Virus record (IMG/VR): IMGVR_UViG_3300030012_002778
Location: 1-56,186 of that record
DNA: 56,186 nucleotides
Direction: 5' to 3' (one strand)
Source: a virus
Lineage: Duplodnaviria; Caudoviricetes
The notes beneath the pieces were generated by a model. It saw only the letters and a list, made by a program, of their open reading frames with translations. It ran no database searches and was not told where the DNA came from. Both the position numbers and the translations under genes were made by a program. How positions within the stretch are numbered: the stretch's first letter is position 1; the number at the start of each line of letters is the position of its first letter. Shown here one piece after another: positions 1 through 56,186 of this stretch.

Positions 1-665
1 CGAATTAGGAAACTATTGTTATCTCCCGAATCGGGTAATGTTTGTCTATGTGCATCAGTGGATAAAGCAGTAGACAAAGCATCTGTGCTACAAGTCAAGG
101 TTGTGCATTTACCTAAAAAGTAATACAGCCATGCTCCATGATTAGCAACAAAATTAAGGCTACCTCCACTAAAAGAGGTAATTCCTTTATATTGATAGGT
201 TTTATTTCTACTTCCACCTAGAGATAAATTAATCTGCTTTGTTTCAACTTCGGTTGTTGGAAAAGTAGCACTCTCAAGAATACCTAACCATTGGTCGGAA
301 AGTAGTCTTTTTGCTGTATCAGCAGGAGCAGGAACAGGTGCGCCATATGACTTGATTACAAAATAGTCAGTAGAAGCGGCTGGTGCAGAAGGAGTTATTG
401 TTACGGAATTAGCATCATTAGAGGATATTCTGTGAGTGGATTGTAAAGCATCATTTGTATCGTATCTTTCTAAAAGACATCCTTTATACAAATTAGTAAC
501 TAATTCAAAGTCAGTATCAAAGGTTGCATTTACTTGTATGACGCTTTGTTCTGAACCGTCTAATGCTCCTCCACCATCTTTCAATCCTACACCTAAAAAT
601 AAATCATTTTCTGGTATGAATGTTATGCTTGCCCCGCTTCCTAAAAATATATCTGTATTTGCCAT
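1..665 (-). CDS. Probable major tail (tube) protein, 3'-truncated by window edge
   Basis: Open frame from ATG at 665 (MANTDIFLGSGASITFIPEND...) running off the left end; not in the ORF track. Ser/Thr/Gly-rich, beta-type composition; lies directly after the tail-terminator-like gene. Confidence 0.6.
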   Translation of the reverse strand, partial: MANTDIFLGSGASITFIPENDLFLGVGLKDGGGALDGSEQSVIQVNATFDTDFELVTNLYKGCLLERYDTNDALQSTHRISSNDANSVTITPSAPAASTDYFVIKSYGAPVPAPADTAKRLLSDQWLGILESATFPTTEVETKQINLSLGGSRNKTYQYKGITSFSGGSLNFVANHGAWLYYFLGKCTTLTCSTDALSTALSTDAHRQTLPDSGDNNSFLI

Positions 666-694
666 AATTAAACTCCCCCTTCCTAACTAACTTA

Positions 695-1228
695 CTAGGG
701 AACACTAACTGCGTATCTTTTTGCTTCTAAACTTATTTTATATCCAAAGAGTCTTTTTGCCCGGTCATTACTTTCGCTTCTTGCACCTAAAAAGAATTGT
801 GTAAACTTACTACCATCTGATGCAGTATAACCTCGCCTATTACTCTCAACCAATCTAGTTAATATCAAGTATATAGCCCTTAGCCTATCTTTGCCATAAG
901 AAGCGTCTAATCCGGAACGCTCATCATGAAGAACTCTAATGTGTAAAGTAAACGAATAGACTTCATTTTTGATGTCATAATGAATAGTAGGATAAGTTAT
1001 ATTCTGCGAATCCTCGAATACAACTATTGTAGCAGGAGAACGGCTCAAATCAACTCTAACTCCTTTATTGGCTGTAGTGGTTCTAATATCAATTATGTCA
1101 GGAGTTATTGCATGAGTAGCATTTATTTTTCCTTCATTAACTAAATCTTGTGTGGCTTGACTCCAAGTTTTACCTAGAGCCGCATTTGTATTTGTTAGCA
1201 TATCTATGAGAAGGCCGACTTCATCCAT
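695..1228 (-). CDS. Tail terminator/completion-like protein
   Basis: 177 aa, position between head-tail adaptor and tail tube gene; alternating beta pattern YSFTLHIRV...YKISLEA. Confidence 0.45.
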   Translation of the reverse strand: MDEVGLLIDMLTNTNAALGKTWSQATQDLVNEGKINATHAITPDIIDIRTTTANKGVRVDLSRSPATIVVFEDSQNITYPTIHYDIKNEVYSFTLHIRVLHDERSGLDASYGKDRLRAIYLILTRLVESNRRGYTASDGSKFTQFFLGARSESNDRAKRLFGYKISLEAKRYAVSVP

Positions 1229-1413
1229 TTTTCAACCTCCTTTTCAATTTTTAATTCTATTGCCTTAGCAATATCTTCTTCGATATATTGTTGTAATTCC
1301 TCGTCACTAAATGATATGTCTATTCCTAATTGTTCTGATAATTCTTGCATAGCCAGTTGTCTTTCTTTATGTATAGCAACTATTTCTAAGGCTTCTTTAT
1401 TCATATCAATCAC
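1204..1413 (-). CDS. Hypothetical small protein
   Basis: Overlapping start/stop coupling with both neighbours in the minus-strand operon. Confidence 0.6.
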   Translation of the reverse strand: MIDMNKEALEIVAIHKERQLAMQELSEQLGIDISFSDEELQQYIEEDIAKAIELKIEKEVEKWMKSAFS

Positions 1414-2702
1414 AACAAATAAACAAGGTCTGCTTTACCCTTAAGAATAGCCATAGCCTCATTTCTAAGAATATCATATTTTTCTTTAGTAGAGATGTTT
1501 GCTCCTGTTTCAGCAATAAGAATACTTTGGTCATCGTGTCTTATTATTTCAGCCGCTACCATTTTAGTGGTTGCTTCGTGTATTGCTGAAGGAACTCTAC
1601 CCGAACCTGCTAGATAAGAGACAATAATTGAGTTGTTTGGATGATAAGGATATTCTTGTAAAAAGAATATTCTGCCTTCTTCATTAAGTAGCCAATAATC
1701 TTTAAGACGACCATGTGTTTCTTTATCTGTAAATGGGCTAACAGAACAAACTGTAGGTATTCCTGTTCCGGAAGTAAATGTTAGAGTGTTAGTTCCTGCG
1801 CTCGCACTAGCACTTAGAACAATAGTGTTTGAATCAGTAATAGACGAGATAGTAGTTCCGGAAGAAATACCCGTCCCGCTAACTTCCATACCAACTGCTA
1901 ATTTACTAGAATCAACTACTGTTAGATTGGAACTTCCATTAGCAGTGCATGATTGTTCTGTTGTTACTTTGATTACACAATCTGTTCCATCGTCTCCCGA
2001 TAATAATGAAGAAAAGAAAACAGTAGTTCCATCCTGTGTATCTTTTTGAGCAAAAAAGAAATCAGATATAGATAAATTAGAGGAGGTTAATTCTTTAGCC
2101 GCAGAAGCATTAGTAAATTGAGAAGTTTTAGGATATTCTTCATTAACTAATGCTTCTATTTCTGAATTTGTTGTTTTGATTCCAAAGGTGTTACAGAACT
2201 CATCATTACCTAAATTAGTAATATCATTTTCAGCATTCATAGTAAAAGATACACCGCTATTAGGAAGTTGAAGAATAATTGATTTTAAGTCTCTAAAGTT
2301 ATCTTGTAGAGTTATTCCTGCTTGTGCTGACGCTATCTCTAAATAATTACTACCGTTCCACACTTGTAAGGAAACAACCTTTCTGACTTTCATCTTAGTA
2401 AGTTGAACAAAACCTACATATCCACCATATAGTGTATAGCCCGGAGAGTTTCTATATTCAAAACTGTGAAACTCTTGTTTAGTAAGTATTGGTCTAAAGG
2501 AACGCTTTACCTTATCATCTACTATGCCCTCTACCCTCTTTATTATATTGCCAACTTGTGCTAGTGTTGGATAAGTAGAAACAGAAAAGGCGGGTATTTG
2601 TAACATATTAGCAACTTCTGTTGCGTTAGTGTAAAATCCTCTCCCTTGTGTATAATTAGGATTTATTTCCGTATAGTCGCTTGGCGAGGTAGTTATTCCC
2701 AT
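1410..2702 (-). CDS. Head-tail adaptor/connector-like protein with internal beta-rich insertion
   Basis: C-terminal 'IIVSYLAGSGRVPSAIHEATTKMVA' matches the Y-x-x-G...P-x-x-I-x-x-A pattern of gp6-type adaptors; central Ser/Thr-rich 'GMEVSGTGISSGTTISSI' segment. Confidence 0.55.
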   Translation of the reverse strand: MGITTSPSDYTEINPNYTQGRGFYTNATEVANMLQIPAFSVSTYPTLAQVGNIIKRVEGIVDDKVKRSFRPILTKQEFHSFEYRNSPGYTLYGGYVGFVQLTKMKVRKVVSLQVWNGSNYLEIASAQAGITLQDNFRDLKSIILQLPNSGVSFTMNAENDITNLGNDEFCNTFGIKTTNSEIEALVNEEYPKTSQFTNASAAKELTSSNLSISDFFFAQKDTQDGTTVFFSSLLSGDDGTDCVIKVTTEQSCTANGSSNLTVVDSSKLAVGMEVSGTGISSGTTISSITDSNTIVLSASASAGTNTLTFTSGTGIPTVCSVSPFTDKETHGRLKDYWLLNEEGRIFFLQEYPYHPNNSIIVSYLAGSGRVPSAIHEATTKMVAAEIIRHDDQSILIAETGANISTKEKYDILRNEAMAILKGKADLVYLL

Positions 2703-2706
2703 TTAC

Positions 2707-3846
2707 TTACACTCCCGTAGTTACTCCTTGCCTTCTTAACATTTTAAGTCTCTTTTCTAATCCATTAATGTGCTTTTGCATTATCACATTTACTCCGCTA
2801 GATTCTACCCCTACATTATATGGGCTAAAATCAAAATATCCATGCCCTATTATGTAATATACACAATTGAGTGAAGCGTTTTTGAATTTTTCATTAAGTT
2901 CTCCAAGAGAATGAGAAGCGGCTTGTTTTTTACCCTTTCTTTCGGTAGTCACTAGTTTACACTCAATCTCTAGGCTCTTAACGGTTTGTAGAGATTTTAA
3001 ATCTCCATCTAATGGCTTTAGAAGTTTTTTCATATTTGTCTTCATCCATTCCTCTACTTTCTTTTCAAATTCTTCTGAAGTCTTTAATCGTGCTACTGAT
3101 TCTGGATTCACGGTTGTTTCAAGTATTAGTTCTGCAAAACTATCTAATTCAAATGGAAAAGAAAACACCGCTTCTGCTGCTTTAAATTTAGAATGTCCTT
3201 TTGTAATATATCTAGCAGATTTAACTCCTTTTGCTTTAATTATATTGGCTTTAGTTTCTGCCTGTCTTTCAGGAGATACAGAAGGATAATAGATTATAGT
3301 GTTTGCATTTTTCAGTTGAGTATTTTTTCCAGAAGAATAAGAATACTTACCAGTAGGTTCTCCGGTCTTAGAATTAAAAGATGGTCTTAAGACAAATTCT
3401 GTTTCTATACCATAATCCTTGAAGGTTTTAAGATAATCAAAATCTGGAATTTCTTCTAAGTCTCTTCCAAACTTCATAAAGGTAAAACCAATTATTTTAT
3501 TTTTTACATCTGTATCGGTTACTAAACTCTTTAGAGAAGTTCTTTTTATCATTTTTTTATTTTTTTCTTTGTCTTTATCCGTTTTTCCTAGACTTCTAGC
3601 AAATCCTTCTGATTCAGACAAAAAATCATATGAGTTTGAACTTAAAACTGAATCTAATATAGACTGTATCTCGCCTATGAATTCACCTTCTTGATTATTT
3701 TTTCTAGTTTGTTTTTTCGCTGATTTTAATTTACTGACAAAAGAGCCTTCATTTCTAAAAAGATACTGTTCTAGTTCTTGTTTTATATCTTCTTTATCAT
3801 CGGGAAAAGCCTTCGGTAAGGTTCCCCAGTTGAATGCAATTGACAA
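2707..3846 (-). CDS. Hypothetical Lys-rich protein
   Basis: 379-aa ORF, TTG start with GTGA-type RBS; no recognisable motif. Confidence 0.7.
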   Translation of the reverse strand: MSIAFNWGTLPKAFPDDKEDIKQELEQYLFRNEGSFVSKLKSAKKQTRKNNQEGEFIGEIQSILDSVLSSNSYDFLSESEGFARSLGKTDKDKEKNKKMIKRTSLKSLVTDTDVKNKIIGFTFMKFGRDLEEIPDFDYLKTFKDYGIETEFVLRPSFNSKTGEPTGKYSYSSGKNTQLKNANTIIYYPSVSPERQAETKANIIKAKGVKSARYITKGHSKFKAAEAVFSFPFELDSFAELILETTVNPESVARLKTSEEFEKKVEEWMKTNMKKLLKPLDGDLKSLQTVKSLEIECKLVTTERKGKKQAASHSLGELNEKFKNASLNCVYYIIGHGYFDFSPYNVGVESSGVNVIMQKHINGLEKRLKMLRRQGVTTGV

Positions 3847-3858
3847 ATTAAATCACAC

Positions 3859-4515
3859 TCACATTAACCATTTAGCCCAAGCCGCACCTTTCTGTATAGC
3901 ACTACCTAAACCTAATCCGCTTTGTGGAGGTTCGTAACTCATTTGCCCTTGAGCATCTATCCAATATGGTCTACCATATCCATCTGTTCCGCTAGGAGGA
4001 ACTGGATATCCACTACCATTATTCATAGCACCCTGCATTTGGTTATATTGTTGCATATTACCTGTTAATCCTGCAATTGCTACTCCTGCTGTTGGTTGTG
4101 TTGGCATTTGTCCTCCTCCACCAAACCCTTGAGATTCTAAATATTGCTGTTTAGCCATTTTTCTTTGCATGACAACTTCAGTATTGATAGCCGCACCTAG
4201 AATCTTTTGAATATCTAGGTCAATATTCTCTTGGGTTATCCTTTCAAATTCCCTCATAGCATCGGGGTTAATTGTGATGTTTCCCCCTGATGTCGTAAAA
4301 GAAAGTTTACCTAACATTTGCGAAACCACTCTTTCGATGACATCTTCCATTAACTGTTCTAAAGCAGTTAAGAATTGTTCACCATGGTATTGAAAAAATT
4401 CTTCAACATGATTTTCTTGTAGTGAAAGTAAGTTATTTACATTCTTGAAATTTTGGTCGCCCTGTGCTTGAACTGCACCCAATACTGTTCCGTTACTTGT
4501 TCCTAGTATTCCCAT
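3859..4515 (-). CDS. Hypothetical protein (helical N-half, Gln/Gly/Pro-rich C-half, amphipathic C-terminus)
   Basis: 218-aa ORF ending GLGSAIQKGAAWAKWLM; part of GTPase cluster. Confidence 0.75.
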   Translation of the reverse strand: MGILGTSNGTVLGAVQAQGDQNFKNVNNLLSLQENHVEEFFQYHGEQFLTALEQLMEDVIERVVSQMLGKLSFTTSGGNITINPDAMREFERITQENIDLDIQKILGAAINTEVVMQRKMAKQQYLESQGFGGGGQMPTQPTAGVAIAGLTGNMQQYNQMQGAMNNGSGYPVPPSGTDGYGRPYWIDAQGQMSYEPPQSGLGLGSAIQKGAAWAKWLM

Positions 4516-4517
4516 AT

Positions 4518-5198
4518 CTATTCCTCTTTTGGCTCCTCTTTGGTTTCTTTTTCTATCTTAGGGGCTTTAACACCTTGATTTATCATTAGATAATTTAATC
4601 TATCTGTTAATATATTTATTTCTCCAACGATTTCAATTGCTTCGTTAGTGGCAGACCTATTATCGCCTAATGTGGGTGGCTTAATAAAATAACCTGCGGC
4701 AGTTAAAGAAACAATATCTTCTTTAGATAAATTCTTTATTGGGCCGCTTTTTAAAATCTTAGGTGTTTTCGGAATAAATCGCTTAAACTCTAAGCCGTGT
4801 TTATCTGCAAGTATCTGTTGTTGTAACATTTCTAATTGCATAAAATGAGCCGCATGTTTAGGACAGTATGTTCCCATTAATGGCCTACCTTTTATTACCC
4901 CATCTAAAGGAATAGGTGGCCTCATATAATCTCCCGGTTCCCAAACATGATGCATTCCACAAACAACACACCTATCTTTTAGATTGAATTTTTTCCCATA
5001 CTTGATAAAAAGCAATTTTTTAGGTTCTGCTTTCAAAACTCTAATTAATTCTTTTTGTTGTTTTTTAGGCTTAATTGCCATAAACTTGTATTCTTGAACT
5101 ATACCACTTGCTCTAGCCATTTGTAGTGGGGTCATTCCATATGCAACCCCTTGTGATTGCATATTATTTTGTCCTATCATATTTGGTTGTTGATACAT
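4518..5198 (-). CDS. Zn-finger-containing hypothetical protein
   Basis: CVVC...CPKH motif; Gln-rich N-terminus. Confidence 0.7.
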   Translation of the reverse strand: MYQQPNMIGQNNMQSQGVAYGMTPLQMARASGIVQEYKFMAIKPKKQQKELIRVLKAEPKKLLFIKYGKKFNLKDRCVVCGMHHVWEPGDYMRPPIPLDGVIKGRPLMGTYCPKHAAHFMQLEMLQQQILADKHGLEFKRFIPKTPKILKSGPIKNLSKEDIVSLTAAGYFIKPPTLGDNRSATNEAIEIVGEINILTDRLNYLMINQGVKAPKIEKETKEEPKEE

Positions 5199-5207
5199 AC
5201 TTTTACC

Positions 5208-5876
5208 TCAATAATCTTTTATCATCGTCATTACTCCTCTATATACCATTTCGGGGTCTGACTTTGCTGATACTATATACTTGAAACAAGGAATGCCTTT
5301 GTCATTCAGTTGTCTCATACCATACTTAAAAGGTTCAAATATTTTATGTTTGTCAATTGGTTGGTCTTGTTCCAAAGGATATTTTTCTCCCCATATATCG
5401 TATTTATTAGCCCATATTGCTACAGCCATAGGATAATCTGAATCTTTTTTCTTTCTACCAGTAGGCCATCTGCTAGAAACAATAGTATCTACTAAAAATT
5501 TCCAAGCCACTTGATGGTCTAGGTTTGCCTTATTATCCAAATGCCTATGGTCAATCATAAAAATAACATATTTAACTCTACGACCCTGCATATCCTTTAC
5601 CCATTCTTTCCAATAAACTGCTTCTCCTCCGATATCGGCACTCTTTATTGTATGGGAATCTCCATCTATTTTTACATTCTTTCTTGATGCTCTATGCAAA
5701 CCAACAGTTCTTTCATTAATTTGGGGAACTTCCCCTCTTGTTCTTAGTTGGTGACTTAAGGTTGTTTTACCAACCATAGTCGCTCCATATACTCCAAAAT
5801 TAATTGCGTGGACTTTTTTCCAAAAACCGATAATTGCTTCACCTACTAATATGGCAAAGCCAGTCATCAATGACAT
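5208..5876 (-). CDS. Small GTPase, Ras superfamily (Arf/Sar-like)
   Basis: G1 GATMVGKT, G2 RTVG, G3 DIGGE, G4 NKYD, G5 SAK; N-terminal hydrophobic/amphipathic helix. Start reassigned to ATG 5876 (MSLMTGF). Confidence 0.85.
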   Translation of the reverse strand: MSLMTGFAILVGEAIIGFWKKVHAINFGVYGATMVGKTTLSHQLRTRGEVPQINERTVGLHRASRKNVKIDGDSHTIKSADIGGEAVYWKEWVKDMQGRRVKYVIFMIDHRHLDNKANLDHQVAWKFLVDTIVSSRWPTGRKKKDSDYPMAVAIWANKYDIWGEKYPLEQDQPIDKHKIFEPFKYGMRQLNDKGIPCFKYIVSAKSDPEMVYRGVMTMIKDY

Positions 5877-5877
5877 A

Positions 5878-6096
5878 TCAATGACTCCATAAATCACTCA
5901 ATCTATCTATAATCCATCCCATTATATTGATGTCAAAAACACCCATAATGTTTCCAATTAGAAACATAGCGAGGGTAGAGCAACTACCCCAAAACCATGC
6001 TCTCATTTTCAAAAAGAAAATATCAGCAGAATGCGCCCTAGACTGATTATAGGCATAATCAGAATCAGAAAACCCTAGCAAATCGCTAACGACCAA
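5878..6096 (-). CDS. Small membrane protein
   Basis: Hydrophobic stretch AWFWGSCSTLAMFLIGNIMGVF. Confidence 0.7.
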   Translation of the reverse strand: MVVSDLLGFSDSDYAYNQSRAHSADIFFLKMRAWFWGSCSTLAMFLIGNIMGVFDINIMGWIIDRLSDLWSH

Positions 6097-6108
6097 TTAA
6101 CCAACCCC

Positions 6109-6495
6109 TCACTGTAGGGCGGCTAAAAACTCATTACCAACGGTATTCTCGTCTTCTTGTGTTGGTGGGGTATAGAAACTAGTATTGTATTGTCTAGCAC
6201 TTTCACGCATTTTTTGTCGTTGTTGTTCGTCCCTAGCCTTTCTTTCCCAAAATGCTCCTATCTTTCTATCAAGTAGCCACATTTCTATTTTATCATTGAG
6301 TGCTAAATCAAATAGAGCCTTCATAACCATAATTGCTCCAATTGTTCCTAATCCAAATAGAACAGAATGTGCTATTGGCCCATAAGGAAAACCTGTCCCA
6401 AATGTCGCATAAGCAAACACATTCGCTCCACTCAATGCGCCAACAAAGAGTATAGTCATCACTAATCTAGTATCTTGGTTCAAAACTGCCATCAT
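6109..6495 (-). CDS. Two-TM membrane protein with coiled C-tail
   Basis: Two hydrophobic segments (LVMTILFVGALSGANVFAY; VLFGLGTIGAIMVMKALF). Confidence 0.75.
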   Translation of the reverse strand: MMAVLNQDTRLVMTILFVGALSGANVFAYATFGTGFPYGPIAHSVLFGLGTIGAIMVMKALFDLALNDKIEMWLLDRKIGAFWERKARDEQQRQKMRESARQYNTSFYTPPTQEDENTVGNEFLAALQ

Positions 6496-6501
6496 AAAAC
6501 C

Positions 6502-6792
6502 TCAAGCAAATTCAACGGAGACAGCCGCACCAATACCAGTCCCAGTCGCTATGTCAAGATATAGACCGTTACTAGCAATAACGCCATGCATGTCAAACTC
6601 TAAGGCGGACATTTGGGGTTTTAGATTTATTCTCGCTAATTCTTTACCACTTGCGGCAGAAGAATTATCAAAAACTCTAACTAATGTAGGGTTTGTTCCT
6701 GTTAATTGTGCGTGAATAGAAACTAATTTGCATCTTTCAGCACTAACGACTGCGCTTGCAGTTAAAACCCCACTACTTCTACAACTAGCCAT
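6502..6792 (-). CDS. Small beta-rich virion-associated protein (putative)
   Basis: 96 aa, Gly/Ala/Ser-rich, downstream of capsid gene. Confidence 0.55.
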   Translation of the reverse strand: MASCRSSGVLTASAVVSAERCKLVSIHAQLTGTNPTLVRVFDNSSAASGKELARINLKPQMSALEFDMHGVIASNGLYLDIATGTGIGAAVSVEFA

Positions 6793-6838
6793 AGGTAGTC
6801 CTCCGTCAAACTTTCAACCTTACAACTACTTCTTAACC

Positions 6839-7183
6839 TTATTCCTCTTTTTGAGGAGTTTTGGCCTTAGACTTTGTAGTTTTAGGTTTCGGTTTAGAGA
6901 CTTTAGGCTTCTTTTTAACGGGCAGAAGAAGTGCCTCTAACTCTTTATGAGTAGAGACATCCTCTCCTGTTGTTTTAGCCGCCAATAGCAATTGCTTAGG
7001 AGATAAAGATAGAAGTGTTTCTCTATCTTTTTCTTCAAAGGTAAATACTAAATCTCTAGAGTTTAGTCTTCCTAAAGCCCAACGAACAGAAACACTAGCG
7101 GATTTCTTCTTTGTGATTCTTCCCGCAGGAGTGTCTGTTGCATTGAACCTAGAACAACCTTCAGCAACTATAACTGTTACCAA
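6839..7183 (-). CDS. Hypothetical protein with Lys/Pro-rich tail
   Basis: TTG start with GAGGTGA RBS; typical post-capsid small gene. Confidence 0.65.
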   Translation of the reverse strand: MVTVIVAEGCSRFNATDTPAGRITKKKSASVSVRWALGRLNSRDLVFTFEEKDRETLLSLSPKQLLLAAKTTGEDVSTHKELEALLLPVKKKPKVSKPKPKTTKSKAKTPQKEE

Positions 7184-7193
7184 TTAAGTCACC

Positions 7194-7541
7194 TCAAAGG
7201 TTTCCCCAAACTCTAACCCTAACAGTAGTATCTGTAATGTCTCCGTTTGCAGCAGCATTTGTTCCATCATTCGCTGTAAACAATAAAGCGAAACTAGAAC
7301 TGCTTTCATAAGCACCTGCGGCTGAAATTTCTACATCTACTTGATGAGTAGCGGGGATAGAATTACCTGTTATGGTTACACAAGAAATACTTGATAGTCC
7401 CAACGATGCAGCAGTTACAACTTCTCCTCCGTTAGTAGCAGTAGTTACTAAAAGAGAAGCATCAACCACATATTCATCACCAACAACTCTAGGGTTAGTG
7501 TAGCCTTTATGGTCGGCTAACAATGTTACTGTATGTGCCAA
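7194..7541 (-). CDS. Putative capsid decoration/minor head protein
   Basis: Immediately after major capsid gene, GAGGTGG RBS, Ala/Thr/Val-rich beta composition. Confidence 0.5.
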   Translation of the reverse strand: MAHTVTLLADHKGYTNPRVVGDEYVVDASLLVTTATNGGEVVTAASLGLSSISCVTITGNSIPATHQVDVEISAAGAYESSSSFALLFTANDGTNAAANGDITDTTVRVRVWGNL

Positions 7542-7551
7542 TTAAACCACC

Positions 7552-8946
7552 TCACAGTAGGTTGGTAATCTTGCCTTGACCCTTAAAGTATGAACAACCA
7601 ACTTCTGCAATTGTTCGGTAAAGAGCCTTGTTACCTAGAGTTCCAACACCGAATGGGTTTCCACTAGCAATACCATCCTCAAAGTATTGAGTTGGTTTCA
7701 TAACAGATAGCCATAGGTGGTCAGTATCTAGGAACAACATATCACTTATTGGATTAGCAGTTGCAGATGTTTTAGACATAGCCGCTACGGGAATCAATGG
7801 GATATCATAGTATGTAGAAACTCTAAATCCTACTTCAGCACCCTTTGTTCCTCTAACACCGTTTACAGTTGGAACAATTTCTTTTCTATCCATGAATCTC
7901 TCTTGTGCTTGTAATAAGTCAGCAAGAGTTTGAATGGTATCATATCCAGTTAGAATAACCTTTGGTGAACCACCGGCTTCACGAAGTAGTCTTAGAGTAT
8001 TGTTGATTACAGTCAAAGTTAATTGACGACCACCAGTAGCGGAATAATCATCATTATCATCTACTTGAGCATCTAGGAATCCTGAACCTGATGCACCACG
8101 AACAGTTCCGTAAAGTCTCTTCATTGGTTCATTGTCAGCATCATCTGTTCCCGCATTGTTATCATACTTTAGAGAGTAGAAATCATCGGAATCCATTTGT
8201 GTGATTTCAGCCGCAGAAGATACAACCTTCAATAGAGAAGTATAATTTCTATCTAACAAATCAAGAGATTCGCTGCTTCCGGAACCAAGATAGAATTCAA
8301 GTGGCATAACTAGCATTTTGTTTTGAGTTTCAGCATGGTGCTTACCCATATCCTCTCTCATTTGCGCTCTAATGTCACCAATTCCATCATCAATTGCTGC
8401 CATTTCCATAGCCAATTCGCTAAAGTCGAATTGATGTGCAATTGTTTTAGGACTTGTAAATAGTGTAGTGTAAGTTGGGGCAATAGCCGCTAATCCGTCA
8501 AGTGCCTCGTCTAATCGTGCATTTTCCGGAACACCACCAATAGTATCTGCTCTTGGAGTTGTTGAACCAATGTTTGCAGCAGTTGGGGTTCCTACGCCAT
8601 CGTCACTGTTTGCCGCTACTGCTAGAGAGTTTCCACTTCCACCGGCAGGTCTTTCTGTCATTATTCTCCATCCACTAGATGTATATGGCCTCTTTGAAAT
8701 AACTGAAAGAGCATTACATTCCCTGTTTAGCATTGACCAAACTTTTTGTCCGAAAATCTTGTTGTAAAGACCACCGACATCAGAAATACCAACATTACCA
8801 GCGACATTTGCCGCATTGGTATCATGACCAACATGAATACCTGCAACAGTTCCCGCTTGCTTCAACAATTGGTTGTTAAAGCCGGTTGCTCCGGTTAGTC
8901 CATATGTTCTTGCTTCTAAATCTGCCATTGTATTAATGTAACTCAT
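7552..8946 (-). CDS. Major capsid protein (HK97 fold)
   Basis: 464 aa directly after protease-scaffold; 'SPKTIAHQFDFSELA', 'STYYDIPLIP', 'MLFLDTDHL', C-terminal 'GQGKITNL' typical of HK97-like MCPs. Confidence 0.85.
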   Translation of the reverse strand: MSYINTMADLEARTYGLTGATGFNNQLLKQAGTVAGIHVGHDTNAANVAGNVGISDVGGLYNKIFGQKVWSMLNRECNALSVISKRPYTSSGWRIMTERPAGGSGNSLAVAANSDDGVGTPTAANIGSTTPRADTIGGVPENARLDEALDGLAAIAPTYTTLFTSPKTIAHQFDFSELAMEMAAIDDGIGDIRAQMREDMGKHHAETQNKMLVMPLEFYLGSGSSESLDLLDRNYTSLLKVVSSAAEITQMDSDDFYSLKYDNNAGTDDADNEPMKRLYGTVRGASGSGFLDAQVDDNDDYSATGGRQLTLTVINNTLRLLREAGGSPKVILTGYDTIQTLADLLQAQERFMDRKEIVPTVNGVRGTKGAEVGFRVSTYYDIPLIPVAAMSKTSATANPISDMLFLDTDHLWLSVMKPTQYFEDGIASGNPFGVGTLGNKALYRTIAEVGCSYFKGQGKITNLL

Positions 8947-8947
8947 C

Positions 8948-10192
8948 TTAAATGCCTCCTACCATCTTGTGGATATCATTCCAGTCCATTTCGGCTAGTT
9001 CTTCCATAGTTGGGAGTGTTATTGTTGCCTCTTCTTGTGCTTTTAGAATTGTTTCCTTTTCAGCAGTTAGAGACTTTCTTAGTGCAGTAAATTCTTCTTT
9101 TAGAGAAGCAATTTCGTTTTGTGCATCATATTCAGACTTTGCTAGAACATTTTCTTTATGTGCTACTTCAGCCGCAAATCGAGCCTCAAATGATTTCTGC
9201 AAGTTATCGTATGCCAACTTTTCTAGTTGTTCTTGTCGGAAAGCCTCATATGCTTTCTCGATGTTAGCGTTAGACAAATCAAGAGTTTGTAGTTCTTCAT
9301 TGTCAAATGCTTTTACAACTGGTAGGTCAGAAGGTTTTGGTCTTCCTCCCTCAATGATGATTCTATCGGCTGGTTCACCGATTTCGACACCTGCTCCGTC
9401 AAGAGTTGAAACGACTGCTTTTGCTTCTTTGTCATGATACATGCCTTTTTCTTCATCCATCTTTTCATCGTCGTCAGCCATCTTTTCGTCAGCCATCTTT
9501 TCTTCCATCATTTTTTCGTCCATCATTTTTTCGTTCATCATCTTTTCATCTTCCGACATATCCATACTCTCCATGTCTTCTTCTTTACGAAGAGTATTGA
9601 CTTCTGCCATTAGCGCATCTAACTCTTCTAGTGCTTTTTCAATTTTGCTCATATTTTTCACTTCCTTTTCTTGTTTAAGAATATCAAACTTTGCTTCCGG
9701 GTTTATTCCTTTTTCACAGATTGTAACCTCATGTAGTTCTAGTTTGCTTATTTCATTGTATTGTCCTAGTTCGGGGTGGCTTTTCTTTACTTTCTGTATT
9801 GCCTGTCCTCCAATGCTAAAACTCCTCAATGAACCTTTTCTAACGCCTCTTCCTATTTCTTTGGCTTTTTCTATATCGTCTCTTAATTTAATTACTACAA
9901 AAAATCCTACATCATCTACTTCTGTTTTCCATAGTTTTCCATTTGAATCTCTATATGATTTTACTACTTCCCCTACTTGAACATTAGAATGATTTGTCAT
10001 TACATTTCTAAATTTTGGATTCTCCATATATTTCTCTACTGCTTCTTCCAGTGCTTTGAGTGTGATTAAATCATTTTGCTTATCAACGATTTCGATGCTT
10101 GCATATCCTCCAATCATCAAATCTTCTTGATTTTTAAGAATTCTGAAATCTGTAGTCTTGTTTCTAACTACCGCAGAAATCATCCTCCTCAA
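8948..10192 (-). CDS. Prohead protease (HK97/U35-type) fused to C-terminal scaffold
   Basis: IGGYAS..VDKQNDLI, NH..VQVG, RSFSIGG (catalytic Ser), LHEVTIC..GINPEA; acidic coiled-coil C-half. Confidence 0.9.
   Translation of the reverse strand: MRRMISAVVRNKTTDFRILKNQEDLMIGGYASIEIVDKQNDLITLKALEEAVEKYMENPKFRNVMTNHSNVQVGEVVKSYRDSNGKLWKTEVDDVGFFVVIKLRDDIEKAKEIGRGVRKGSLRSFSIGGQAIQKVKKSHPELGQYNEISKLELHEVTICEKGINPEAKFDILKQEKEVKNMSKIEKALEELDALMAEVNTLRKEEDMESMDMSEDEKMMNEKMMDEKMMEEKMADEKMADDDEKMDEEKGMYHDKEAKAVVSTLDGAGVEIGEPADRIIIEGGRPKPSDLPVVKAFDNEELQTLDLSNANIEKAYEAFRQEQLEKLAYDNLQKSFEARFAAEVAHKENVLAKSEYDAQNEIASLKEEFTALRKSLTAEKETILKAQEEATITLPTMEELAEMDWNDIHKMVGGI
9458..9552 (-). repeat. 15-nt tandem coding repeat encoding (D/E/N)EKM(M/A) units in scaffold
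   Basis: Units like catcttttcgtcagc at about 9458, 9479, 9494, 9509, 9524 and 9539. Confidence 0.8.
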
Positions 10193-10210
10193 CTCCTTGT
10201 TACATTAACC

Positions 10211-10226
10211 ACTATATAAAGAACAC
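10211..10226 (-). promoter_or_regulatory. Archaeal TATA box upstream of the protease-capsid operon
   Basis: Minus strand GTGTTCTTTATATAGT in the ligase-protease intergenic gap. Confidence 0.55.
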
Positions 10227-10227
10227 A

Positions 10228-12735
10228 CTATTTAGACGGTATTCTAGTTCCTTTGAACTTATCTTCATATATGTTCCATATACCTTTATCTGAATCTTTA
10301 TCGGCTGGTTCTTGCTTAAACCCAGTCCAAGCCAACCACATTCTTTGTCCTTTAACTGGTATTACTCGGATATGAAGTTTAGTTTCAAACTTATTTCCCT
10401 TTAGGAAATATTCGTGATAGCCGTGTGTTTGGACTCCTAACTCTACTTCTCCTGAATCAATGATTTTTTCTCTTTCAAAAGACCTAGCGACCTCGGCAGG
10501 ATATTTACCCGCTTTACCAAACAAATCAAACAGTTCCTCTTCATCCTGAATATTTACTAACCAATTTATTGTCTCATCACCTAGTTTCATTACGATATTT
10601 ATTTGATTATCCTGTCTAGTGTATATTTTGAATTCTCCTTCTCTATACTCATTAGGAGTTTTATATTCTTTCTTAATATCGTCTTCTAACATTATTTTAC
10701 TAGGATTAGCAAAAAATTTGTTGTCATCAAATTCTATGCCATCTCTTTTTTCAGCCCACTCTCTAAGTTTAGATATGTCACCTTGAATGACATCTTCGTA
10801 TAGAGAGCCGTGGTCATTTAATAAATACTCATGAACTTGCTTTACTGATTTTTTTCCGTTTTCTTTTAGGTGTTGAAATATCGCTCCGGTTAATTTAGAT
10901 TGCTTAGTTTTCATTATTTCTTCTGCTTTAGATTTCCACATATCTAAATCCGCTAAGGCGTTTTTAGACATGAGGTTGTCTTCTTCAAACCCATAAATAG
11001 TAAAACCATCTAAGTCTCCTTTAATGATAACATTGGTTTCTCCATGAATATAATCAGTAACTAGAAGCCCTTTTTCTAAAGCACTAACATCATAATTTAA
11101 AGACCTCTTAGTGTCTTGGGAAAGAAATTCTAATGTTACCACTTTATCCGGCATAGTTACTTCGGGTATTTCTATGACCTTTGCCGAGAAAAGAGTATAT
11201 CTATCTCCGGTTCTCTTGACTTCATCTACCATAACTCTAACAATATCTCCAATATCTACTGCTATTTTCGTATTGAGTGCTTTACCAACTTCCATGTATT
11301 TTTTACCATCAATTTCTTTGATGTATTTTCCTTCTTCATCAGTCGGGCCAATATCAATACCAAGAGTATAGGAAAATAAATTACTTTTTGTTTTTTTCTT
11401 ATCTAAAACAACTACATCTAAATCCACAAACTTTTTCCATTTAATCCATTTTGGATTCTTTCTAGTCCCTACATAATATGTAGATGTGATGTCTTTTATG
11501 ACTACTCCTTCTGAAGTAGGTATATCCATAATTTTCTTAGAATATTCATCTACATCTTTTAGATTATCTGCTTCTCTAGTATCTTTTTTAGATGGAAAAT
11601 TGATAGCATCTGATGAATGAGAAGAATAGTTATTGAACAAAGTAGTTATTCTTCTTTCCAGTGGTTCATCTAATAAGTTCTCATCGTTATGTCGCATAAT
11701 ATCAAATACATGGCATCTTAATTCTGCGTTAGGGTATTTACCTTTGAATATATGAGCAATAGTATCTGCCCGATGTAAAGGCTCTCCTTCATCAAATAAA
11801 ATTAATTCTGCATCTAGGATACAATCTCCGTATTTTTTTTCTTTTAATTCTTTTACTTGGTCTTCACATTTATCTGTGATATCTTTTTCGTTATAAGAAA
11901 ATATTTTGATATTGTTATCTATCTTGTGTAACTGTATTCTCATACCATCATATTTTTCTTGTATGAGCCAACTTCCGCTAAATCCTTTTAATTCTTTAAT
12001 ATCATCAATTTCAAAAATTCTATACATTGGTTTGTTAGGTATGATAAAATCTGATAGGGACTTCTCTTCTTCCGACTTTTCTATATCCTTTAAGTCCTCA
12101 ACATATTCTTCACTATGTCTAGACAAAAGCAATAGGTCAAGCATTTCCATAGCGGCCTTGACTTTCTTTTCTACTTTCTTAGAGTCTTTTCCATCTCCAT
12201 AATGCTCGATAATATATAGGGATATGTCGTCCGATTCTAGGTCAAGTCCGTCAAGACCCTCCGTAATATCGTCTTTTTCTATGTCCTTGATTGCTAATAG
12301 TTCAGGAGAAAGTGCTTTATTATCGTTTCTTAAAGCATAATGAACGAATTTCATCATCGTTTCTGGATTAGACATTAATTCTTCTAAGACATCGCCTTTA
12401 AATCTTTTAGCGAATGGGTCATCAACTAAATCAGAAGTATATCTTAGTTGTTTTATTCCTTGAAATATTTTTTGCGCTTGGGAACTTAGAGGGTTTTTTG
12501 CTTCTTTATCATTTATTATTACATCAGGAATATGATTTTTTAATTCTTTACCTGCCGCATCAAGTTCTTCATATGATTCTCTAATCATTTCTATGGCATT
12601 ACGCCAACGACTCCCATATTCATTTGGGTCTTCTTTTGCTGAAAGATAGGCTACTCTAGTTTTTTCAAACAACCTCAGAATTTCTTCTGATGGCATTTTG
12701 TCTTTCTCTATATTAGCCAATTTCACCAATACCAC
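10228..12735 (-). CDS. lig: ATP-dependent DNA ligase with N- and C-terminal extensions
   Basis: Motif I QEKYDGMR, ILDAEL, VFDIM, EGVVIK, WIKWK, DVVV, followed by OB domain. Confidence 0.9.
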   Translation of the reverse strand: MVLVKLANIEKDKMPSEEILRLFEKTRVAYLSAKEDPNEYGSRWRNAIEMIRESYEELDAAGKELKNHIPDVIINDKEAKNPLSSQAQKIFQGIKQLRYTSDLVDDPFAKRFKGDVLEELMSNPETMMKFVHYALRNDNKALSPELLAIKDIEKDDITEGLDGLDLESDDISLYIIEHYGDGKDSKKVEKKVKAAMEMLDLLLLSRHSEEYVEDLKDIEKSEEEKSLSDFIIPNKPMYRIFEIDDIKELKGFSGSWLIQEKYDGMRIQLHKIDNNIKIFSYNEKDITDKCEDQVKELKEKKYGDCILDAELILFDEGEPLHRADTIAHIFKGKYPNAELRCHVFDIMRHNDENLLDEPLERRITTLFNNYSSHSSDAINFPSKKDTREADNLKDVDEYSKKIMDIPTSEGVVIKDITSTYYVGTRKNPKWIKWKKFVDLDVVVLDKKKTKSNLFSYTLGIDIGPTDEEGKYIKEIDGKKYMEVGKALNTKIAVDIGDIVRVMVDEVKRTGDRYTLFSAKVIEIPEVTMPDKVVTLEFLSQDTKRSLNYDVSALEKGLLVTDYIHGETNVIIKGDLDGFTIYGFEEDNLMSKNALADLDMWKSKAEEIMKTKQSKLTGAIFQHLKENGKKSVKQVHEYLLNDHGSLYEDVIQGDISKLREWAEKRDGIEFDDNKFFANPSKIMLEDDIKKEYKTPNEYREGEFKIYTRQDNQINIVMKLGDETINWLVNIQDEEELFDLFGKAGKYPAEVARSFEREKIIDSGEVELGVQTHGYHEYFLKGNKFETKLHIRVIPVKGQRMWLAWTGFKQEPADKDSDKGIWNIYEDKFKGTRIPSK

Positions 12736-12739
12736 CTAC

Positions 12740-13243
12740 TTAGCGGTATTGTTGAGTTCTTGGAAGAAGGGGAACAGAAGGTGTTTTCTTTTCTGTTGTT
12801 TGCATGGCTCTAGCAAGTCCTCTTATCGTTGCCTGTGCTGACTCATTAAATGATTTATCATTACCGTCTTGTTTGTATTTATCAAGAAGCATTCCCAATT
12901 CTTTTGTTGCTGCTTCTATTTCTTTCTGTGCCTTTTCATATCTTTCTTTATTTAATACCGGATTATCGTCATAGTCGGATTCTAAAATTTGTTTTAGTAT
13001 ATCTATAGCCTTCTTGAATTCTGTGATTTCTCCTGCTAAACCATAACCATCTTTCTTTCTAGTTTGGTTTTTTATTTTATCAGCCTTTTCTGCTTTTGGT
13101 CTTTTTACCTTTACAGTTTCATAATCATCTTTTTCTGGTAGGCGATTGCCTTGCATTGACTGATAGAGTATTTCTTTCGCTTCTCTAGCCTTTTCAATAA
13201 CTAGGCTTACCATTCTTTCTTCTTTTGTTACTCTTTCCGGCAT
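12740..13243 (-). CDS. Hypothetical protein
   Basis: 167-aa ORF coupled to neighbours. Confidence 0.7.
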   Translation of the reverse strand: MPERVTKEERMVSLVIEKAREAKEILYQSMQGNRLPEKDDYETVKVKRPKAEKADKIKNQTRKKDGYGLAGEITEFKKAIDILKQILESDYDDNPVLNKERYEKAQKEIEAATKELGMLLDKYKQDGNDKSFNESAQATIRGLARAMQTTEKKTPSVPLLPRTQQYR

Positions 13244-13485
13244 TATTGACCACCTGCTCTTTCTACCATTTTATGAATATCAGACCAGTCCATATTTGAA
13301 ATATCTGCAACCTCTCCACCTATTTTATTATCCATAGATGGGACAGGACTCTCACTCACGACAAAACCTGCTTTCATCAATAGGCTGTCTTTCGCATATA
13401 TGGTTCTTTCTAACGCCTCTACTTTGTTTGATAAGGCTTTTATTATCTCTAGCATTTCTTCATTAATTGTTTTTTCTTCACTCAT
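13243..13485 (-). CDS. Small scaffold-like protein (shares scaffold C-terminal motif)
   Basis: Ends ISNMDWSDIHKMVERAGGQ versus scaffold LAEMDWNDIHKMVGGI; short coiled coil. Confidence 0.7.
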   Translation of the reverse strand: MSEEKTINEEMLEIIKALSNKVEALERTIYAKDSLLMKAGFVVSESPVPSMDNKIGGEVADISNMDWSDIHKMVERAGGQ

Positions 13486-13489
13486 ATTA

Positions 13490-13843
13490 TCACTTCTTTT
13501 TTTGTGGATGAACTAAATCATATAATTGTCTATACAATAATTCATATTCTTTTCTTAATTTAGTGGCTGTGGCTACAATATCAATATTGCGCTCACCCAT
13601 AGATTTCATTTTCTTATTTAGTTTCTTATCTGATTTGGTTAGTTCTAATTGTTGCATAATTGAAATTAAGTCTCCTAGTTTAGTAAAGTCCTGACCGAAA
13701 AATTCAGTTGGTTCTGCGGCTTGTAATGTCTTTTTTAGTTTCTTTCTACCTTTAGCATCTAAAGAATCCAATATTTTCTTTGGAGACTTATCTTCTTTTT
13801 TGAAAGTTATTTCTCTTCCATCTTCATAATAATCCCAAGTCAT
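13490..13843 (-). CDS. Hypothetical protein
   Basis: 117-aa ORF, coupled. Confidence 0.7.
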   Translation of the reverse strand: MTWDYYEDGREITFKKEDKSPKKILDSLDAKGRKKLKKTLQAAEPTEFFGQDFTKLGDLISIMQQLELTKSDKKLNKKMKSMGERNIDIVATATKLRKEYELLYRQLYDLVHPQKKK

Positions 13844-15600
13844 GTTCTTCCCTCCATTAATCTGTAGGCTTCCTGTGTATCATCATAGGTTATTTCTCTA
13901 GCCATGTTTCTAACTAAATTATTAGTAAATCTCTCTACTCTTTCAAATAAATTTTCCACTTCCGCACCAAGCCTATCCAATCTATTAATATCTCTATTAT
14001 TGATGGTATCGAATCCTTCTATTAAGTCTAATCCTTCTATTTCTAGTGTTGCTCTCCGTTGTGGTCTTTGTCCTGCTTCGCCAGTAATCCAATCCATAAA
14101 TTCTTCCGCTTCCATTTCATCTAGAGTATCAATAATCCTAGACATCTCTTTTAATTTTTTATCTATGCTTTGTATTGCATTTACGATTCTTCTAAAACTT
14201 GATTGAGATTCGGAGTCTCTTCTTTCAACTAATTCTCTAATCTGTTGTCTTTCTGACAATGACCTGCCTTCAGGTCTAGGAGAAGGACGATTCATTTGAA
14301 CCAATATTCTACTTATCTCTTGCACTTCCGGCAAATATTGATTAATTCTTTCTATCTCTCTATTGACTTTAGTTAATTTAGTTCTTTCTATTTCTATATC
14401 TCTTTGAAGTTCTTCTGTTGCTTCTTCAATATATTCTTCGCTATTTTGCTGTATATCTCTAATGGTATTTTTAAGACCCTTGACTTGAGTTCCTAAAGCA
14501 ACATCTTCCTCTACAGTTGAAGGCTTTTTTCTCTTTCCTGTTTCATCTAACATTCCTTGTTCGAGTAAAATCTTTACTCCATCAGTCATAGATTTTATTT
14601 TTCTAGCAATTATTTTTTCTGCTCCATCGTTTTCAATAAATTCTAATTCCGCAATAACGCTCTCTATATATTCTTGTGAATTATTTAATTTTTCTAAATT
14701 CTTTCTCATGTTATTGACTATTTTTACTGCTTTTTCATAGTCCTCATCTTTTACAGGCATACCTTTAACTCTTGATATTGCCCTTGAAATATCTTTTTTA
14801 TATCTGCCAATATTTCTGTATGCAGTAGGTTGTCTTTTGTAAGTATTAATATGTAATCTAGAAAATGCTTCTCCTAAACTCATATCTCTATTACCAACAT
14901 TAGAATTAAAAACAGACAATAGATTATCTGTAAGAGTAGAGATATTTACATCTTCTTTTCCCTTTAGAGGAAAATCACCTTGAGCATTGAAATGTCTTCT
15001 GTATTTATTTACTAAAAAGTTCTTATCTTTTTCATCTAATATTTTCATCAAATTTAGGTATGAATTTGATTTTTGTTGGGTATTAAATTCACTAGCATAA
15101 GCAGTTTGACCTCTAAAAGAAAAATTGGACGGTTCGCTTTCGTCTCTTGTTATTTCTAAATTTTGAACTAAGTCTCTTGTGGCCTTTAGATATCCCATTA
15201 TCATTTTTACTTCTCTTAAATATCTATCATATTGTTTTTCCATCTCAGTCTTTCCAGTCTTTTTCTTTTTACCTTCAAGTTCAGAAGTTAAGTCTCCTGC
15301 TGTTTCTAATTCACTGTCATCTCTTTGCGCTGTATCGGGGCTTTGAGCAGATTGTTCTTGTTCAGACATTTCCTGCGCTCTTGCTTCAGATACTTCTTGT
15401 TCACTAGCAAACTCTTCTTCCGCCTTGAGAATAAATTTTCTATATTGAACAATATTGTTAGAATTTATGTTATCAATTAAAGATTTTTTAATTTCAATAA
15501 TGCTTGCATCAGATTCAACTAAAGATAGTGTATGCTCATCTATGTCTGCCTTCAAAAGAATATTTTTCAAAGACTTATCTTTAGTTAATTCAATAAACAT
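13840..15600 (-). CDS. Large helical/coiled-coil protein (possible internal head protein)
   Basis: 586 aa, Glu/Arg/Lys-rich; N-terminal ILLKA and FILKA motifs. Confidence 0.65.
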   Translation of the reverse strand: MFIELTKDKSLKNILLKADIDEHTLSLVESDASIIEIKKSLIDNINSNNIVQYRKFILKAEEEFASEQEVSEARAQEMSEQEQSAQSPDTAQRDDSELETAGDLTSELEGKKKKTGKTEMEKQYDRYLREVKMIMGYLKATRDLVQNLEITRDESEPSNFSFRGQTAYASEFNTQQKSNSYLNLMKILDEKDKNFLVNKYRRHFNAQGDFPLKGKEDVNISTLTDNLLSVFNSNVGNRDMSLGEAFSRLHINTYKRQPTAYRNIGRYKKDISRAISRVKGMPVKDEDYEKAVKIVNNMRKNLEKLNNSQEYIESVIAELEFIENDGAEKIIARKIKSMTDGVKILLEQGMLDETGKRKKPSTVEEDVALGTQVKGLKNTIRDIQQNSEEYIEEATEELQRDIEIERTKLTKVNREIERINQYLPEVQEISRILVQMNRPSPRPEGRSLSERQQIRELVERRDSESQSSFRRIVNAIQSIDKKLKEMSRIIDTLDEMEAEEFMDWITGEAGQRPQRRATLEIEGLDLIEGFDTINNRDINRLDRLGAEVENLFERVERFTNNLVRNMAREITYDDTQEAYRLMEGRT

Positions 15601-15609
15601 CTAATCGCC

Positions 15610-15855
15610 TCAAAATGGAATATTTTCTTTTTTCTTTCTTTTCATAGGAGGCAATAGAACTACATCGGGACTTGCCGTTGAAGGTATTGCTTTATGCGAA
15701 GTATCGGGAGGTAAGCCTCCTAACGATAAATCTCTAGTTTTTCTTACTTTAGCATCGGCATTAGCATTGATAGCCTTTACTTTTGCTAATTCTTTTTTCA
15801 ATCTAATTTCTTTTTGTCTTAGGTCTTCAGTCATTTTAACCAACTCTTCTTTCAT
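15610..15855 (-). CDS. Hypothetical protein
   Basis: 81 aa, overlaps portal stop. Confidence 0.6.
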   Translation of the reverse strand: MKEELVKMTEDLRQKEIRLKKELAKVKAINANADAKVRKTRDLSLGGLPPDTSHKAIPSTASPDVVLLPPMKRKKKENIPF

Positions 15856-17494
15856 TTCTAGTGTCTACATTTTGGTTTCCTGCATCTACTGGCAATCCTG
15901 TTAATCTTTTATCGGGGCCAACACTCATTCTTGGTTTATTTCTAGTTGCAGGTGGATTTGCTTGTGGTGTGCTTAGTGCTTGTTCTTGCATTTGTCCTAA
16001 TTGAGAAGCATCTATATTTGTTCCTGCGTATGGGTCTAATTCAACTTTTCCCTCATCTTTGGCTGATTCTCCTTCTTTTGGCTCTTGTGGTTCGGGTTTC
16101 TTAAAGGTAAATTGACCATCTTCATCCATATCTACCTCAAATCCTAAATTCTTAGTAGATGCAGCAATATTAACTTCTATTTCTCTTTTTCTCAGAACTG
16201 CGATTTCATCTTCCTCTTCGCTTGGTGGTAGTTTTAAGTTCCAATCAGTTATTCCAAATTGTTTTACTAAGAATGGAAAAACATAATTGTTGTAAACATT
16301 CTGTGCCATTTGAACGGCTCTATTAGTTACAAGTATTTGCATACCCTCATTATTTAATCCACCACTAGTAGTATTGTCAGCCATGAATACTTTACTTACT
16401 CCGTAAAATGCAGATATTCTATCTCTTAAATCATCTTTAACAGAAACATAATCCATTTCTTTTAGACTATCCATGAACTTAATCCACTCAACTGCGCCTT
16501 TGCCATTTTCGGCTTCAATACCCATAACAGGAATAAAGTGAGGGTCTTGTTCCATTTTCTCTTTGACTGCTCTCCAAAAAGATTTCATAGAATCCATATT
16601 ACGAGTTTGAACGGCTAATAATCCCTTTGGCATTCTACTCTTAGTGTAAGAAGAATTTACATAATTTTCCATGGCGATAAGGGTCATGATATTGTTATAC
16701 AGGGTAATTATCGGTGACATACCATAAAGCCTAGAAGGATTATATTTACTAAAGTGAAGAACCTCGCCTTTTAAGAAATATTGGTCTTTGCCATTTACTC
16801 TATTTACATAATGAACCGGAAATAAATTTGAACCGCATTCCTCGCATTGGTCGTGAGGTTCTGTTGATAACATGCCCCTATGATTTACACAGGTAAACCC
16901 TTTAGTTCCTCTTTGTCCTAATTCATCAGTGTAAATAGCCATAGTTACAGGGTCGCCTCTATATACTTCTTTGATTCTATGCATTCTAATTTTACCATTA
17001 CCATCAATAAAATATTCTTTGACTAAAACAATATAGGCATCGTCCATTATGTTTAAGTCATCTTCCAACTCTCTAAGAACATCAATAAACAATTGTTCAG
17101 ATTTATTGACATAACCCTCTATGAATTTTTCAGCATATTCTAATTGTGCAACATCGGGCTTTTTCAAATCTGTAGAGCCACATCTTAAACACTCTTGAAC
17201 AGGTCTTTGGTGTTCCTTTCCACAATCATTACATCTTGCTTCATAGGCTTTCTCCCAAACATATCCTCTACGAAAAACCTCTTGTTTTAATTGAGTAATA
17301 CAGGTTCTTGCTATAACTGATTGGTTTACGATATGATAGATTATGGGCGCAGTCATTAGATTTGCTTGTTGCCTTTCTTGAATACCAATGTTGTATATTT
17401 TTCTATCAGCCGGTTTAGGGGTCGCTCTCCTAAACAAATTAGTTATGCTAAATCGTCTTCTTTCCTCAACCATAGCAATACCCCTATTCAGCAA
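15836..17494 (-). CDS. Portal protein with Zn-ribbon insertions
   Basis: 'RLYGMSPI', 'PKGLLAV', 'RDRISAFYGVS' HK97-type portal motifs; CxxC pairs (CNDC, CLRC, CEEC); between terminase and protease. Confidence 0.85.
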   Translation of the reverse strand: MLNRGIAMVEERRRFSITNLFRRATPKPADRKIYNIGIQERQQANLMTAPIIYHIVNQSVIARTCITQLKQEVFRRGYVWEKAYEARCNDCGKEHQRPVQECLRCGSTDLKKPDVAQLEYAEKFIEGYVNKSEQLFIDVLRELEDDLNIMDDAYIVLVKEYFIDGNGKIRMHRIKEVYRGDPVTMAIYTDELGQRGTKGFTCVNHRGMLSTEPHDQCEECGSNLFPVHYVNRVNGKDQYFLKGEVLHFSKYNPSRLYGMSPIITLYNNIMTLIAMENYVNSSYTKSRMPKGLLAVQTRNMDSMKSFWRAVKEKMEQDPHFIPVMGIEAENGKGAVEWIKFMDSLKEMDYVSVKDDLRDRISAFYGVSKVFMADNTTSGGLNNEGMQILVTNRAVQMAQNVYNNYVFPFLVKQFGITDWNLKLPPSEEEDEIAVLRKREIEVNIAASTKNLGFEVDMDEDGQFTFKKPEPQEPKEGESAKDEGKVELDPYAGTNIDASQLGQMQEQALSTPQANPPATRNKPRMSVGPDKRLTGLPVDAGNQNVDTRNERRVG

Positions 17495-18377
17495 CAGGCT
17501 TGGCTTCTGTTATCAATGCTTCGGGAACCGTAGAGCCACGCTCTAGATTCCTAACTAGTTCAGTAGCGTAATATAAATTCTTTATATCTACATTAGTTTC
17601 ATAGCCATTATTATCAGCCCAATGTATTAATTGATTAGTAGAAAGATTACTACCACTATTAGGAATGAAAGGACAACCCCCTAATCCATTTATACTTGAG
17701 TCAAACATACCAACTCCCCATTCAGCCGCAACTTTTACATTATCAAAAATATCTCTCCTAATGTTTGGATTTTTATGGAGATGTAGGGCTATCTTAGCAT
17801 CTATTCCTCTAGTCAATTCTAAAACTTGAACCATTTGTGTAGGGTGCGATACTCCTATAGTATCGCATAGGACAACGGTTTCGGCTAGATAATCAGCCTT
17901 TAGAATAGCATCTCTAAGAGCATGGTCTTTTGGTTTGCCTTCAAACGGACATCCAAAAGCACAAGAAATGTAAGCCCTTACATTCTTTCTGTCTATATCT
18001 ACTAACATCTCATCTAGTTCTTCAAATTTATCTTGTAGGCTCATGTTGAGATTTCTTTTGTTAAATTCCTTAGAAACAGAAAAGAAAATATTCATGTTTT
18101 TTGCTCCGGATTTTACTGCTCTATCAAATCCTTTTTGGTTAGGAACAAGCACTCCGAAATCTCCCAATTCTTTTGTTGATTCAAACACTTCTTCTGCGTC
18201 TGACATATTAGGAACTTTTTTTGGATGAACAAATGAAGCAATCTCCATATTGTGTAATCCTGCATGATACAACTCTCTTATTAAAGTAATTTTATTATTT
18301 GTAGACATAGAGAACCTACTATTTTGTAGGCCGTCTCTTGGCCCTACTTCATAAATCTCTATATCCATTTTAATCAC
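17484..18377 (-). CDS. Hydroxymethylglutaryl-CoA lyase-like (DRE-TIM metallolyase)
   Basis: EVGPRDGLQN, AFGCPFEG, LCDTIG, HLH, GLGGCPF motifs. Confidence 0.85.
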   Translation of the reverse strand: MIKMDIEIYEVGPRDGLQNSRFSMSTNNKITLIRELYHAGLHNMEIASFVHPKKVPNMSDAEEVFESTKELGDFGVLVPNQKGFDRAVKSGAKNMNIFFSVSKEFNKRNLNMSLQDKFEELDEMLVDIDRKNVRAYISCAFGCPFEGKPKDHALRDAILKADYLAETVVLCDTIGVSHPTQMVQVLELTRGIDAKIALHLHKNPNIRRDIFDNVKVAAEWGVGMFDSSINGLGGCPFIPNSGSNLSTNQLIHWADNNGYETNVDIKNLYYATELVRNLERGSTVPEALITEAKPVAE

Positions 18378-20626
18378 AACTTGCTCGCTAAAAATGCAAC
18401 ATGGTGGCTCATTTGATTTTCAGGATATGCTTTCAGTTCTTCTACTGTTATCCATTTATAGTCGCTATGTTCAAAGGATAGAGTAGGGTTCCAGTCTTCT
18501 TCTACATCTATTCTAAAACAATGGTATTTCTTTGGCGGTGTCATATTTTTATCAAAGTGAACTCCTACTTTTGATGAGGGTTTTTTATTTAATCCAAGTT
18601 CTTCACCCGCCTCAATCATACAGACCTTTTCAGCATTAGGAGTCCCGTCTTCATTAAACTCATCTAGTTCTTCTATCTTGCCACCTGCAAATTCCCAAAG
18701 ACCTATCATTGTATCTTCTTCGGGGGAACGCTCAACAATTAGAATCTTATCTCCTTTGTAGACTGCTACACCTGCCGCATGGCGAACACCGTCTTTATCT
18801 AACAAAAATTTCTTTGGGTTATTTCCTTTAGCATACCAAGAGAGTCCTTTTCTTTGCATTTCTTCAGTATCTTCCTTTACTATTTTTTCCACTATAAAAT
18901 CATCAATAGTATAGTCTTTATCAACAGAACCAGCCGCCCTACCGTATCCTATATTCAACGCTATCTGCATTATTGATTCAGCAGTAGGTTTCTTTCTTTG
19001 TGGTATTCTTACCAACTGATTATAGAAGTGAGAAGGCTTTGCGCCATTCTCATCAAAGTCATCTGACTTATCATCTAAATTTACTTTACCGTCTTTAATT
19101 GGTATCTTCCAATCATAATCTAATGGTTCTTTACCAAATGCCTTTTCTATTTTTGGTATTTGTTCATTCCACCAAGACCTGCCATCAAAATCGCTATCGT
19201 TTGATAATAGTCTTTCTGCTTCGTCTTTAATATAATCGAACATCTCTTCTAAGTTATCTGCCTTAGCAATAATCCCACCGATATTTTCTAGTTCATCCAT
19301 CACAGACATTTTACAGTTATCTTTGAATTTCTGAATATCATCTAGATAAATTCCTTCTTTTAGCCAATCAAAACCCACATGGTCTTTATGATTCTCCCAC
19401 TTCATTAGTTTGAAAATTTCATCACAACGGCTCTTATACCAGTCAGCCTTCTTGTAAGATTTTTTCATGCGTATTAATTCTAATAGTAGTTCAGCATTAC
19501 CTTTCTTTAGCCTAAAATGCGGTAGGCATTTTGTTAGTAATTTTGTCACATCATCTTGTGAATAAAAATTAAGTCTGTTAATTAGTCTAGTATCTTGTGG
19601 TGATTTTTGGTCTAAGTGCATACGACCAAAACCAATTGACTTATGCATTTCTTCCATGAATGCCCGACCTCTAGTTCCTGTAGCAACTAATCCAACTCTA
19701 GGATTCATGTTGCGGTCAAGGGTGATATAACCATCTGAATCAATAAAAGCAGCACAGTAGGCCCAAATATTCTTTTTCATCATAGAAGGCATTTTGTAAT
19801 ATGCTCCATTAGACGAAACAATATCTAATTTTTTTATCATCTTAGAAATCATATTGGGTGAAGATATTTTGAAAAGAGGAGTAGGCATCTTTTCATGTAT
19901 TTCTCTTGCACCTATTCCTTGATTTTCGCAAACCATTTTTATAATAAAATCCTGCTGTCTTTCTTTTTTACTTTTTACTATGGATTGGTCAGTAACTTTA
20001 GCAATAGCATCTCTAAATTCTTTTTTTGCTAAACGCATATTTTTTTGTATTTCGCTATATTCTTTAGAGTAAGCCATATCTCTTTGTTCTAAATCTAATT
20101 CCCAATATTTACACAACGCATCTACAGTTTGTCTTCTAGTTTCAGCATCTTTCATCTTGTGTAATTTATGTAGGTCTTTTTCATTAAATCTCATATTTAG
20201 TAAAGGAACAGAATAAGGAGTTAGCCAATGAATTGACTCAATACATTTTTTCAAGTGGTCACTATATGCATCTATCATTGTGTCAATAGCCTTAGACATC
20301 TTTTCTCTTTGTTCTCCTTTAAGTTCTCTTCTAGCCTTTCTCATTTTTCTAACTAAGTCAGGTATGGTTTGGTCTTGAACCATATATTTAGGAGGGAAAT
20401 TATCTAATTGTTTTCTTGCTTCTGTCGCATTTATGTTTAGTTCGTTAGATAATTTAGAAATTTCTTCATGCTCGGCCATAACATATCCATAGCCTAAGAC
20501 ACCTTTCAACTCAATATCTATTTCTCTCTCTACTGTCTCTTTTACTTCGGCTTCTTCTTCATCAAGTTCAGCAAGCCTTTCCATTTGTTGTGCCGCTTGC
20601 CTGTATTTGTCAGCCTGTTCTGTCAT
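18374..20626 (-). CDS. Multidomain protein: helical N-region, LAGLIDADG endonuclease-like domain, C-terminal Nudix hydrolase
   Basis: 'YCAAFIDSDGYI...LPHFRLKK' LAGLIDADG pattern; 'GLWEFAGGKIE...EAGEELGL' Nudix box and 'EHSDYKWIT'. Confidence 0.8.
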   Translation of the reverse strand: MTEQADKYRQAAQQMERLAELDEEEAEVKETVEREIDIELKGVLGYGYVMAEHEEISKLSNELNINATEARKQLDNFPPKYMVQDQTIPDLVRKMRKARRELKGEQREKMSKAIDTMIDAYSDHLKKCIESIHWLTPYSVPLLNMRFNEKDLHKLHKMKDAETRRQTVDALCKYWELDLEQRDMAYSKEYSEIQKNMRLAKKEFRDAIAKVTDQSIVKSKKERQQDFIIKMVCENQGIGAREIHEKMPTPLFKISSPNMISKMIKKLDIVSSNGAYYKMPSMMKKNIWAYCAAFIDSDGYITLDRNMNPRVGLVATGTRGRAFMEEMHKSIGFGRMHLDQKSPQDTRLINRLNFYSQDDVTKLLTKCLPHFRLKKGNAELLLELIRMKKSYKKADWYKSRCDEIFKLMKWENHKDHVGFDWLKEGIYLDDIQKFKDNCKMSVMDELENIGGIIAKADNLEEMFDYIKDEAERLLSNDSDFDGRSWWNEQIPKIEKAFGKEPLDYDWKIPIKDGKVNLDDKSDDFDENGAKPSHFYNQLVRIPQRKKPTAESIMQIALNIGYGRAAGSVDKDYTIDDFIVEKIVKEDTEEMQRKGLSWYAKGNNPKKFLLDKDGVRHAAGVAVYKGDKILIVERSPEEDTMIGLWEFAGGKIEELDEFNEDGTPNAEKVCMIEAGEELGLNKKPSSKVGVHFDKNMTPPKKYHCFRIDVEEDWNPTLSFEHSDYKWITVEELKAYPENQMSHHVAFLASKL

Positions 20627-20635
20627 AGTATCACC

Positions 20636-22054
20636 CTAGAAATTTAAACCGATAGCGTTTCTTCTTTGCGGCTTATCATCACCAAACAAACCTAAGTCAT
20701 CTAGCAATATGAAATTGTCGTTGGCTTGGTAAGTAGCGGCATTTGCTAATGCTAAACTCATAACCATGTCGTCATGTGCGCCAACTCCCTCAAACTTACC
20801 TCTTTCTGTAATAGCAAACATTGACATTTCTTCAATCAAGGCAGAAGTTGTTCTACGGCTTTCTTCATTACCATAAGGAAAATTCAACTTGTTGTTTTCT
20901 AGAGTCATTTGTAGATTCAAAATAATCTCCTGCTTTTTTCTTCTTGTGGTATTGAAGTCATGCACATTTAAATCTGCAACCTGTCTAAGTTCTTGAGTAA
21001 AAGATTTAGCAAATGTGTTAGTTTCAAAGAGTATTACCTCCGGTCTAAACATTTTACCTATGAGTTTTACCTTCTGTATGTTTTCACGGAACTCCACATT
21101 TTTTGCTCGGTCAATATAGACTATTGATTTATTCTCATTTTCATCCATCTCTATAACAGTAATTACATTGTAATCTCCATCGGTAGAAATCGCAGGGTCT
21201 ACTCCAACATAATATTTGTAGCCTTCACGCTTTAAAGGCTTCAATACTAAATCCTTATTTTTCGCTGCATCTAAATGTTCGGGATTAAATAAAGAAGTTC
21301 CAGTAGAAATAGGCACACACATATATTCTCTAGTAAATTTAAGAGAACCAATTTCAGCCTTTCTCGCCATCAGCGAATCATAATCCCAACGACTAGGCCA
21401 TAAAGGTTCATTAAGTGCATTAAGACAAGGATAGGTTCTAAGAGTATATGCTTTATTTTCAGCAAGTTGAGCATAGATATCTGTATAACTAAATGGAGTT
21501 CCAATAACTCTCAATGAAGCAGAATGATGAAGTGTTGGTATCATGTCACCATAAAACCAATCTGTTACTTTTTGTATCCCACTTATACTAAATTCCTTCA
21601 AGGGGTCGTCAATAATAATTTCTTGCGGGTGTAGTCCACGAATCTGTGAACCGACTGAACGCTCTAAGATTTGATTGCCGTTAGTAAGAGTAATGTTTCC
21701 AATAGCCCAACCTCTAGCGGGTTTGAATTTTTTCAACATTGGATTATTAAACATTTTATCTATGTCTCTCATGTGAACCATTGTCTGTTTTTGGTTAGAA
21801 GAAATGTATAGCATTTGATATGGAGGAGGTTGGAAAATTAAATTCCAAACTACCCAACTATGCATGAATACTGATTTACCATGGCCTCTTGAACAAATGA
21901 TAACACTTCTTTGTGTATCCCCCATAAGTTCTAGCCATTCTTCTTGGTGTTTAGCAAATTCCCAACCTAAAACATTTTCAAAAAAATATGGAAAGGAATT
22001 TTTAGATAACTCCATATCCATTTGATGTTCAAAGTTTAGTTCTTCTAAATCCAT
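20636..22054 (-). CDS. terL: Terminase large subunit
   Basis: Walker A SRGHGKS, IRGLH..IIIDD Walker B, IGTP, nuclease GVDPA and HDDMVMS. Confidence 0.92.
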   Translation of the reverse strand: MDLEELNFEHQMDMELSKNSFPYFFENVLGWEFAKHQEEWLELMGDTQRSVIICSRGHGKSVFMHSWVVWNLIFQPPPYQMLYISSNQKQTMVHMRDIDKMFNNPMLKKFKPARGWAIGNITLTNGNQILERSVGSQIRGLHPQEIIIDDPLKEFSISGIQKVTDWFYGDMIPTLHHSASLRVIGTPFSYTDIYAQLAENKAYTLRTYPCLNALNEPLWPSRWDYDSLMARKAEIGSLKFTREYMCVPISTGTSLFNPEHLDAAKNKDLVLKPLKREGYKYYVGVDPAISTDGDYNVITVIEMDENENKSIVYIDRAKNVEFRENIQKVKLIGKMFRPEVILFETNTFAKSFTQELRQVADLNVHDFNTTRRKKQEIILNLQMTLENNKLNFPYGNEESRRTTSALIEEMSMFAITERGKFEGVGAHDDMVMSLALANAATYQANDNFILLDDLGLFGDDKPQRRNAIGLNF

Positions 22055-22581
22055 TACCTTCTCCCCATCGTAAAAGGATTGAAGGGTTCTTCCCTTCTTC
22101 CGCCTTTTTGTTTTGGTCTGTGACCTCTTTTGATTCCGGTAAAATATATATCTAACTTCTTGTAATTAGGATTATAATTATGACCATCATTTATGTGAGT
22201 AAGCGCAATCACCTTTTCATATCTTTCTTGGTCTTTATTCATAAGAGAACTAACCTTAGTCGAAGTTCTTGGTAAGTTGCCTTGGGTCATGACTTTAATC
22301 ATCAAATAACTCCTATCGCCCACACTAGAATTAAGATAGTGCCAATAGTCACCTACAGAAAGAGAAGCGTATTTTTGTTCTATTTCCGGACTAATTACTT
22401 TACTCGTTTGAATTTTTCTATCTTTCATACTTTTCATGTAATGAGGCATAAAAATAATAGCAGTATTTCCTGATATAGAATCTTTGGTTTCGGCATACCC
22501 ATCAGCCGCTTTGTCTTTAGGTCTAGGGTCTTGGCCATAATCTTGACTAGGACGAAGTTTGAGAATATCCTTCCATAACAT
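22054..22581 (-). CDS. W-tag hypothetical protein
   Basis: Likely start MLWKDILK at 22581. Confidence 0.7.
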   Translation of the reverse strand: MLWKDILKLRPSQDYGQDPRPKDKAADGYAETKDSISGNTAIIFMPHYMKSMKDRKIQTSKVISPEIEQKYASLSVGDYWHYLNSSVGDRSYLMIKVMTQGNLPRTSTKVSSLMNKDQERYEKVIALTHINDGHNYNPNYKKLDIYFTGIKRGHRPKQKGGRREEPFNPFTMGRR

Positions 22582-22582
22582 T

Positions 22583-23422
22583 TCAATTCCCATCCTCAAT
22601 GTCATATCTCTCGTTACTGCTTCTAAGCATTTCTTCTAGTATTCCTCGGTATGCTTCAGCCCTTCTTCTTGGTCTAGAAAATCCTAGTTTTAGATAATAC
22701 AAAACCATTCTTCTATTTATGCCTGACAGATTTGTATATTTGACATACTTGGTTCTATCTACTGGAACCTCATCATTGAGTATTCTTTCTTTTAGTGTAA
22801 GCCATTGACTATCTGAAATTGCTTTCATAGAATTAGGCTTGGCTTTCACTATATTCCACCACTCAGGCATTTCATCATCTATAAATATCCACTTCGCTAA
22901 ACTTTCAGCATCAGTAATAGGTCTTATAGCCCAATTGCCTTTAGGATAGGCCGTATTCCATTCATTAATAACCGCTTCGGGCAATAAATTTTTTACTTGG
23001 TCAAAATTCTCATCTTTAGAGAATATCCAACCCCTGCTTCTTCCTCTTTGAATCCATGCTTCAGGACTTCCCTCTCTTGCACCAAAAGCGGCAACTAGTG
23101 GCTTAGATTGATTCATTTGTGGTTCTCTTGCAGACTGTAATGCTCTTTCATTTTTCCCTAAACCTTCTTCAAATTCAGGTCTTCTTGGGTTAGCACGATG
23201 GGTTGCTAATAATCCTCCGACAACAGTATGTGAAGGGTATTCCTTCCAACCTATTGTTGCTATAGTTCTATCATTATCATCAACACGGATAAGCCATTTA
23301 TCTAAGGCATAAATTCCTTGTTGCAGTTCGTCCCTACGAGAATAAAGATTATTTGGATTATCCTGATTCCATTTACTTTTCATATCTTCATATGAAAATA
23401 TTGCAGGTAAGACTTTAACCAA
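22583..23422 (-). CDS. Hypothetical protein, possible GNAT-like N-domain; internal W-tag
   Basis: 'IATIGWKEY..TVVGGLLA' beta pattern; internal EWWNIVKA. Confidence 0.55.
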   Translation of the reverse strand: MVKVLPAIFSYEDMKSKWNQDNPNNLYSRRDELQQGIYALDKWLIRVDDNDRTIATIGWKEYPSHTVVGGLLATHRANPRRPEFEEGLGKNERALQSAREPQMNQSKPLVAAFGAREGSPEAWIQRGRSRGWIFSKDENFDQVKNLLPEAVINEWNTAYPKGNWAIRPITDAESLAKWIFIDDEMPEWWNIVKAKPNSMKAISDSQWLTLKERILNDEVPVDRTKYVKYTNLSGINRRMVLYYLKLGFSRPRRRAEAYRGILEEMLRSSNERYDIEDGN

Positions 23423-23426
23423 AATA

Positions 23427-23762
23427 TCACGAACCTTTACGCCAATTTTTGTTTTTCTTTTCTTTGGTTTTCTTAGGACTCCACTTTACTTTGTTAGCCC
23501 AATAAGCCGCAGACATTTTACCTCTTTTGATATTTTTAGCATGCCTACTCTTGAAAGCCCTTCGTTGCCCTGCGGTTTGGTTTGTCTTAACTCCCTTTTG
23601 ACCAAACCTAATAGTCTTAACTTTATCTCCGTCTTTGACCACTACAATATGTGACTTGGTTTTATGTTTTATTCGCTTTGGTTTACTAAAACCGCTTACT
23701 CCTGCTCTTACTAAAGCAGGGTGTTTCTTTTTCTTTTTTAGAATTTCAAACCATTTACTCAT
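23427..23762 (-). CDS. Highly basic W-tag protein (KTIRFG...RH...SAAYW family seen in many viruses)
   Basis: MSKWFEILKK start; 'KTIRFGQKG..RRAFKSRH..SAAYWANKVKW'. Confidence 0.7.
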   Translation of the reverse strand: MSKWFEILKKKKKHPALVRAGVSGFSKPKRIKHKTKSHIVVVKDGDKVKTIRFGQKGVKTNQTAGQRRAFKSRHAKNIKRGKMSAAYWANKVKWSPKKTKEKKNKNWRKGS

Positions 23763-24330
23763 AAGCATCACCAATAATATATCCTAATTTTTTACCTGCT
23801 TCTATATCGCTCGGATAATGACTTCCCATCTGAATTCTAGATAATGATATTCTATCAGCCATTTGTTTTAATTCTTTCTTCTTATTTGGGTATTTCTTTC
23901 CTAATGCTATTTCTAATCCATGAGCCGCCATAGAATGACCACTTGGAAAAGCAGGAGTATCGTCTGTAGTTGTTTTAGTTGATTTAATTTTATTAGTAAT
24001 TTCATGTGGTCTTGGTCTTTGGTATTTCATTTTTAACGACATAGCATAATAATTAATATCTTTAATTAAATCTTCATAATCTTCTCTATCTGCATCAACT
24101 ATCCTAAACATTTCTTTTTCGGGTTTAAGGTCTGCATCTTTCATTTGTTTTGGGCTAAGAGTTTTCTTTTCCATTATTTTTAGAATAGCAGGTATTTCTG
24201 TTTCCTCTTGTGGATAACTTAATTTAGGAATATCTACTTTTGTTTTAGGAGTTCTCTCAAGCATTTTACTTTTTTCTTTAGAAAGTGTTCCTTGCCACTT
24301 TCTTTTCTTGAGAATATCCATCCAACTCAT
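23755..24330 (-). CDS. PAP2-superfamily phosphatase with W-tag
   Basis: KxxxxRPRP, AFPSGH, SRxxxGxHYPSD; start MSWMDILKK at 24330. Confidence 0.88.
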   Translation of the reverse strand: MSWMDILKKRKWQGTLSKEKSKMLERTPKTKVDIPKLSYPQEETEIPAILKIMEKKTLSPKQMKDADLKPEKEMFRIVDADREDYEDLIKDINYYAMSLKMKYQRPRPHEITNKIKSTKTTTDDTPAFPSGHSMAAHGLEIALGKKYPNKKKELKQMADRISLSRIQMGSHYPSDIEAGKKLGYIIGDAYE

Positions 24331-24334
24331 TATA

Positions 24335-24604
24335 TCACTTTGGTTCGTGTGTATAGATATCTCCATCTTTATGCATGAATATCTTACCTTCTTTTTCTAA
24401 TTTAGCCAAGGCTCTTTTTATTTCTGATTCTTCACCAAACTGTTTTAGATTTTTCATACCTAATGCTCCGCCTTCTTTTTCTATTTCTCTAAGAATTTGA
24501 CGCTCTATTTTTGCTGTTTTCATTTTAGGACTGATATTCATAAAGTCGGTCATTTCATCCGGGTCTTCTTCTAAGATATTTTTTATTATGTCTTTCCATG
24601 TCAT
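24335..24604 (-). CDS. W-tag small wHTH-like protein
   Basis: MTWKDIIK; 'EIKRALAKLEKEGKIFMHKDG' wHTH-like wing. Confidence 0.6.
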   Translation of the reverse strand: MTWKDIIKNILEEDPDEMTDFMNISPKMKTAKIERQILREIEKEGGALGMKNLKQFGEESEIKRALAKLEKEGKIFMHKDGDIYTHEPK

Positions 24605-25056
24605 TTTTTCATCCTCGCTGTTTTTCTTTTACTGGACTCTTTTCTTGCCAATGCTACTTTATGTGCAGCATTCAATCTCTTTTTTGCTTTGGGGTCTTTG
24701 GCTCTTTTAGCCGCTACTCTTGCCCTTTGCTCAACTAAGTTAATTATTTGTGACTGTCTTTTATGTGGTTTTGATTTAAATGAGGCACTAGAAAAAGTAT
24801 CTCTTACATCTTTCGCTGTTTTAAATTTAACACTAACAGTATCTTTTGGGTTTTCATCCGTATATAATCTTCTAGCAGAACCCTTTGGTTTCTTGCCAGT
24901 TCCTTTCTTTGGGTCTTTTTTTAGAATATTTTGCCAACTCTTTTTCACATAACCACTAGCATAAGCGGCTTGAGCAACTTGAACCGCTTTTTTTCTAGTT
25001 TTAAATGGCCCTTTGGAACCCCAATAATAGCCATCTTTCTTTTTGGTTATCGGCAT
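24601..25056 (-). CDS. Basic two-module protein with internal W-tag
   Basis: MPITKKKDGYYWGSKG module, KSWQNILKK linker, then GTGKKPKGSARRLYTDENP module. Confidence 0.7.
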   Translation of the reverse strand: MPITKKKDGYYWGSKGPFKTRKKAVQVAQAAYASGYVKKSWQNILKKDPKKGTGKKPKGSARRLYTDENPKDTVSVKFKTAKDVRDTFSSASFKSKPHKRQSQIINLVEQRARVAAKRAKDPKAKKRLNAAHKVALARKESSKRKTARMKK

Positions 25057-25061
25057 AGTAA

Positions 25062-25346
25062 TCACTTTTGGCTAAACTTCTTTCCTGTTGGAACATGCTG
25101 TTGTCCCTTTTTACGGCCTTTTCTTTTTTTAGCATCTTGATACCTTAAAGTTTTTTTATCAGTTCTTTTGTATGTCGCTCTCGGCATGTATCTTCCTTTA
25201 GTCCTAGATTTAGGTTTTTTACCTTTATCTTTGGCTCTATGCTGTTCAGCACTTCCCCAGTCTTCATCAGTCCAAGTGGATAAATCCTGTTGCCTCTTTG
25301 ATTTGGCTTTGAGAATTTTACGCCAGTTAATTCCGATAGCCACCAC
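25062..25346 (-). CDS. Basic W-tag protein (second half of a split GQWSARKAQ-type family protein); non-ATG start
   Basis: INWRKILKAKSKRQQDLSTWTDEDWG...GRYMP; only GTG (25346/25343) or ATT (25331) available near the tag. Confidence 0.6.
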   Translation of the reverse strand: MVAIGINWRKILKAKSKRQQDLSTWTDEDWGSAEQHRAKDKGKKPKSRTKGRYMPRATYKRTDKKTLRYQDAKKRKGRKKGQQHVPTGKKFSQK

Positions 25347-25728
25347 CAGCCCTCTTATACGCTTGAGCCAGCATCTGTGCTTTTCTTGCAGACCATTGAC
25401 CGGGCGCACCGCCCTTGCCGCCTCTTTTTATTCTGTTGAATATTCTCTTTCTCATTCCGGGTTTAGTGTAATTACCGGATTGATTTACTGTAGATTTCTT
25501 TTTCTTTTTTAGAACTTCTTGCCATTGAGATTTAGATAAAACCCTTGGCCTCGATGCAATACTCGCAAACTGGCTAGAATCTATCTTTTTTGCATCTTTT
25601 TCCAACATCGTTATAATTTGTTCATGCGTTAATTGTTTCCAATTAGTTAGCCTACTAGGTCTTTGCATTCTTTGAAACTCTCTTTTTTGAGCAGGGGTTA
25701 ATCTATTATATCTTTCTTGTAGACTCAT
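25327..25728 (-). CDS. Basic protein with internal W-tag and GQWSARKAQ module
   Basis: SQWQEVLKK then NYTKPGMRKRI...PGQWSARKAQMLAQAYKRAGGGY. Confidence 0.75.
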   Translation of the reverse strand: MSLQERYNRLTPAQKREFQRMQRPSRLTNWKQLTHEQIITMLEKDAKKIDSSQFASIASRPRVLSKSQWQEVLKKKKKSTVNQSGNYTKPGMRKRIFNRIKRGGKGGAPGQWSARKAQMLAQAYKRAGGGYRN

Positions 25729-25732
25729 GTTA

Positions 25733-28228
25733 TCACCTAAAGTTAGCCTTAATCAAATAAACTTGGTCAGAATCTATACCGTATTCTTTTGAAATATTAT
25801 TGTGTGAATCTTCGGACTTCACAATATTTTCTATTTCTAAATGACTCAAATCAACAGATTCTTCTACATACATTCTATCTATCATTTTCTCTATAGAATC
25901 ATGTGTCAAATTCATGAAGCCATATTCTACCCTTTTACCGAGTTGTTTTCTTATTATATCATGCGCCTTTAACATCTTAGTAAGAACTATTGGTAAATCA
26001 TCTTCTACCTTTTCAAATAATTTTTTAAGTCTGTTATATTGTTTTTTCATGCCAGTTTCTTTTGTTAGTATTCCTTGGTGTCTGTCTAAGAAATATGGCA
26101 GGGCGAATATGGGAAACGCTTCTCTACTCATATAGCCTCTCTCAAAGTCTTCGGCTCTATCCTGTATTGTTGAGCCATTGAAATCTTCTTCAGCATAAGT
26201 CATATCTTCCATTTCTTCCATAAAGTGCATAAGTAAAGCACTGATATAGTTATCATTTCTTTCTTCGGTGTTTTCTCCAAATATTTCCGAAAGTGCTACC
26301 GAGGCTTTTTCACCGGCATCAACTACTTCTTGAGTTATTTCAAAATTAGGTCTATCTAAGAATTCTAGGAAATCAGCAATCTCTCTTAGATTAGAGGTTT
26401 CTAAACCACCATCACCAACACTAGCAAGTTGTTCATATGCTCCACCCATTACTGTTTCAAGACCTAAATCTTTAGACAAAACATCAAGGACTTTAGCACC
26501 TCTTCCCGAAATAAAACTAGGTGTGTCAATTGGTAATCTACCTGCATACATCGGAGTAATGTAGTATTGATTTGCTGATTCTAAGAATCTAGCAATAATT
26601 CCATTAAACTCTTGTAGACTCTCATCTAGTTTTCCTCTAGTAGCAGGATTCATTGGTCTTGACCGTCCACCCGCTTGTAATCTTCCCATTTGTTCTCTAT
26701 AGGTTCCTCCGGCAGTCGGAGGTGCTTCACTTGTCATTTGTGCTTCTGCTCCAAAAGTGCTTCCTAAAGTTCTTCCTCGCCCTGTGGCTCTTGGGGCTGA
26801 AGCAAATCCAAATTTCTTACTAGTTAATCCGATGTGAATTTTATCCAGTAAATCATCTATTTTATCTTCTACATCTAAACTAATGCTATCTCCTCTATTG
26901 AAACCGGCAGGTAATTTGCTAGGAATTTTAGCAAATGTTCTAAACTTAGAATCATTAAGAACAGAAATAGGTAGATGATATTCTCCTTTTTCACTAGCAA
27001 AACTATCTTCTATCTGTTCTAAAAATTCATCCACATCGGTTTGGAAATCTAAAACTATATCATCTTGCTTAAGTGCTTCAAGCGCATCACCTATTTCAGC
27101 AAACCCATCTTGAGTTAATGCTAATAGTTTTTTATTTCTCATTACTTCAAATGCTAATAGCGGGTCTATGAATAATCTCTCTTCGTCAATCAAGTCTTCT
27201 TGTTCTTCGATAGAATCTGTTGCTAACTGTTCTTCCATATAGCCTTCATCTCTATGTGAGGCTTCTAATCCATCCCATTGAGATAAGTAATCTTGTTCCC
27301 ATTCTTCCATACCGGATTCATCAACATCATCTTCATCTCCCTCTTGGATTTCTATCTTCTTTCTGGATAGCCCCTTAGTTATGAGAAGATTTTCTAATAC
27401 TGCTACTAATCTATCTACTGGTTTTACTTCACGAATTGAAACTAATGGATATCTAGCAATATATTCTAGATTTTCTCCTTCAAATTCTGTTCTTAATTTA
27501 GAAAAATATTGCTTGAATTTTGCATTATCACTTTGTTCTGCGGCTTCAAATAAAGCATCCAAGTCTTCTTTGAACTGTTCATACCTTTCGGAAACCTCTT
27601 CCCAAAATTCGTAGATATCTTCTCTTTGGCCTAATTTAGAAAGAGGAGTAGCACCAAGATATTTTCTAACATTTACTCGAATGGTTTTCATCTTCTGTTG
27701 TGTTTCTGCTTGACTAATTCTTCTCGTTAGTAAGTTTTGTATTCTTGTTATGTTTTCTCTTAGTGTTTGTATTTGACCCTCACCATACTTTTGTTTTATT
27801 TCATTAGTATTTACAAAACCATCTAACTGTTGTTGAAAAGAAGACTCTAAAATTTCTCTTTGACTGGTATCCCCAATAGTAATGTTTTGTAGTCTTTCTG
27901 TCAATAAATCATCAACATCTAAATTTATTCCTGATTCGTCTTTTATTTTTAATTTTTTTACCGCATCAAAAATAAATTGTCTTGGGTCTGTAAACTTAAG
28001 TTGTTTTAATTCCGCCATTAAGCCACTTCTAAATGAACGAAGTTTCTTTGCTAGTTCTTCTCCTTCTACCCCGTCTTGAGTTAATTTTACCCTTTGTGCC
28101 TCGACTAATTGTTTAAGAGCAGTAACTCTTTCGGGGCTTCTATCTTCAGTGGTCTTGCCTATGTTCTGTAGGCTTTGCATTAGTTTGGTATCTTGTCTAA
28201 TGTCATCTCTTACTGTCATATTTATCAC
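25733..28228 (-). CDS. Large acidic hypothetical protein (possible internal virion protein)
   Basis: 831-aa ORF; C-terminal MLKAH/IVKSE segment. Confidence 0.75.
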   Translation of the reverse strand: MINMTVRDDIRQDTKLMQSLQNIGKTTEDRSPERVTALKQLVEAQRVKLTQDGVEGEELAKKLRSFRSGLMAELKQLKFTDPRQFIFDAVKKLKIKDESGINLDVDDLLTERLQNITIGDTSQREILESSFQQQLDGFVNTNEIKQKYGEGQIQTLRENITRIQNLLTRRISQAETQQKMKTIRVNVRKYLGATPLSKLGQREDIYEFWEEVSERYEQFKEDLDALFEAAEQSDNAKFKQYFSKLRTEFEGENLEYIARYPLVSIREVKPVDRLVAVLENLLITKGLSRKKIEIQEGDEDDVDESGMEEWEQDYLSQWDGLEASHRDEGYMEEQLATDSIEEQEDLIDEERLFIDPLLAFEVMRNKKLLALTQDGFAEIGDALEALKQDDIVLDFQTDVDEFLEQIEDSFASEKGEYHLPISVLNDSKFRTFAKIPSKLPAGFNRGDSISLDVEDKIDDLLDKIHIGLTSKKFGFASAPRATGRGRTLGSTFGAEAQMTSEAPPTAGGTYREQMGRLQAGGRSRPMNPATRGKLDESLQEFNGIIARFLESANQYYITPMYAGRLPIDTPSFISGRGAKVLDVLSKDLGLETVMGGAYEQLASVGDGGLETSNLREIADFLEFLDRPNFEITQEVVDAGEKASVALSEIFGENTEERNDNYISALLMHFMEEMEDMTYAEEDFNGSTIQDRAEDFERGYMSREAFPIFALPYFLDRHQGILTKETGMKKQYNRLKKLFEKVEDDLPIVLTKMLKAHDIIRKQLGKRVEYGFMNLTHDSIEKMIDRMYVEESVDLSHLEIENIVKSEDSHNNISKEYGIDSDQVYLIKANFR

Positions 28229-30162
28229 CGAATCAATTGTTTGTCTTTGAATGCTTTTACTGCTATAGGAACATTACTTTGTTTTCTTGGGAAATACTTT
28301 TCATAATTTTTTCCAAAGTCTTCTAGTCTTAATTGAAATCCACTAATTAATTGTATTTTTGCTTCTTTTAGGAAAGATATCATCTTATCATTTAGTTCGT
28401 TAGCCAGTTCCAACTGTTTACTAGTGTTTCCCCTGTTATTATCTATAGATATGAATGTGTCGGCTATTAATCCATCTGTTCCGGTATCTAATATTCCTTG
28501 TTCCCCTAATCTAGATAGAACAATTAAACTATTTTTAGGTGACAATTTATCAAAGGTCGCAGCCCTCGCAGCAGATTCTTTTGTCAGTGGTTCTAATTTT
28601 GAATCATTAGAATAGTCTACAATAAATTGAGCAAAATCACCTGTATTCAGCATACTTTGTCTTAGTCTGCCTAAAGTAACTTCTACGCCTTTTTCTTTTT
28701 GTTTGCTTTCTATGTCCTCTATTAATTCCGATGGAGACACTTGACTGTCATCTAAAAATATTTTAGCGTAAGAAGCACCGGATTCGTTTTCTATTAGAGT
28801 ATCTGTGTTATCATAATATTCTATATTCAGGTCGCCAAAGACGAAATCTGCATCTTCTGTAGAATCATATATTTCTTGGAAAGCATCGGCCTCTTTCACT
28901 GTAAATTTATCTTGATATTTGTCTTGGAAAATATTACTTTGATAGGCGGTAGCCTCTTGACTAAAAGCAGTATTCAAATTAGTATCGTTCTTGATAAACT
29001 CTCTAAGTTTTTTTCTCTTTGCTTTAATATTTCCTGTTAATTCTAAATCTCTAAAGGGAACTAAACTTGTTCCTAGACTACTTCTAGAAGGATTACTATT
29101 GTCTTCTAGTCCCTCTATGATAGACTCGATTAGTATTCTTTCTGCTATTTTCTCACTCACAAAGGCATTTGTTCTAACTGCGTCAAAAAATTGTTTGAAC
29201 CAGTTATCTCCGCCAAAAGTTCCCATTATCAAAAGCCTCCCATATGGATTCAAAGATAGGCTTTTGGTGGTTTTTGACTGTTTTTCTAAGAATATTGCAT
29301 CAGCAGGAAAGTCAAAACCGTTTTTCATTTCTGTTGGAATGAATTTACCTACACTCCCCGGAATATCCTCTAATGCAATCAAATAATTCTCAACATCTAC
29401 TGAAGTTAGCGTTTCTTTTGCATCAAATTTGACTCCCGAAGCAACCATTGTATCGGTTTCCGATACAGCCGCTAATCTTCTACCACTACTTTCTAAATCC
29501 GGCTCATATTCTGCCATCTCTCTTCTTATTTTAGCAGTATCTTGTCCTAAACTGTTTAAAAATGCGTTAGCGTTAGGAAAATTAGTCTGTATTGTGTCGC
29601 CAACTACTCTTGAGCCAGTTATTTTAGCAAAATCGGCAAGAATTTTTTGAAATTTTTGTTTTTTTGTCCCGCTAGTTGGAACAGCATTGAATTTTAGAGT
29701 GAATCCTTCACCAAAAGAGTCAAAAACTCTTAATTTTGCTCTTAATTTTGTATTTGCCTCGTAACTTCTAGTGGATTTGCTTCTAACTTCGTTGATTTTT
29801 TGAGAAAGTTCAGAAAATTTAGTCTCGTCTCCCTCTTTTTTTGCTGAAATCGCTTCATCTACTAGTGTTTCAAGTTGTTTTGTCTCTCTCATTTGCTCCG
29901 GCTTGATAGAATTTAGCAATTTTTTTAGATTTTCTTCTATTTTTTCTTTGGAGACATTAGGAAGTGGTAATTTTTTTAGCATCGAATCAACAGTTATGTT
30001 GTTCGCCTTGATATTATTTATGATTCCTTTGAAACTAGCAGTCAATTGTTCGGATTCTTGGATTTCTTCTATCAATGAATCTGTTTTAGAATCATCGGCA
30101 AGCGCAATTAACAAAGTAATGTTAGAAGCAGGTTGCGCTTTTAGAAGAATTTGCCAACTCAT
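28225..30162 (-). CDS. Large W-tag hypothetical protein
   Basis: Start reassigned to MSWQILLKA at 30162. Confidence 0.75.
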   Translation of the reverse strand: MSWQILLKAQPASNITLLIALADDSKTDSLIEEIQESEQLTASFKGIINNIKANNITVDSMLKKLPLPNVSKEKIEENLKKLLNSIKPEQMRETKQLETLVDEAISAKKEGDETKFSELSQKINEVRSKSTRSYEANTKLRAKLRVFDSFGEGFTLKFNAVPTSGTKKQKFQKILADFAKITGSRVVGDTIQTNFPNANAFLNSLGQDTAKIRREMAEYEPDLESSGRRLAAVSETDTMVASGVKFDAKETLTSVDVENYLIALEDIPGSVGKFIPTEMKNGFDFPADAIFLEKQSKTTKSLSLNPYGRLLIMGTFGGDNWFKQFFDAVRTNAFVSEKIAERILIESIIEGLEDNSNPSRSSLGTSLVPFRDLELTGNIKAKRKKLREFIKNDTNLNTAFSQEATAYQSNIFQDKYQDKFTVKEADAFQEIYDSTEDADFVFGDLNIEYYDNTDTLIENESGASYAKIFLDDSQVSPSELIEDIESKQKEKGVEVTLGRLRQSMLNTGDFAQFIVDYSNDSKLEPLTKESAARAATFDKLSPKNSLIVLSRLGEQGILDTGTDGLIADTFISIDNNRGNTSKQLELANELNDKMISFLKEAKIQLISGFQLRLEDFGKNYEKYFPRKQSNVPIAVKAFKDKQLIR

Positions 30163-30821
30163 TGTAACTTCTCCTGCATTCTTTGTTTGATGTCTAACCA
30201 AATCTCCGGATTATTCTGTGCTAACACTTCTTGAACAATCTGCATTTGATGAACTATAACTGTATCTTGTCTCTTATGGATAAGTTTTCCTTTGAACTCC
30301 ATAAGATATTTCAAAGACTCTCTAATTTCTCTAGCAAGTTTAGTTAGAGCATCAATCATCTTAGGGTCTAAATCATTTCCTAGTTCGTTGAAAACTTGCT
30401 CTAATCGAGTATCTAATTTTTGAACATTGTTAGAAAGCAAATCTACTTCATTCAATTCTTTTGTTGCTATCATCATAGCCGCACTTTCTTGAACTATAGG
30501 AGTAAGGTGATTTTTCACATGGCGTTGAATTTGTGCCTTTGTTGTATCTAAAGCAGAAGCCAAATCTTCACTTGTTATTTCCCCGTTCTGCAAAGCCATT
30601 TCGTAATGCTTTCTCATAGGGTCTACACACAATTTACATTGTGGGTTTGAACTCATTTTATATTCGCCCATATGATTTCTTTGGTGTTGAGCCGCAGTTC
30701 CACTTCTCCAATTATATTCAGCATCTAGTTCATCACAAGTTATTTCACCTGCTTCCAACATTCTTTCAAGTTCTTCTCTATCGTCATGTTGGCAAAAACC
30801 ACAACGCTTTCTTGTGACCAT
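30159..30821 (-). CDS. Putative terminase small subunit (tandem Zn/HTH repeats plus coiled coil)
   Basis: Two repeats C-x2-C...G-E-I-T...H-x2-NH, then a helical oligomerisation-like region. Confidence 0.45.
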   Translation of the reverse strand: MVTRKRCGFCQHDDREELERMLEAGEITCDELDAEYNWRSGTAAQHQRNHMGEYKMSSNPQCKLCVDPMRKHYEMALQNGEITSEDLASALDTTKAQIQRHVKNHLTPIVQESAAMMIATKELNEVDLLSNNVQKLDTRLEQVFNELGNDLDPKMIDALTKLAREIRESLKYLMEFKGKLIHKRQDTVIVHQMQIVQEVLAQNNPEIWLDIKQRMQEKLQ

Positions 30822-30823
30822 GA

Positions 30824-31930
30824 TTATCTTCTCCATAATCTTGCTTGCCACATTTTAGAAATAACTTTCATGTCCGGGCTTTTTGCACCATCTCCGAACT
30901 TTTCTCTTGCAGTTTTTCTATAATCAAAGCCTCGCTTTCTAGCATTTTGCCACGCTCTATAACCGTTAGGGGCTTTGTTAGTTCCTGCTCTCTTTAACGC
31001 TCTATCAACCAATTCAATGATTGGAGTAGCAGTAGAAGTCAATTTAAAATCAACAATTTTACCCGCAGGAGTTTTCTTATCTCCTTCGGCATTAAATCTA
31101 GCAAGACTCGCTACAAGTTCTTGGTCTTTATTCATTAACTTAAAAGTTCTAGATTGTAAGTCCTGCCTTACTTTATTGACTAAGAGTTTTCCACCTGCAC
31201 TCCAAAAAGCAGTATTTTTTATTACCTTGTCAAAATAATCTTCAATAGCACTAATTTCTTCATAGTCTCTAGGGGGTGCGCCACCCCTTACTTCTTCTAT
31301 CTCTAATTCATCTATTATAATATCCTTAAGAGCATCTTTAGCATCTCTCATAATATGTAGTAGTCCTTTTGGTTTAGCAAATTGTGTTTCTGTTTCAGAA
31401 AATAATGCTTGATGTGGAGGATTATTACCTGCTCTCCATTCGGGAGGAGTTGCCTTTTTTCCGGTTTTTTTCTCATAATTTTCAGTTCGATAGTGGCCTC
31501 TAACTTTTACCTTTCTTCGTCTTCTTCCACCCCTTGTCGTGGTAAACTCGGTAAAGAGAATATCTTTAGGGTCTAGTGAAGTATCTTGTAATGCTTCTAA
31601 TACATCAGCCATAGCATCAACAACAAAAATTTCTTGGTCTCTAATTAGTCCACCATCTAATATTCCTTCAATGACCTGTAGTGCTTCTCTTGCTCCTTGG
31701 CCTTCTTTATCTGAATTTACCGAATTTGGTCTTATGTTTCCAAATACATGAGTAAAAAGAAAATCATATAATGATGGGACATTTTCTACCATCAGCGTTT
31801 CGCCACTAATTCCTTGACAATTATCTTTCCAAGTTTGATAGTCCTTAGCGAACTTGATAGAATCTAAGTTTTGGTTGAAGGTATTTCCTTGAAATTCGGC
31901 CTGTCTCTTTTTCTTAGTTTCCTTCACCAT
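30824..31930 (-). CDS. Hypothetical protein
   Basis: Likely start MVKETKK at 31930; Arg-rich segment VRGHYR. Confidence 0.7.
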   Translation of the reverse strand: MVKETKKKRQAEFQGNTFNQNLDSIKFAKDYQTWKDNCQGISGETLMVENVPSLYDFLFTHVFGNIRPNSVNSDKEGQGAREALQVIEGILDGGLIRDQEIFVVDAMADVLEALQDTSLDPKDILFTEFTTTRGGRRRRKVKVRGHYRTENYEKKTGKKATPPEWRAGNNPPHQALFSETETQFAKPKGLLHIMRDAKDALKDIIIDELEIEEVRGGAPPRDYEEISAIEDYFDKVIKNTAFWSAGGKLLVNKVRQDLQSRTFKLMNKDQELVASLARFNAEGDKKTPAGKIVDFKLTSTATPIIELVDRALKRAGTNKAPNGYRAWQNARKRGFDYRKTAREKFGDGAKSPDMKVISKMWQARLWRR

Positions 31931-32069
31931 TTTCTTCATCCTCTTTCTTTTTCTTTTTTCTATGATATCCATATGTGACATTGAACAAAGCCGGGGAAGA
32001 AGTTGTTGTTACTGCCCCTGCCATTTTCTTCTCGTCATCTTCGACTTTAAGAATATCCCTCCAAGTCAT
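31914..32069 (-). CDS. 51-aa W-tag microprotein (not in ORF track)
   Basis: MTWRDILKVEDDEKKMAGAVTTTSSPALFNVTYG...N*. Confidence 0.7.
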   Translation of the reverse strand: MTWRDILKVEDDEKKMAGAVTTTSSPALFNVTYGYHRKKKKKEDEENGEGN

Positions 32070-32324
32070 TTATTCTAAACCGCCTTCATTATCCTTTGCG
32101 TAATAATTTTTTAGCCATTCTATTCTGTAATTTAATCTATCAGCAATTTTTTGTAAATCATCCAAAGTAAATCTGTTATTATAACTACTACCTTCTTCGC
32201 TTTTTTGACCTTCCAGTTTTCTATCAAAGGCTCTACCATTTAAAATATCTTCAACGAATTCATTGATTTCTGATTCATCAGCGTCTTTAGTTAATTTAAA
32301 CTTCAATATTTTTTCCCAAGACAT
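32070..32324 (-). CDS. W-tag small protein
   Basis: Likely start MSWEKILK at 32324. Confidence 0.7.
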   Translation of the reverse strand: MSWEKILKFKLTKDADESEINEFVEDILNGRAFDRKLEGQKSEEGSSYNNRFTLDDLQKIADRLNYRIEWLKNYYAKDNEGGLE

Positions 32325-32325
32325 A

Positions 32326-32661
32326 TCATCCCTCCTGTTCTTTACGCCTTCTTTCTTTTTCTTCTTCTGCTTTTCTACGATTTTCTTCTGCTTTAGGAAA
32401 GTTTTTAAATGGATTAAATGGCTCATCTCTTCTTCTTCTTGTTCTTCCAATTCCAGCAAGATAAGTGTTCTTTTTACCTTCTTCAATTATTCTAGCCATC
32501 TCTTCTTTTGTAGGTAGTGGTTTTGGCTCTTCGACCTTTTTTGGTTTAGGCTCTTTAGGAATAAACTCCCTCTCGCTTTCACGGTCTATTTTTCGTTGTT
32601 GTGCTTCTCTAACTTTTTTAGAATCTCTAGGATTCCTTTTCAATACATCTTCCCAATTCAT
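32326..32661 (-). CDS. W-tag charged small protein
   Basis: MNWEDVLKR; contains RRDEPFNPF, shared with the C-terminus of the 22054 ORF (RREEPFNPF). Confidence 0.7.
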   Translation of the reverse strand: MNWEDVLKRNPRDSKKVREAQQRKIDRESEREFIPKEPKPKKVEEPKPLPTKEEMARIIEEGKKNTYLAGIGRTRRRRDEPFNPFKNFPKAEENRRKAEEEKERRRKEQEG

Positions 32662-32765
32662 TTCTTATCACCTGTTACAAAACACTTTTTTGTTTTAGAT
32701 TCTTTTTCATCAACTTCTTTTGATTTTGCATCAAACCAAGCATCTAAGTAATTACACCTTGTCAT
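32658..32765 (-). CDS. 35-aa microprotein (not in ORF track)
   Basis: MTRCNYLDAWFDAKSKE...GDKK*, fills the gap, GGTGA RBS. Confidence 0.5.
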   Translation of the reverse strand: MTRCNYLDAWFDAKSKEVDEKESKTKKCFVTGDKK

Positions 32766-32770
32766 ATTAT

Positions 32771-33181
32771 TCACCTAATAGATTGCATTAAATCATCTGC
32801 TAAATCCGTAAATTCTTTGGCTCGGCCTTCAAGATACTTTCTGCTCTTCGCATTTCTTCTCGCAAATTCGCCATATCCCTGCATGTCTCCGGCTCGTTGG
32901 CCGTCTGTTGGCGATACATTATCTGTTGAATCGCCAACACCATATAAGAGATAATTGGAGTAAATTCTCAAAGCAGCAACTATTCCCTCTACTACCTCTT
33001 GGGCTTCCTCTTGACCTACTAATTGTTTTAGATATTTAGCATTCTTATTGAAAGTGTCAGCCATCTGCATGAGGCCAATTCTCATATTCTTAAATTGCTT
33101 TTGATTTAATCCCTCTAACATTTCTTCGCTCATTCTTGGCCCTTGTTTTGGTTCTTCTTTTATTATATCTTTCCATGTCAT
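32771..33181 (-). CDS. W-tag small protein
   Basis: MTWKDIIKEE start at 33181. Confidence 0.75.
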   Translation of the reverse strand: MTWKDIIKEEPKQGPRMSEEMLEGLNQKQFKNMRIGLMQMADTFNKNAKYLKQLVGQEEAQEVVEGIVAALRIYSNYLLYGVGDSTDNVSPTDGQRAGDMQGYGEFARRNAKSRKYLEGRAKEFTDLADDLMQSIR

Positions 33182-33182
33182 A

Positions 33183-33338
33183 TTAATCATCTCTCTTCAT
33201 TCTCTTTTCGTCATCAAATTGAGGAATAAGCGGTTGTTCTATAGAAGGCAATCCTTGTTTTACTCTCTCTCTTGCTCTCTTTACATGCTCCGGAAGTTCT
33301 TCTTCCTCTTCATTCTTTAGAATTTTTTTCCAAGACAT
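33183..33338 (-). CDS. 51-aa W-tag microprotein (not in ORF track)
   Basis: MSWKKILKNEEEEELPEHVKRARE...DD*. Confidence 0.7.
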   Translation of the reverse strand: MSWKKILKNEEEEELPEHVKRARERVKQGLPSIEQPLIPQFDDEKRMKRDD

Positions 33339-33340
33339 AA

Positions 33341-34348
33341 TTAATCCTTCCTAGTAAATGGATTTTTAGATTTAGGCTTTTTCTTAGCATCTTTAGCCGC
33401 TTGTTTCATAGATTCTTTCTTATTACCATCTTTATCTAAATCTATAAAATCAGGTTTTGGTTCAGTCTTTTCAAATTCCTCGGCTTCTTCTTCTAATTTT
33501 TCTGTGGTCTTCAGCACTTCTTTCCAATTCATATCAATCTCCTCCACATAGTTTTTACTTAACTCCATAGGTTCATCCTTTAGATGCTTTTCTTCAAATC
33601 TTTTGATAGCCTCAATTACCCTGCTTTTTCTTAGCGAGTCTTGCCATGAAGCATTTTTACTATCATCAAATCTATATTTACTTCTCATCCTTTCAAGGAC
33701 ATCTCTTAATGATGCTTGATGTATTCCGGAAAAGAACGGTTTTCCTTGCAGTTTCGACAAAAATTGACTAAATGAATTAATATCTTCTTGGCTATATGAC
33801 TCATCACTTTCGATTGCCTGTATTAGTTCTTGAATGTCCCTATCTATTATTTTTCTTCTTTCGGAATTTAATTTATCATCGGAAAGCCTTTCACTAAAAG
33901 TAAGAACCATTCTATCCAATGCTTGTTTCAAATTAGAATCTTTTACTTCTTCAGCCAACTCGGTTATGTCTTCTTCAGCAATTTTTGGTGTAATTTCTGC
34001 TAATCCTTCCTTAACAGTTTTACTATATTTTCTTGCTCTTGCCGCACTATCCTCTTGTGTTTTATTTCTGTTTTCTGCACTTGCCACATCTTCATAACCT
34101 ATATGTTTTGAAGGGTTTAATAATAACTTTTCTTCTCCTGTTTTTGGGTTAATCTCCCCTTTAGTATTAGTGTTTCTAACATAATACCTAGTCTGCATTC
34201 CTGCATAAATTAGACTAATTAACTCATCTCTCTTTTTTGCAGGAACATTAAGTTTATCAACATAATTTTCTGCATACACCATAAGTTCATCTTTAGCATC
34301 TTTGTCTAAATCAGACCCTAGCATAACTTCGCCCATTTTTCTTATCAT
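33341..34348 (-). CDS. Hypothetical protein with two internal W-tags and a C-terminal DLDKDGNKKESMK (EF-hand-loop-like) motif
   Basis: ASWQDSLRKS, MNWKEVLKT, PDFIDLDKDGNKKESMKQA. Confidence 0.7.
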   Translation of the reverse strand: MIRKMGEVMLGSDLDKDAKDELMVYAENYVDKLNVPAKKRDELISLIYAGMQTRYYVRNTNTKGEINPKTGEEKLLLNPSKHIGYEDVASAENRNKTQEDSAARARKYSKTVKEGLAEITPKIAEEDITELAEEVKDSNLKQALDRMVLTFSERLSDDKLNSERRKIIDRDIQELIQAIESDESYSQEDINSFSQFLSKLQGKPFFSGIHQASLRDVLERMRSKYRFDDSKNASWQDSLRKSRVIEAIKRFEEKHLKDEPMELSKNYVEEIDMNWKEVLKTTEKLEEEAEEFEKTEPKPDFIDLDKDGNKKESMKQAAKDAKKKPKSKNPFTRKD

Positions 34349-34761
34349 TTTCTTCCACTCCCCATTCTTGGGTGTTTTCTATTCATCTCTCTAGCCCTGT
34401 CAATAAGACTAGTAGTTTTTCTTGGGGATTTATCTTCTTGATATAGGTCTTCTAACTTAGCAAGATAAGTTTCGACCATTTCCTTATTCTTATTTCTCGC
34501 TTCTTTACTGTTGTCCCTAGACATTCTAGGAGCCATAGGTAAATTTCTCATCATAGAAACCAATGACATTCTTAGCCTATCTGCATCTTCTTCAGCAATA
34601 TCATCAACATATATCTCTAAAGTTTTTTCAATGGCTGGCCTCACTTTAGTTAGAACCGTTTTCAACTTATCTTGTCTAGCCTGTTCCATATCTTCGGGAG
34701 CATACCTTTCACCCAGTTTACGGGCTTCATCCATGTCTAGTTTGAGTATGTCCTTCCACAT
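34345..34761 (-). CDS. W-tag small protein
   Basis: MWKDILKL start. Confidence 0.75.
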   Translation of the reverse strand: MWKDILKLDMDEARKLGERYAPEDMEQARQDKLKTVLTKVRPAIEKTLEIYVDDIAEEDADRLRMSLVSMMRNLPMAPRMSRDNSKEARNKNKEMVETYLAKLEDLYQEDKSPRKTTSLIDRAREMNRKHPRMGSGRK

Positions 34762-35013
34762 TTATTTTTCACCCAATAAATATTTTAGGCTATCATCATA
34801 GAAGTTCTCAAAATCATCTACATTTCTAACCTTATCTAATTGTTCTAATTTTACGGTGGCTAAATCTTCAGTTTTTCCCCTTTCTGTGGTTTTAGCCCTA
34901 CCACGCATACCTTCTAGTTTAGCCCTTATTTCCGGGATTTTTTTATCCATATTGGCTTGCCTACCAAACTGTAAAAGAGTAGTTTGGGCTTTTAGTATGT
35001 CTTTCCATGTCAT
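34762..35013 (-). CDS. W-tag small protein
   Basis: MTWKDILKA start, AGGTGA RBS. Confidence 0.75.
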   Translation of the reverse strand: MTWKDILKAQTTLLQFGRQANMDKKIPEIRAKLEGMRGRAKTTERGKTEDLATVKLEQLDKVRNVDDFENFYDDSLKYLLGEK

Positions 35014-35057
35014 ATTATCACCTAAAATTTATCAAAAAAAATTGTGGGGAATTTTTT

Positions 35058-35462
35058 TCACAGGCTTTTCAAATACTTGTGAAATTCATCAATGATAGAA
35101 GAATCCATTTGTATTGTTCTTACTACCTGATTTGGAATTTTAGCCAGTGCTGCTATTTCATTTGAATAGTTATATTTTCTCGGATTATACACTACATTTC
35201 TAACAAAGCCTTTAACTCTATTAGCAAACTCTTCCAAAGAGTAAGTTTTCCTTAAATCAGGAACACTAACAGTATTTCCTTCAAAACGCAAATATCCGGA
35301 ATCAGGTCTGCTTACTAATAGTTCTTTTGATTGTCTTATTACATCATTTTCATAGGCTTTAGCCCAATTATCCATTTGCTGCCTATATTCATTAGTTATA
35401 GGTTGTCCTTCACCCATTCTTGGTGGTAATTCTGCTTTTCTTATCATATCTTTCCAATTCAT
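35058..35462 (-). CDS. W-tag small protein (first gene of left-arm run)
   Basis: MNWKDMIRKA start. Confidence 0.75.
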   Translation of the reverse strand: MNWKDMIRKAELPPRMGEGQPITNEYRQQMDNWAKAYENDVIRQSKELLVSRPDSGYLRFEGNTVSVPDLRKTYSLEEFANRVKGFVRNVVYNPRKYNYSNEIAALAKIPNQVVRTIQMDSSIIDEFHKYLKSL

Positions 35463-35874
35463 CTTATCATGTCCTTTTTTCTCAAAAAATGTGGCGGAAT
35501 TTATTTGGGACTTGCGTTTTTAAAAAAATTATATGGTTTATATAAACAGGATAAAAAGTTGTTTCTTTAATTATTCTCCTTTAAAGTTTATAGTTGCGGC
35601 CCGTTATAGCATTGTTCGTTTAAATCGTTTTATTATATTAGCAGTATTGATTGTTTATTTGTTTAGACTGTTTAATTATTGTTTCTTATTCTAGTATAGT
35701 GGGCTAAATAGCATAAGTTGTTATTGTCACGAACATATTAGTTGCTTAGTAAAAGGCAGAACAGTCAATGATATAATAGTATGGGCAAAGTAGGCTAATA
35801 TATTAAGCAAAACTGCCTTTTTTGTTGATTTAAAACCACTCATTTAAACGAACAGTAAAATAAAAATTTTGAAA

Positions 35875-35930
35875 CAAAGCCATATGGTTGTGTAATCTTT
35901 TAGGCTATACAACCATATGGTATTGCTTTG
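35875..35930. repeat. Cassette-delimiting palindrome R1 (inverted double copy)
   Basis: caaagccatatggttgt...acaaccatatggtattgctttg. Confidence 0.85.
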
Positions 35931-35966
35931 CTATACCCTGCCTAATTAGGACTTACGGATTATGGC

Positions 35967-36677
35967 TTAAGAATGAGCCTTCTTAGCCTCCTTAACACGG
36001 TTAATGATGTCAGGAGCGCATTCGCTACGACTTGCTGTTTTAGCATCGAAATGACAACCAATAGTAGCGTTGTTGATATCATAGCCAAACTTCTTGAGTT
36101 TCAAACGACCCTCAATAGTGCTTTGAATCTTAGCCATATCGTTTAGTGTTTCATTAACCATAACTTCTTCAATAGTGTTTTTGCGCTGAATGCCTTCAGG
36201 CTCCCATGTAGTTGTAAACCTAAGAATAACACCATCAGTAGAATTTGATAGCGTAACAGCCATAGTTTGTCCACTATCATATTCTATTTTACGGTCATAC
36301 CAGTCATTTTGTTCTCCATCCAATTCAAAATCAACACGGACAATACTGCCTTGCACCATTACCCACTTCTTAGATGTCTTGTCTACTTTAGCATCAACAC
36401 AATCTATAGCCAAAAATGGGCTAAATGCATCAAAGGCTTGATTTCTATCAGTATAGTATTTAGTTTCAAATATGACCTCATTATCCATAACGATTTGATA
36501 GGTCTTTTTGGTTTCTGTTATTTCATTAAATCCATATTTAGGCTTGTTACCAAAATGAGTGCGTATGGTAATACCTTTCTTTTGCAGTTCATGTGCTAAT
36601 TTAGCAAATTGAAGGTCGTCCATCTTCTCTCCGTAATCAATCTCCATAGTTCTTACATAGGTTATATTGCTTGACAT
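35967..36677 (-). CDS. Cassette 1 hypothetical protein
   Basis: 236 aa, apparently leaderless downstream of R2. Confidence 0.8.
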   Translation of the reverse strand: MSSNITYVRTMEIDYGEKMDDLQFAKLAHELQKKGITIRTHFGNKPKYGFNEITETKKTYQIVMDNEVIFETKYYTDRNQAFDAFSPFLAIDCVDAKVDKTSKKWVMVQGSIVRVDFELDGEQNDWYDRKIEYDSGQTMAVTLSNSTDGVILRFTTTWEPEGIQRKNTIEEVMVNETLNDMAKIQSTIEGRLKLKKFGYDINNATIGCHFDAKTASRSECAPDIINRVKEAKKAHS

Positions 36678-36714
36678 ATCTATTTCTCAATTGATAGTAT
36701 TAGGGTTTTAGTTC

Positions 36715-36745
36715 CAAAGTAACTACAACCATATGGTTTGCTTTG
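36715..36745. repeat. Palindrome R2
   Basis: caaag taactaca accatatggt ttg ctttg. Confidence 0.9.
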
Positions 36746-36789
36746 CATAACCGTAACCACAAGGGCTACAGGGGGAATAAGCGTTAAAC

Positions 36790-37287
36790 CTATTCATTAG
36801 CCTCCTTATTTTTTACGGGAGGCGGAGACATTAGAGGGACATTACCCTCCATTGAACCATCCCAACGGTTTTCCTTATATCCCTTAACAAGAGCATCAAA
36901 GGCTTTTTGTCCGTATGATTCCGCTAAGTCATCAATTGTTTCATATGAGCCACCGGAGCGACCGTGAGGTAGTATGACCTTCAGAATAATATCTGCATCA
37001 GTAATACCCGCAAAGGCAGTTATAACCGCATTCTTTACAGAAGTCGCAGATAGTAGTATATCTTCTGGTAATGACGATTCTCGGCCTTTTCGAGCCATCG
37101 GGAAATCTGCAAATGTGCTACCGATACTTCTAATTGCAGTCCAATAAGTAGACCTTAAATCATCGTTATCACAAGCATTTCCTAATGCCATGGATAGAGT
37201 AATGGCTTGACCATTTTCTCCCCTGTCTTCTTTATCCAACCATAGTTGAACCTTTGCTGTGTTTATGTTCCAATTTTCTATTTTCAT
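36790..37287 (-). CDS. Cassette 2 protein, paralog family A
   Basis: LRSTYWTAIRSIGS..FP.ARKGRES..PHGRSGG shared with 38946 ORF; AGGAGGT RBS. Confidence 0.85.
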   Translation of the reverse strand: MKIENWNINTAKVQLWLDKEDRGENGQAITLSMALGNACDNDDLRSTYWTAIRSIGSTFADFPMARKGRESSLPEDILLSATSVKNAVITAFAGITDADIILKVILPHGRSGGSYETIDDLAESYGQKAFDALVKGYKENRWDGSMEGNVPLMSPPPVKNKEANE

Positions 37288-37371
37288 TTTTGTTACCTCC
37301 TAAACTAAAGTTTAACACTCAATCCCCCTGAGCAATAGATACGATACCTAATCGTATAAGGTTGGTATGTG

Positions 37372-37403
37372 CAAAGCAATCCCAACCATATGGTGTTACT
37401 TTG
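37372..37403. repeat. Palindrome R3
   Basis: caaag caatccca accatatggt gtta ctttg. Confidence 0.9.
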
Positions 37404-37410
37404 GTTAAAC

Positions 37411-37420
37411 GCCCGAAGGC
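37411..37420 (-). terminator. cUUCGg tetraloop hairpin at 3' end of cassette 3 (also 38490-38499, 38896-38905)
   Basis: Minus strand GCC-TTCG-GGC between the stop codon and the repeat. Confidence 0.5.
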
Positions 37421-37421
37421 T

Positions 37422-37772
37422 TTAGCCCCCTACAAGAGTATGGGCGTTGTAGGTTTCTGTTTCTCTATCCCAATGATAGACTTGAACTAGAATATCATAT
37501 TCTGTTAGTTCGTATAAACCAAAAACTTCTGATGCCACAATGGTCATCGCTTGACTTAATCCAGTGACAAAGATATTGATACAATTTCCATCATTCCACA
37601 TTTGTTCTAGTTTTTCGTTTGCGATTAGTCGTAGTGTCTGAAAATCATTAGGATTCTCAATAGGTTCAGTAAAAATGTAATCGGTAATACCCTCAATATC
37701 ATGGCGACCCGCACACAATCCTACATTAACTACTACTCCGCCTTCATCATCTCCAATACTTCTTGTAAACAT
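37422..37772 (-). CDS. Cassette 3 small alpha/beta protein (GLC-GRH...VTGL...YHWD)
   Basis: Start reassigned to MFTRSIG at 37772 because the longer frame runs through repeat R4. Confidence 0.75.
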   Translation of the reverse strand: MFTRSIGDDEGGVVVNVGLCAGRHDIEGITDYIFTEPIENPNDFQTLRLIANEKLEQMWNDGNCINIFVTGLSQAMTIVASEVFGLYELTEYDILVQVYHWDRETETYNAHTLVGG

Positions 37773-37810
37773 GGTAAATGAATCAAATTCATTATGTAAG
37801 GTATGTTTAA

Positions 37811-37840
37811 CAAAGCACCATACCATATGGTTGTTCTTTG
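37811..37840. repeat. Palindrome R4 (opposite orientation to most copies)
   Basis: caaag caccat accatatggt tgtt ctttg; the CAACCATATGGT asymmetry reads on the minus strand. Confidence 0.9.
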
Positions 37841-37844
37841 AAGA

Positions 37845-38415
37845 ACCCCATGAAAGGGCTACACAGTAGCAGGGAACAATCATTATTGTAATTTTAATTT
37901 TTATTGATATACCTGTATAGCGTTTTTCATGGTGAACTATTATCGCTTTATCTATCGCTTAAGCACCAAATGAGTATGATAGAAACTTCGCCTACTCCAT
38001 ACATATCCGATTAACTGCACTTCTTCTTGATTTCCCTACAGTTTGCCATGGCTTACTGTATTGTTTACCCGTCTGTCTTACTACGCTGTGTTTCGGCTCG
38101 TTTCTATATGGTTTATGGCCAATCCGCCATATGGAATAAAAGGTGGGATAGTGGAGTGACTACCACTAATGATGATACGATTGGGTCGCATTCACTTTAG
38201 ACGCTCTTATATCTTAAGAGCCATCAAGCCAAGTATATCCAAGTTGTTAGTTAGGCAACTCCCCTTTTGAGGTTCAAGGATTTTTCATAGAGCCAATGAC
38301 CTCACGCTTTTACGCATCACCCATTGGATATGTCGCACTACACGAATACCTGCACATTACCCCCCGCCTAAAGGGGTATTCTGTCAATCCCTGTCGGTTC
38401 ATGACTCCCGACATA
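37845..38415. ncRNA. Candidate structured non-coding RNA occupying cassette 4
   Basis: No credible ORF between R4 and R5; many hairpins (38037-38060, 38149-38167, 38203-38221, 38242-38260, 38358-38378, 38392-38413) and long-range 38001-38010/38324-38333 pairing. Confidence 0.5.
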
Positions 38416-38450
38416 AAATATCATGAGATTCTGTATATGGTTTTAGATAC

Positions 38451-38482
38451 CAAAGATATCACAACCATATGGTATTGCTTTG
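38451..38482. repeat. Palindrome R5
   Basis: caaag atatcaca accatatggt attg ctttg. Confidence 0.9.
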
Positions 38483-38524
38483 TAATAATGCCCGAAGGCT
38501 TTCATGGTGTCTTTTCCTCCATAT

Positions 38525-38812
38525 TTATTCCTCCTCCTCGTATTCGTTAAATTCTGCCATGAACTTAATCATGTATTCCTCGAATATGTGCCAATTCATT
38601 ATTTTGTCTATGGTTTGGCCGACATGCTTTTGCTCAATTTCAATATTTAGAGGTGTTCCGATGACTTGATGATATGTGGTGTATATATCGCCATAATAGA
38701 TAGGAAGCATACTCTCAACATATTCGACGATATAATCATCATCATCATACTGTGCCTTGTATTCGATTACTTCATGTTCCCAATTAATATTATAATAGTT
38801 ATAATTTGACAT
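38525..38812 (-). CDS. Ocr (T7 gp0.3)-like acidic DNA-mimic protein
   Basis: DYIVEYVESMLPIYYGDIY resembles Ocr DAIHMAADNAVPHYYADIF; IDKIMNWHIFEE resembles VIRILQARIYEQ; acidic tail EYEEEE. Confidence 0.65.
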   Translation of the reverse strand: MSNYNYYNINWEHEVIEYKAQYDDDDYIVEYVESMLPIYYGDIYTTYHQVIGTPLNIEIEQKHVGQTIDKIMNWHIFEEYMIKFMAEFNEYEEEE

Positions 38813-38851
38813 GGTAAGCCCTTTTTGACCCTGTATTAACTAGGGTCGAAA

Positions 38852-38879
38852 CAAAGCACAACCATATGGTATTGCTTTG
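38852..38879. repeat. Palindrome R6
   Basis: caaag caca accatatggt attg ctttg. Confidence 0.9.
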
Positions 38880-38945
38880 TTATACCCCAATTAAACCCCG
38901 AAGGGAGTAATATGGGGCTACAACGGGAATAGTTGCAGTTTAGGC

Positions 38946-39473
38946 TCAAACCTCTTCCGAGTCCTCCATTTGAGCATCTTTCTCGGCCTTTGTAGGGCGA
39001 GGGGTGATTTGAGGGACACCCGCCTTATTCAACTTACCATCGAATCGGCCTTCTTTGATAGAAGCGACCATGTAGTTATGTGCTTGATTAACATAGTAAG
39101 CAGTCATTTCGTCCATTGATGAATAAACTCCGCCAGTTCGCCCGTGAGGAACTATTACGGCCAGTAGTGTTGCGTGGTATTCAGTAGGGATTGAAGCAAA
39201 GGCAGTTTCTACCACACTCTCCACATTGGCCAATGCAATCTGTTGTTCCTCGGTTAGAGTTGATTCTCGGCCTTTGCGGGCTGATGGAAAACCATCCATA
39301 GTAGAACCAATTGAACGAATTGCTGTCCAATATGTGCTTCTTAATTCGTCAGTAGCGGCATTGTCACCTAACGATAGGGACAGTAAAACCGCACTCAGGT
39401 TATCAGACTTAGGTTGCTTTTCAGCCCAAGCCCTCACTTTACTTGTATTTACATTCCAATTTGCTTGTTTCAT
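38946..39473 (-). CDS. Cassette 6 protein, paralog family A
   Basis: Start reassigned to MKQANWNVNT at 39473 (AGGAGGT RBS). Confidence 0.85.
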   Translation of the reverse strand: MKQANWNVNTSKVRAWAEKQPKSDNLSAVLLSLSLGDNAATDELRSTYWTAIRSIGSTMDGFPSARKGRESTLTEEQQIALANVESVVETAFASIPTEYHATLLAVIVPHGRTGGVYSSMDEMTAYYVNQAHNYMVASIKEGRFDGKLNKAGVPQITPRPTKAEKDAQMEDSEEV

Positions 39474-39550
39474 ATTTTTTACCTCCTTGTTTGCTCCTAT
39501 TCCCGTTGAAGCACTAGATGGAATCTGATGTCGTATTAGTATGGTTTTTA

Positions 39551-39578
39551 CAAAGTGCAACCATATGGTAACGCTTTG
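39551..39578. repeat. Palindrome R7
   Basis: caaag tgca accatatggt aacg ctttg. Confidence 0.9.
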
Positions 39579-39684
39579 TTATAACCCAATGCGGGGATTG
39601 TTTTTTATTTCGGCTATTTGCATATTTACCCTATGCGTGGCTCCTTTACCTAAGCGAAAACAATCAAAAACGCTTTCCACAGTA

Positions 39685-39984
39685 TCAACAATCTAACAGA
39701 ATGGGTAAACCATCCCAGTAGACACCGTTCAAATACCATGCAAAATTTCTTTGCACTATATTGACACCATCCAAACCGTTAAGGCGTTCTTTTGTGGTGT
39801 TGGTATCCCATCCCATGGTCATAATTGTAACATTACCGTTTGAATCCTTCTCAGCAATCAAATTGTTATGCAGATACATAGAAGTCGAACCGTCACAGGT
39901 AAAATGACGGACTACAGTATTACCTCTACTAAAATTTCTGTTATTATTGAATGCGTGAACTGCGTCTTGGGTTATTTTTCTCAT
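39685..39984 (-). CDS. Cassette 7 conserved-type phage hypothetical protein
   Basis: MRKITQDA..F...NT.V...LHNNLIA...GWDTNTTKERLN; start at 39984. Confidence 0.75.
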   Translation of the reverse strand: MRKITQDAVHAFNNNRNFSRGNTVVRHFTCDGSTSMYLHNNLIAEKDSNGNVTIMTMGWDTNTTKERLNGLDGVNIVQRNFAWYLNGVYWDGLPILLDC

Positions 39985-40023
39985 GTTATAGATTAAATGA
40001 CCCATTACTTAGGGTTGTTTCAA

Positions 40024-40054
40024 CAAAGCATCACAACCATATGGTGTTGCTTTG
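40024..40054. repeat. Palindrome R8
   Basis: caaag catcaca accatatggt gttg ctttg. Confidence 0.9.
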
Positions 40055-40092
40055 TTTGCACCTTATCTAATAAGATAATAAATAGGTTTAGC

Positions 40093-40335
40093 ATGTCAAA
40101 AGCAGCAGTTAAGAGAGTATCAAGCATTAGCCCATCAATGAAAAAAGAAGTCCAAACATCTATAGATTCGGCCATATTTACAGATATCAGTATTTTTACT
40201 GATGAACCCGATGCTATGATTGGCCTTATCACCATGGAGGCTATTTATGCAGGTATTGATAACGCTGTCAAATTTACACTTATGCATGATATGTTAAGTG
40301 ATGTCATGGAGGAGTTATTTAACGCTCTTGATTAA
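40093..40335 (+). CDS. Cassette 8 acidic small protein (opposite strand to other cassettes)
   Basis: MSKAAVKRV...; CCTTATCTAA TATA-like box just after R8, about 25 nt before the ATG. Confidence 0.6.
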   Translation: MSKAAVKRVSSISPSMKKEVQTSIDSAIFTDISIFTDEPDAMIGLITMEAIYAGIDNAVKFTLMHDMLSDVMEELFNALD

Positions 40336-40460
40336 ATCACCTCGTCGGGTCTGGTGTTCTTATTGGTATAATCTTCTATCATTAAGGCCACTTAAGTTTG
40401 AGGTAGTGCGACGGCACTTTTATGGGGCAGAAATCCCCAACTACCGACACATGGTTAAAA

Positions 40461-40480
40461 CAAAGCGCAACCATATGGTA
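40461..40480. repeat. Palindrome R9 (right arm missing)
   Basis: caaag cgca accatatggt a, with no ctttg. Confidence 0.8.
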
Positions 40481-40599
40481 AGATAGGTCATAAGAGAGCA
40501 AGCATTTGTTATTTACATTATAAACATATGACAACTTTTAGTCTAAGATTTTCTACCCTCCCTGTCTAAACATTACCTTGGGTGCTTCTCAATTGAACT

Positions 40600-40995
40600 T
40601 ATATCTATATTAATAGAATATCTATATGTTATATGATATATAATATAGTATAATGTCCGATAGTTCTCATCGGGTTTCGCAAGTGAGAAGAGAAATATCT
40701 CTAAAAAAATGACCTAGTTATAGGTATAAGTAAGATATTTTTACAATACTTCTCATTATTCTCATTTCTCTTTCTCTTCTTCTTCTTTCTCTCTCTCTTG
40801 TATTACATAAATATAAGTCATACAAAATTACCCTACTTATCTATGTGAGGAGAATAATATATATTGATAAGAGTCATGAGAAATGAGAATAATGAGAAGA
40901 GTTAGCATAACTAGGTCATTTTAGATAGGGTTGTCGGTATAACTAGGTCATAATTATTTCTCATCAGAAAACGAGAACTATTATGAGAACTATTA
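40600..40995. other. Nested inverted-repeat, AT-rich region; candidate replication origin or terminus
   Basis: IRs 40660-40670/40983-40993, 40706-40721/40907-40922, 40749-40770/40878-40899; many TGAGAA/TTCTCA units; located at the gene strand switch. Confidence 0.55.
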
Positions 40996-41090
40996 ATGCA
41001 CATTCCTGTAACCATCCACGATAATGTCAATGACTAAACTAATAGATTAATAAAAGTTATGAGTGAAAATGGGGCTTAGTGCTTCTATGT

Positions 41091-41106
41091 GAACCCTTTT
41101 ATATAG
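41091..41106 (+). promoter_or_regulatory. BRE-TATA promoter GAACCCYTTTAWAT (also 47223, 49397)
   Basis: gaacccttttatatag about 20 nt before ATG 41127; same motif precedes the Ubl gene. Confidence 0.65.
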
Positions 41107-41126
41107 TCCTAAGAATCTTGAAAATT

Positions 41127-41453
41127 ATGGCAAAAGAGGAACCTACCTATCCTATAAATAGCGAACTCGCTGAACTTAGGAGACTGATTGAAATATCTAT
41201 AACTGAAAGTAAAAAATTGACGAATGAACTGGAAGACTACAGAAATTTTATGGAACCCATTCATTGGGAAACTCGAAATAAAGTTTTTATTAATTATGCA
41301 CTAAACGGTATGAATTTACAAGAAGCATATGACTTGGCTATGTGCAGAATGTTTAGATTAGCAAACAAAAGTTTGGGATGGGAAAAACCACCTGTATTTT
41401 TAATAGAAAAAATCAACGATTATGCAGAAAAAAAAGAACAAACTGAGGAATAA
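41127..41453 (+). CDS. Hypothetical protein
   Basis: Start reassigned to MAKEEPTYP. Confidence 0.7.
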   Translation: MAKEEPTYPINSELAELRRLIEISITESKKLTNELEDYRNFMEPIHWETRNKVFINYALNGMNLQEAYDLAMCRMFRLANKSLGWEKPPVFLIEKINDYAEKKEQTEE

Positions 41454-41455
41454 AT

Positions 41456-41917
41456 ATGGATGACACAACATGGAATAGTTTGAAGATAGAAATTGAAGAA
41501 TATCTAAGTGCTGATGAAGGCTTAGACGAAGGACTAAAGCAAGTCTGTTTGCTTAATTTAAGTATTGGTGACACAAATCCCAATGAAAGAGAAGCCTGTC
41601 GGGGCGCACTTAAAGCACTACTAAGAGGTCGTGATGGAACTCCTTTCAAGAAAGGCCAAAAGTCATCAATACCTGCTTCAGTTAGAGTAGTTATTGACAA
41701 GATAGTTTCTACGGTTGAAGAAGCATCAACAACTTATTTTAATCAAGACCCAATAATTGGTGCTATTACCAAAAAGCAGAACAGAAGCGGTGGGGGGCTT
41801 TATGCCAACGCAGAAGAATATGCGAAGGCTGAAGGTGTCCGAGCAAGAAACCGTTTGGCTAAATGGTATAAGAACCAAGAATGGGACGGAAATTACGATT
41901 CACTTCTTTCTGTTTAA
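41456..41917 (+). CDS. Divergent member of paralog family A
   Basis: LSIGD, PFKKGQKSS, RSGGGLY, EWDG align with the 36790 and 38946 proteins. Confidence 0.75.
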   Translation: MDDTTWNSLKIEIEEYLSADEGLDEGLKQVCLLNLSIGDTNPNEREACRGALKALLRGRDGTPFKKGQKSSIPASVRVVIDKIVSTVEEASTTYFNQDPIIGAITKKQNRSGGGLYANAEEYAKAEGVRARNRLAKWYKNQEWDGNYDSLLSV

Positions 41918-42043
41918 TTCAGAAAGAAATGAAAGAGGTTTGCCAAGTAATAAGAACTATCTCGCATAATCGCATCTCGATATGGTAAGGGAGTTTTTTG
42001 TTTCTCTTCTCCTGTTCTTCCCTCTTTCTATTAAGGTGATATT

Positions 42044-42466
42044 ATGTATATTGAAATATACATTCAAGAAAGCGAACCCCGTGACTCTTATGAAGTCTGT
42101 AGGCTTTTGGAAATGTATGATGAATGGAAGAAAGACTTTCACTCCTCTATGAATGACCCCATTACTCATTATTTTTCACATGGAGGTTTTTATTGGATAA
42201 AAAAAGAAATGTGGGATAGTTATGAAGAGTCATTAGAATATGATTCAGATGATTTTGAAACCATCGGTTTTTTATGTGTAGATAATTGGCAAAAAAATAA
42301 AAAATTAGATTTCCTATTCATAGTTGAAAAAGAAAGAAGAAAAGGCTACGCTACGAAAGCAGTCACTCATGCTGACTTAGACGGAACCATTAATGCAGTA
42401 GACACTATACAGACACCTGATGGAAAAGCCTTTCTAGAAGCATACAGAAAAAGAGGGATATCATGA
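42044..42466 (+). CDS. GNAT acetyltransferase-like protein
   Basis: LDFLFIVEKERRKGYATKA acetyl-CoA binding motif A. Confidence 0.65.
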   Translation: MYIEIYIQESEPRDSYEVCRLLEMYDEWKKDFHSSMNDPITHYFSHGGFYWIKKEMWDSYEESLEYDSDDFETIGFLCVDNWQKNKKLDFLFIVEKERRKGYATKAVTHADLDGTINAVDTIQTPDGKAFLEAYRKRGIS

Positions 42467-42711
42467 GAATGCTAGATGAAGTCTATAGAAAGGCAGACAA
42501 GAACGAAGTTTGTCAAAAATGCGGTTGCGATATTCCTCAAGGAAGCAACTGCTTAGTAGAAACTTACACTAGCAAGGGAAGCATCATCACTAACATATAT
42601 TGTATCAAACCTCGGTGTAACCCAATAAATAATCTAGGTCTTAGGTTGTTTTGGGGTGCGGTTTCGGCCACACTGCTCTTTTGGATAGCATGGGGCATAT
42701 GGGTTAGATGA
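42463..42711 (+). CDS. Zn-finger protein with C-terminal TM anchor
   Basis: CQKC...C..C; LFWGAVSATLLFWIAWGIW. Confidence 0.7.
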   Translation: MRMLDEVYRKADKNEVCQKCGCDIPQGSNCLVETYTSKGSIITNIYCIKPRCNPINNLGLRLFWGAVSATLLFWIAWGIWVR

Positions 42712-42723
42712 GGAGGTTATGCT

Positions 42724-42775
42724 TCTATAGAAACGAAGATTGACCCCCCATGGGCGACCTATATAGGGTAGGCGA
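42724..42775 (+). promoter_or_regulatory. ~52-bp repeated regulatory element, copy 1
   Basis: TCTATAGAAA..TTGACCCCC.ATGGG...CTATATAGGGTAGG(G)CGA, repeated at 46931-46983. Confidence 0.65.
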
Positions 42776-43063
42776 CCCTCCCTATTGTCTTGACAGTGAT
42801 ACACGCCTCGCCTCCTTCAATTAAATGAGGCAGTATTATTTTGTTGAGACAAATATGGGGGAGTCGAGTCAAGGGGCTACACAAATGAGATGCGACTAAC
42901 AATCGCTGACTCCTCCCCCACCTTTCATATTCACAATTCGGAAAATTTTCTAAAAAAGCACGAAAATTTTCCTGACTATTTAGTATTTCACACGCATTAC
43001 CGTTGCTTTAATTAGCAATCTAAGCGTTTTCTTAGTCCATTAAAAGACAAAAGAGGTTTAAAC

Positions 43064-44503
43064 ATGATAAAAGGAACACAAGAACAAGAAGATATTTGGA
43101 ACGCAATAGAAAACTCAGACGCTCACATTTTTGTAAATGCTAGTGCTGGAACTGGGAAGACATTTACCATTGTAGAAGGTGCTAAAAGAATCGGTAATCA
43201 AAAAGCCGCCTTTCTAGCATTTAACAAATCTATTGCCACTGAATTACAAGAAAGACTACCCGAAGATGTAGAAGCAAAAACATTTCACGCATTTGGTTTT
43301 GCTGCTATTAGGAATGCAGGTGTTAAAACAAAAGTAAACAACTACAAACTAAATAACATTATCAAAGATTTGTTGGGTGAAGATTATCATATCGCACCAT
43401 TAAAAAAACTAGTTAGCCTAGTCAAAGGTTCTATGTTAGAAGGTAATAATAAAAAAGAAATTAACAAATTAATTGATGAATATAATATTCAATTTGAGTC
43501 TATTAGAGAAGAAGAGATAGCGGTTCAATCAATTCCTGCTATTCTAACTCTATGTAAAACACAAACTCACCACATTGATTTTGATGATATGATTTGGCTA
43601 CCCTTAGTAAGTGATTACCCACTTCCACATTATGATATAATGTTTGTAGATGAAGCACAAGATTTCAATGAAATGCAAAGAGAGTTAATTTCTCGCTGTA
43701 TTAATGGCGGTAGATGTATTATTGTCGGAGACAAGTATCAAGCAATTTATGGATTTAGAGGAGCAGATAGCAATTCTATTTCTATGTTTAGAGATAAGTT
43801 AAGTAATAGTTCAAGAGATATAGAATATTATTCTCTAACTATTACATGGAGATGTCCTAAATCAGTTGTTGAAGAAGCGAATAGATATCTTGAAAGTAAC
43901 AGGTTCGTATGTTCTCATGATGCGATAGACGGAACTGTAATAGTTGATGCCCCATTTAATCCACAAAGAAACGATATGGTTCTTTGCAGGTATAATGCGC
44001 CATTAGTTGGTGCTTTCTATGATTTAATTAGTCAAGGTAAATCAGCCTATATTCTAGGTCGTGATATGACTAAGGGATTAATTACTTCAGTTGAAAAAAT
44101 CACTAAGAATAAACACATGGGAACTCAGGAGTTTTGGGCTTTATTCATGAAGGACTTTGAGTTTAAACATGCTAAGTTACTAGAACAGAATAAGGTAAAT
44201 CAAGCACTAACTCTTGAAGACAAAAGAGACTGTATCAGTATTTTTGTTGAGAAAACAACAACAGTTGGCGGTATCATTGAAGAAATCAAAAGAGTATTCG
44301 ATGGTAATGATAAGGGAGAAATAATGCTTTCAACTGTTCATAAGGCTAAAGGTCTTGAAGCAGATAATGTGTATATTCTAGCAACTGATAGAATGCCACA
44401 TCCAAAGGGAGGGCATGAAGAAAACAATATTTGCTATGTAGCAATTACAAGAGCGAAGAAAACCCTACTATATGTTGGGCCAAGACCGGGAATAAATTAT
44501 TAG
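43064..44503 (+). CDS. UvrD/Rep-family SF1 helicase
   Basis: ASAGTGKT, FVDEAQD, VGDKYQAIYGFRG, STVHKAKGLE, YVAITRAKK. Confidence 0.93.
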   Translation: MIKGTQEQEDIWNAIENSDAHIFVNASAGTGKTFTIVEGAKRIGNQKAAFLAFNKSIATELQERLPEDVEAKTFHAFGFAAIRNAGVKTKVNNYKLNNIIKDLLGEDYHIAPLKKLVSLVKGSMLEGNNKKEINKLIDEYNIQFESIREEEIAVQSIPAILTLCKTQTHHIDFDDMIWLPLVSDYPLPHYDIMFVDEAQDFNEMQRELISRCINGGRCIIVGDKYQAIYGFRGADSNSISMFRDKLSNSSRDIEYYSLTITWRCPKSVVEEANRYLESNRFVCSHDAIDGTVIVDAPFNPQRNDMVLCRYNAPLVGAFYDLISQGKSAYILGRDMTKGLITSVEKITKNKHMGTQEFWALFMKDFEFKHAKLLEQNKVNQALTLEDKRDCISIFVEKTTTVGGIIEEIKRVFDGNDKGEIMLSTVHKAKGLEADNVYILATDRMPHPKGGHEENNICYVAITRAKKTLLYVGPRPGINY

Positions 44504-44514
44504 GAGGAATAATA

Positions 44515-44751
44515 ATGGAAGAAATGTTAGAGTTTTGTGGCTTTGAGTCACTATTTGATATGATTAAGTTTCACCTTTCGCAAGAAGAATTGATTGATTT
44601 ACTATGCGAATTATTAGGAGAACATGACCTATTAGCGCAAGAAATTTGTGAAGAAATAGCCTATGATAAGTATGGTTGGAAAGACTTAGAGGCCATAAAA
44701 GAAGATGCTGAAGATATAGCCTATCAAGCATTTAAGGATGAAAGAATTTAA
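44515..44751 (+). CDS. Small acidic protein
   Basis: MEEMLEFCG..., AGGAGG RBS. Confidence 0.7.
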   Translation: MEEMLEFCGFESLFDMIKFHLSQEELIDLLCELLGEHDLLAQEICEEIAYDKYGWKDLEAIKEDAEDIAYQAFKDERI

Positions 44752-44880
44752 TATTAGATTCCTTACGGAAATACGGGTTTAGCAGTAATAACGGAAAATA
44801 CCTCTTGGGGCTTGGTGTTCTTAGGCTAGGGAGTTTATCATGCGCTTCCTTCCGTTTCCCGCTATTTAAGAGGTGATAAA

Positions 44881-45132
44881 ATGATAAATTGGATTAAAAG
44901 ATTCTTCGTTAGAGAAGAAAAGGCACAGACTCCTAAGTGTGAATTATGTGGCTTAGGAGCCAAGTTTCATATGCTCATTGAGTTTAAAACTATGAAACTA
45001 GAAGAAGTAGATAATAAAATATTAATTAGAATATGTGATGGTTGTTATGAAGAAATTAATGAGAGATATAATCCCGAAGGAAAACCACCGACAATACAAG
45101 CCGGAGTTTTTGAATCGAAGTTACGAACATGA
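44881..45132 (+). CDS. Zn-finger small protein
   Basis: CELC...CDGC. Confidence 0.65.
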   Translation: MINWIKRFFVREEKAQTPKCELCGLGAKFHMLIEFKTMKLEEVDNKILIRICDGCYEEINERYNPEGKPPTIQAGVFESKLRT

Positions 45133-45229
45133 AAAAAGAAGAGAAGAATATTGCAGAAAACAAACTGCAAGTGGCCGCAAAGACCACTATAAAATATATC
45201 AAGAATCAATAAGGAGGATGAAAATATGA
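45059..45229 (+). CDS. Hypothetical small basic protein
   Basis: MRDIIPKENHR...; overlaps neighbours. Confidence 0.45.
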   Translation: MRDIIPKENHRQYKPEFLNRSYEHEKRREEYCRKQTASGRKDHYKIYQESIRRMKI

Positions 45230-45354
45230 ATGAAGAAATAAACGAATGCTATAATTGTGGTAGCAAATACAGGGGTCTTGACCTTTGCCCTACTTGTGAT
45301 ATGTGTTACAAATGTGGCGACCATAATTACTGTAATGATGAGGTGACAGAATGA
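45226..45354 (+). CDS. 42-aa Cys-rich microprotein (not in ORF track)
   Basis: MNEEINECYNCGSKYRGLDLCPTCDMCYKCGDHNYCNDEVTE*, AGGAGG RBS, ATGA coupling. Confidence 0.6.
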   Translation: MNEEINECYNCGSKYRGLDLCPTCDMCYKCGDHNYCNDEVTE

Positions 45355-45599
45355 AAATAAAAAATGAATTTGGAAATATAATATATAATGATGGAACAAT
45401 TGCTATGAAGACTAAATATATCTTTGAGGACACAGTATCTATGATGTTGTTCTTCAAGGATGAGATTTGGGATGGTAGAGAACCACACGACAATAATAAT
45501 TGGGAAGTTAATAGAAGTGAACTAACTATAACTTGCACAAATTTTGTCAAGGCTTTGGACTACTACGATTTAATATTAGAAGAAGGTGAAGAAGAATGA
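45351..45599 (+). CDS. Hypothetical protein
   Basis: ATGA-coupled ORF. Confidence 0.7.
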   Translation: MKIKNEFGNIIYNDGTIAMKTKYIFEDTVSMMLFFKDEIWDGREPHDNNNWEVNRSELTITCTNFVKALDYYDLILEEGEEE

Positions 45600-45856
45600 A
45601 GAAAGAAATAGAAATAAATGTGCCAATGGAAGCACTTCTACAAGACCCTGAACTATATTGGGAAAGCATGTGCGAAGAATACGATGGTATTTCATGTTGT
45701 CAAGAAATGAAAGATGACATGTCAAATAAAATTGCACCTGATATGTTTGCGGCATTGGCTGAGTTCATGATTGAACCTACAATTGAAAGAAAAAATGCTG
45801 TAATAATTATAATGGATATGTTGAGATATTGGCATGAAAAGGAAGTGAATATATGA
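45596..45856 (+). CDS. Hypothetical acidic protein
   Basis: ATGA-coupled ORF. Confidence 0.7.
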   Translation: MKKEIEINVPMEALLQDPELYWESMCEEYDGISCCQEMKDDMSNKIAPDMFAALAEFMIEPTIERKNAVIIIMDMLRYWHEKEVNI

Positions 45857-46497
45857 ATATATTTGCACTAACAAGATGCCCGATAGAATCGGCAAAACAA
45901 ATGATAGATAAGCATGTGATTAAAATGCCAACCGAGAGTTGTCAAATGCTACACACAAATGCCTTGTTTATGGATTTTGTAGATAGATATGGCTACGAGC
46001 CTTCTCTTAGAAGACTAAAGGAATATCATGAGGAAGAACAGTCTATTTTGATGAAACCTGCTATGCTTAATCATCCTAGCACTATTTGGGCTAGACAAAC
46101 TGATAATAATACTATGTGGTTGTTTCAACACGCTTTGGCTCTATGTGAAGAATATACTGTTAGATACGGTAAAGTTCATGGGACTTATGAGAGAATACTA
46201 CATACACCAATAGAGTATGATGCTGACTATCAGTTAGCAACTCCGCCTCTTGTCGCTATGGCTGATGAATATAGAATACCTAATACATATGGAGAACATT
46301 GTTGGGAGTTTGTTATAGACTCTTACCGCCATTATTACTTAGAAGGCAAATGGCGTTTCGCTGAATGGAAAACAGAAAGACCTATTTGGTGGCCAGTTAA
46401 TCATATCAATATGAGATGGAATGCTATGTTTGATAGAATTAACAAACAAAACAATCTATCTCTACCCTTGAAGATGTTACCGTTGGTGGTGGAATAA
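45853..46497 (+). CDS. Pyrimidine-dimer DNA glycosylase (DenV-superfamily)-like protein
   Basis: MNIF....P..SA..M.DKHVIKMPTESCQML, NHPSTIWAR, EYTVRYGKVH, YRHYY motifs. Confidence 0.7.
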   Translation: MNIFALTRCPIESAKQMIDKHVIKMPTESCQMLHTNALFMDFVDRYGYEPSLRRLKEYHEEEQSILMKPAMLNHPSTIWARQTDNNTMWLFQHALALCEEYTVRYGKVHGTYERILHTPIEYDADYQLATPPLVAMADEYRIPNTYGEHCWEFVIDSYRHYYLEGKWRFAEWKTERPIWWPVNHINMRWNAMFDRINKQNNLSLPLKMLPLVVE

Positions 46498-46715
46498 TGG
46501 ATGAAGAAATATATAAAATAATAACAGACGGATATGGCACTGTCTTTGAACCTGCTCCTAGAGAGAAAATAGAATTGCATAAGAAACATGCAAATGAAGG
46601 GATGGATATGGCTCTTCGTCTTTTCAAAAGAAACCCAAGCGCAGAACATTTCAACTTGCTAAAAGTTGCTATGCTAACTTATCAGTATTGGGTGCAAAAG
46701 AAGGTGATAGAATGA
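46497..46715 (+). CDS. Hypothetical protein
   Basis: Coupled ORF. Confidence 0.65.
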   Translation: MDEEIYKIITDGYGTVFEPAPREKIELHKKHANEGMDMALRLFKRNPSAEHFNLLKVAMLTYQYWVQKKVIE

Positions 46716-46930
46716 TATTACAAACAAGACACGGTAGAGCAATACCTCTTGTAAAAATAGAGTTTTCTAACGGGCAAATGGAAATCGTATTAGAGTTGAT
46801 TGACGAATGATATGTCAAATATGCTTTAACAAAGGATGGCACTTAGTTCCTAACTATGAATTAGAAACTATGGAACTAGAACAGTGTTTGGACTGTTTAG
46901 CCAAAGAACGAGATAAAAATACCAATTAAC

Positions 46931-46983
46931 TCTATAGAAAAACACCTTGACCCCCGATGGGGATACTATATAGGGTAGGGCGA
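46931..46983 (+). promoter_or_regulatory. ~52-bp repeated regulatory element, copy 2
   Basis: Near-identical to 42724-42775; TATA-like CTATATAG upstream of the next gene. Confidence 0.65.
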
Positions 46984-47019
46984 GGATACTACTACCCAAG
47001 AATAAAGAGAATGATAATT

Positions 47020-47355
47020 ATGTTAAGTAAAGAAGAATTAAAAGAACAATTAATACTTAATCATTTGATTAGGCATGATGGTCTTAATGAAAATGAAGCA
47101 ATTAAACTACTAATACAATGCGGTTTAGCCAAAGAACCAGTATTTAGTAATGTTATTACGACTTCCATACTAAATTTAATGTTAAAATTCAAAGAAAAGG
47201 GTGTGCGTTTGTTTGATGAAGTGAACCCCTTTATATTGTCTCAAGACGCTATCAATTTTAGTAGAGGTTTAGAGAGCGATATAGTCAATGAATTTGGCGA
47301 AACAGAAGGAAGAATTTTCCTTCATCCTAGATATTATAGGAGTGAATTAATATGA
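47020..47355 (+). CDS. Hypothetical protein
   Basis: Likely start MLSKEEL (47020) or 47011. Confidence 0.65.
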   Translation: MLSKEELKEQLILNHLIRHDGLNENEAIKLLIQCGLAKEPVFSNVITTSILNLMLKFKEKGVRLFDEVNPFILSQDAINFSRGLESDIVNEFGETEGRIFLHPRYYRSELI

Positions 47356-47615
47356 AAACAGAAGTAGAATTTAGAATAGTAGATGATAGCACAATGCCCC
47401 CAATCATTATTTCTTACAATGATGATGACCAACCAAAAGTAGTTTTGAATACTTATCACAAGATTTGGATAAGTCTAAACAGAAGGTTGATTGCGGGAAT
47501 CATAGAAAATCTACAAGAAAAGATGGATGTAATCTTAACAGGTTTTTTGAGTGAACAACGAGTTTATGAAAAGCAAGACCAACAAGATATGATGTATCTA
47601 GGTGATGAACAGTGA
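47352..47615 (+). CDS. Hypothetical protein
   Basis: Coupled ORF. Confidence 0.7.
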   Translation: MKTEVEFRIVDDSTMPPIIISYNDDDQPKVVLNTYHKIWISLNRRLIAGIIENLQEKMDVILTGFLSEQRVYEKQDQQDMMYLGDEQ

Positions 47616-48019
47616 GTGGTATTGTAAAGAATTGTATTCAGTGCAAGAAACCATTTCACACCATGTCTACTTCTACTACTGAAAATATTTGTAGGACTTG
47701 TTGGATGGATAAAAAACAAGATATCGCTATTAGAAGAAGTGAGAACAAACAGAACAATGTTATTCTTTCTATAGAAAGAAGACTAGATACTTTAGAAAGT
47801 TATGATGTAGCATATCAGGTCGAAATGAAAGTGAACACCATGCTACAACACATGATGCCTACAGATTTAGAAAAGATGTTTAATGCTAAATTAGATAAAT
47901 ATCTAAAAGAACACGAAAAGAAACTTAGGCAACTAAGAGAAAAACAACAAAAACAGATTAGTATATTACATACGAGAATCCAAGAATTAGAAAAGGAGTT
48001 GGAAAGTCTTTATGGTTAG
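47612..48019 (+). CDS. Zn-finger plus coiled-coil protein
   Basis: CIQC...CRTC; heptad C-terminus. Confidence 0.7.
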   Translation: MSGIVKNCIQCKKPFHTMSTSTTENICRTCWMDKKQDIAIRRSENKQNNVILSIERRLDTLESYDVAYQVEMKVNTMLQHMMPTDLEKMFNAKLDKYLKEHEKKLRQLREKQQKQISILHTRIQELEKELESLYG

Positions 48020-49280
48020 AAGAGAATTAGGCGAAGGCCGTTGGGATAAAGTATTGATGAGAAGAATGGTAAATTTATCCGTTGCTGATAATTACGATGA
48101 GGCTAAAGAAGAATGGTTAGCGACAGGTAATGTTTGGTGGCGTGGTAATGGAGAAATGCCTGATTGGGTTTCTAATTCACAATTAGGACAGGGCAAGTGT
48201 CTTTGTGGTCATACTGTAGTATATCATTTTGAGATTCTTAATACTGAAAATGGTATTAGAGAATGTGTTGGTAGTGACCATATCAATTCCTATCTAATTA
48301 TGCGACAGATTTCTCAAGAGAAAGGACAATCTATAGAAACAATTACTGAAGAACAAATCCAAGAATGGATTAATGTCCGTGTAGGTTCTATGAAAGCAGA
48401 AGCATGGTGGAAGGAAAACGGTGAATCATTTGAAATGATGTTCAACAAAATCAAAGAAATAGATGTTAGATATAACACTAGAAATCAATACAAAGAATAT
48501 CATTATGATAAAGATATTAGAGAATATGTCTACCCTAAGAAACTTAGAAAAAAGTCTGAAGGAGAGTTCGGGACACCTTATTACAAAATGGCTTCTATTG
48601 TTTGGAGATGGAATCACCCTGATAATCCTAAAAACCAACAGACAACTAGAGGCTATCCTAATGATAGGCTTATGCAAGATTTAGCCATATACTTTATTAA
48701 ATCAGAACCTCTTTTGGAGAAGATGAATAAAGAAAAGGAAAGAAGAAAGGCTAAGGTTCTAAAGGTTAAACAACTCATTGAAGAGGAAAAGATGAGAGAA
48801 CAAGAAAAGGCAAACGAAAGAAGAAAAAATGGCGCAATTTACAATTTACGAACTCTAATGCATAGTGCGAGCGATGATGTTTGGAATAATGAGAGCAAGT
48901 TAAAGCAACAACACCAACGAAAAATACTAGAAAAAAGACGGCTTAAAATGCAAGAAGAAAAGAAAATCGCTGATAATGAAATGCTTAGTTCTATGAATAA
49001 AACATTTGAAGATATGTGTGAATATTATGGTATGCCAGCATTTGATGAAACCTTCGCAGGTAATGAATGGGAAAGAGACTTTTTGGTATCAATTAAATAT
49101 TTATTAAATGACCAAAAAGAATTATCTCCTAGACAACTTCAAACTGCAAGGAGAATATTTGAGAATGACCCGCCTTCGGATGCTCAAGTAAAATACCTAA
49201 GAGATTTAGGCTATGAAGGCAAAATACCTAGCAAAAGATTTGCTAGTAAAAAAATAAAAGAAATAAAAGGAGAGAGATAA
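48012..49280 (+). CDS. Hypothetical protein with Zn-binding N-domain and coiled coil
   Basis: CLCGH...CVGSDH; C-terminal PSDAQVKYLRDLG. Confidence 0.75.
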   Translation: MVRRELGEGRWDKVLMRRMVNLSVADNYDEAKEEWLATGNVWWRGNGEMPDWVSNSQLGQGKCLCGHTVVYHFEILNTENGIRECVGSDHINSYLIMRQISQEKGQSIETITEEQIQEWINVRVGSMKAEAWWKENGESFEMMFNKIKEIDVRYNTRNQYKEYHYDKDIREYVYPKKLRKKSEGEFGTPYYKMASIVWRWNHPDNPKNQQTTRGYPNDRLMQDLAIYFIKSEPLLEKMNKEKERRKAKVLKVKQLIEEEKMREQEKANERRKNGAIYNLRTLMHSASDDVWNNESKLKQQHQRKILEKRRLKMQEEKKIADNEMLSSMNKTFEDMCEYYGMPAFDETFAGNEWERDFLVSIKYLLNDQKELSPRQLQTARRIFENDPPSDAQVKYLRDLGYEGKIPSKRFASKKIKEIKGER

Positions 49281-49281
49281 T

Positions 49282-49398
49282 ATGTTGAAAGCAATAAGTA
49301 AGTTTATTTTTTGGGCTGTGTTATTCGCAGTCTTTGGGAGTTTGTTAATTTTCTTTTTAGGAAATGACGAATACCTAACGAATGGGGGATTGGAATGA
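49282..49398 (+). CDS. 38-aa single-TM microprotein (not in ORF track)
   Basis: MLKAISKFIFWAVLFAVFGSLLIFFLGNDEYLTNGGLE*. Confidence 0.55.
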   Translation: MLKAISKFIFWAVLFAVFGSLLIFFLGNDEYLTNGGLE

Positions 49399-49447
49399 AC
49401 CCCTTTAAATATAAGAGGATAATAGGAAAAAATAGGAAAGTGATAAT

Positions 49448-49654
49448 ATGATTAAGTTAAGAATTTTGAATGAAACAGGACACACAGAAGTAGTGATGGA
49501 AAGCAGTGAAGTCATTGAGCAAATCAATACTCACCCAACACACTGGGTTTTTATTGACAGCGAAATGGTAGCAAGAGAAGAGATAGCAAATATAAACTGG
49601 GACGATGTTACATCTGTAGATTTGACTCCGGCTATTGTTGGAGGAAGTCTTTGA
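49448..49654 (+). CDS. Ubiquitin-like (beta-grasp) protein with masked di-Gly
   Basis: 68 aa ending VDLTPAIVGG-SL; own TATA promoter at 49397. Confidence 0.75.
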   Translation: MIKLRILNETGHTEVVMESSEVIEQINTHPTHWVFIDSEMVAREEIANINWDDVTSVDLTPAIVGGSL

Positions 49655-49678
49655 TTAGATAGTCCTAAAAATCCTCAC

Positions 49679-49716
49679 GGGGGGAAAAGCCGTGGGTCAC
49701 AATTGCTTTTCCCCCC
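49679..49716 (+). terminator. 12-bp perfect hairpin after Ubl gene
   Basis: ggggggaaaagc / gcttttcccccc. Confidence 0.6.
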
Positions 49717-49743
49717 TCCCTCATTCCTTAGTATGGTGTTTCT

Positions 49744-49905
49744 ATGAAAGAAAAGAATCCCCAATACGAAATCAATACAAGAAAAAACATGCGTATAGCG
49801 ACCCGATGTAGGGTCTGCGGTGGTCAGTTATTGACTGCTGAAGAAATTAAAAATGAAATACACGATAGATGTAATGTTGATAATACCAATATGTATATGA
49901 TGTGA
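49744..49905 (+). CDS. 53-aa Zn-finger microprotein (not in ORF track)
   Basis: RCRVCGGQL...IHDRC. Confidence 0.65.
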   Translation: MKEKNPQYEINTRKNMRIATRCRVCGGQLLTAEEIKNEIHDRCNVDNTNMYMM

Positions 49906-49909
49906 GATA

Positions 49910-51076
49910 ATGAAATTAAAAATAAGAAAACCAGATGACAGTAGCGAATACTATTCTACAGAAATAACCTGCACACAAGCATACACTTATGGAGACGAAA
50001 CAGTTGTTGGACTAGATAGAAGTGCCAAAGACCCTATTCATAGTGGGTTAGTTAGTTTTTGGAGAGGATGCCTTTCCTCTAAAAATCGTAATAGAGGATA
50101 TTTCTATATGCCGACTTCTTCTGATTATAATACAGTAATTATGGTGGGTAGTTGTCCCGTTGCTTTAGAAAAAAGAAATAATAGATTTTATGTTAATGGT
50201 AAAGCAGAAAGCCTATCTACTATTTGCCATGCCTTAGCGAGAGTAACATACAAGTCTTGTTTTGAAAAAGATGCCTCTAAGTTATTATTGGGGCTTTACA
50301 ATACCTTGGCCATTCCTGAAAATGTAAAGTATGTTCTAGAAAATAGACTACCATTTTCTTTTCATGAATATGAAACTAAATACGAAGTAAGACTACCCGT
50401 TCAAATGATAGGAACCGATGAAGTCGCTATAGAAATAGCAGATGGTGTTTGGGGAACTATGTCTGTAAAAACACTAGACAAACTATGTGTGTTTCTTGTA
50501 GAAGGCAAGAAAAGAAGTAAGTTAAAATTTATTTCTCCTAGAAAACTATATTCTATGACGATGGGTAGAGAACCATTAGATTCTGAACTCAAAGTTATGA
50601 TAGAGTTTCTTAAACAAAATAGAATGCAAGATTTAGTTGAAAGACGAGCAATACAATTAGTTAATGATTTATTAGCACAACACCCTGACAGGCTTAAAGC
50701 AGAATACGATGAAGATACCCTACATCGTTTATATGTTCGTGGTAAAGAACATGATTGGATGTTAGAAAATAATAGATATAAATCAGATATTCAAATGGTT
50801 TCTACTTATATTTGGCAACCAGTTGTTTCCTTTGAAAAGATTCTCAACGATGAAGGAGAACCAACGGGCGAAGAAATCAAGATAGTAGATAATCCTAAAT
50901 GGCAAGGGCCAATATGTATAGATAACATGGCTAAAGGTTCTCCATTAGGCGACCAATTTGCCGCTAGAGCATTGGCTCTACTAAATGATACTTTTACAAT
51001 AACAATAGTGAATACAATAAAGCGGTATATTACCGCTAATGCCAATGAATATAGAGTTGATTTTAATGAAATGTAA
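49910..51076 (+). CDS. Hypothetical protein in Ubl cluster; candidate E2-like/conjugation factor
   Basis: C-terminal LYVRG...GPICIDN...GDQFAARALALLND with an exposed-looking Cys; function inferred from context only. Confidence 0.4.
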   Translation: MKLKIRKPDDSSEYYSTEITCTQAYTYGDETVVGLDRSAKDPIHSGLVSFWRGCLSSKNRNRGYFYMPTSSDYNTVIMVGSCPVALEKRNNRFYVNGKAESLSTICHALARVTYKSCFEKDASKLLLGLYNTLAIPENVKYVLENRLPFSFHEYETKYEVRLPVQMIGTDEVAIEIADGVWGTMSVKTLDKLCVFLVEGKKRSKLKFISPRKLYSMTMGREPLDSELKVMIEFLKQNRMQDLVERRAIQLVNDLLAQHPDRLKAEYDEDTLHRLYVRGKEHDWMLENNRYKSDIQMVSTYIWQPVVSFEKILNDEGEPTGEEIKIVDNPKWQGPICIDNMAKGSPLGDQFAARALALLNDTFTITIVNTIKRYITANANEYRVDFNEM

Positions 51077-51920
51077 AGAATGCGGTTCAACAGAAATAAC
51101 CTTTGACGAGAGGTTAGGAGAGAAGTGTTGTGCAGAATGCGGCTTAGTTATTATAACGGGTATGTTTGAAGAAACAGTTAATCCTATAGAAAGAGGAGAT
51201 AACTATTCTCTAAAGCATAGTGCTGACAAAGGAAGATTAGGTTCTCTAGTAGTGGGTAAAGGTGCATCTAAATATAATAGGCATAATCCAGTATTGCCTA
51301 GAAATGTTATCAACGGTATTACTCATTGTAACATGGTTATGGCTAATCTAAGACTACCAATTAATCTTGCAGAAAGAATACAGAAAGCATACTTAGAATT
51401 ATACAATAGCCATACTCTTAGGAACTTTACTTTAGAAGAAAGAGCGACTGCTATAGTTTACTATCTTCTAAAAGAAAACAGAACCCCTCATCCTCTCAAA
51501 GATGTTGCGAAAGAATTTGATGTTAAACTAAATAGAACTAAAAAACTAATTAGAAAAATAAATCAGTTTTATCGTAACTCTATACATTATTCTATAGATG
51601 ATAGTTCCTATCTTATTGAGCAAACGGCTAGAAAAATAACCGATGAACCGCAATTTGTTTATCAGTGTAATAAAGTAATGCAGAAGTTTGAGACGCTAAT
51701 AGTAAATAGTAACTTCAATAAGTCTAGATGTTATTATGCGGCCATATGTGTATTAGCCTCTACCATATTTGTTAGAGGATATTCTTGTAAGTTCATATCT
51801 GAACAAACAGGATTTCATAGAACTAAGATAGGTAAAGAATGTAAGAACTTACTTACATTATTAGGTGTAGAATCTTTAAAAGATATTAAAGGAAAAGAAT
51901 TGAATAAATTAGGTGAATAA
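51066..51920 (+). CDS. tfb: Transcription initiation factor IIB (TFB)-like protein
   Basis: N-terminal Zn ribbon CKECGS...GEKCCAECGLVI; two cyclin-fold repeats (ATAIVYY...RTPHPLKDVA; YYAAICVLA). Confidence 0.85.
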   Translation: MKCKECGSTEITFDERLGEKCCAECGLVIITGMFEETVNPIERGDNYSLKHSADKGRLGSLVVGKGASKYNRHNPVLPRNVINGITHCNMVMANLRLPINLAERIQKAYLELYNSHTLRNFTLEERATAIVYYLLKENRTPHPLKDVAKEFDVKLNRTKKLIRKINQFYRNSIHYSIDDSSYLIEQTARKITDEPQFVYQCNKVMQKFETLIVNSNFNKSRCYYAAICVLASTIFVRGYSCKFISEQTGFHRTKIGKECKNLLTLLGVESLKDIKGKELNKLGE

Positions 51921-52485
51921 AATGAAAAGAAAAATATTAGTAATTGGAGCAGGTGGAATAGGGAGTTTTCTTATTCCTGTATTAGATAGAGTAGGTTTGT
52001 ATGATATTACAGTAGCCGACCCTGATAAGGTAGAAACAAAGAATCTACCATATCAAAACTTTAGCAAAGAGGCAGTCAGTGTAAATAAGGCTAAATGGCA
52101 AGAAGTTTCTTATGATTCTGTTAAAAATTATAGTGCATATCCTATTCTTAGTGAAAAACAAATGCAAGGATATGACTTGGTTATTTGTTGTGTAGATAAT
52201 ATCGGACTAAGAAGAACTATGTATAACTGTAAAGATTTGAAATGGTTAGATTTGAGAGCGCAAGGCCGTAATGCGGCTATGGTATCTTATACTGCTGACC
52301 CTAAAATGTATGATACATTGTTAGCAGGTGAAGAAAGGTCATTTAGTTGTCAGGGCGATTCATGGGATGGCTCAAATAAAGGAGTTCATTTCATGCAAGT
52401 TGCTATTGCAGGAATGGGCGCACAATGGATTCAGCGTTGGTTTAACGATGAAGAAGTTTGTGATTTTAAGGTGGTGAATGTATGA
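51913..52485 (+). CDS. ThiF/E1-like ubiquitin-activating enzyme (minimal)
   Basis: IGAGGIG, DPDKVETKNL..Q, DLVICCVDN, DLR, SCQ. Confidence 0.85.
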   Translation: MNKMKRKILVIGAGGIGSFLIPVLDRVGLYDITVADPDKVETKNLPYQNFSKEAVSVNKAKWQEVSYDSVKNYSAYPILSEKQMQGYDLVICCVDNIGLRRTMYNCKDLKWLDLRAQGRNAAMVSYTADPKMYDTLLAGEERSFSCQGDSWDGSNKGVHFMQVAIAGMGAQWIQRWFNDEEVCDFKVVNV

Positions 52486-52772
52486 GCGTGAGAGAATTAG
52501 AGCGCAGGACTCACCAAAGGAGGATGAGTAAGCGTATGAAAAAACACATAGAAATCATGATGAATGACGGTAAGCCTCGTAATATATCACAAATACTTGA
52601 TGCACTGTATGAGAGCAGAAAAAGAAATACACACATGCCGACTAGACAAGAATTGATTAATTTCTTGACCAAGAACTATTCAAAAGAGATGCGTTATGAA
52701 AGGCATCCGTTGTCGTTATCAATTTCAGACGAAAACATACGCACACCGTATTTTAGGAAAGTGATAGAATGA
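52482..52772 (+). CDS. Basic wHTH-like protein
   Basis: GKPRNISQILDAL...PTRQELINFL. Confidence 0.55.
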   Translation: MSVRELERRTHQRRMSKRMKKHIEIMMNDGKPRNISQILDALYESRKRNTHMPTRQELINFLTKNYSKEMRYERHPLSLSISDENIRTPYFRKVIE

Positions 52773-53053
52773 TACCAAAATGGGATGATTTAGTTTATAC
52801 AAATAAAGATGATGCTCTCTATATTTTTGTGGCTAAATTAAGACAAACACTACCTGATGTCTTAGAGTCGTTAAGAATAGTAGTCTTGTTAGATAATCTA
52901 ACAGATGATGAGCGTTCTGTTATGGCTACTGTTCTTAACTCACTTGAAGAGTTAGGAACAGACTTTAGAGATAGCGAGTTAGTTACAGCATGGGAAGGTG
53001 CTAAAGATGAATTAGATAAACTTCCAAAATGGAAAAACAATGGTTATTGGTGA
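52769..53053 (+). CDS. Hypothetical protein
   Basis: Coupled ORF. Confidence 0.7.
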   Translation: MIPKWDDLVYTNKDDALYIFVAKLRQTLPDVLESLRIVVLLDNLTDDERSVMATVLNSLEELGTDFRDSELVTAWEGAKDELDKLPKWKNNGYW

Positions 53054-53058
53054 TTAAA

Positions 53059-54060
53059 ATGGTAAAATGGACGAGAGAACAGGAAATATATGCATTAAGA
53101 AGTAAAAGAAAGGGATATTCAATCAACAAAATATCAAAGTTGATGAAAAAAAGATATGGTGTAAATAGAAAGTATCATTCTATTTACACTAAGATAAACA
53201 AACTTGAGAAAAAGAATACTATCATTCCCAAAGTAAAAAGTTATATGAAACATGCTAAATACACACAGGAACAAATAGATTTTGTTCATCTTTGTAAGTT
53301 TAATGGTATGCCTCTTGCTAGAATTAGTTTAGCCTTTTACGAACAATTTGGTATTGAAGTTAATCTAAGGCAGATTAATTATTTATTTTATCGTAAGGTT
53401 CCCGCAGATGAAAGGCTGTTTTCTAATGCTCCTGCTATTCAAAAAGAATTAGCACAAGGAAAACTACTACAGGAATTAGAAAAGCCAACAAAGAAACCAA
53501 AAACAAAAGCACCAAAGAGATACACTAAGAAGGAAATAGCCTTGATTAGTAGTTGTAAGAGTGCTAAAGATGCGGAAAAACTTTCTAGTATACTTAAAAG
53601 AAGCAAGGATGCTTTAAATCGTCAGTGGTATTATATCAAGGAGAAAGAAACTATGAGCCAAGACTGGGAAACAAAATCTAAGAAAAAGGCGAAGCCAACG
53701 GTAAAGAAAAACATTCAATCTGTGCAAGAAGAATGGAATAAATTTAAAGACTTAGATTTGTTAATTAATTTCTATGACCTTTCCATAGATGAGGCTAAAG
53801 CACGATATGGATTTTCATATGAAATAATAGCGGGGAGGTTAGAACATTTAATAAACTCAAATAACCCCGACAATATTGCCCTAGTTATAGAAGCCACTAG
53901 AGCCGTCAATGAGCGTAAGTCACAACAGCCTACTGAAACAAAACCAAGCCGCAGACAACTAAGGAAAGAGCGAAAGATGGCAAAGAAAGAAGCAAGGCAG
54001 AAGAAAAGAATCGAAAGAATGGAAAAGAGACTAAAGAAATTAAGAGGTGAAAAGAAATGA
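53059..54060 (+). CDS. Myb/HTH-repeat DNA-binding protein
   Basis: Repeated W/Y-T-x-E-[QE] starts (KWTREQE, KYTQEQI, RYTKKEI); very basic. Confidence 0.6.
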   Translation: MVKWTREQEIYALRSKRKGYSINKISKLMKKRYGVNRKYHSIYTKINKLEKKNTIIPKVKSYMKHAKYTQEQIDFVHLCKFNGMPLARISLAFYEQFGIEVNLRQINYLFYRKVPADERLFSNAPAIQKELAQGKLLQELEKPTKKPKTKAPKRYTKKEIALISSCKSAKDAEKLSSILKRSKDALNRQWYYIKEKETMSQDWETKSKKKAKPTVKKNIQSVQEEWNKFKDLDLLINFYDLSIDEAKARYGFSYEIIAGRLEHLINSNNPDNIALVIEATRAVNERKSQQPTETKPSRRQLRKERKMAKKEARQKKRIERMEKRLKKLRGEKK

Positions 54061-54689
54061 GTAGAACAGGAGATTGGTTTATGAGAGTTCATGGCGACCA
54101 TGACGATGATGATGGCTATAATGAATTTGAGGAACAATCCGAATTAGATTATTGGAGAGAAAGGGCTGAACAGCATATTTTGGAGAAATGGTTTCATAAT
54201 GCTAATTTAGAGTTAGAATCAGTTAATCATCATAATGATTGGGAAATGACTTGGGAAGACCGAGATAAATTTGATTTTGCATATGCTAGAAGTGAAGATT
54301 TCTTTAGTGCTATTTGGCATGCTTCTACAGAAATATTGCCGGGTCTTGAGGTTCAAGTGGTAATTGACGGTAAGAATAACTGTTATGTTACAACTGGTTC
54401 TCCGGGCTATGTAGAGTTTGGAATGCAACCTCCTATTGGTATGAGTTTACCGATTAAGTGTTGGATTCATACTCATCCATTTGGTAGTGCTTATTTTAGT
54501 GGTGTAGATATTAAAACAGTAAGTCAGTGGCAACCTCTAATGAAAGAGGCTTTTGTTTTAGGTGGTTGGGAATATCAACACTACGGTTGGTGGCAACAAG
54601 CCAAACCAAAACAATTAGCAATCTACCGTAATGGTCAATTAGAAAGAATGCAATATTGGGGTCAAGAGTCGGAGAGTGAAGAAGAGTGA
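54057..54689 (+). CDS. JAB/MPN+ metalloprotease (deubiquitinase-like)
   Basis: E...WIHTHPFGSAYFSGVD, the JAMM motif. Confidence 0.88.
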   Translation: MSRTGDWFMRVHGDHDDDDGYNEFEEQSELDYWRERAEQHILEKWFHNANLELESVNHHNDWEMTWEDRDKFDFAYARSEDFFSAIWHASTEILPGLEVQVVIDGKNNCYVTTGSPGYVEFGMQPPIGMSLPIKCWIHTHPFGSAYFSGVDIKTVSQWQPLMKEAFVLGGWEYQHYGWWQQAKPKQLAIYRNGQLERMQYWGQESESEEE

Positions 54690-55003
54690 CTTATCCAAAA
54701 GAAACTGTATTCAAAATGGACTACTTAATAGCAATTAAACGAATCAAAAAGAAAATAGACGAAGGTAATGGAACTCCCTTTGATGATGCGGCTCTAGAAA
54801 TGCTTGAGAATGCGTTAAAGGAAAAACAGGAGTCTGATTCTGTTTGGATGGGTGATGAACAATTAAAAGACAAAACAAAAATCATGATTTGTGTTTTTTG
54901 TGATGTAGAAGCGAATGATGATTTAGGTTATTGGTCTTGTAGTAAGTGTGAAGACTATGATGGAATAGAAGAAGTAGATGCAAAAGAATATTATGGGGAA
55001 TAA
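54686..55003 (+). CDS. Zn-ribbon protein
   Basis: CVFC...CSKC. Confidence 0.65.
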   Translation: MTYPKETVFKMDYLIAIKRIKKKIDEGNGTPFDDAALEMLENALKEKQESDSVWMGDEQLKDKTKIMICVFCDVEANDDLGYWSCSKCEDYDGIEEVDAKEYYGE

Positions 55004-55005
55004 AT

Positions 55006-55263
55006 ATGTATAATAAGAGAAAAGAAAAGAAATACGCAGAAGTAGTTGAGGTTGTTGAGGCCAAGACATTAACAGATAAAATTAGAGAACATAGAGAAAG
55101 ACATCCGAATGACAATAATACTAAAAAAATCAACAAAGGGATAGTTTGGAAAAAACCAACTCAAAAAGATAAGCAGTTGAAAGAATTTTACAAAGCAAAT
55201 GTTTGGACTTCTTTTGGTTCTAACGGTTGGGTTGCTTTACCTATAGAGGATGAAGAACAATGA
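55006..55263 (+). CDS. Hypothetical basic protein
   Basis: Coupled ORF. Confidence 0.65.
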   Translation: MYNKRKEKKYAEVVEVVEAKTLTDKIREHRERHPNDNNTKKINKGIVWKKPTQKDKQLKEFYKANVWTSFGSNGWVALPIEDEEQ

Positions 55264-55640
55264 CTTGGTGTAGAAATATGACTTACGATGGCATAAAAAA
55301 GAGAAGAATATTAGTTCCTAAGATGAAACTTAGAGAGCGAATTGATGAACCAGTTGTTGAACCAAAGAAATATAATTTCACAGATGAATACAGGAAATTG
55401 ATGAAGTCTTTGAAAGCACAAGATGAAAAGCAAAAAGCAAAACAAGACGAAGTTGATTACAAAAAATTGTATGAAGAACTTAAAGAAGAGCATGAAAATC
55501 TTAAGCAACAGTTAGAAAATAACAATCAAACCCTTAGCGGAAATAGCAACATACAGATTTCAGCAGGTAAAGATGTAAATATAACAATAAGCGAAGGAGA
55601 TAAATTTAGCGATTCAGTAAATATGGAGGAAAGAAAATGA
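55260..55640 (+). CDS. Coiled-coil hypothetical protein
   Basis: DYKKLYEELKEEHENLKQQL. Confidence 0.65.
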   Translation: MTWCRNMTYDGIKKRRILVPKMKLRERIDEPVVEPKKYNFTDEYRKLMKSLKAQDEKQKAKQDEVDYKKLYEELKEEHENLKQQLENNNQTLSGNSNIQISAGKDVNITISEGDKFSDSVNMEERK

Positions 55641-55852
55641 AAGCAGTAGGAGAATATGTAATAGTAGAGCAAGAAGTATCGTCGGCAAGCAGAATTATGA
55701 TTAAAGAGAATAATGTTGGGAAAGTGATTGATTGTCAAATAGACAAATCACTCATTGGTAAAACTGTTATCTTTAGTGAAGCGAAGACGATACAAGAATA
55801 TGATGGATATAAGTTTGTGCCAATAGCACAAGTAATGGCGGTGATTGAATGA
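55637..55852 (+). CDS. groES: GroES/Cpn10-like co-chaperonin
   Basis: MKAVGEYVIVE...GKVI...GKTVIF...YKFV....VMAVIE, the Cpn10 layout. Confidence 0.7.
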   Translation: MKAVGEYVIVEQEVSSASRIMIKENNVGKVIDCQIDKSLIGKTVIFSEAKTIQEYDGYKFVPIAQVMAVIE

Positions 55853-56121
55853 TTGATACAGACAAATACGAAGGATACTCACAAACAACAAAGACGGGGC
55901 GTTGGAAGCGTAGTGCTACAACCGGCTTCAAAAGCGAATCAGTTTTTGATAAAAATGGAAAACAAATTGCTTCTGTGAAATTAGCGGGCTATGATACAAA
56001 GAGAGTTAAAGAAACATACGCCAATTTACTACTCATAACAGACGCACCAAAACTTCTATCCGAAGTTAAGCGATTGCGTGGCCTACTTGATGAGATAAAG
56101 GAGAGTGGATTGAATGAATGA
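55849..56121 (+). CDS. Hypothetical phage protein
   Basis: ANLLLITDAPKLLSEV motif common in small phage proteins. Confidence 0.65.
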   Translation: MIDTDKYEGYSQTTKTGRWKRSATTGFKSESVFDKNGKQIASVKLAGYDTKRVKETYANLLLITDAPKLLSEVKRLRGLLDEIKESGLNE

Positions 56122-56186
56122 TATAGAATTATACGAAGATATTTTGATAAGAATGATTGATGTAACAGAAGATGGAGATTTATTTA

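Follow-up and report, generated by a model that had tools for sequence, protein, structure and literature searches.

Promoter-early stem-loop (PeSL) elements are regulatory cassettes known from T4-like phages (Arbiol et al. 2010, PMC2839356; Comeau et al. 2014, PMC4122927). They consist of a conserved composite promoter and stem-loop module of up to ~100 bp, copies of which separate the small ORFan genes of a hyperplastic region. A cassette comes with a promoter of its own, and where close relatives differ by insertions, deletions, or replacements, the modules form the borders. The authors themselves likened PeSLs to integrons (PMC2839356, PMC4122927), whose arrays (attC, IntI) consist of single-gene cassettes delimited by imperfect palindromic repeats, with cassette content and order that vary between relatives. 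A precedent in archaeal viruses is provided by Sulfolobales viruses and their conserved early regulatory sequences, termed "anti-defence regulons" (Bhoobalan-Chitty et al. 2024, PMC11065993), in which many small, unrelated, mostly single genes are placed under one sequence containing a BRE and a TATA box. In one of these viruses, SMV2, inverted repeats overlap the BRE (PMC11065993). Shuffling at the motifs goes unmentioned in that paper, where the word "recombination" occurs 0 times.

The PeSL properties listed above recur in an array of cassettes within the window, which is the whole 56,186-nucleotide stretch of viral DNA analyzed here. Compared with PeSLs, the array has archaeal promoters (BRE/TATA, with many apparently leaderless genes) in place of sigma-70 promoters, and its modules have dyad symmetry around a 10-bp palindrome and are able to serve both directions (site R8). 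All copies lie in one array beside a divergent control region, whereas PeSLs occur in several regions. A stem overlaps the BRE here, while terminator function and mini-circles are features of PeSLs. The Sulfolobales virus system differs in virus group, host phylum, and sequence motif, and the copies here are tightly arrayed. Features of the Sulfolobales viruses include early timing, regulation by an Aca-like protein, and a function in anti-defence (PMC11065993).

The virus resembles the magroviruses, which are tailed viruses infecting marine archaea, and encodes an SF1 helicase and a TFB homologue, the latter with a TFIIB zinc ribbon (32.4 bits, cut-off 29) and a match to TFIIB in the PDB (E 1e-3); the homologue was found in 5/5 complete relatives. 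The ICTV profile of Aoguangviridae gives an SF1 helicase, TFB, genomes of 90–100 kb, and two divergent modules. The TFB homologue and magrovirus-like gene content agree with the sequence-only reading of this DNA, which had called it an archaeal virus, and gene content suggests an archaeal host.

Repeat element and cassettes

The repeat core, ACCATATGGT, has nine exact copies in the window, every one within 35879–40479, and a near-copy (GCCATATGGT) at 35879. With up to one mismatch there are 12 matches against 1.35 expected (sd 1.10; 100 shuffles, largest count 5, 0/100 reaching 12). The other two matches, at 2424 and 43971, are at chance level, so the element is confined to the array, as had been claimed. 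The start coordinates reported for nine sites in the sequence-only reading were all correct. Each interval does hold one unit, but the intervals are 401–840 bp long between CAAAG starts and not 370–790 bp. Of the eight units, six genes and an ORF-free segment lie on the minus strand, and the remaining unit lies on the plus strand. The core is nearly invariant across sites and the flanks are variable. The distance of the right-hand CTTTG from the core varies, as does its distance from the TATA box, and such variation is a poor match for a simple symmetric operator.

Features are on the minus strand unless stated. The doubled terminal site R1 (35850–35930) has a core at 35912–35921 with CAAAG upstream of it, and a second core-like box (35879–35888) that ends a stem and occupies the place of the TATA box at other sites. 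A CTTTG and a T-rich tract follow this box and likely mark the end of the array; the terminal form (CCATATGGCTTTGTTTCA) is kept in 9/26 arrays. F9 (family C2; 35967–36677), an ORFan of 236 aa, has its ATG 27 nt past the CC of the promoter at R2 (36696–36745), which comprises CAAAG-core-CTTTG (36715–36745), a right stem, and the box ACC-C-TAATAC (CC end 36704). Next to R3 (37352–37403; site 37372–37403; stem GGTTGG/CCAACC; box ACC-T-TATACG, CC end 37360) is F1b (family C1; 36790–37287), which encodes 165 aa behind a 5' leader with a Shine-Dalgarno (SD) sequence and has F1a and 41456–41917 (plus strand) as paralogues. R4 (37792–37840; site 37811–37840; box ACC-T-TACATA, CC end 37800) adjoins F17 (family C7; 37422–37772; 116 aa counted from the ATG at 37772). 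R4 had been described as inverted; this holds for the bases beside the core, where the change is compensated in the partner arm (GGTATG/CATACC), but not for the promoter, which has the same direction as at other sites.

The ORF-free cassette (37982–38413) is headed by R5 (38431–38482; site 38451–38482; box ACC-A-TATACA, CC end 38439), and a 95-aa gene of family C11 (38525–38812) by R6 (38833–38879; site 38852–38879; box ACC-C-TAGTTAATAC, CC end 38844). R7 (39533–39578; site 39551–39578; box ACC-ATAC-TAATAC, CC end 39543) heads F1a (family C1; 38946–39473; 175 aa from the ATG at 39473, SD leader). The module at R8 (40005–40069; site 40024–40054) is two-faced. Its minus face (box ACC-C-TAAGTA, CC end 40013) adjoins F7 (family C4; 39685–39984), with the ATG at 39984 as the likely start, and its plus face (box ACC-T-TATCTA, CC end 40062) serves cassette 8 (family C6; 40093–40335, plus strand), an 80-aa ORF with its ATG 31 nt past the CC. 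A hairpin-rich stretch extends from the 3' side of this ORF to the half site R9 (40461–40479), which has a core with CTTTG solely downstream on the minus strand and adjoins the first TAGGTCAT repeat of an AT-rich control region. Several features had been noted earlier and were found again: the opposite strand of cassette 8, the atypical terminal sites (R1 with cores at 35879 and 35912, R9 without one arm), TATA-like boxes after R2–R8 on the minus strand, and three cUUCGg-type hairpins (GCCUUCGGGC twice and CCCUUCGGGG once, minus strand) ahead of R3, R5, and R6.

F7 matches Kyano_Gp96 in Pfam (PF23790; 63.8 bits, cut-off 27). Fold searches of the PDB gave no match for F9 (AlphaFold2 model, pLDDT 69) or for the six-helix model of F1, and PADLOC gave zero matches for 10 proteins. 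Pfam searches with 20 small ORFs and with a set of 9 ORFs yielded no DNA-binding family above cut-off, and no regulator was found among them. The anti-defence or host-takeover functions proposed for the cassette genes in the sequence-only reading are conjectural, and their location beside the divergent control region suggests early timing. The ORF-free segment (37900–38450) matches the manA RNA motif of Rfam (RF01745; Weinberg et al. 2010, PMC2864571) at 38140–38413 on the minus strand (46 bits, E 1e-9); the score is below the gathering score of 55.2 and there are large insertions, and the whole model is spanned (positions 1–192). A copy in one relative (L109) scores 62.5 bits, above the gathering score. 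Judged by these matches, the cassette contains a predicted manA-class RNA. Known manA RNAs belong to 5' UTRs of genes from bacteria or cyanophages (PMC2864571), unlike the copy here, which is a separate transcription unit in an archaeal virus.

Promoter geometry and RNA evidence

Every site heads a transcription unit, with a box ACC-N-TATA next to it and, in the commonest class, an ATG 27–29 nt past the CC. A survey of 190 sites gave 80 non-identical sites with a CC and TATA-like anchor, 62 of which are followed within 140 nt by an ATG-initiated ORF with a length of 50 aa or more. CC-to-ATG distances peak at 27–29 nt (20/62 sites; 26–32 nt in 26/62), and a second class at 70–82 nt has SD leaders. 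Five window genes have distances of 27, 28, 29, 31, and 32 nt, and the first position of the manA model is 26 nt past the CC of R5.

RNA evidence consists of the ends of assembled metatranscriptome contigs from one study. At R3, a contig from a relative (11 differences to the window) covers 36866–37333 in F1b and ends 27 nt past the CC. Contigs of F1a span 38966–39512, and the end at 39512, seen in two contigs from one sample (X1 and X2), is 31 nt past the CC of R7. Contigs of the manA unit (37982–38392) stop 47–48 nt past the CC, outside 26–31 nt. Contigs cover 3/8 units; at cassette 8, a low-depth contig from a relative spans 40249–40427. No RNA contig crosses a site or reaches a stem, and depth is zero in the bins that hold sites, compared with 20 to ~600 in neighboring units. 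The spacing of CC, TATA box, and ATG, together with the contig ends, places a promoter at every site, and supports the view that each site forms the upstream portion of a promoter of archaeal type. A regulatory role had been offered earlier as the simpler alternative to a recombination platform, and these data support it.

Cassette shuffling with breakpoints at the modules

A single stretch no longer than 4.7 kb contains all cores in 5/5 and 21/21 near-complete relatives (26 in total), and the 150 cassettes of the 26 arrays fall into 16 families and 36 singletons. Cassette order differs between nearly all of the arrays, relative orientation varies for some cassette families, and breakpoints and identity steps between relatives coincide with sites. 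The family C11 cassette (38465–38862) is missing from the closest relative, L090, with ends of the gap exactly at the two cores and a hybrid site in its place, and two neighboring cassettes are swapped between L091 and L092. Identity per cassette between the window and L090 ranges from 62% to 96.6%. The F17 allele of the window has 66.6% nucleotide identity to that of the closest relative and 81% to that of a distant relative (L096), to which the F1 cassettes have just 64–65% identity; the identity steps are at R3 and directly past the R4 promoter.

The proposal of a modular, exchangeable platform is thus upheld. Identical gene order, which would have spoken for a plain operator, is not what the 26 genomes show; cassette order, content, and relative orientation differ among them. 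Gain, loss, reordering, and inversion of cassettes exactly at sites would also be produced by an integron-like mechanism. However, one breakpoint of the F17 replacement is ~60 nt off the core, at the promoter/ATG border, as in homologous exchange.

Flanking stems and the working of the modules

Two small stems flank the core and covary, and the right one terminates in the BRE, with the final CC of its 3' arm directly ahead of the TATA box. Across 62 non-redundant sites from many genomes, 85.8% of right-stem cells pair compared with 71.9% in shuffles (0/500 as high; slid controls 37–51%), and a pairing-independent anchor gave 214 Watson-Crick pairs compared with 139 ± 6.4. Excess pairing is also found in a mirror stem on the left of the center. 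Stems have a mean length of 5.2 Watson-Crick bp at 190 sites (5.3 at 42 sites from six genomes) and always grow inward from a conserved GG/CC pair, from 2 to 12 bp. Folding z-scores are −1.0 to −2.2 at 5/7 window sites. A plain promoter-plus-operator model does not explain the covarying stems.

One possible but doubtful reading is that the stems work at the RNA level. Transcripts reading in from the neighboring unit would meet them as terminators, insulators, or protectors of 3' ends, and the modules would then be promoter-terminator composites in the strict PeSL sense. The covariation is in keeping with this, as are the placement of stems on both sides of the center with AUAU or UAUA after each, the half site and T-rich tract at the array end, and the separate GC-rich UUCG hairpins upstream of sites in the window. 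Archaeal termination is mostly driven by U-tracts, however, and these are absent after the stems; the failure of RNA contigs to reach a stem and the zero depth in site bins also count against it. The right stem has 50 G-U to 13 A-C (left stem, 4 to 53), but this excess is explicable by the conserved arm beside the core and is therefore no proof of RNA folding. PeSL stem-loops, for their part, are described as effective terminators (PMC2839356).

The extended stems could also be functionless. Template switching between the conserved short triplets in inverted orientation (GGT...ACC) would lengthen and homogenize inverted repeats and leave such stems behind. Their inward growth from the GG/CC pair fits this, and expansion of inverted repeats near promoters by template switching is described in yeast (PMC13100816). 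We consider this unlikely, since excess pairing at so many non-redundant sites, in many genomes and on both sides of the center, is more than would readily be expected of a rare mutational event that is not under selection.

Still less probable is a promoter switched by structure, in which supercoiling or single-strandedness makes the BRE-armed inverted repeat extrude as a hairpin or cruciform, hiding or exposing BRE/TATA, so that DNA topology times the array. The right-stem covariation, the CC directly ahead of the TATA box with a mirror stem opposite, and the lack of abundant RNA over the stems favor it, but the stems are short and their folding z-scores modest. We know of no precedent for such a promoter in archaea.

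We give the least credence to an integron- or shufflon-like array with attC-like folded or double-stranded sites for a dedicated, so far unrecognized recombinase of virus or host: covarying stems at palindromic sites are a hallmark of structure-dependent sites and a near-invariant core with variable flanks would suit them, but tyrosine, serine, and Y1-HUH recombinases (PF00589, PF00239, PF01797) have matches in 0/5 complete relatives (control genomes do match), no integrase or attI was found, the ICTV profile lists no identifiable integrase or transposase for aoguangvirids, promoters are present in every cassette, in contrast to those of integrons, and covariation is absent from the large attC-like hairpin once proposed to pair the CAAAG arm with the CTTTG arm (213/564 Watson-Crick pairs compared with 207 ± 10 in shuffles).

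The best explanation, which we hold to be likely, is that the repeats are co-regulated composite promoter modules that also provide the homology by which cassettes are shuffled, and that they are the equivalent of PeSLs in an archaeal virus. Each unit would be headed by one module of ~60–90 bp, its upstream part a dyad-symmetric CAAAG-N4-ACCATATGGT-N3-11-CTTTG inside two short inverted repeats, followed by an archaeal core promoter in which a single base separates the final ACC of a BRE-like arm from the TATA box. Transcription would start ~27–31 nt past the CC, and many cassette genes would therefore be leaderless, while others (such as the F1 family) would have a leader with a Shine-Dalgarno sequence and the manA motif would begin at the predicted start site. 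One factor probably switches the whole cassette set on or off through the common upstream palindrome, and co-regulation by this route is the most likely case. Because an identical module flanks every unit, homology would be available for general recombination by the virus; the lack of matches to three recombinase families in 5 complete relatives and the PeSL precedent point to homologous rather than site-specific exchange. Cassettes are lost or gained, exchanged for foreign alleles, moved to new positions, and in some cases inverted, with their own promoter travelling along. On this reading the array is a hyperplastic block in which each transcription unit is autonomous, carried by a magrovirus-like virus that infects marine archaea.

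The virus and its cassette array

Direct inspection of positions 35700–40700 found CAAAG beginning at each of the nine palindromic sites listed by the sequence-only reading (R1–R9; 35875, 36715, 37372, 37811, 38451, 38852, 39551, 40024, and 40461). The 10-bp palindromic core, ACCATATGGT, has 12 matches with at most one mismatch in the 56,186-bp window compared to 1.35 expected (SD 1.10), a count equalled in 0 of 100 shuffles of the window. Nine matches are exact and, together with GCCATATGGT at 35879, are all confined to 35879–40479. Array genes are on the minus strand with one exception. Every minus-strand unit has an identical order, in which the end of the preceding gene is followed by a hairpin, CAAAG, about 4 bases, ACCATATGGT, 3–9 bases, and CTTTG; a short stretch that closes with ACC then leads, after one further base, to a TATA-like box and the gene. 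The UUCG hairpins described earlier upstream of sites are present. At R8, a box on each face serves one gene per strand, and in more distant relatives many sites are flanked by TATA-like boxes on either side.

Magroviruses are uncultured and abundant, and infect Poseidoniales, which are among the commonest surface-ocean archaea. The window record is 59% complete (CheckV) and has terminase, portal, and major capsid protein genes on the minus strand, an SF1/UvrD helicase gene on the plus strand, and a strand switch near 40.5 kb that marks two divergent gene clusters. An ORF at 51039–51920 codes for a homolog of the archaeal promoter factor TFB (TFIIB zinc ribbon, 32.4 bits compared to a Pfam cut-off of 29), with a weak match to solved TFIIB/TFB chains (E = 1e-3). 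A TFB homolog was found in all five complete relatives, which are 94–97 kb in length. The ICTV profile of Aoguangviridae describes genomes of 90–100 kb with two divergent gene clusters, an SF1 helicase, and a TFB. Gene content and this profile together place the virus with Magrovirales (tailed structural module, TFB, SF1 helicase, 90–100 kb, and two divergent clusters). The TFB homolog and agreement with the profile, along with the SF1 helicase and magrovirus-like gene content, support the earlier description of an archaeal virus, with the host assigned putatively from gene content.

Other features were observed around the array. The AT-rich, gene-free stretch between the two divergent clusters (40480–41000) contains four copies of (A)CTAGGTCAT / TAGGTCAT at about 40484, 40704 (reversed), 40910, and 40942, the first of which abuts R9, and a long CT-rich tract at 40745–40800; it looks like a replication origin with iterons. 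An intergenic repeat, CTATAGAAA-N7-8-TTGACCCCC-N-ATGGG, occurs on the plus strand at 42720–42790 before the helicase block and at 46930–46970 before ORF 46957, and may be a different promoter class; at the first location it is followed by a palindrome, ACCTATATAGGGT (42757–42769). A G/C-rich stretch at 42850–42930 ends in CTCCTCCCCCACCTTTC, resembling the 3' end of the manA RNA motif (UCCCACCUU); this may be another structured RNA, located ahead of the helicase gene, and Rfam gave no match to it at gathering level. A ubiquitin-like modification module is hinted at near the TFB homolog (51913–52485 and 54057–54689) by a protein resembling ThiF/E1 (53.5 bits), together with a Prok-JAB match that is weak and falls below the cut-off (16.2 bits). 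One in-frame TGA interrupts an otherwise full-length TFB match in a relative (G001:C1:19380–20252), which may reflect a sequencing error, gene inactivation, or recoding. No tRNA genes were found in the window; three related loci have one (Rfam, 56–60 bits) about 1.5 kb past the array end (L091, 7909–7992; L092, 7510–7593; L097, 7627–7710).

Promoter geometry and transcripts

The window and 84 loci yielded 190 non-identical sites for the comparison of promoter elements, a motif-selected set since the loci were retrieved by the motif. CC (the end of the ACC) followed by a TATA-like box was identified in 80 sites, and 62 of these have an ATG-initiated ORF of at least 50 amino acids within 140 nt. 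Distances from CC to ATG peak sharply at 27–29 nt (20 of 62 sites; 26–32 nt in 26). A second class has distances of 70–82 nt with GGAGG-type leaders, and a few sites fall near 40 nt with GGTG. For cassette genes in the window, the distance to ATG is 27 nt for F9, 28 nt for F17, 29 nt for F7, 31 nt for the plus-strand ORF at R8, and 32 nt for a 95-aa gene; for the manA RNA of the ORF-free cassette, it is 26 nt to the first position of the Rfam model. The standard archaeal geometry is a TATA box at about −26 to −23, a BRE just upstream, and leaderless mRNA. The 27–29 nt peak puts the TATA box at these positions and the ACC-ending arm at the BRE position, with leaderless messages. Judged from this spacing, from the ACC-N-TATA boxes that follow the sites, and from RNA contig ends at 27 and 31 nt (below), the sites are probably archaeal-type (BRE/TATA) promoters and not sigma-70 promoters. 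As in early regulons of archaeal viruses, a shared sequence spanning BRE and TATA precedes many unrelated small genes. No DNA-binding family that would suggest an Aca-like repressor was identified among the small ORFs profiled with Pfam.

Bacterial promoters (sigma-70, the Bacteroidetes −33/−7 type, or a geometry like that of the MotA box) were considered after the best phage match of the terminase proved to be to a Bacteroides phage (27% identity). They were dropped given the TFB homolog and the 27–29 nt leaderless spacing.

The core itself resembles the promoter. The second core of the doubled site R1 occupies the exact position of the TATA box at other sites, and the first seven bases of ACCATATGG and the R5 promoter box ACCATATAC are identical. 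It follows that the palindrome can be viewed as a back-to-back pair of ACC-N-TATA motifs. Binding of the core by TBP/TFB or by the viral TFB homolog is speculation.

Transcripts over 35500–41000 were assessed using assembled contigs from four marine metatranscriptome runs of one study, two of which (X1 and X2) are from one sample. Contigs covered only the manA RNA (37982–38392, depths up to about 600) and the two array copies of the F1 gene, F1a (38966–39512) and F1b (36866–37333, as a relative's allele); F9, F17, the 95-aa gene, and F7 were without contigs, which is uninformative either way on their expression. Upstream ends, which are contig ends and not mapped starts, are 31 nt after CC at R7 (X1 and X2), 27 nt after CC at R3 (a third run, X4), and 47–48 nt after CC in the manA unit.

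Cassette content and exchange among relatives

The ORF-free cassette appears from its sequence to code for a manA-class RNA (RF01745). The window copy scores 46.0 bits (E = 1e-9) compared to an Rfam gathering score of 55.2, and copies in relatives score 62.5 (L109, passing the gathering score), 53.3, 48.3, and 41.9 bits; at gathering level, Rfam has no match in the whole window. Passages on the manA motif in Weinberg et al. (PMC2864571) place it in marine metagenomes, T4-like cyanophages, and two gamma-proteobacteria. Searches of cassette proteins against Pfam and PHROGs identified Kyano_Gp96 / phrog_554 alone, in F7 (Pfam, 63.8 bits), and the other cassette proteins are without family or fold matches. 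F1 is a helical family with motifs LRSTYWTAIRSIGS and PHGRTGG and has three paralogs per genome in all six genomes compared; those in the window are at 36790–37287 (−) and 38946–39473 (−) in the array and 41456–41917 (+) outside it. A 5' leader is conserved in both array copies, which belong to the small number of units represented in metatranscriptome contigs. Neither F1 nor F9 has a match in Pfam or PHROGs, F9 has no fold match in the PDB at E ≤ 0.001, and F1 has no usable match in the protein atlas. F1 was rejected as a regulator (six-helix model, pLDDT 77, no PDB match, best E = 1.1). PADLOC identified 0 defense system families among 10 proteins. Between the cassette 8 ORF and R9, a hairpin-rich stretch (40340–40440; GGGG-CAGAAAT-CCCC nested in GGTAGT...ACTACC) is kept in two relatives, L088 and L090, and could be the 3' structure of that ORF or a minus-strand small RNA.

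The pattern CAACCATATGGTNNNNCTTTG has matches in 79 IMG/VR stretches. The five complete relatives have 7–9 cores each, all within one stretch of 3.1–4.1 kb, and in all of another 21 near-complete relatives, every match to AACCATATGGT is within one stretch of at most 4.7 kb. Six arrays were compared using ORF families and blastn segments. The window differs from its closest relative, L090 (97% TFB identity), by one extra cassette whose limits fall precisely at two cores; at that position L090 carries a hybrid site. The window and L088 have common cassettes in a different order, with segment ends within about 10–20 bp of a core, and two neighboring cassettes are swapped between L091 and L092. 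Across 26 arrays, 150 cassettes form 16 families and 36 singletons, and cassette order differs between nearly all arrays. Family C1 (F1) has 35 cassettes in 22 genomes, C2 (F9) is present in 13 genomes, and C3 (manA RNA) in 11. A heuristic set the orientation of arrays from distant genomes, and only relative orientation within one array is meaningful: C9/C5 is +,− in L091 and +,+ in L099 and L100, C2/C1 is +,+ in the window and +,− in L109, and L093 has two C1 cassettes in opposite orientation. All inversions observed were in comparisons of distant genomes.

At the nucleotide level, cassettes shared by the window and L090 range widely in identity: 96.6% for F1a, 96.3% for F1b, 88.5% for manA, 82.5% for F9, 77% for C6, 66.6% for F17, and 62% for F7. 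The F17 allele of the window is 81% identical to that of L096, a relative whose F1 cassettes are only 64–65% identical. In 30-column windows, the R4 core and the 3' portion of the manA cassette show identity of 0.90–1.00. The R4 promoter shows 0.80, positions from about 37768 to 37426 (F17) show 0.33–0.77, and at R3 identity is back at 1.00. This profile represents an allele replacement at F17, bounded on one side by a site and on the other by the promoter/ATG border. Passages on mini-circle crossovers of PeSLs, the promoter/stem-loop cassettes of T4-like phages, describe like behavior (PMC2839356). As with PeSLs, indels and replacements are bounded by the elements in a hyperplastic ORFan region.

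Flanking stems, recombination, and known systems

Bases following the core (GGT and 1–8 more) are complementary to the bases ending in ACC before the TATA box, with CTTTG in the loop. Examples of this right stem are GGTATG/CATACC at R4 and GGTTGG/CCAACC at R3, with up to 11 bp in relatives. Permutation tests, all inflated by the shared ancestry of sites in related genomes, gave 5.29 bp with own partners compared to 3.81 bp with swapped partners (42 sites, 0 of 2,000 permutations as high); 214 Watson-Crick pairs at positions 4–7 compared to 139 ± 6.4 using a pairing-independent anchor (80 sites); pairing in 85.8% of cells compared to 71.9% in shuffles (0 of 500) in a MAFFT alignment of 62 non-redundant sites, with two-sided changes in 57 cells compared to 20.4 and slid controls pairing at 37%–51%; and 3.92 compared to 3.22 bp (0 of 1,000 permutations) for a mirror stem across the core, whose loop contains CAAAG. 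RNAfold produced two flanking hairpins at R2–R5 and a single long central hairpin at R6–R8, with z-scores of −1.0 to −2.2, except for R6 (−6.7) and R8 (−3.2). Strand-specific (RNA) folding, considered from an excess of G-U over A-C pairs, was rejected because the excess is confounded by the conserved core-adjacent arm and is gone at deeper stem positions. The stems are candidate terminators or insulators, a candidate cruciform hiding the BRE, or candidate by-products of template switching. Among contigs of the four metatranscriptome runs, none spanned a site and none reached the stems.

The sequence-only reading described an integron- or shufflon-like architecture, and a site-specific mechanism of that kind is not supported by the evidence. 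Phage_integrase (PF00589) was found in 0 of 5 complete relatives and 14 of 14 control genomes, Resolvase (PF00239) and Y1_Tnp were found in 0 of 5 and matched in control genomes, and no IntI-type tyrosine recombinase gene was seen in the window. The ICTV profile states that Aoguangviridae have no identifiable integrase or transposase, and together these results argue against an integron-like system and favor general homologous recombination on roughly 30–60 bp of shared module as the probable mechanism. Integron cassettes share a common promoter, whereas here a separate BRE/TATA precedes the start of each cassette by a fixed distance, and shufflons invert segments within one gene using an Rci/Hin-type recombinase, whereas the units here are whole genes. 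A large attC-like hairpin joining CAAAG to CTTTG was rejected for lack of covariation (three pairs inside the arms, 213 of 564 Watson-Crick compared to 207 ± 10 in shuffles).

A further reading, which we consider improbable when taken as a whole, is that the module is a dedicated structure-forming DNA element, beyond a mere recombining promoter. Two hairpin-capable repeats would be arranged in dyad, with BREs as the outer arms and the back-to-back ACC-N-TATA palindrome at the center, and folding of this two-faced promoter, or its recognition by the viral TFB, would both time expression and mark sites of cassette exchange. If true, this would be an archaeal-virus analog of integron attC sites made from transcription-factor sites.

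Of known systems, the PeSL cassettes of T4-like phages are the closest; among archaeal viruses, those of Sulfolobales offer the nearest parallel in their conserved early regulatory sequence. PeSLs and this array have a common logic, a repeated composite element carrying a consensus promoter. In contrast to PeSLs, the promoter here is archaeal, the module is dyad-symmetric and in part two-faced, its copies are gathered in a single array, and a covarying stem overlaps the BRE. PeSLs have an adjacent stem-loop that terminates transcription; this array has covarying stems, which are candidate terminators, and upstream UUCG hairpins.

Nothing on magrovirus promoters or gene regulation was found in the literature searched, and two key magrovirus genome papers (Philosof 2017, Xu 2023) make no mention of promoter, palindrome, repeat, or TFB. 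The array supplies a promoter model for magroviruses (a BRE ending in ACC, TATA at about −26, and leaderless starts) and, in its accessory genes and RNAs, a candidate regulon. Its cassette pool includes both the cyanophage-type Kyano_Gp96 and a manA-class RNA, previously associated, to our knowledge, with bacteria and bacteriophages. The motif also offers a means of extracting the accessory, and possibly anti-defense, gene pool of magroviruses from metagenomes. In this archaeal virus, promoter-borne homology probably drives the exchange of cassettes in much the manner of PeSLs in T4-like phages, which points to a general route by which large viruses could safely try out new genes.

Follow-up and report, generated by a model that had tools for sequence, protein, structure and literature searches.

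Does a stretch of phage DNA that encodes no credible protein hold a gene for an RNA working in its own right, the leader of a neighbouring gene, or something that is not an RNA at all? This is the question raised by a cassette in a virus record from IMG/VR (56,186 bases, estimated to be 59% complete; the whole stretch is called the window here). An earlier note, made from the letters of the window, had proposed that the cassette yields a large, hairpin-dense RNA of about 550 nt. As described below, the 5' half of this RNA belongs to the known manA family, so that the RNA is not wholly new, and the remainder consists of modules that matched no Rfam family.

Gene orientation in the window is minus as far as ~40.5 kb and plus from there on, and the recognisable genes include those for a large terminase, a UvrD-type helicase and an SU10-like capsid protein. 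The best match of the terminase, in Bacteroides phages, is 27% identical, and none is closer among cultured phages. A blastn search of 37400-38900 against the phage collection gave no match, and no tRNA or tmRNA genes were found in the window. Five related records, each at least 98% complete, measure ~92-97 kb, and the RNA cassette sits among the small early genes of a marine phage of ~96 kb that is uncultured. At the point where gene orientation and GC skew change sign there is a perfect 22-nt inverted repeat (40749-40770 / 40878-40899, with 107 nt between the arms), which is a candidate origin or divergent control region. The small protein encoded at 39685-40005 (minus strand) belongs to Kyanoviridae Gp96 (Pfam PF23790, E 1.9e-17; PHROG 554), a family that otherwise carries a cyanophage-derived name.

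The cassette is bounded, as the earlier note had said, by two copies of one palindromic repeat, R4 and R5 (Table 1). With at most one mismatch, ACCATATGGT was found 12 times in the window against 1.35 expected (0 of 100 shuffles reach 12), and 10 of the 12 copies fall in 35879-40479. The palindrome copies in that interval frame every small minus-strand gene found there, and in all relatives examined the RNA cassette is likewise flanked by this repeat. In minus-strand direction, 7 of the 10 palindromes have a small G+C hairpin ahead of them, often GCC-UUCG-GGC, and in 7 of 10 copies AACCnTA..TAC/TAAT follows after 10-25 nt, and then come a leader and a start codon. At the RNA cassette, the promoter-like position predicted next to R5 is occupied by AACCATATAC on the minus strand. 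At the opposite end, the motif that was said to be shared with other cassettes, GGGCTACA, was located at 37856-37863; it recurs at 36763 and 38915, where two other minus-strand cassettes have their 3' ends, and also at 42874. A sigma-70 scan gave 16 sites against 17.2 expected, that is, no enrichment above chance. A terminator scan was not above chance either and did not call the 3' hairpin of the RNA cassette; the GCCC-UUUCAU-GGGG hairpin is terminator-like, with a short U run only. The palindromic repeat might just as well serve as an operator for a dimeric DNA-binding protein. The cassette is indeed richer in G+C than its surroundings: 37851-38430 has 40.9% and the manA part 45.6%, where the window as a whole has 35.2%.

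Table 1 Features of the RNA cassette and its borders, in the 5' to 3' order of the minus strand (positions in the window)
Feature	Position	Strand	Description
R5	38453..38483	.	Palindromic intergenic repeat of the CAAAG..ACCATATGGT..CTTTG type, upstream of the putative RNA gene
Promoter-like motif AACCATATAC	38433..38442	-	Adjoins R5; putative promoter, judged by its position only
Enlarged manA-class domain	38140..38413	-	274 nt, 80 bp in 17 helices, nine hairpins; Rfam, model R1 and covariation
Junction hairpin and domain 2a	37981..38139	-	Compensatory changes at 12 of 23 pairs (10 sequences)
Module 2b	37870..37980	-	Hairpin with two AAGCGA direct repeats, A/U-rich conserved AAUUACAAU, invariant UUCCCUG
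3'-end hairpins	37846..37869	-	CUAC-UGU-GUAG and GCCC-UUUCAU-GGGG; region contains GGGCTACA
R4	37811..37840	.	Palindromic repeat of the same type, closing the RNA cassette and opening the next cassette (gene 37772-37422)

An Rfam search had been suggested as a check. The whole-window scan at gathering thresholds listed nothing. A permissive scan of 37300-39000 gave a match to manA (RF01745) at 38413-38140 on the minus strand with 46.0 bits (E 3.4e-10), below the gathering cut-off of 55.2 bits; it accounts for the 5' half of the RNA, and no family was found for 2a or 2b. The alignment spans model positions 1-192, which is the full length, and the conserved manA core blocks are present, with insertions of 86 and 42 nt replacing short peripheral hairpins of canonical manA. 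In the window element as in canonical manA the conserved core contains GGGAnUGACnGAAUA, GUAAnGUG and, as its tail, AUCCCACC; the helices follow one order, in which the first hairpin is succeeded by the long-range closing helix, the second hairpin and a multi-stem junction; and the habitat is that of marine phages and metagenomes. The window form differs in its length (~270 nt vs ~195 nt) and in its three peripheral hairpins, which are shorter in canonical manA and here are extended or branched to make nine hairpins. Unlike canonical manA, it occurs in a non-T4-like phage lineage of ~96 kb, has no adjoining ORF and is fused to further RNA modules.

How widespread is this form? A core-motif scan of viral contigs gave 119 loci, 20 of which were scanned with Rfam. 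Seven of the 20 were canonical manA (147-187 bits, ~195-212 nt), seven were a low-scoring long form (41.9-64.4 bits, 250-281 nt) and six gave no match; the window element belongs to the long-form class. Among 15 long-form loci, two pass the Rfam cut-off (the sister variants L032 with 64.4 bits and L097 with 62.5 bits), nine match below it and four were not found at E up to 1, which means that routine Rfam annotation misses most of the class (13 of 15 loci). Because RF01745 scored the same element at only 20-24 bits in related genomes, and in three of the five relatives, a model of its own was needed. The covariance model R1, built from the seven-sequence long-form alignment, detected a single copy in the window at 292 bits and 26 further matches in 72 loci. 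In all five relatives that are at least 98% complete there is exactly one R1 match per genome.

The fold of the manA part was obtained by RNAalifold on the seven long-form sequences, where 37 of the 80 pairs showed compensatory changes. The closing helix pairs GGGAU (38391-38387) with AUCCC (38149-38145), and the loop of the first hairpin bears the palindrome UCAUGA (38404-38399). An explicit count on the MAFFT alignment of the seven close relatives, which is independent of R1, gave double changes in 37 of 80 pairs and 96.6% of cells paired; the paired share was 81.0% for shuffled alignments and 38-45% when the partners were slid. For every measure, 0 of 500 shuffles reached the observed value. 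When 25 distinct sequences were considered, canonical manA included, 68 of 80 pairs had compensatory changes and 96.2% of cells were paired, although this larger alignment was fitted to R1 and the count from the independent alignment is 37 of 80. In L168 and L169 the closing helix GGGAU/AUCCC is changed to GACAU/AUGUC, and three of its five pairs covary. Together with domain 2a (Table 1), these counts bear on the covariation check that had been proposed, and we are highly confident that the structured RNA is real and belongs to the manA class.

The same alignments settle the strand. G-U cells number 168 and A-C cells 17, and the excess indicates that the RNA strand is the minus; the minus polarity suggested by the arrangement of cassettes was right, and the description of the G-U evidence as mixed was not. 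Folding energy was no better than that of shuffled sequences (minus strand: z -0.01, 11 of 20 shuffles fold as well; plus strand: z -1.11), but the stems are real by covariation, with nine hairpins in the manA part, so the impression of a hairpin-dense cassette holds in this respect only. Two long-range pairings had also been suggested. The first, 38001-38010/38324-38333, is not preserved among relatives: it has uncompensated mismatches in L064 and L069, and its 38324-38333 arm belongs to a covarying manA helix. The second, 37870-37875/38388-38393, is perfect but invariant in three sequences, and its 38388-38393 arm overlaps the covarying closing helix. The picture of a large structured RNA is retained as regards a non-coding, minus-strand RNA in a cassette of its own, but the RNA is modular (manA+2a+2b) and not one fold held by the proposed long-range pairs.

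It is hardly credible that the cassette is a DNA-level element (an origin, a packaging site or a protein-binding site) or an unrecognised small protein gene instead of an RNA. The region is rich in repeats, and ~2.5 kb away, near 40.7 kb, gene orientation and GC skew switch, as might suit a DNA element, but the G-U excess is specific to one strand and the compensatory changes fit RNA helices. As for a protein, there are seven ORFs of 20-57 aa inside the cassette (37845-38450), and stops or frameshifts interrupt six of them in L064 or L069. The remaining one (36 aa, at 38191-38081) is stop-free in both, which speaks for a small gene, but it overlies covarying helices and is without a ribosome-binding site. 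Substitutions showed no codon periodicity (24/31/29 and 39/53/50), and the statement that the cassette has no credible ORF stands. On the plus strand, an 84-aa ORF (38296-38550) had a comparable open length in only two of six relatives and was interrupted in four.

Conservation extends over the entire cassette in L064 (88% over 689 nt) and in L069 (78% over 691 nt), and over only the first ~365 nt in L101, L062 and L009, from which it follows that the rest of the cassette splits into modules. Domain 2a is closed by a helix, AGAAAC..GCC / GGC..GUUUCU, which is among the covarying pairs; within the domain lie a further hairpin that covaries and long single-stranded stretches that are invariant. 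The sequences used for its covariation include L168 and L169. A pattern scan located 2a in nine viral loci, each with a manA-class domain just upstream, which was confirmed by R1 or Rfam for eight of them; the ninth, L159, has the same sequence as L151. Neither 2a, nor 2b, nor an alternative tail, 2c, had an Rfam match in the window and nine relatives, and 2a is a conserved structured RNA without a family. Two search patterns proved to be of limited use. The pattern CTTAAGCGA..AAAGCGAT hit 24 loci, mostly by chance, with a strong blastn match to the 2a/2b query (37840-38140) only in L132, L133, L135 and L143 and a weak one in L148 (E 0.007), and the pattern TTCGTGTRGTGCGACA hit 27 loci, of which eight were real. 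In L169 an extra insert of ~100 nt (1113-1215) separates manA from 2a. It has a second UUUCCCACCC tail at its end and resembles what is left of the 3' end of a further manA copy.

Six layouts were found between the repeats of 16 viral contigs, the window included: manA alone, followed by a hairpin and the next repeat (L180); manA+2b (L009, L062, L101); manA+2a (L168, L169); manA+2a+2b (the window, L064, L069); manA+2a+2c (L151, L157 and L159, the last with the same sequence as L151); and manA+2a followed by a Shine-Dalgarno site and a basic ORF of 79-85 aa (L152, L153, L156, L158). The layouts are ORF-free in 12 of the 16 contigs, and manA+2a stands ahead of the small basic protein gene in four only. 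Scans of metagenome and genome contigs with a 20-base pattern added 10 full-length copies, eight of which are complete ORF-free cassettes, namely manA+2a+2b in L197, L199 and L191 and manA+2b in L188, L194, L193, L196 and L198; L190 and L195 run off the contig ends, within 2a and 2b, respectively. Short ORFs flagged inside the 2b tails were rejected as spurious, as their frames differ between contigs and run across the palindrome.

The small, very basic protein of the four contigs starts with MRKAQK or MRRAQK, ~20 nt past 2a and behind a strong Shine-Dalgarno site. For this protein and the flanking proteins no supported family was obtained (PHROG E 0.043; Pfam 17.3 bits vs a cut-off of 22.8), and a search at E up to 1, run without a positive control, did not find it in five ORF-free near-complete relatives. 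It is a possible RNA-binding partner or RNA-regulated gene.

These four cassettes also raise the idea that an ancestral manA+2a+ORF unit lost its ORF and that the RNA of the window is a decaying, functionless relic. The four contigs are related, and the accessible text of one report states that repeats of this kind favour insertions and deletions (PMC4122927), both of which are consistent with such a loss. We nevertheless consider it very unlikely. The ORF-free cassette is present at one copy in all five near-complete relatives, 2b is conserved in two different layouts, and pairing has been kept by compensatory changes, which already disfavours decay. Nor is there a trace of the lost gene: tblastn of the four small basic proteins against the window gave no match in the cassette at E up to 10, and the decayed protein-coding gene that the earlier note had named as its own counter-case was rejected for want of any residual similarity to this ORF.

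A cis-acting riboswitch or attenuator is an alternative of greater weight, which we still regard as unlikely. In such a device manA, with 2a, would sense a ligand or factor and set the read-through past the 2b hairpins and the palindrome into the gene at 37772-37422, and the missing ORF would be explained by the regulated gene lying merely one repeat further on. Canonical manA has been described as a cis-regulatory riboswitch candidate in the 5' UTRs of marine phage and cyanophage genes, according to the available part of the original description (Weinberg et al. 2010, PMC2864571). Consistent with this, an ORF of at least 40 aa begins at most 120 nt downstream in 30 of 32 canonical loci (defined by a regular expression, with an element length of 190-213 nt and 337 nt or more of sequence beyond it, other rows being dropped; 7 of the 32 verified by cmscan). 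A cis role is therefore the family norm, which counts against a stand-alone RNA, as do the four of 16 viral contigs in which manA+2a directly precedes a Shine-Dalgarno site and an ORF. The window element, in its ORF-free cassette, does not have this 5'-UTR placement, and its class departs from the canonical position next to an ORF.

The best point in favour of an attenuator is that UUCCCUG (37875-37869), invariant in 2b and 2c, is complementary to CAGGGA (38393-38388) in the 5' arm of the closing helix and would allow an alternative pairing. However, both sides are invariant, so that covariation cannot support it. Similarly, the same Cys-rich gene follows seven of eight manA+2b cassettes, but this may be plain synteny of close relatives. 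The next gene starts ~370 nt past the manA 3' end, beyond the palindrome and its own promoter-like motif, and every downstream cassette has such a palindrome and motif of its own. The downstream genes vary between layouts, and in L180 a hairpin and the next repeat come immediately after manA. A ligand for manA is not named in the accessible parts of two papers (PMC2864571, PMC9964418), the second of which, on cyanophages, calls its role unverified. The window RNA is probably not a simple leader.

On balance we favour an autonomous minus-strand gene for a non-coding RNA of ~570-585 nt, stand-alone and modular, for which self-assembly is possible by analogy. That the window RNA acts as a stand-alone RNA appears somewhat probable to us, because the cassette is ORF-free, single-copy and conserved across diverged relatives and because manA recurs with different 3' modules or with none. 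Transcription would start near 38430, just downstream of the repeat and AACCATATAC, and would end at the G+C hairpins and palindrome near 37845. The first 274 nt form the enlarged manA-class fold, a conserved core whose three peripheral hairpins have grown into longer or branched arms, and are followed by the second closed domain, 2a, and the conserved tail, 2b. The RNA would then work in its own right and not as the leader of a gene, with 2a and 2b as appended functional or regulatory modules.

What such an RNA might do is suggested by structural work on the family. An unreviewed preprint of July 2026 (10.64898/2026.07.01.735769), in its accessible part, reports by cryo-EM that canonical manA RNAs form closed homo-oligomers of 8, 10 and 60 subunits, made of pentamers that kissing loops and a GNRA-receptor contact hold together, and that manA variants have a common core and differing peripheral helices. 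By analogy, the likeliest action of the stand-alone RNA would be loop-loop self-assembly into a closed oligomer, with the palindromic first loop as the prime candidate contact.

To look for such contacts we screened nine loops of the 11 strongest long-form sequences, which make 45 loop pairs. Among these, one feature alone stands out, the complementarity of the first loop to itself. This loop carries UCAUGA in six sequences, UAAUUA in two and 4-nt palindromes in two; its mean score was 5.55 against 4.31 for shuffled loops, and 5 of 1000 shuffles reach the observed value, where it should be noted that the sequences are related and amount to about two independent 6-nt palindromes. The complementarity of loops L2 and L6 varies in step in some sequences but was not significant (97 of 1000 permutations reach the observed value). 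We take the loop complementarities, read from the sequences, as leads and not as proof.

The resemblance of the window form to the manA cages consists in the manA-class core and one self-complementary hairpin loop, and with the cages, ROOL, GOLLD and OLE it shares, as far as the available text on these goes (PMC12286853), the character of an ornate multi-helix non-coding RNA. The RNAs imaged in the preprint were canonical ones of less than 200 nt, whereas the window form is enlarged, and 2a and 2b have no counterpart in the structures as described in the accessible part of the preprint. By this analogy, multimerisation of the window RNA is doubtful but conceivable. Equally tentative is a bolder proposal, that a stand-alone RNA made early in infection uses its enlarged manA core to self-assemble into a closed particle of RNA only, on which 2a and 2b are displayed as binding or regulatory arms. 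If this were true, manA would be a family of structural or scaffold RNAs and not a riboswitch; phages would exchange these RNAs in cassette form, and some phages would have them joined to the mRNA for a small basic protein.

The frame of the cassette also recalls a known arrangement. In the PeSL cassettes of T4-like phages, intergenic repeats with a stem-loop and a promoter-like sequence likewise flank small early genes, and homologous repeats bracket different inserts in related phages, according to the parts of the reports available (PMC4122927, PMC2839356); here, RNA cassettes of six layouts lie between repeats of one type. The present lineage is not T4-like, with a terminase at most 27% identical to that of any cultured phage and an SU10-like capsid protein. 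Its repeat differs in sequence from PeSL, and the promoter is not of a clear sigma-70 type; of the composite repeat that defines PeSL, we found the palindrome in ten copies, and a sigma-70 promoter was not detectable above chance. Unlike the cargo described for PeSL, the cargo shuffled here is an RNA gene made of exchangeable RNA modules.

The core family was already known; what is new is the long form, the ORF-free cassette context, 2a, the tails 2b and 2c, and the modular exchange between repeats. These features were not found described in the accessible literature on manA RNA and RF01745, where the supplements of Weinberg et al. and of the preprint might list such variants. RNA modules are shuffled here between promoter/stem-loop repeats as small phage genes are. 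Since 2010 manA has been an orphan riboswitch candidate, without a ligand or a tested function. A single-copy, ORF-free and covarying phage manA gene argues for a job of the RNA's own and fits the report of closed oligomers, as far as its accessible text goes. The natural variants of this lineage, with their enlarged arms, palindromic loop and exchangeable 3' modules, make the question of function testable.

Two further observations concern the neighbours and the host. The 'family A' genes at 36790-37287 and 38946-39560 (minus strand), whose products had been suggested as possible partners of the RNA, are paralogous; both start with MK.(E/A)NWN and they share a 44-nt stretch of 82% identity that spans the ribosome-binding site and the start (37258-37301, 39444-39487). 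Their proteins had no Pfam or PHROG match. The position of family A relative to the RNA cassette differs between relatives, and in L191 a homologue directly follows the cassette. Among the genome contigs, L188 is a 14.8-kb contig of a metagenome-assembled genome of Altibacter sp. and carries a manA+2b cassette that scores 291.7 bits with R1, equal to the TARA locus L194 and the viral locus L101; it is either a clue to the host (Flavobacteriaceae) or a phage contig binned by mistake.
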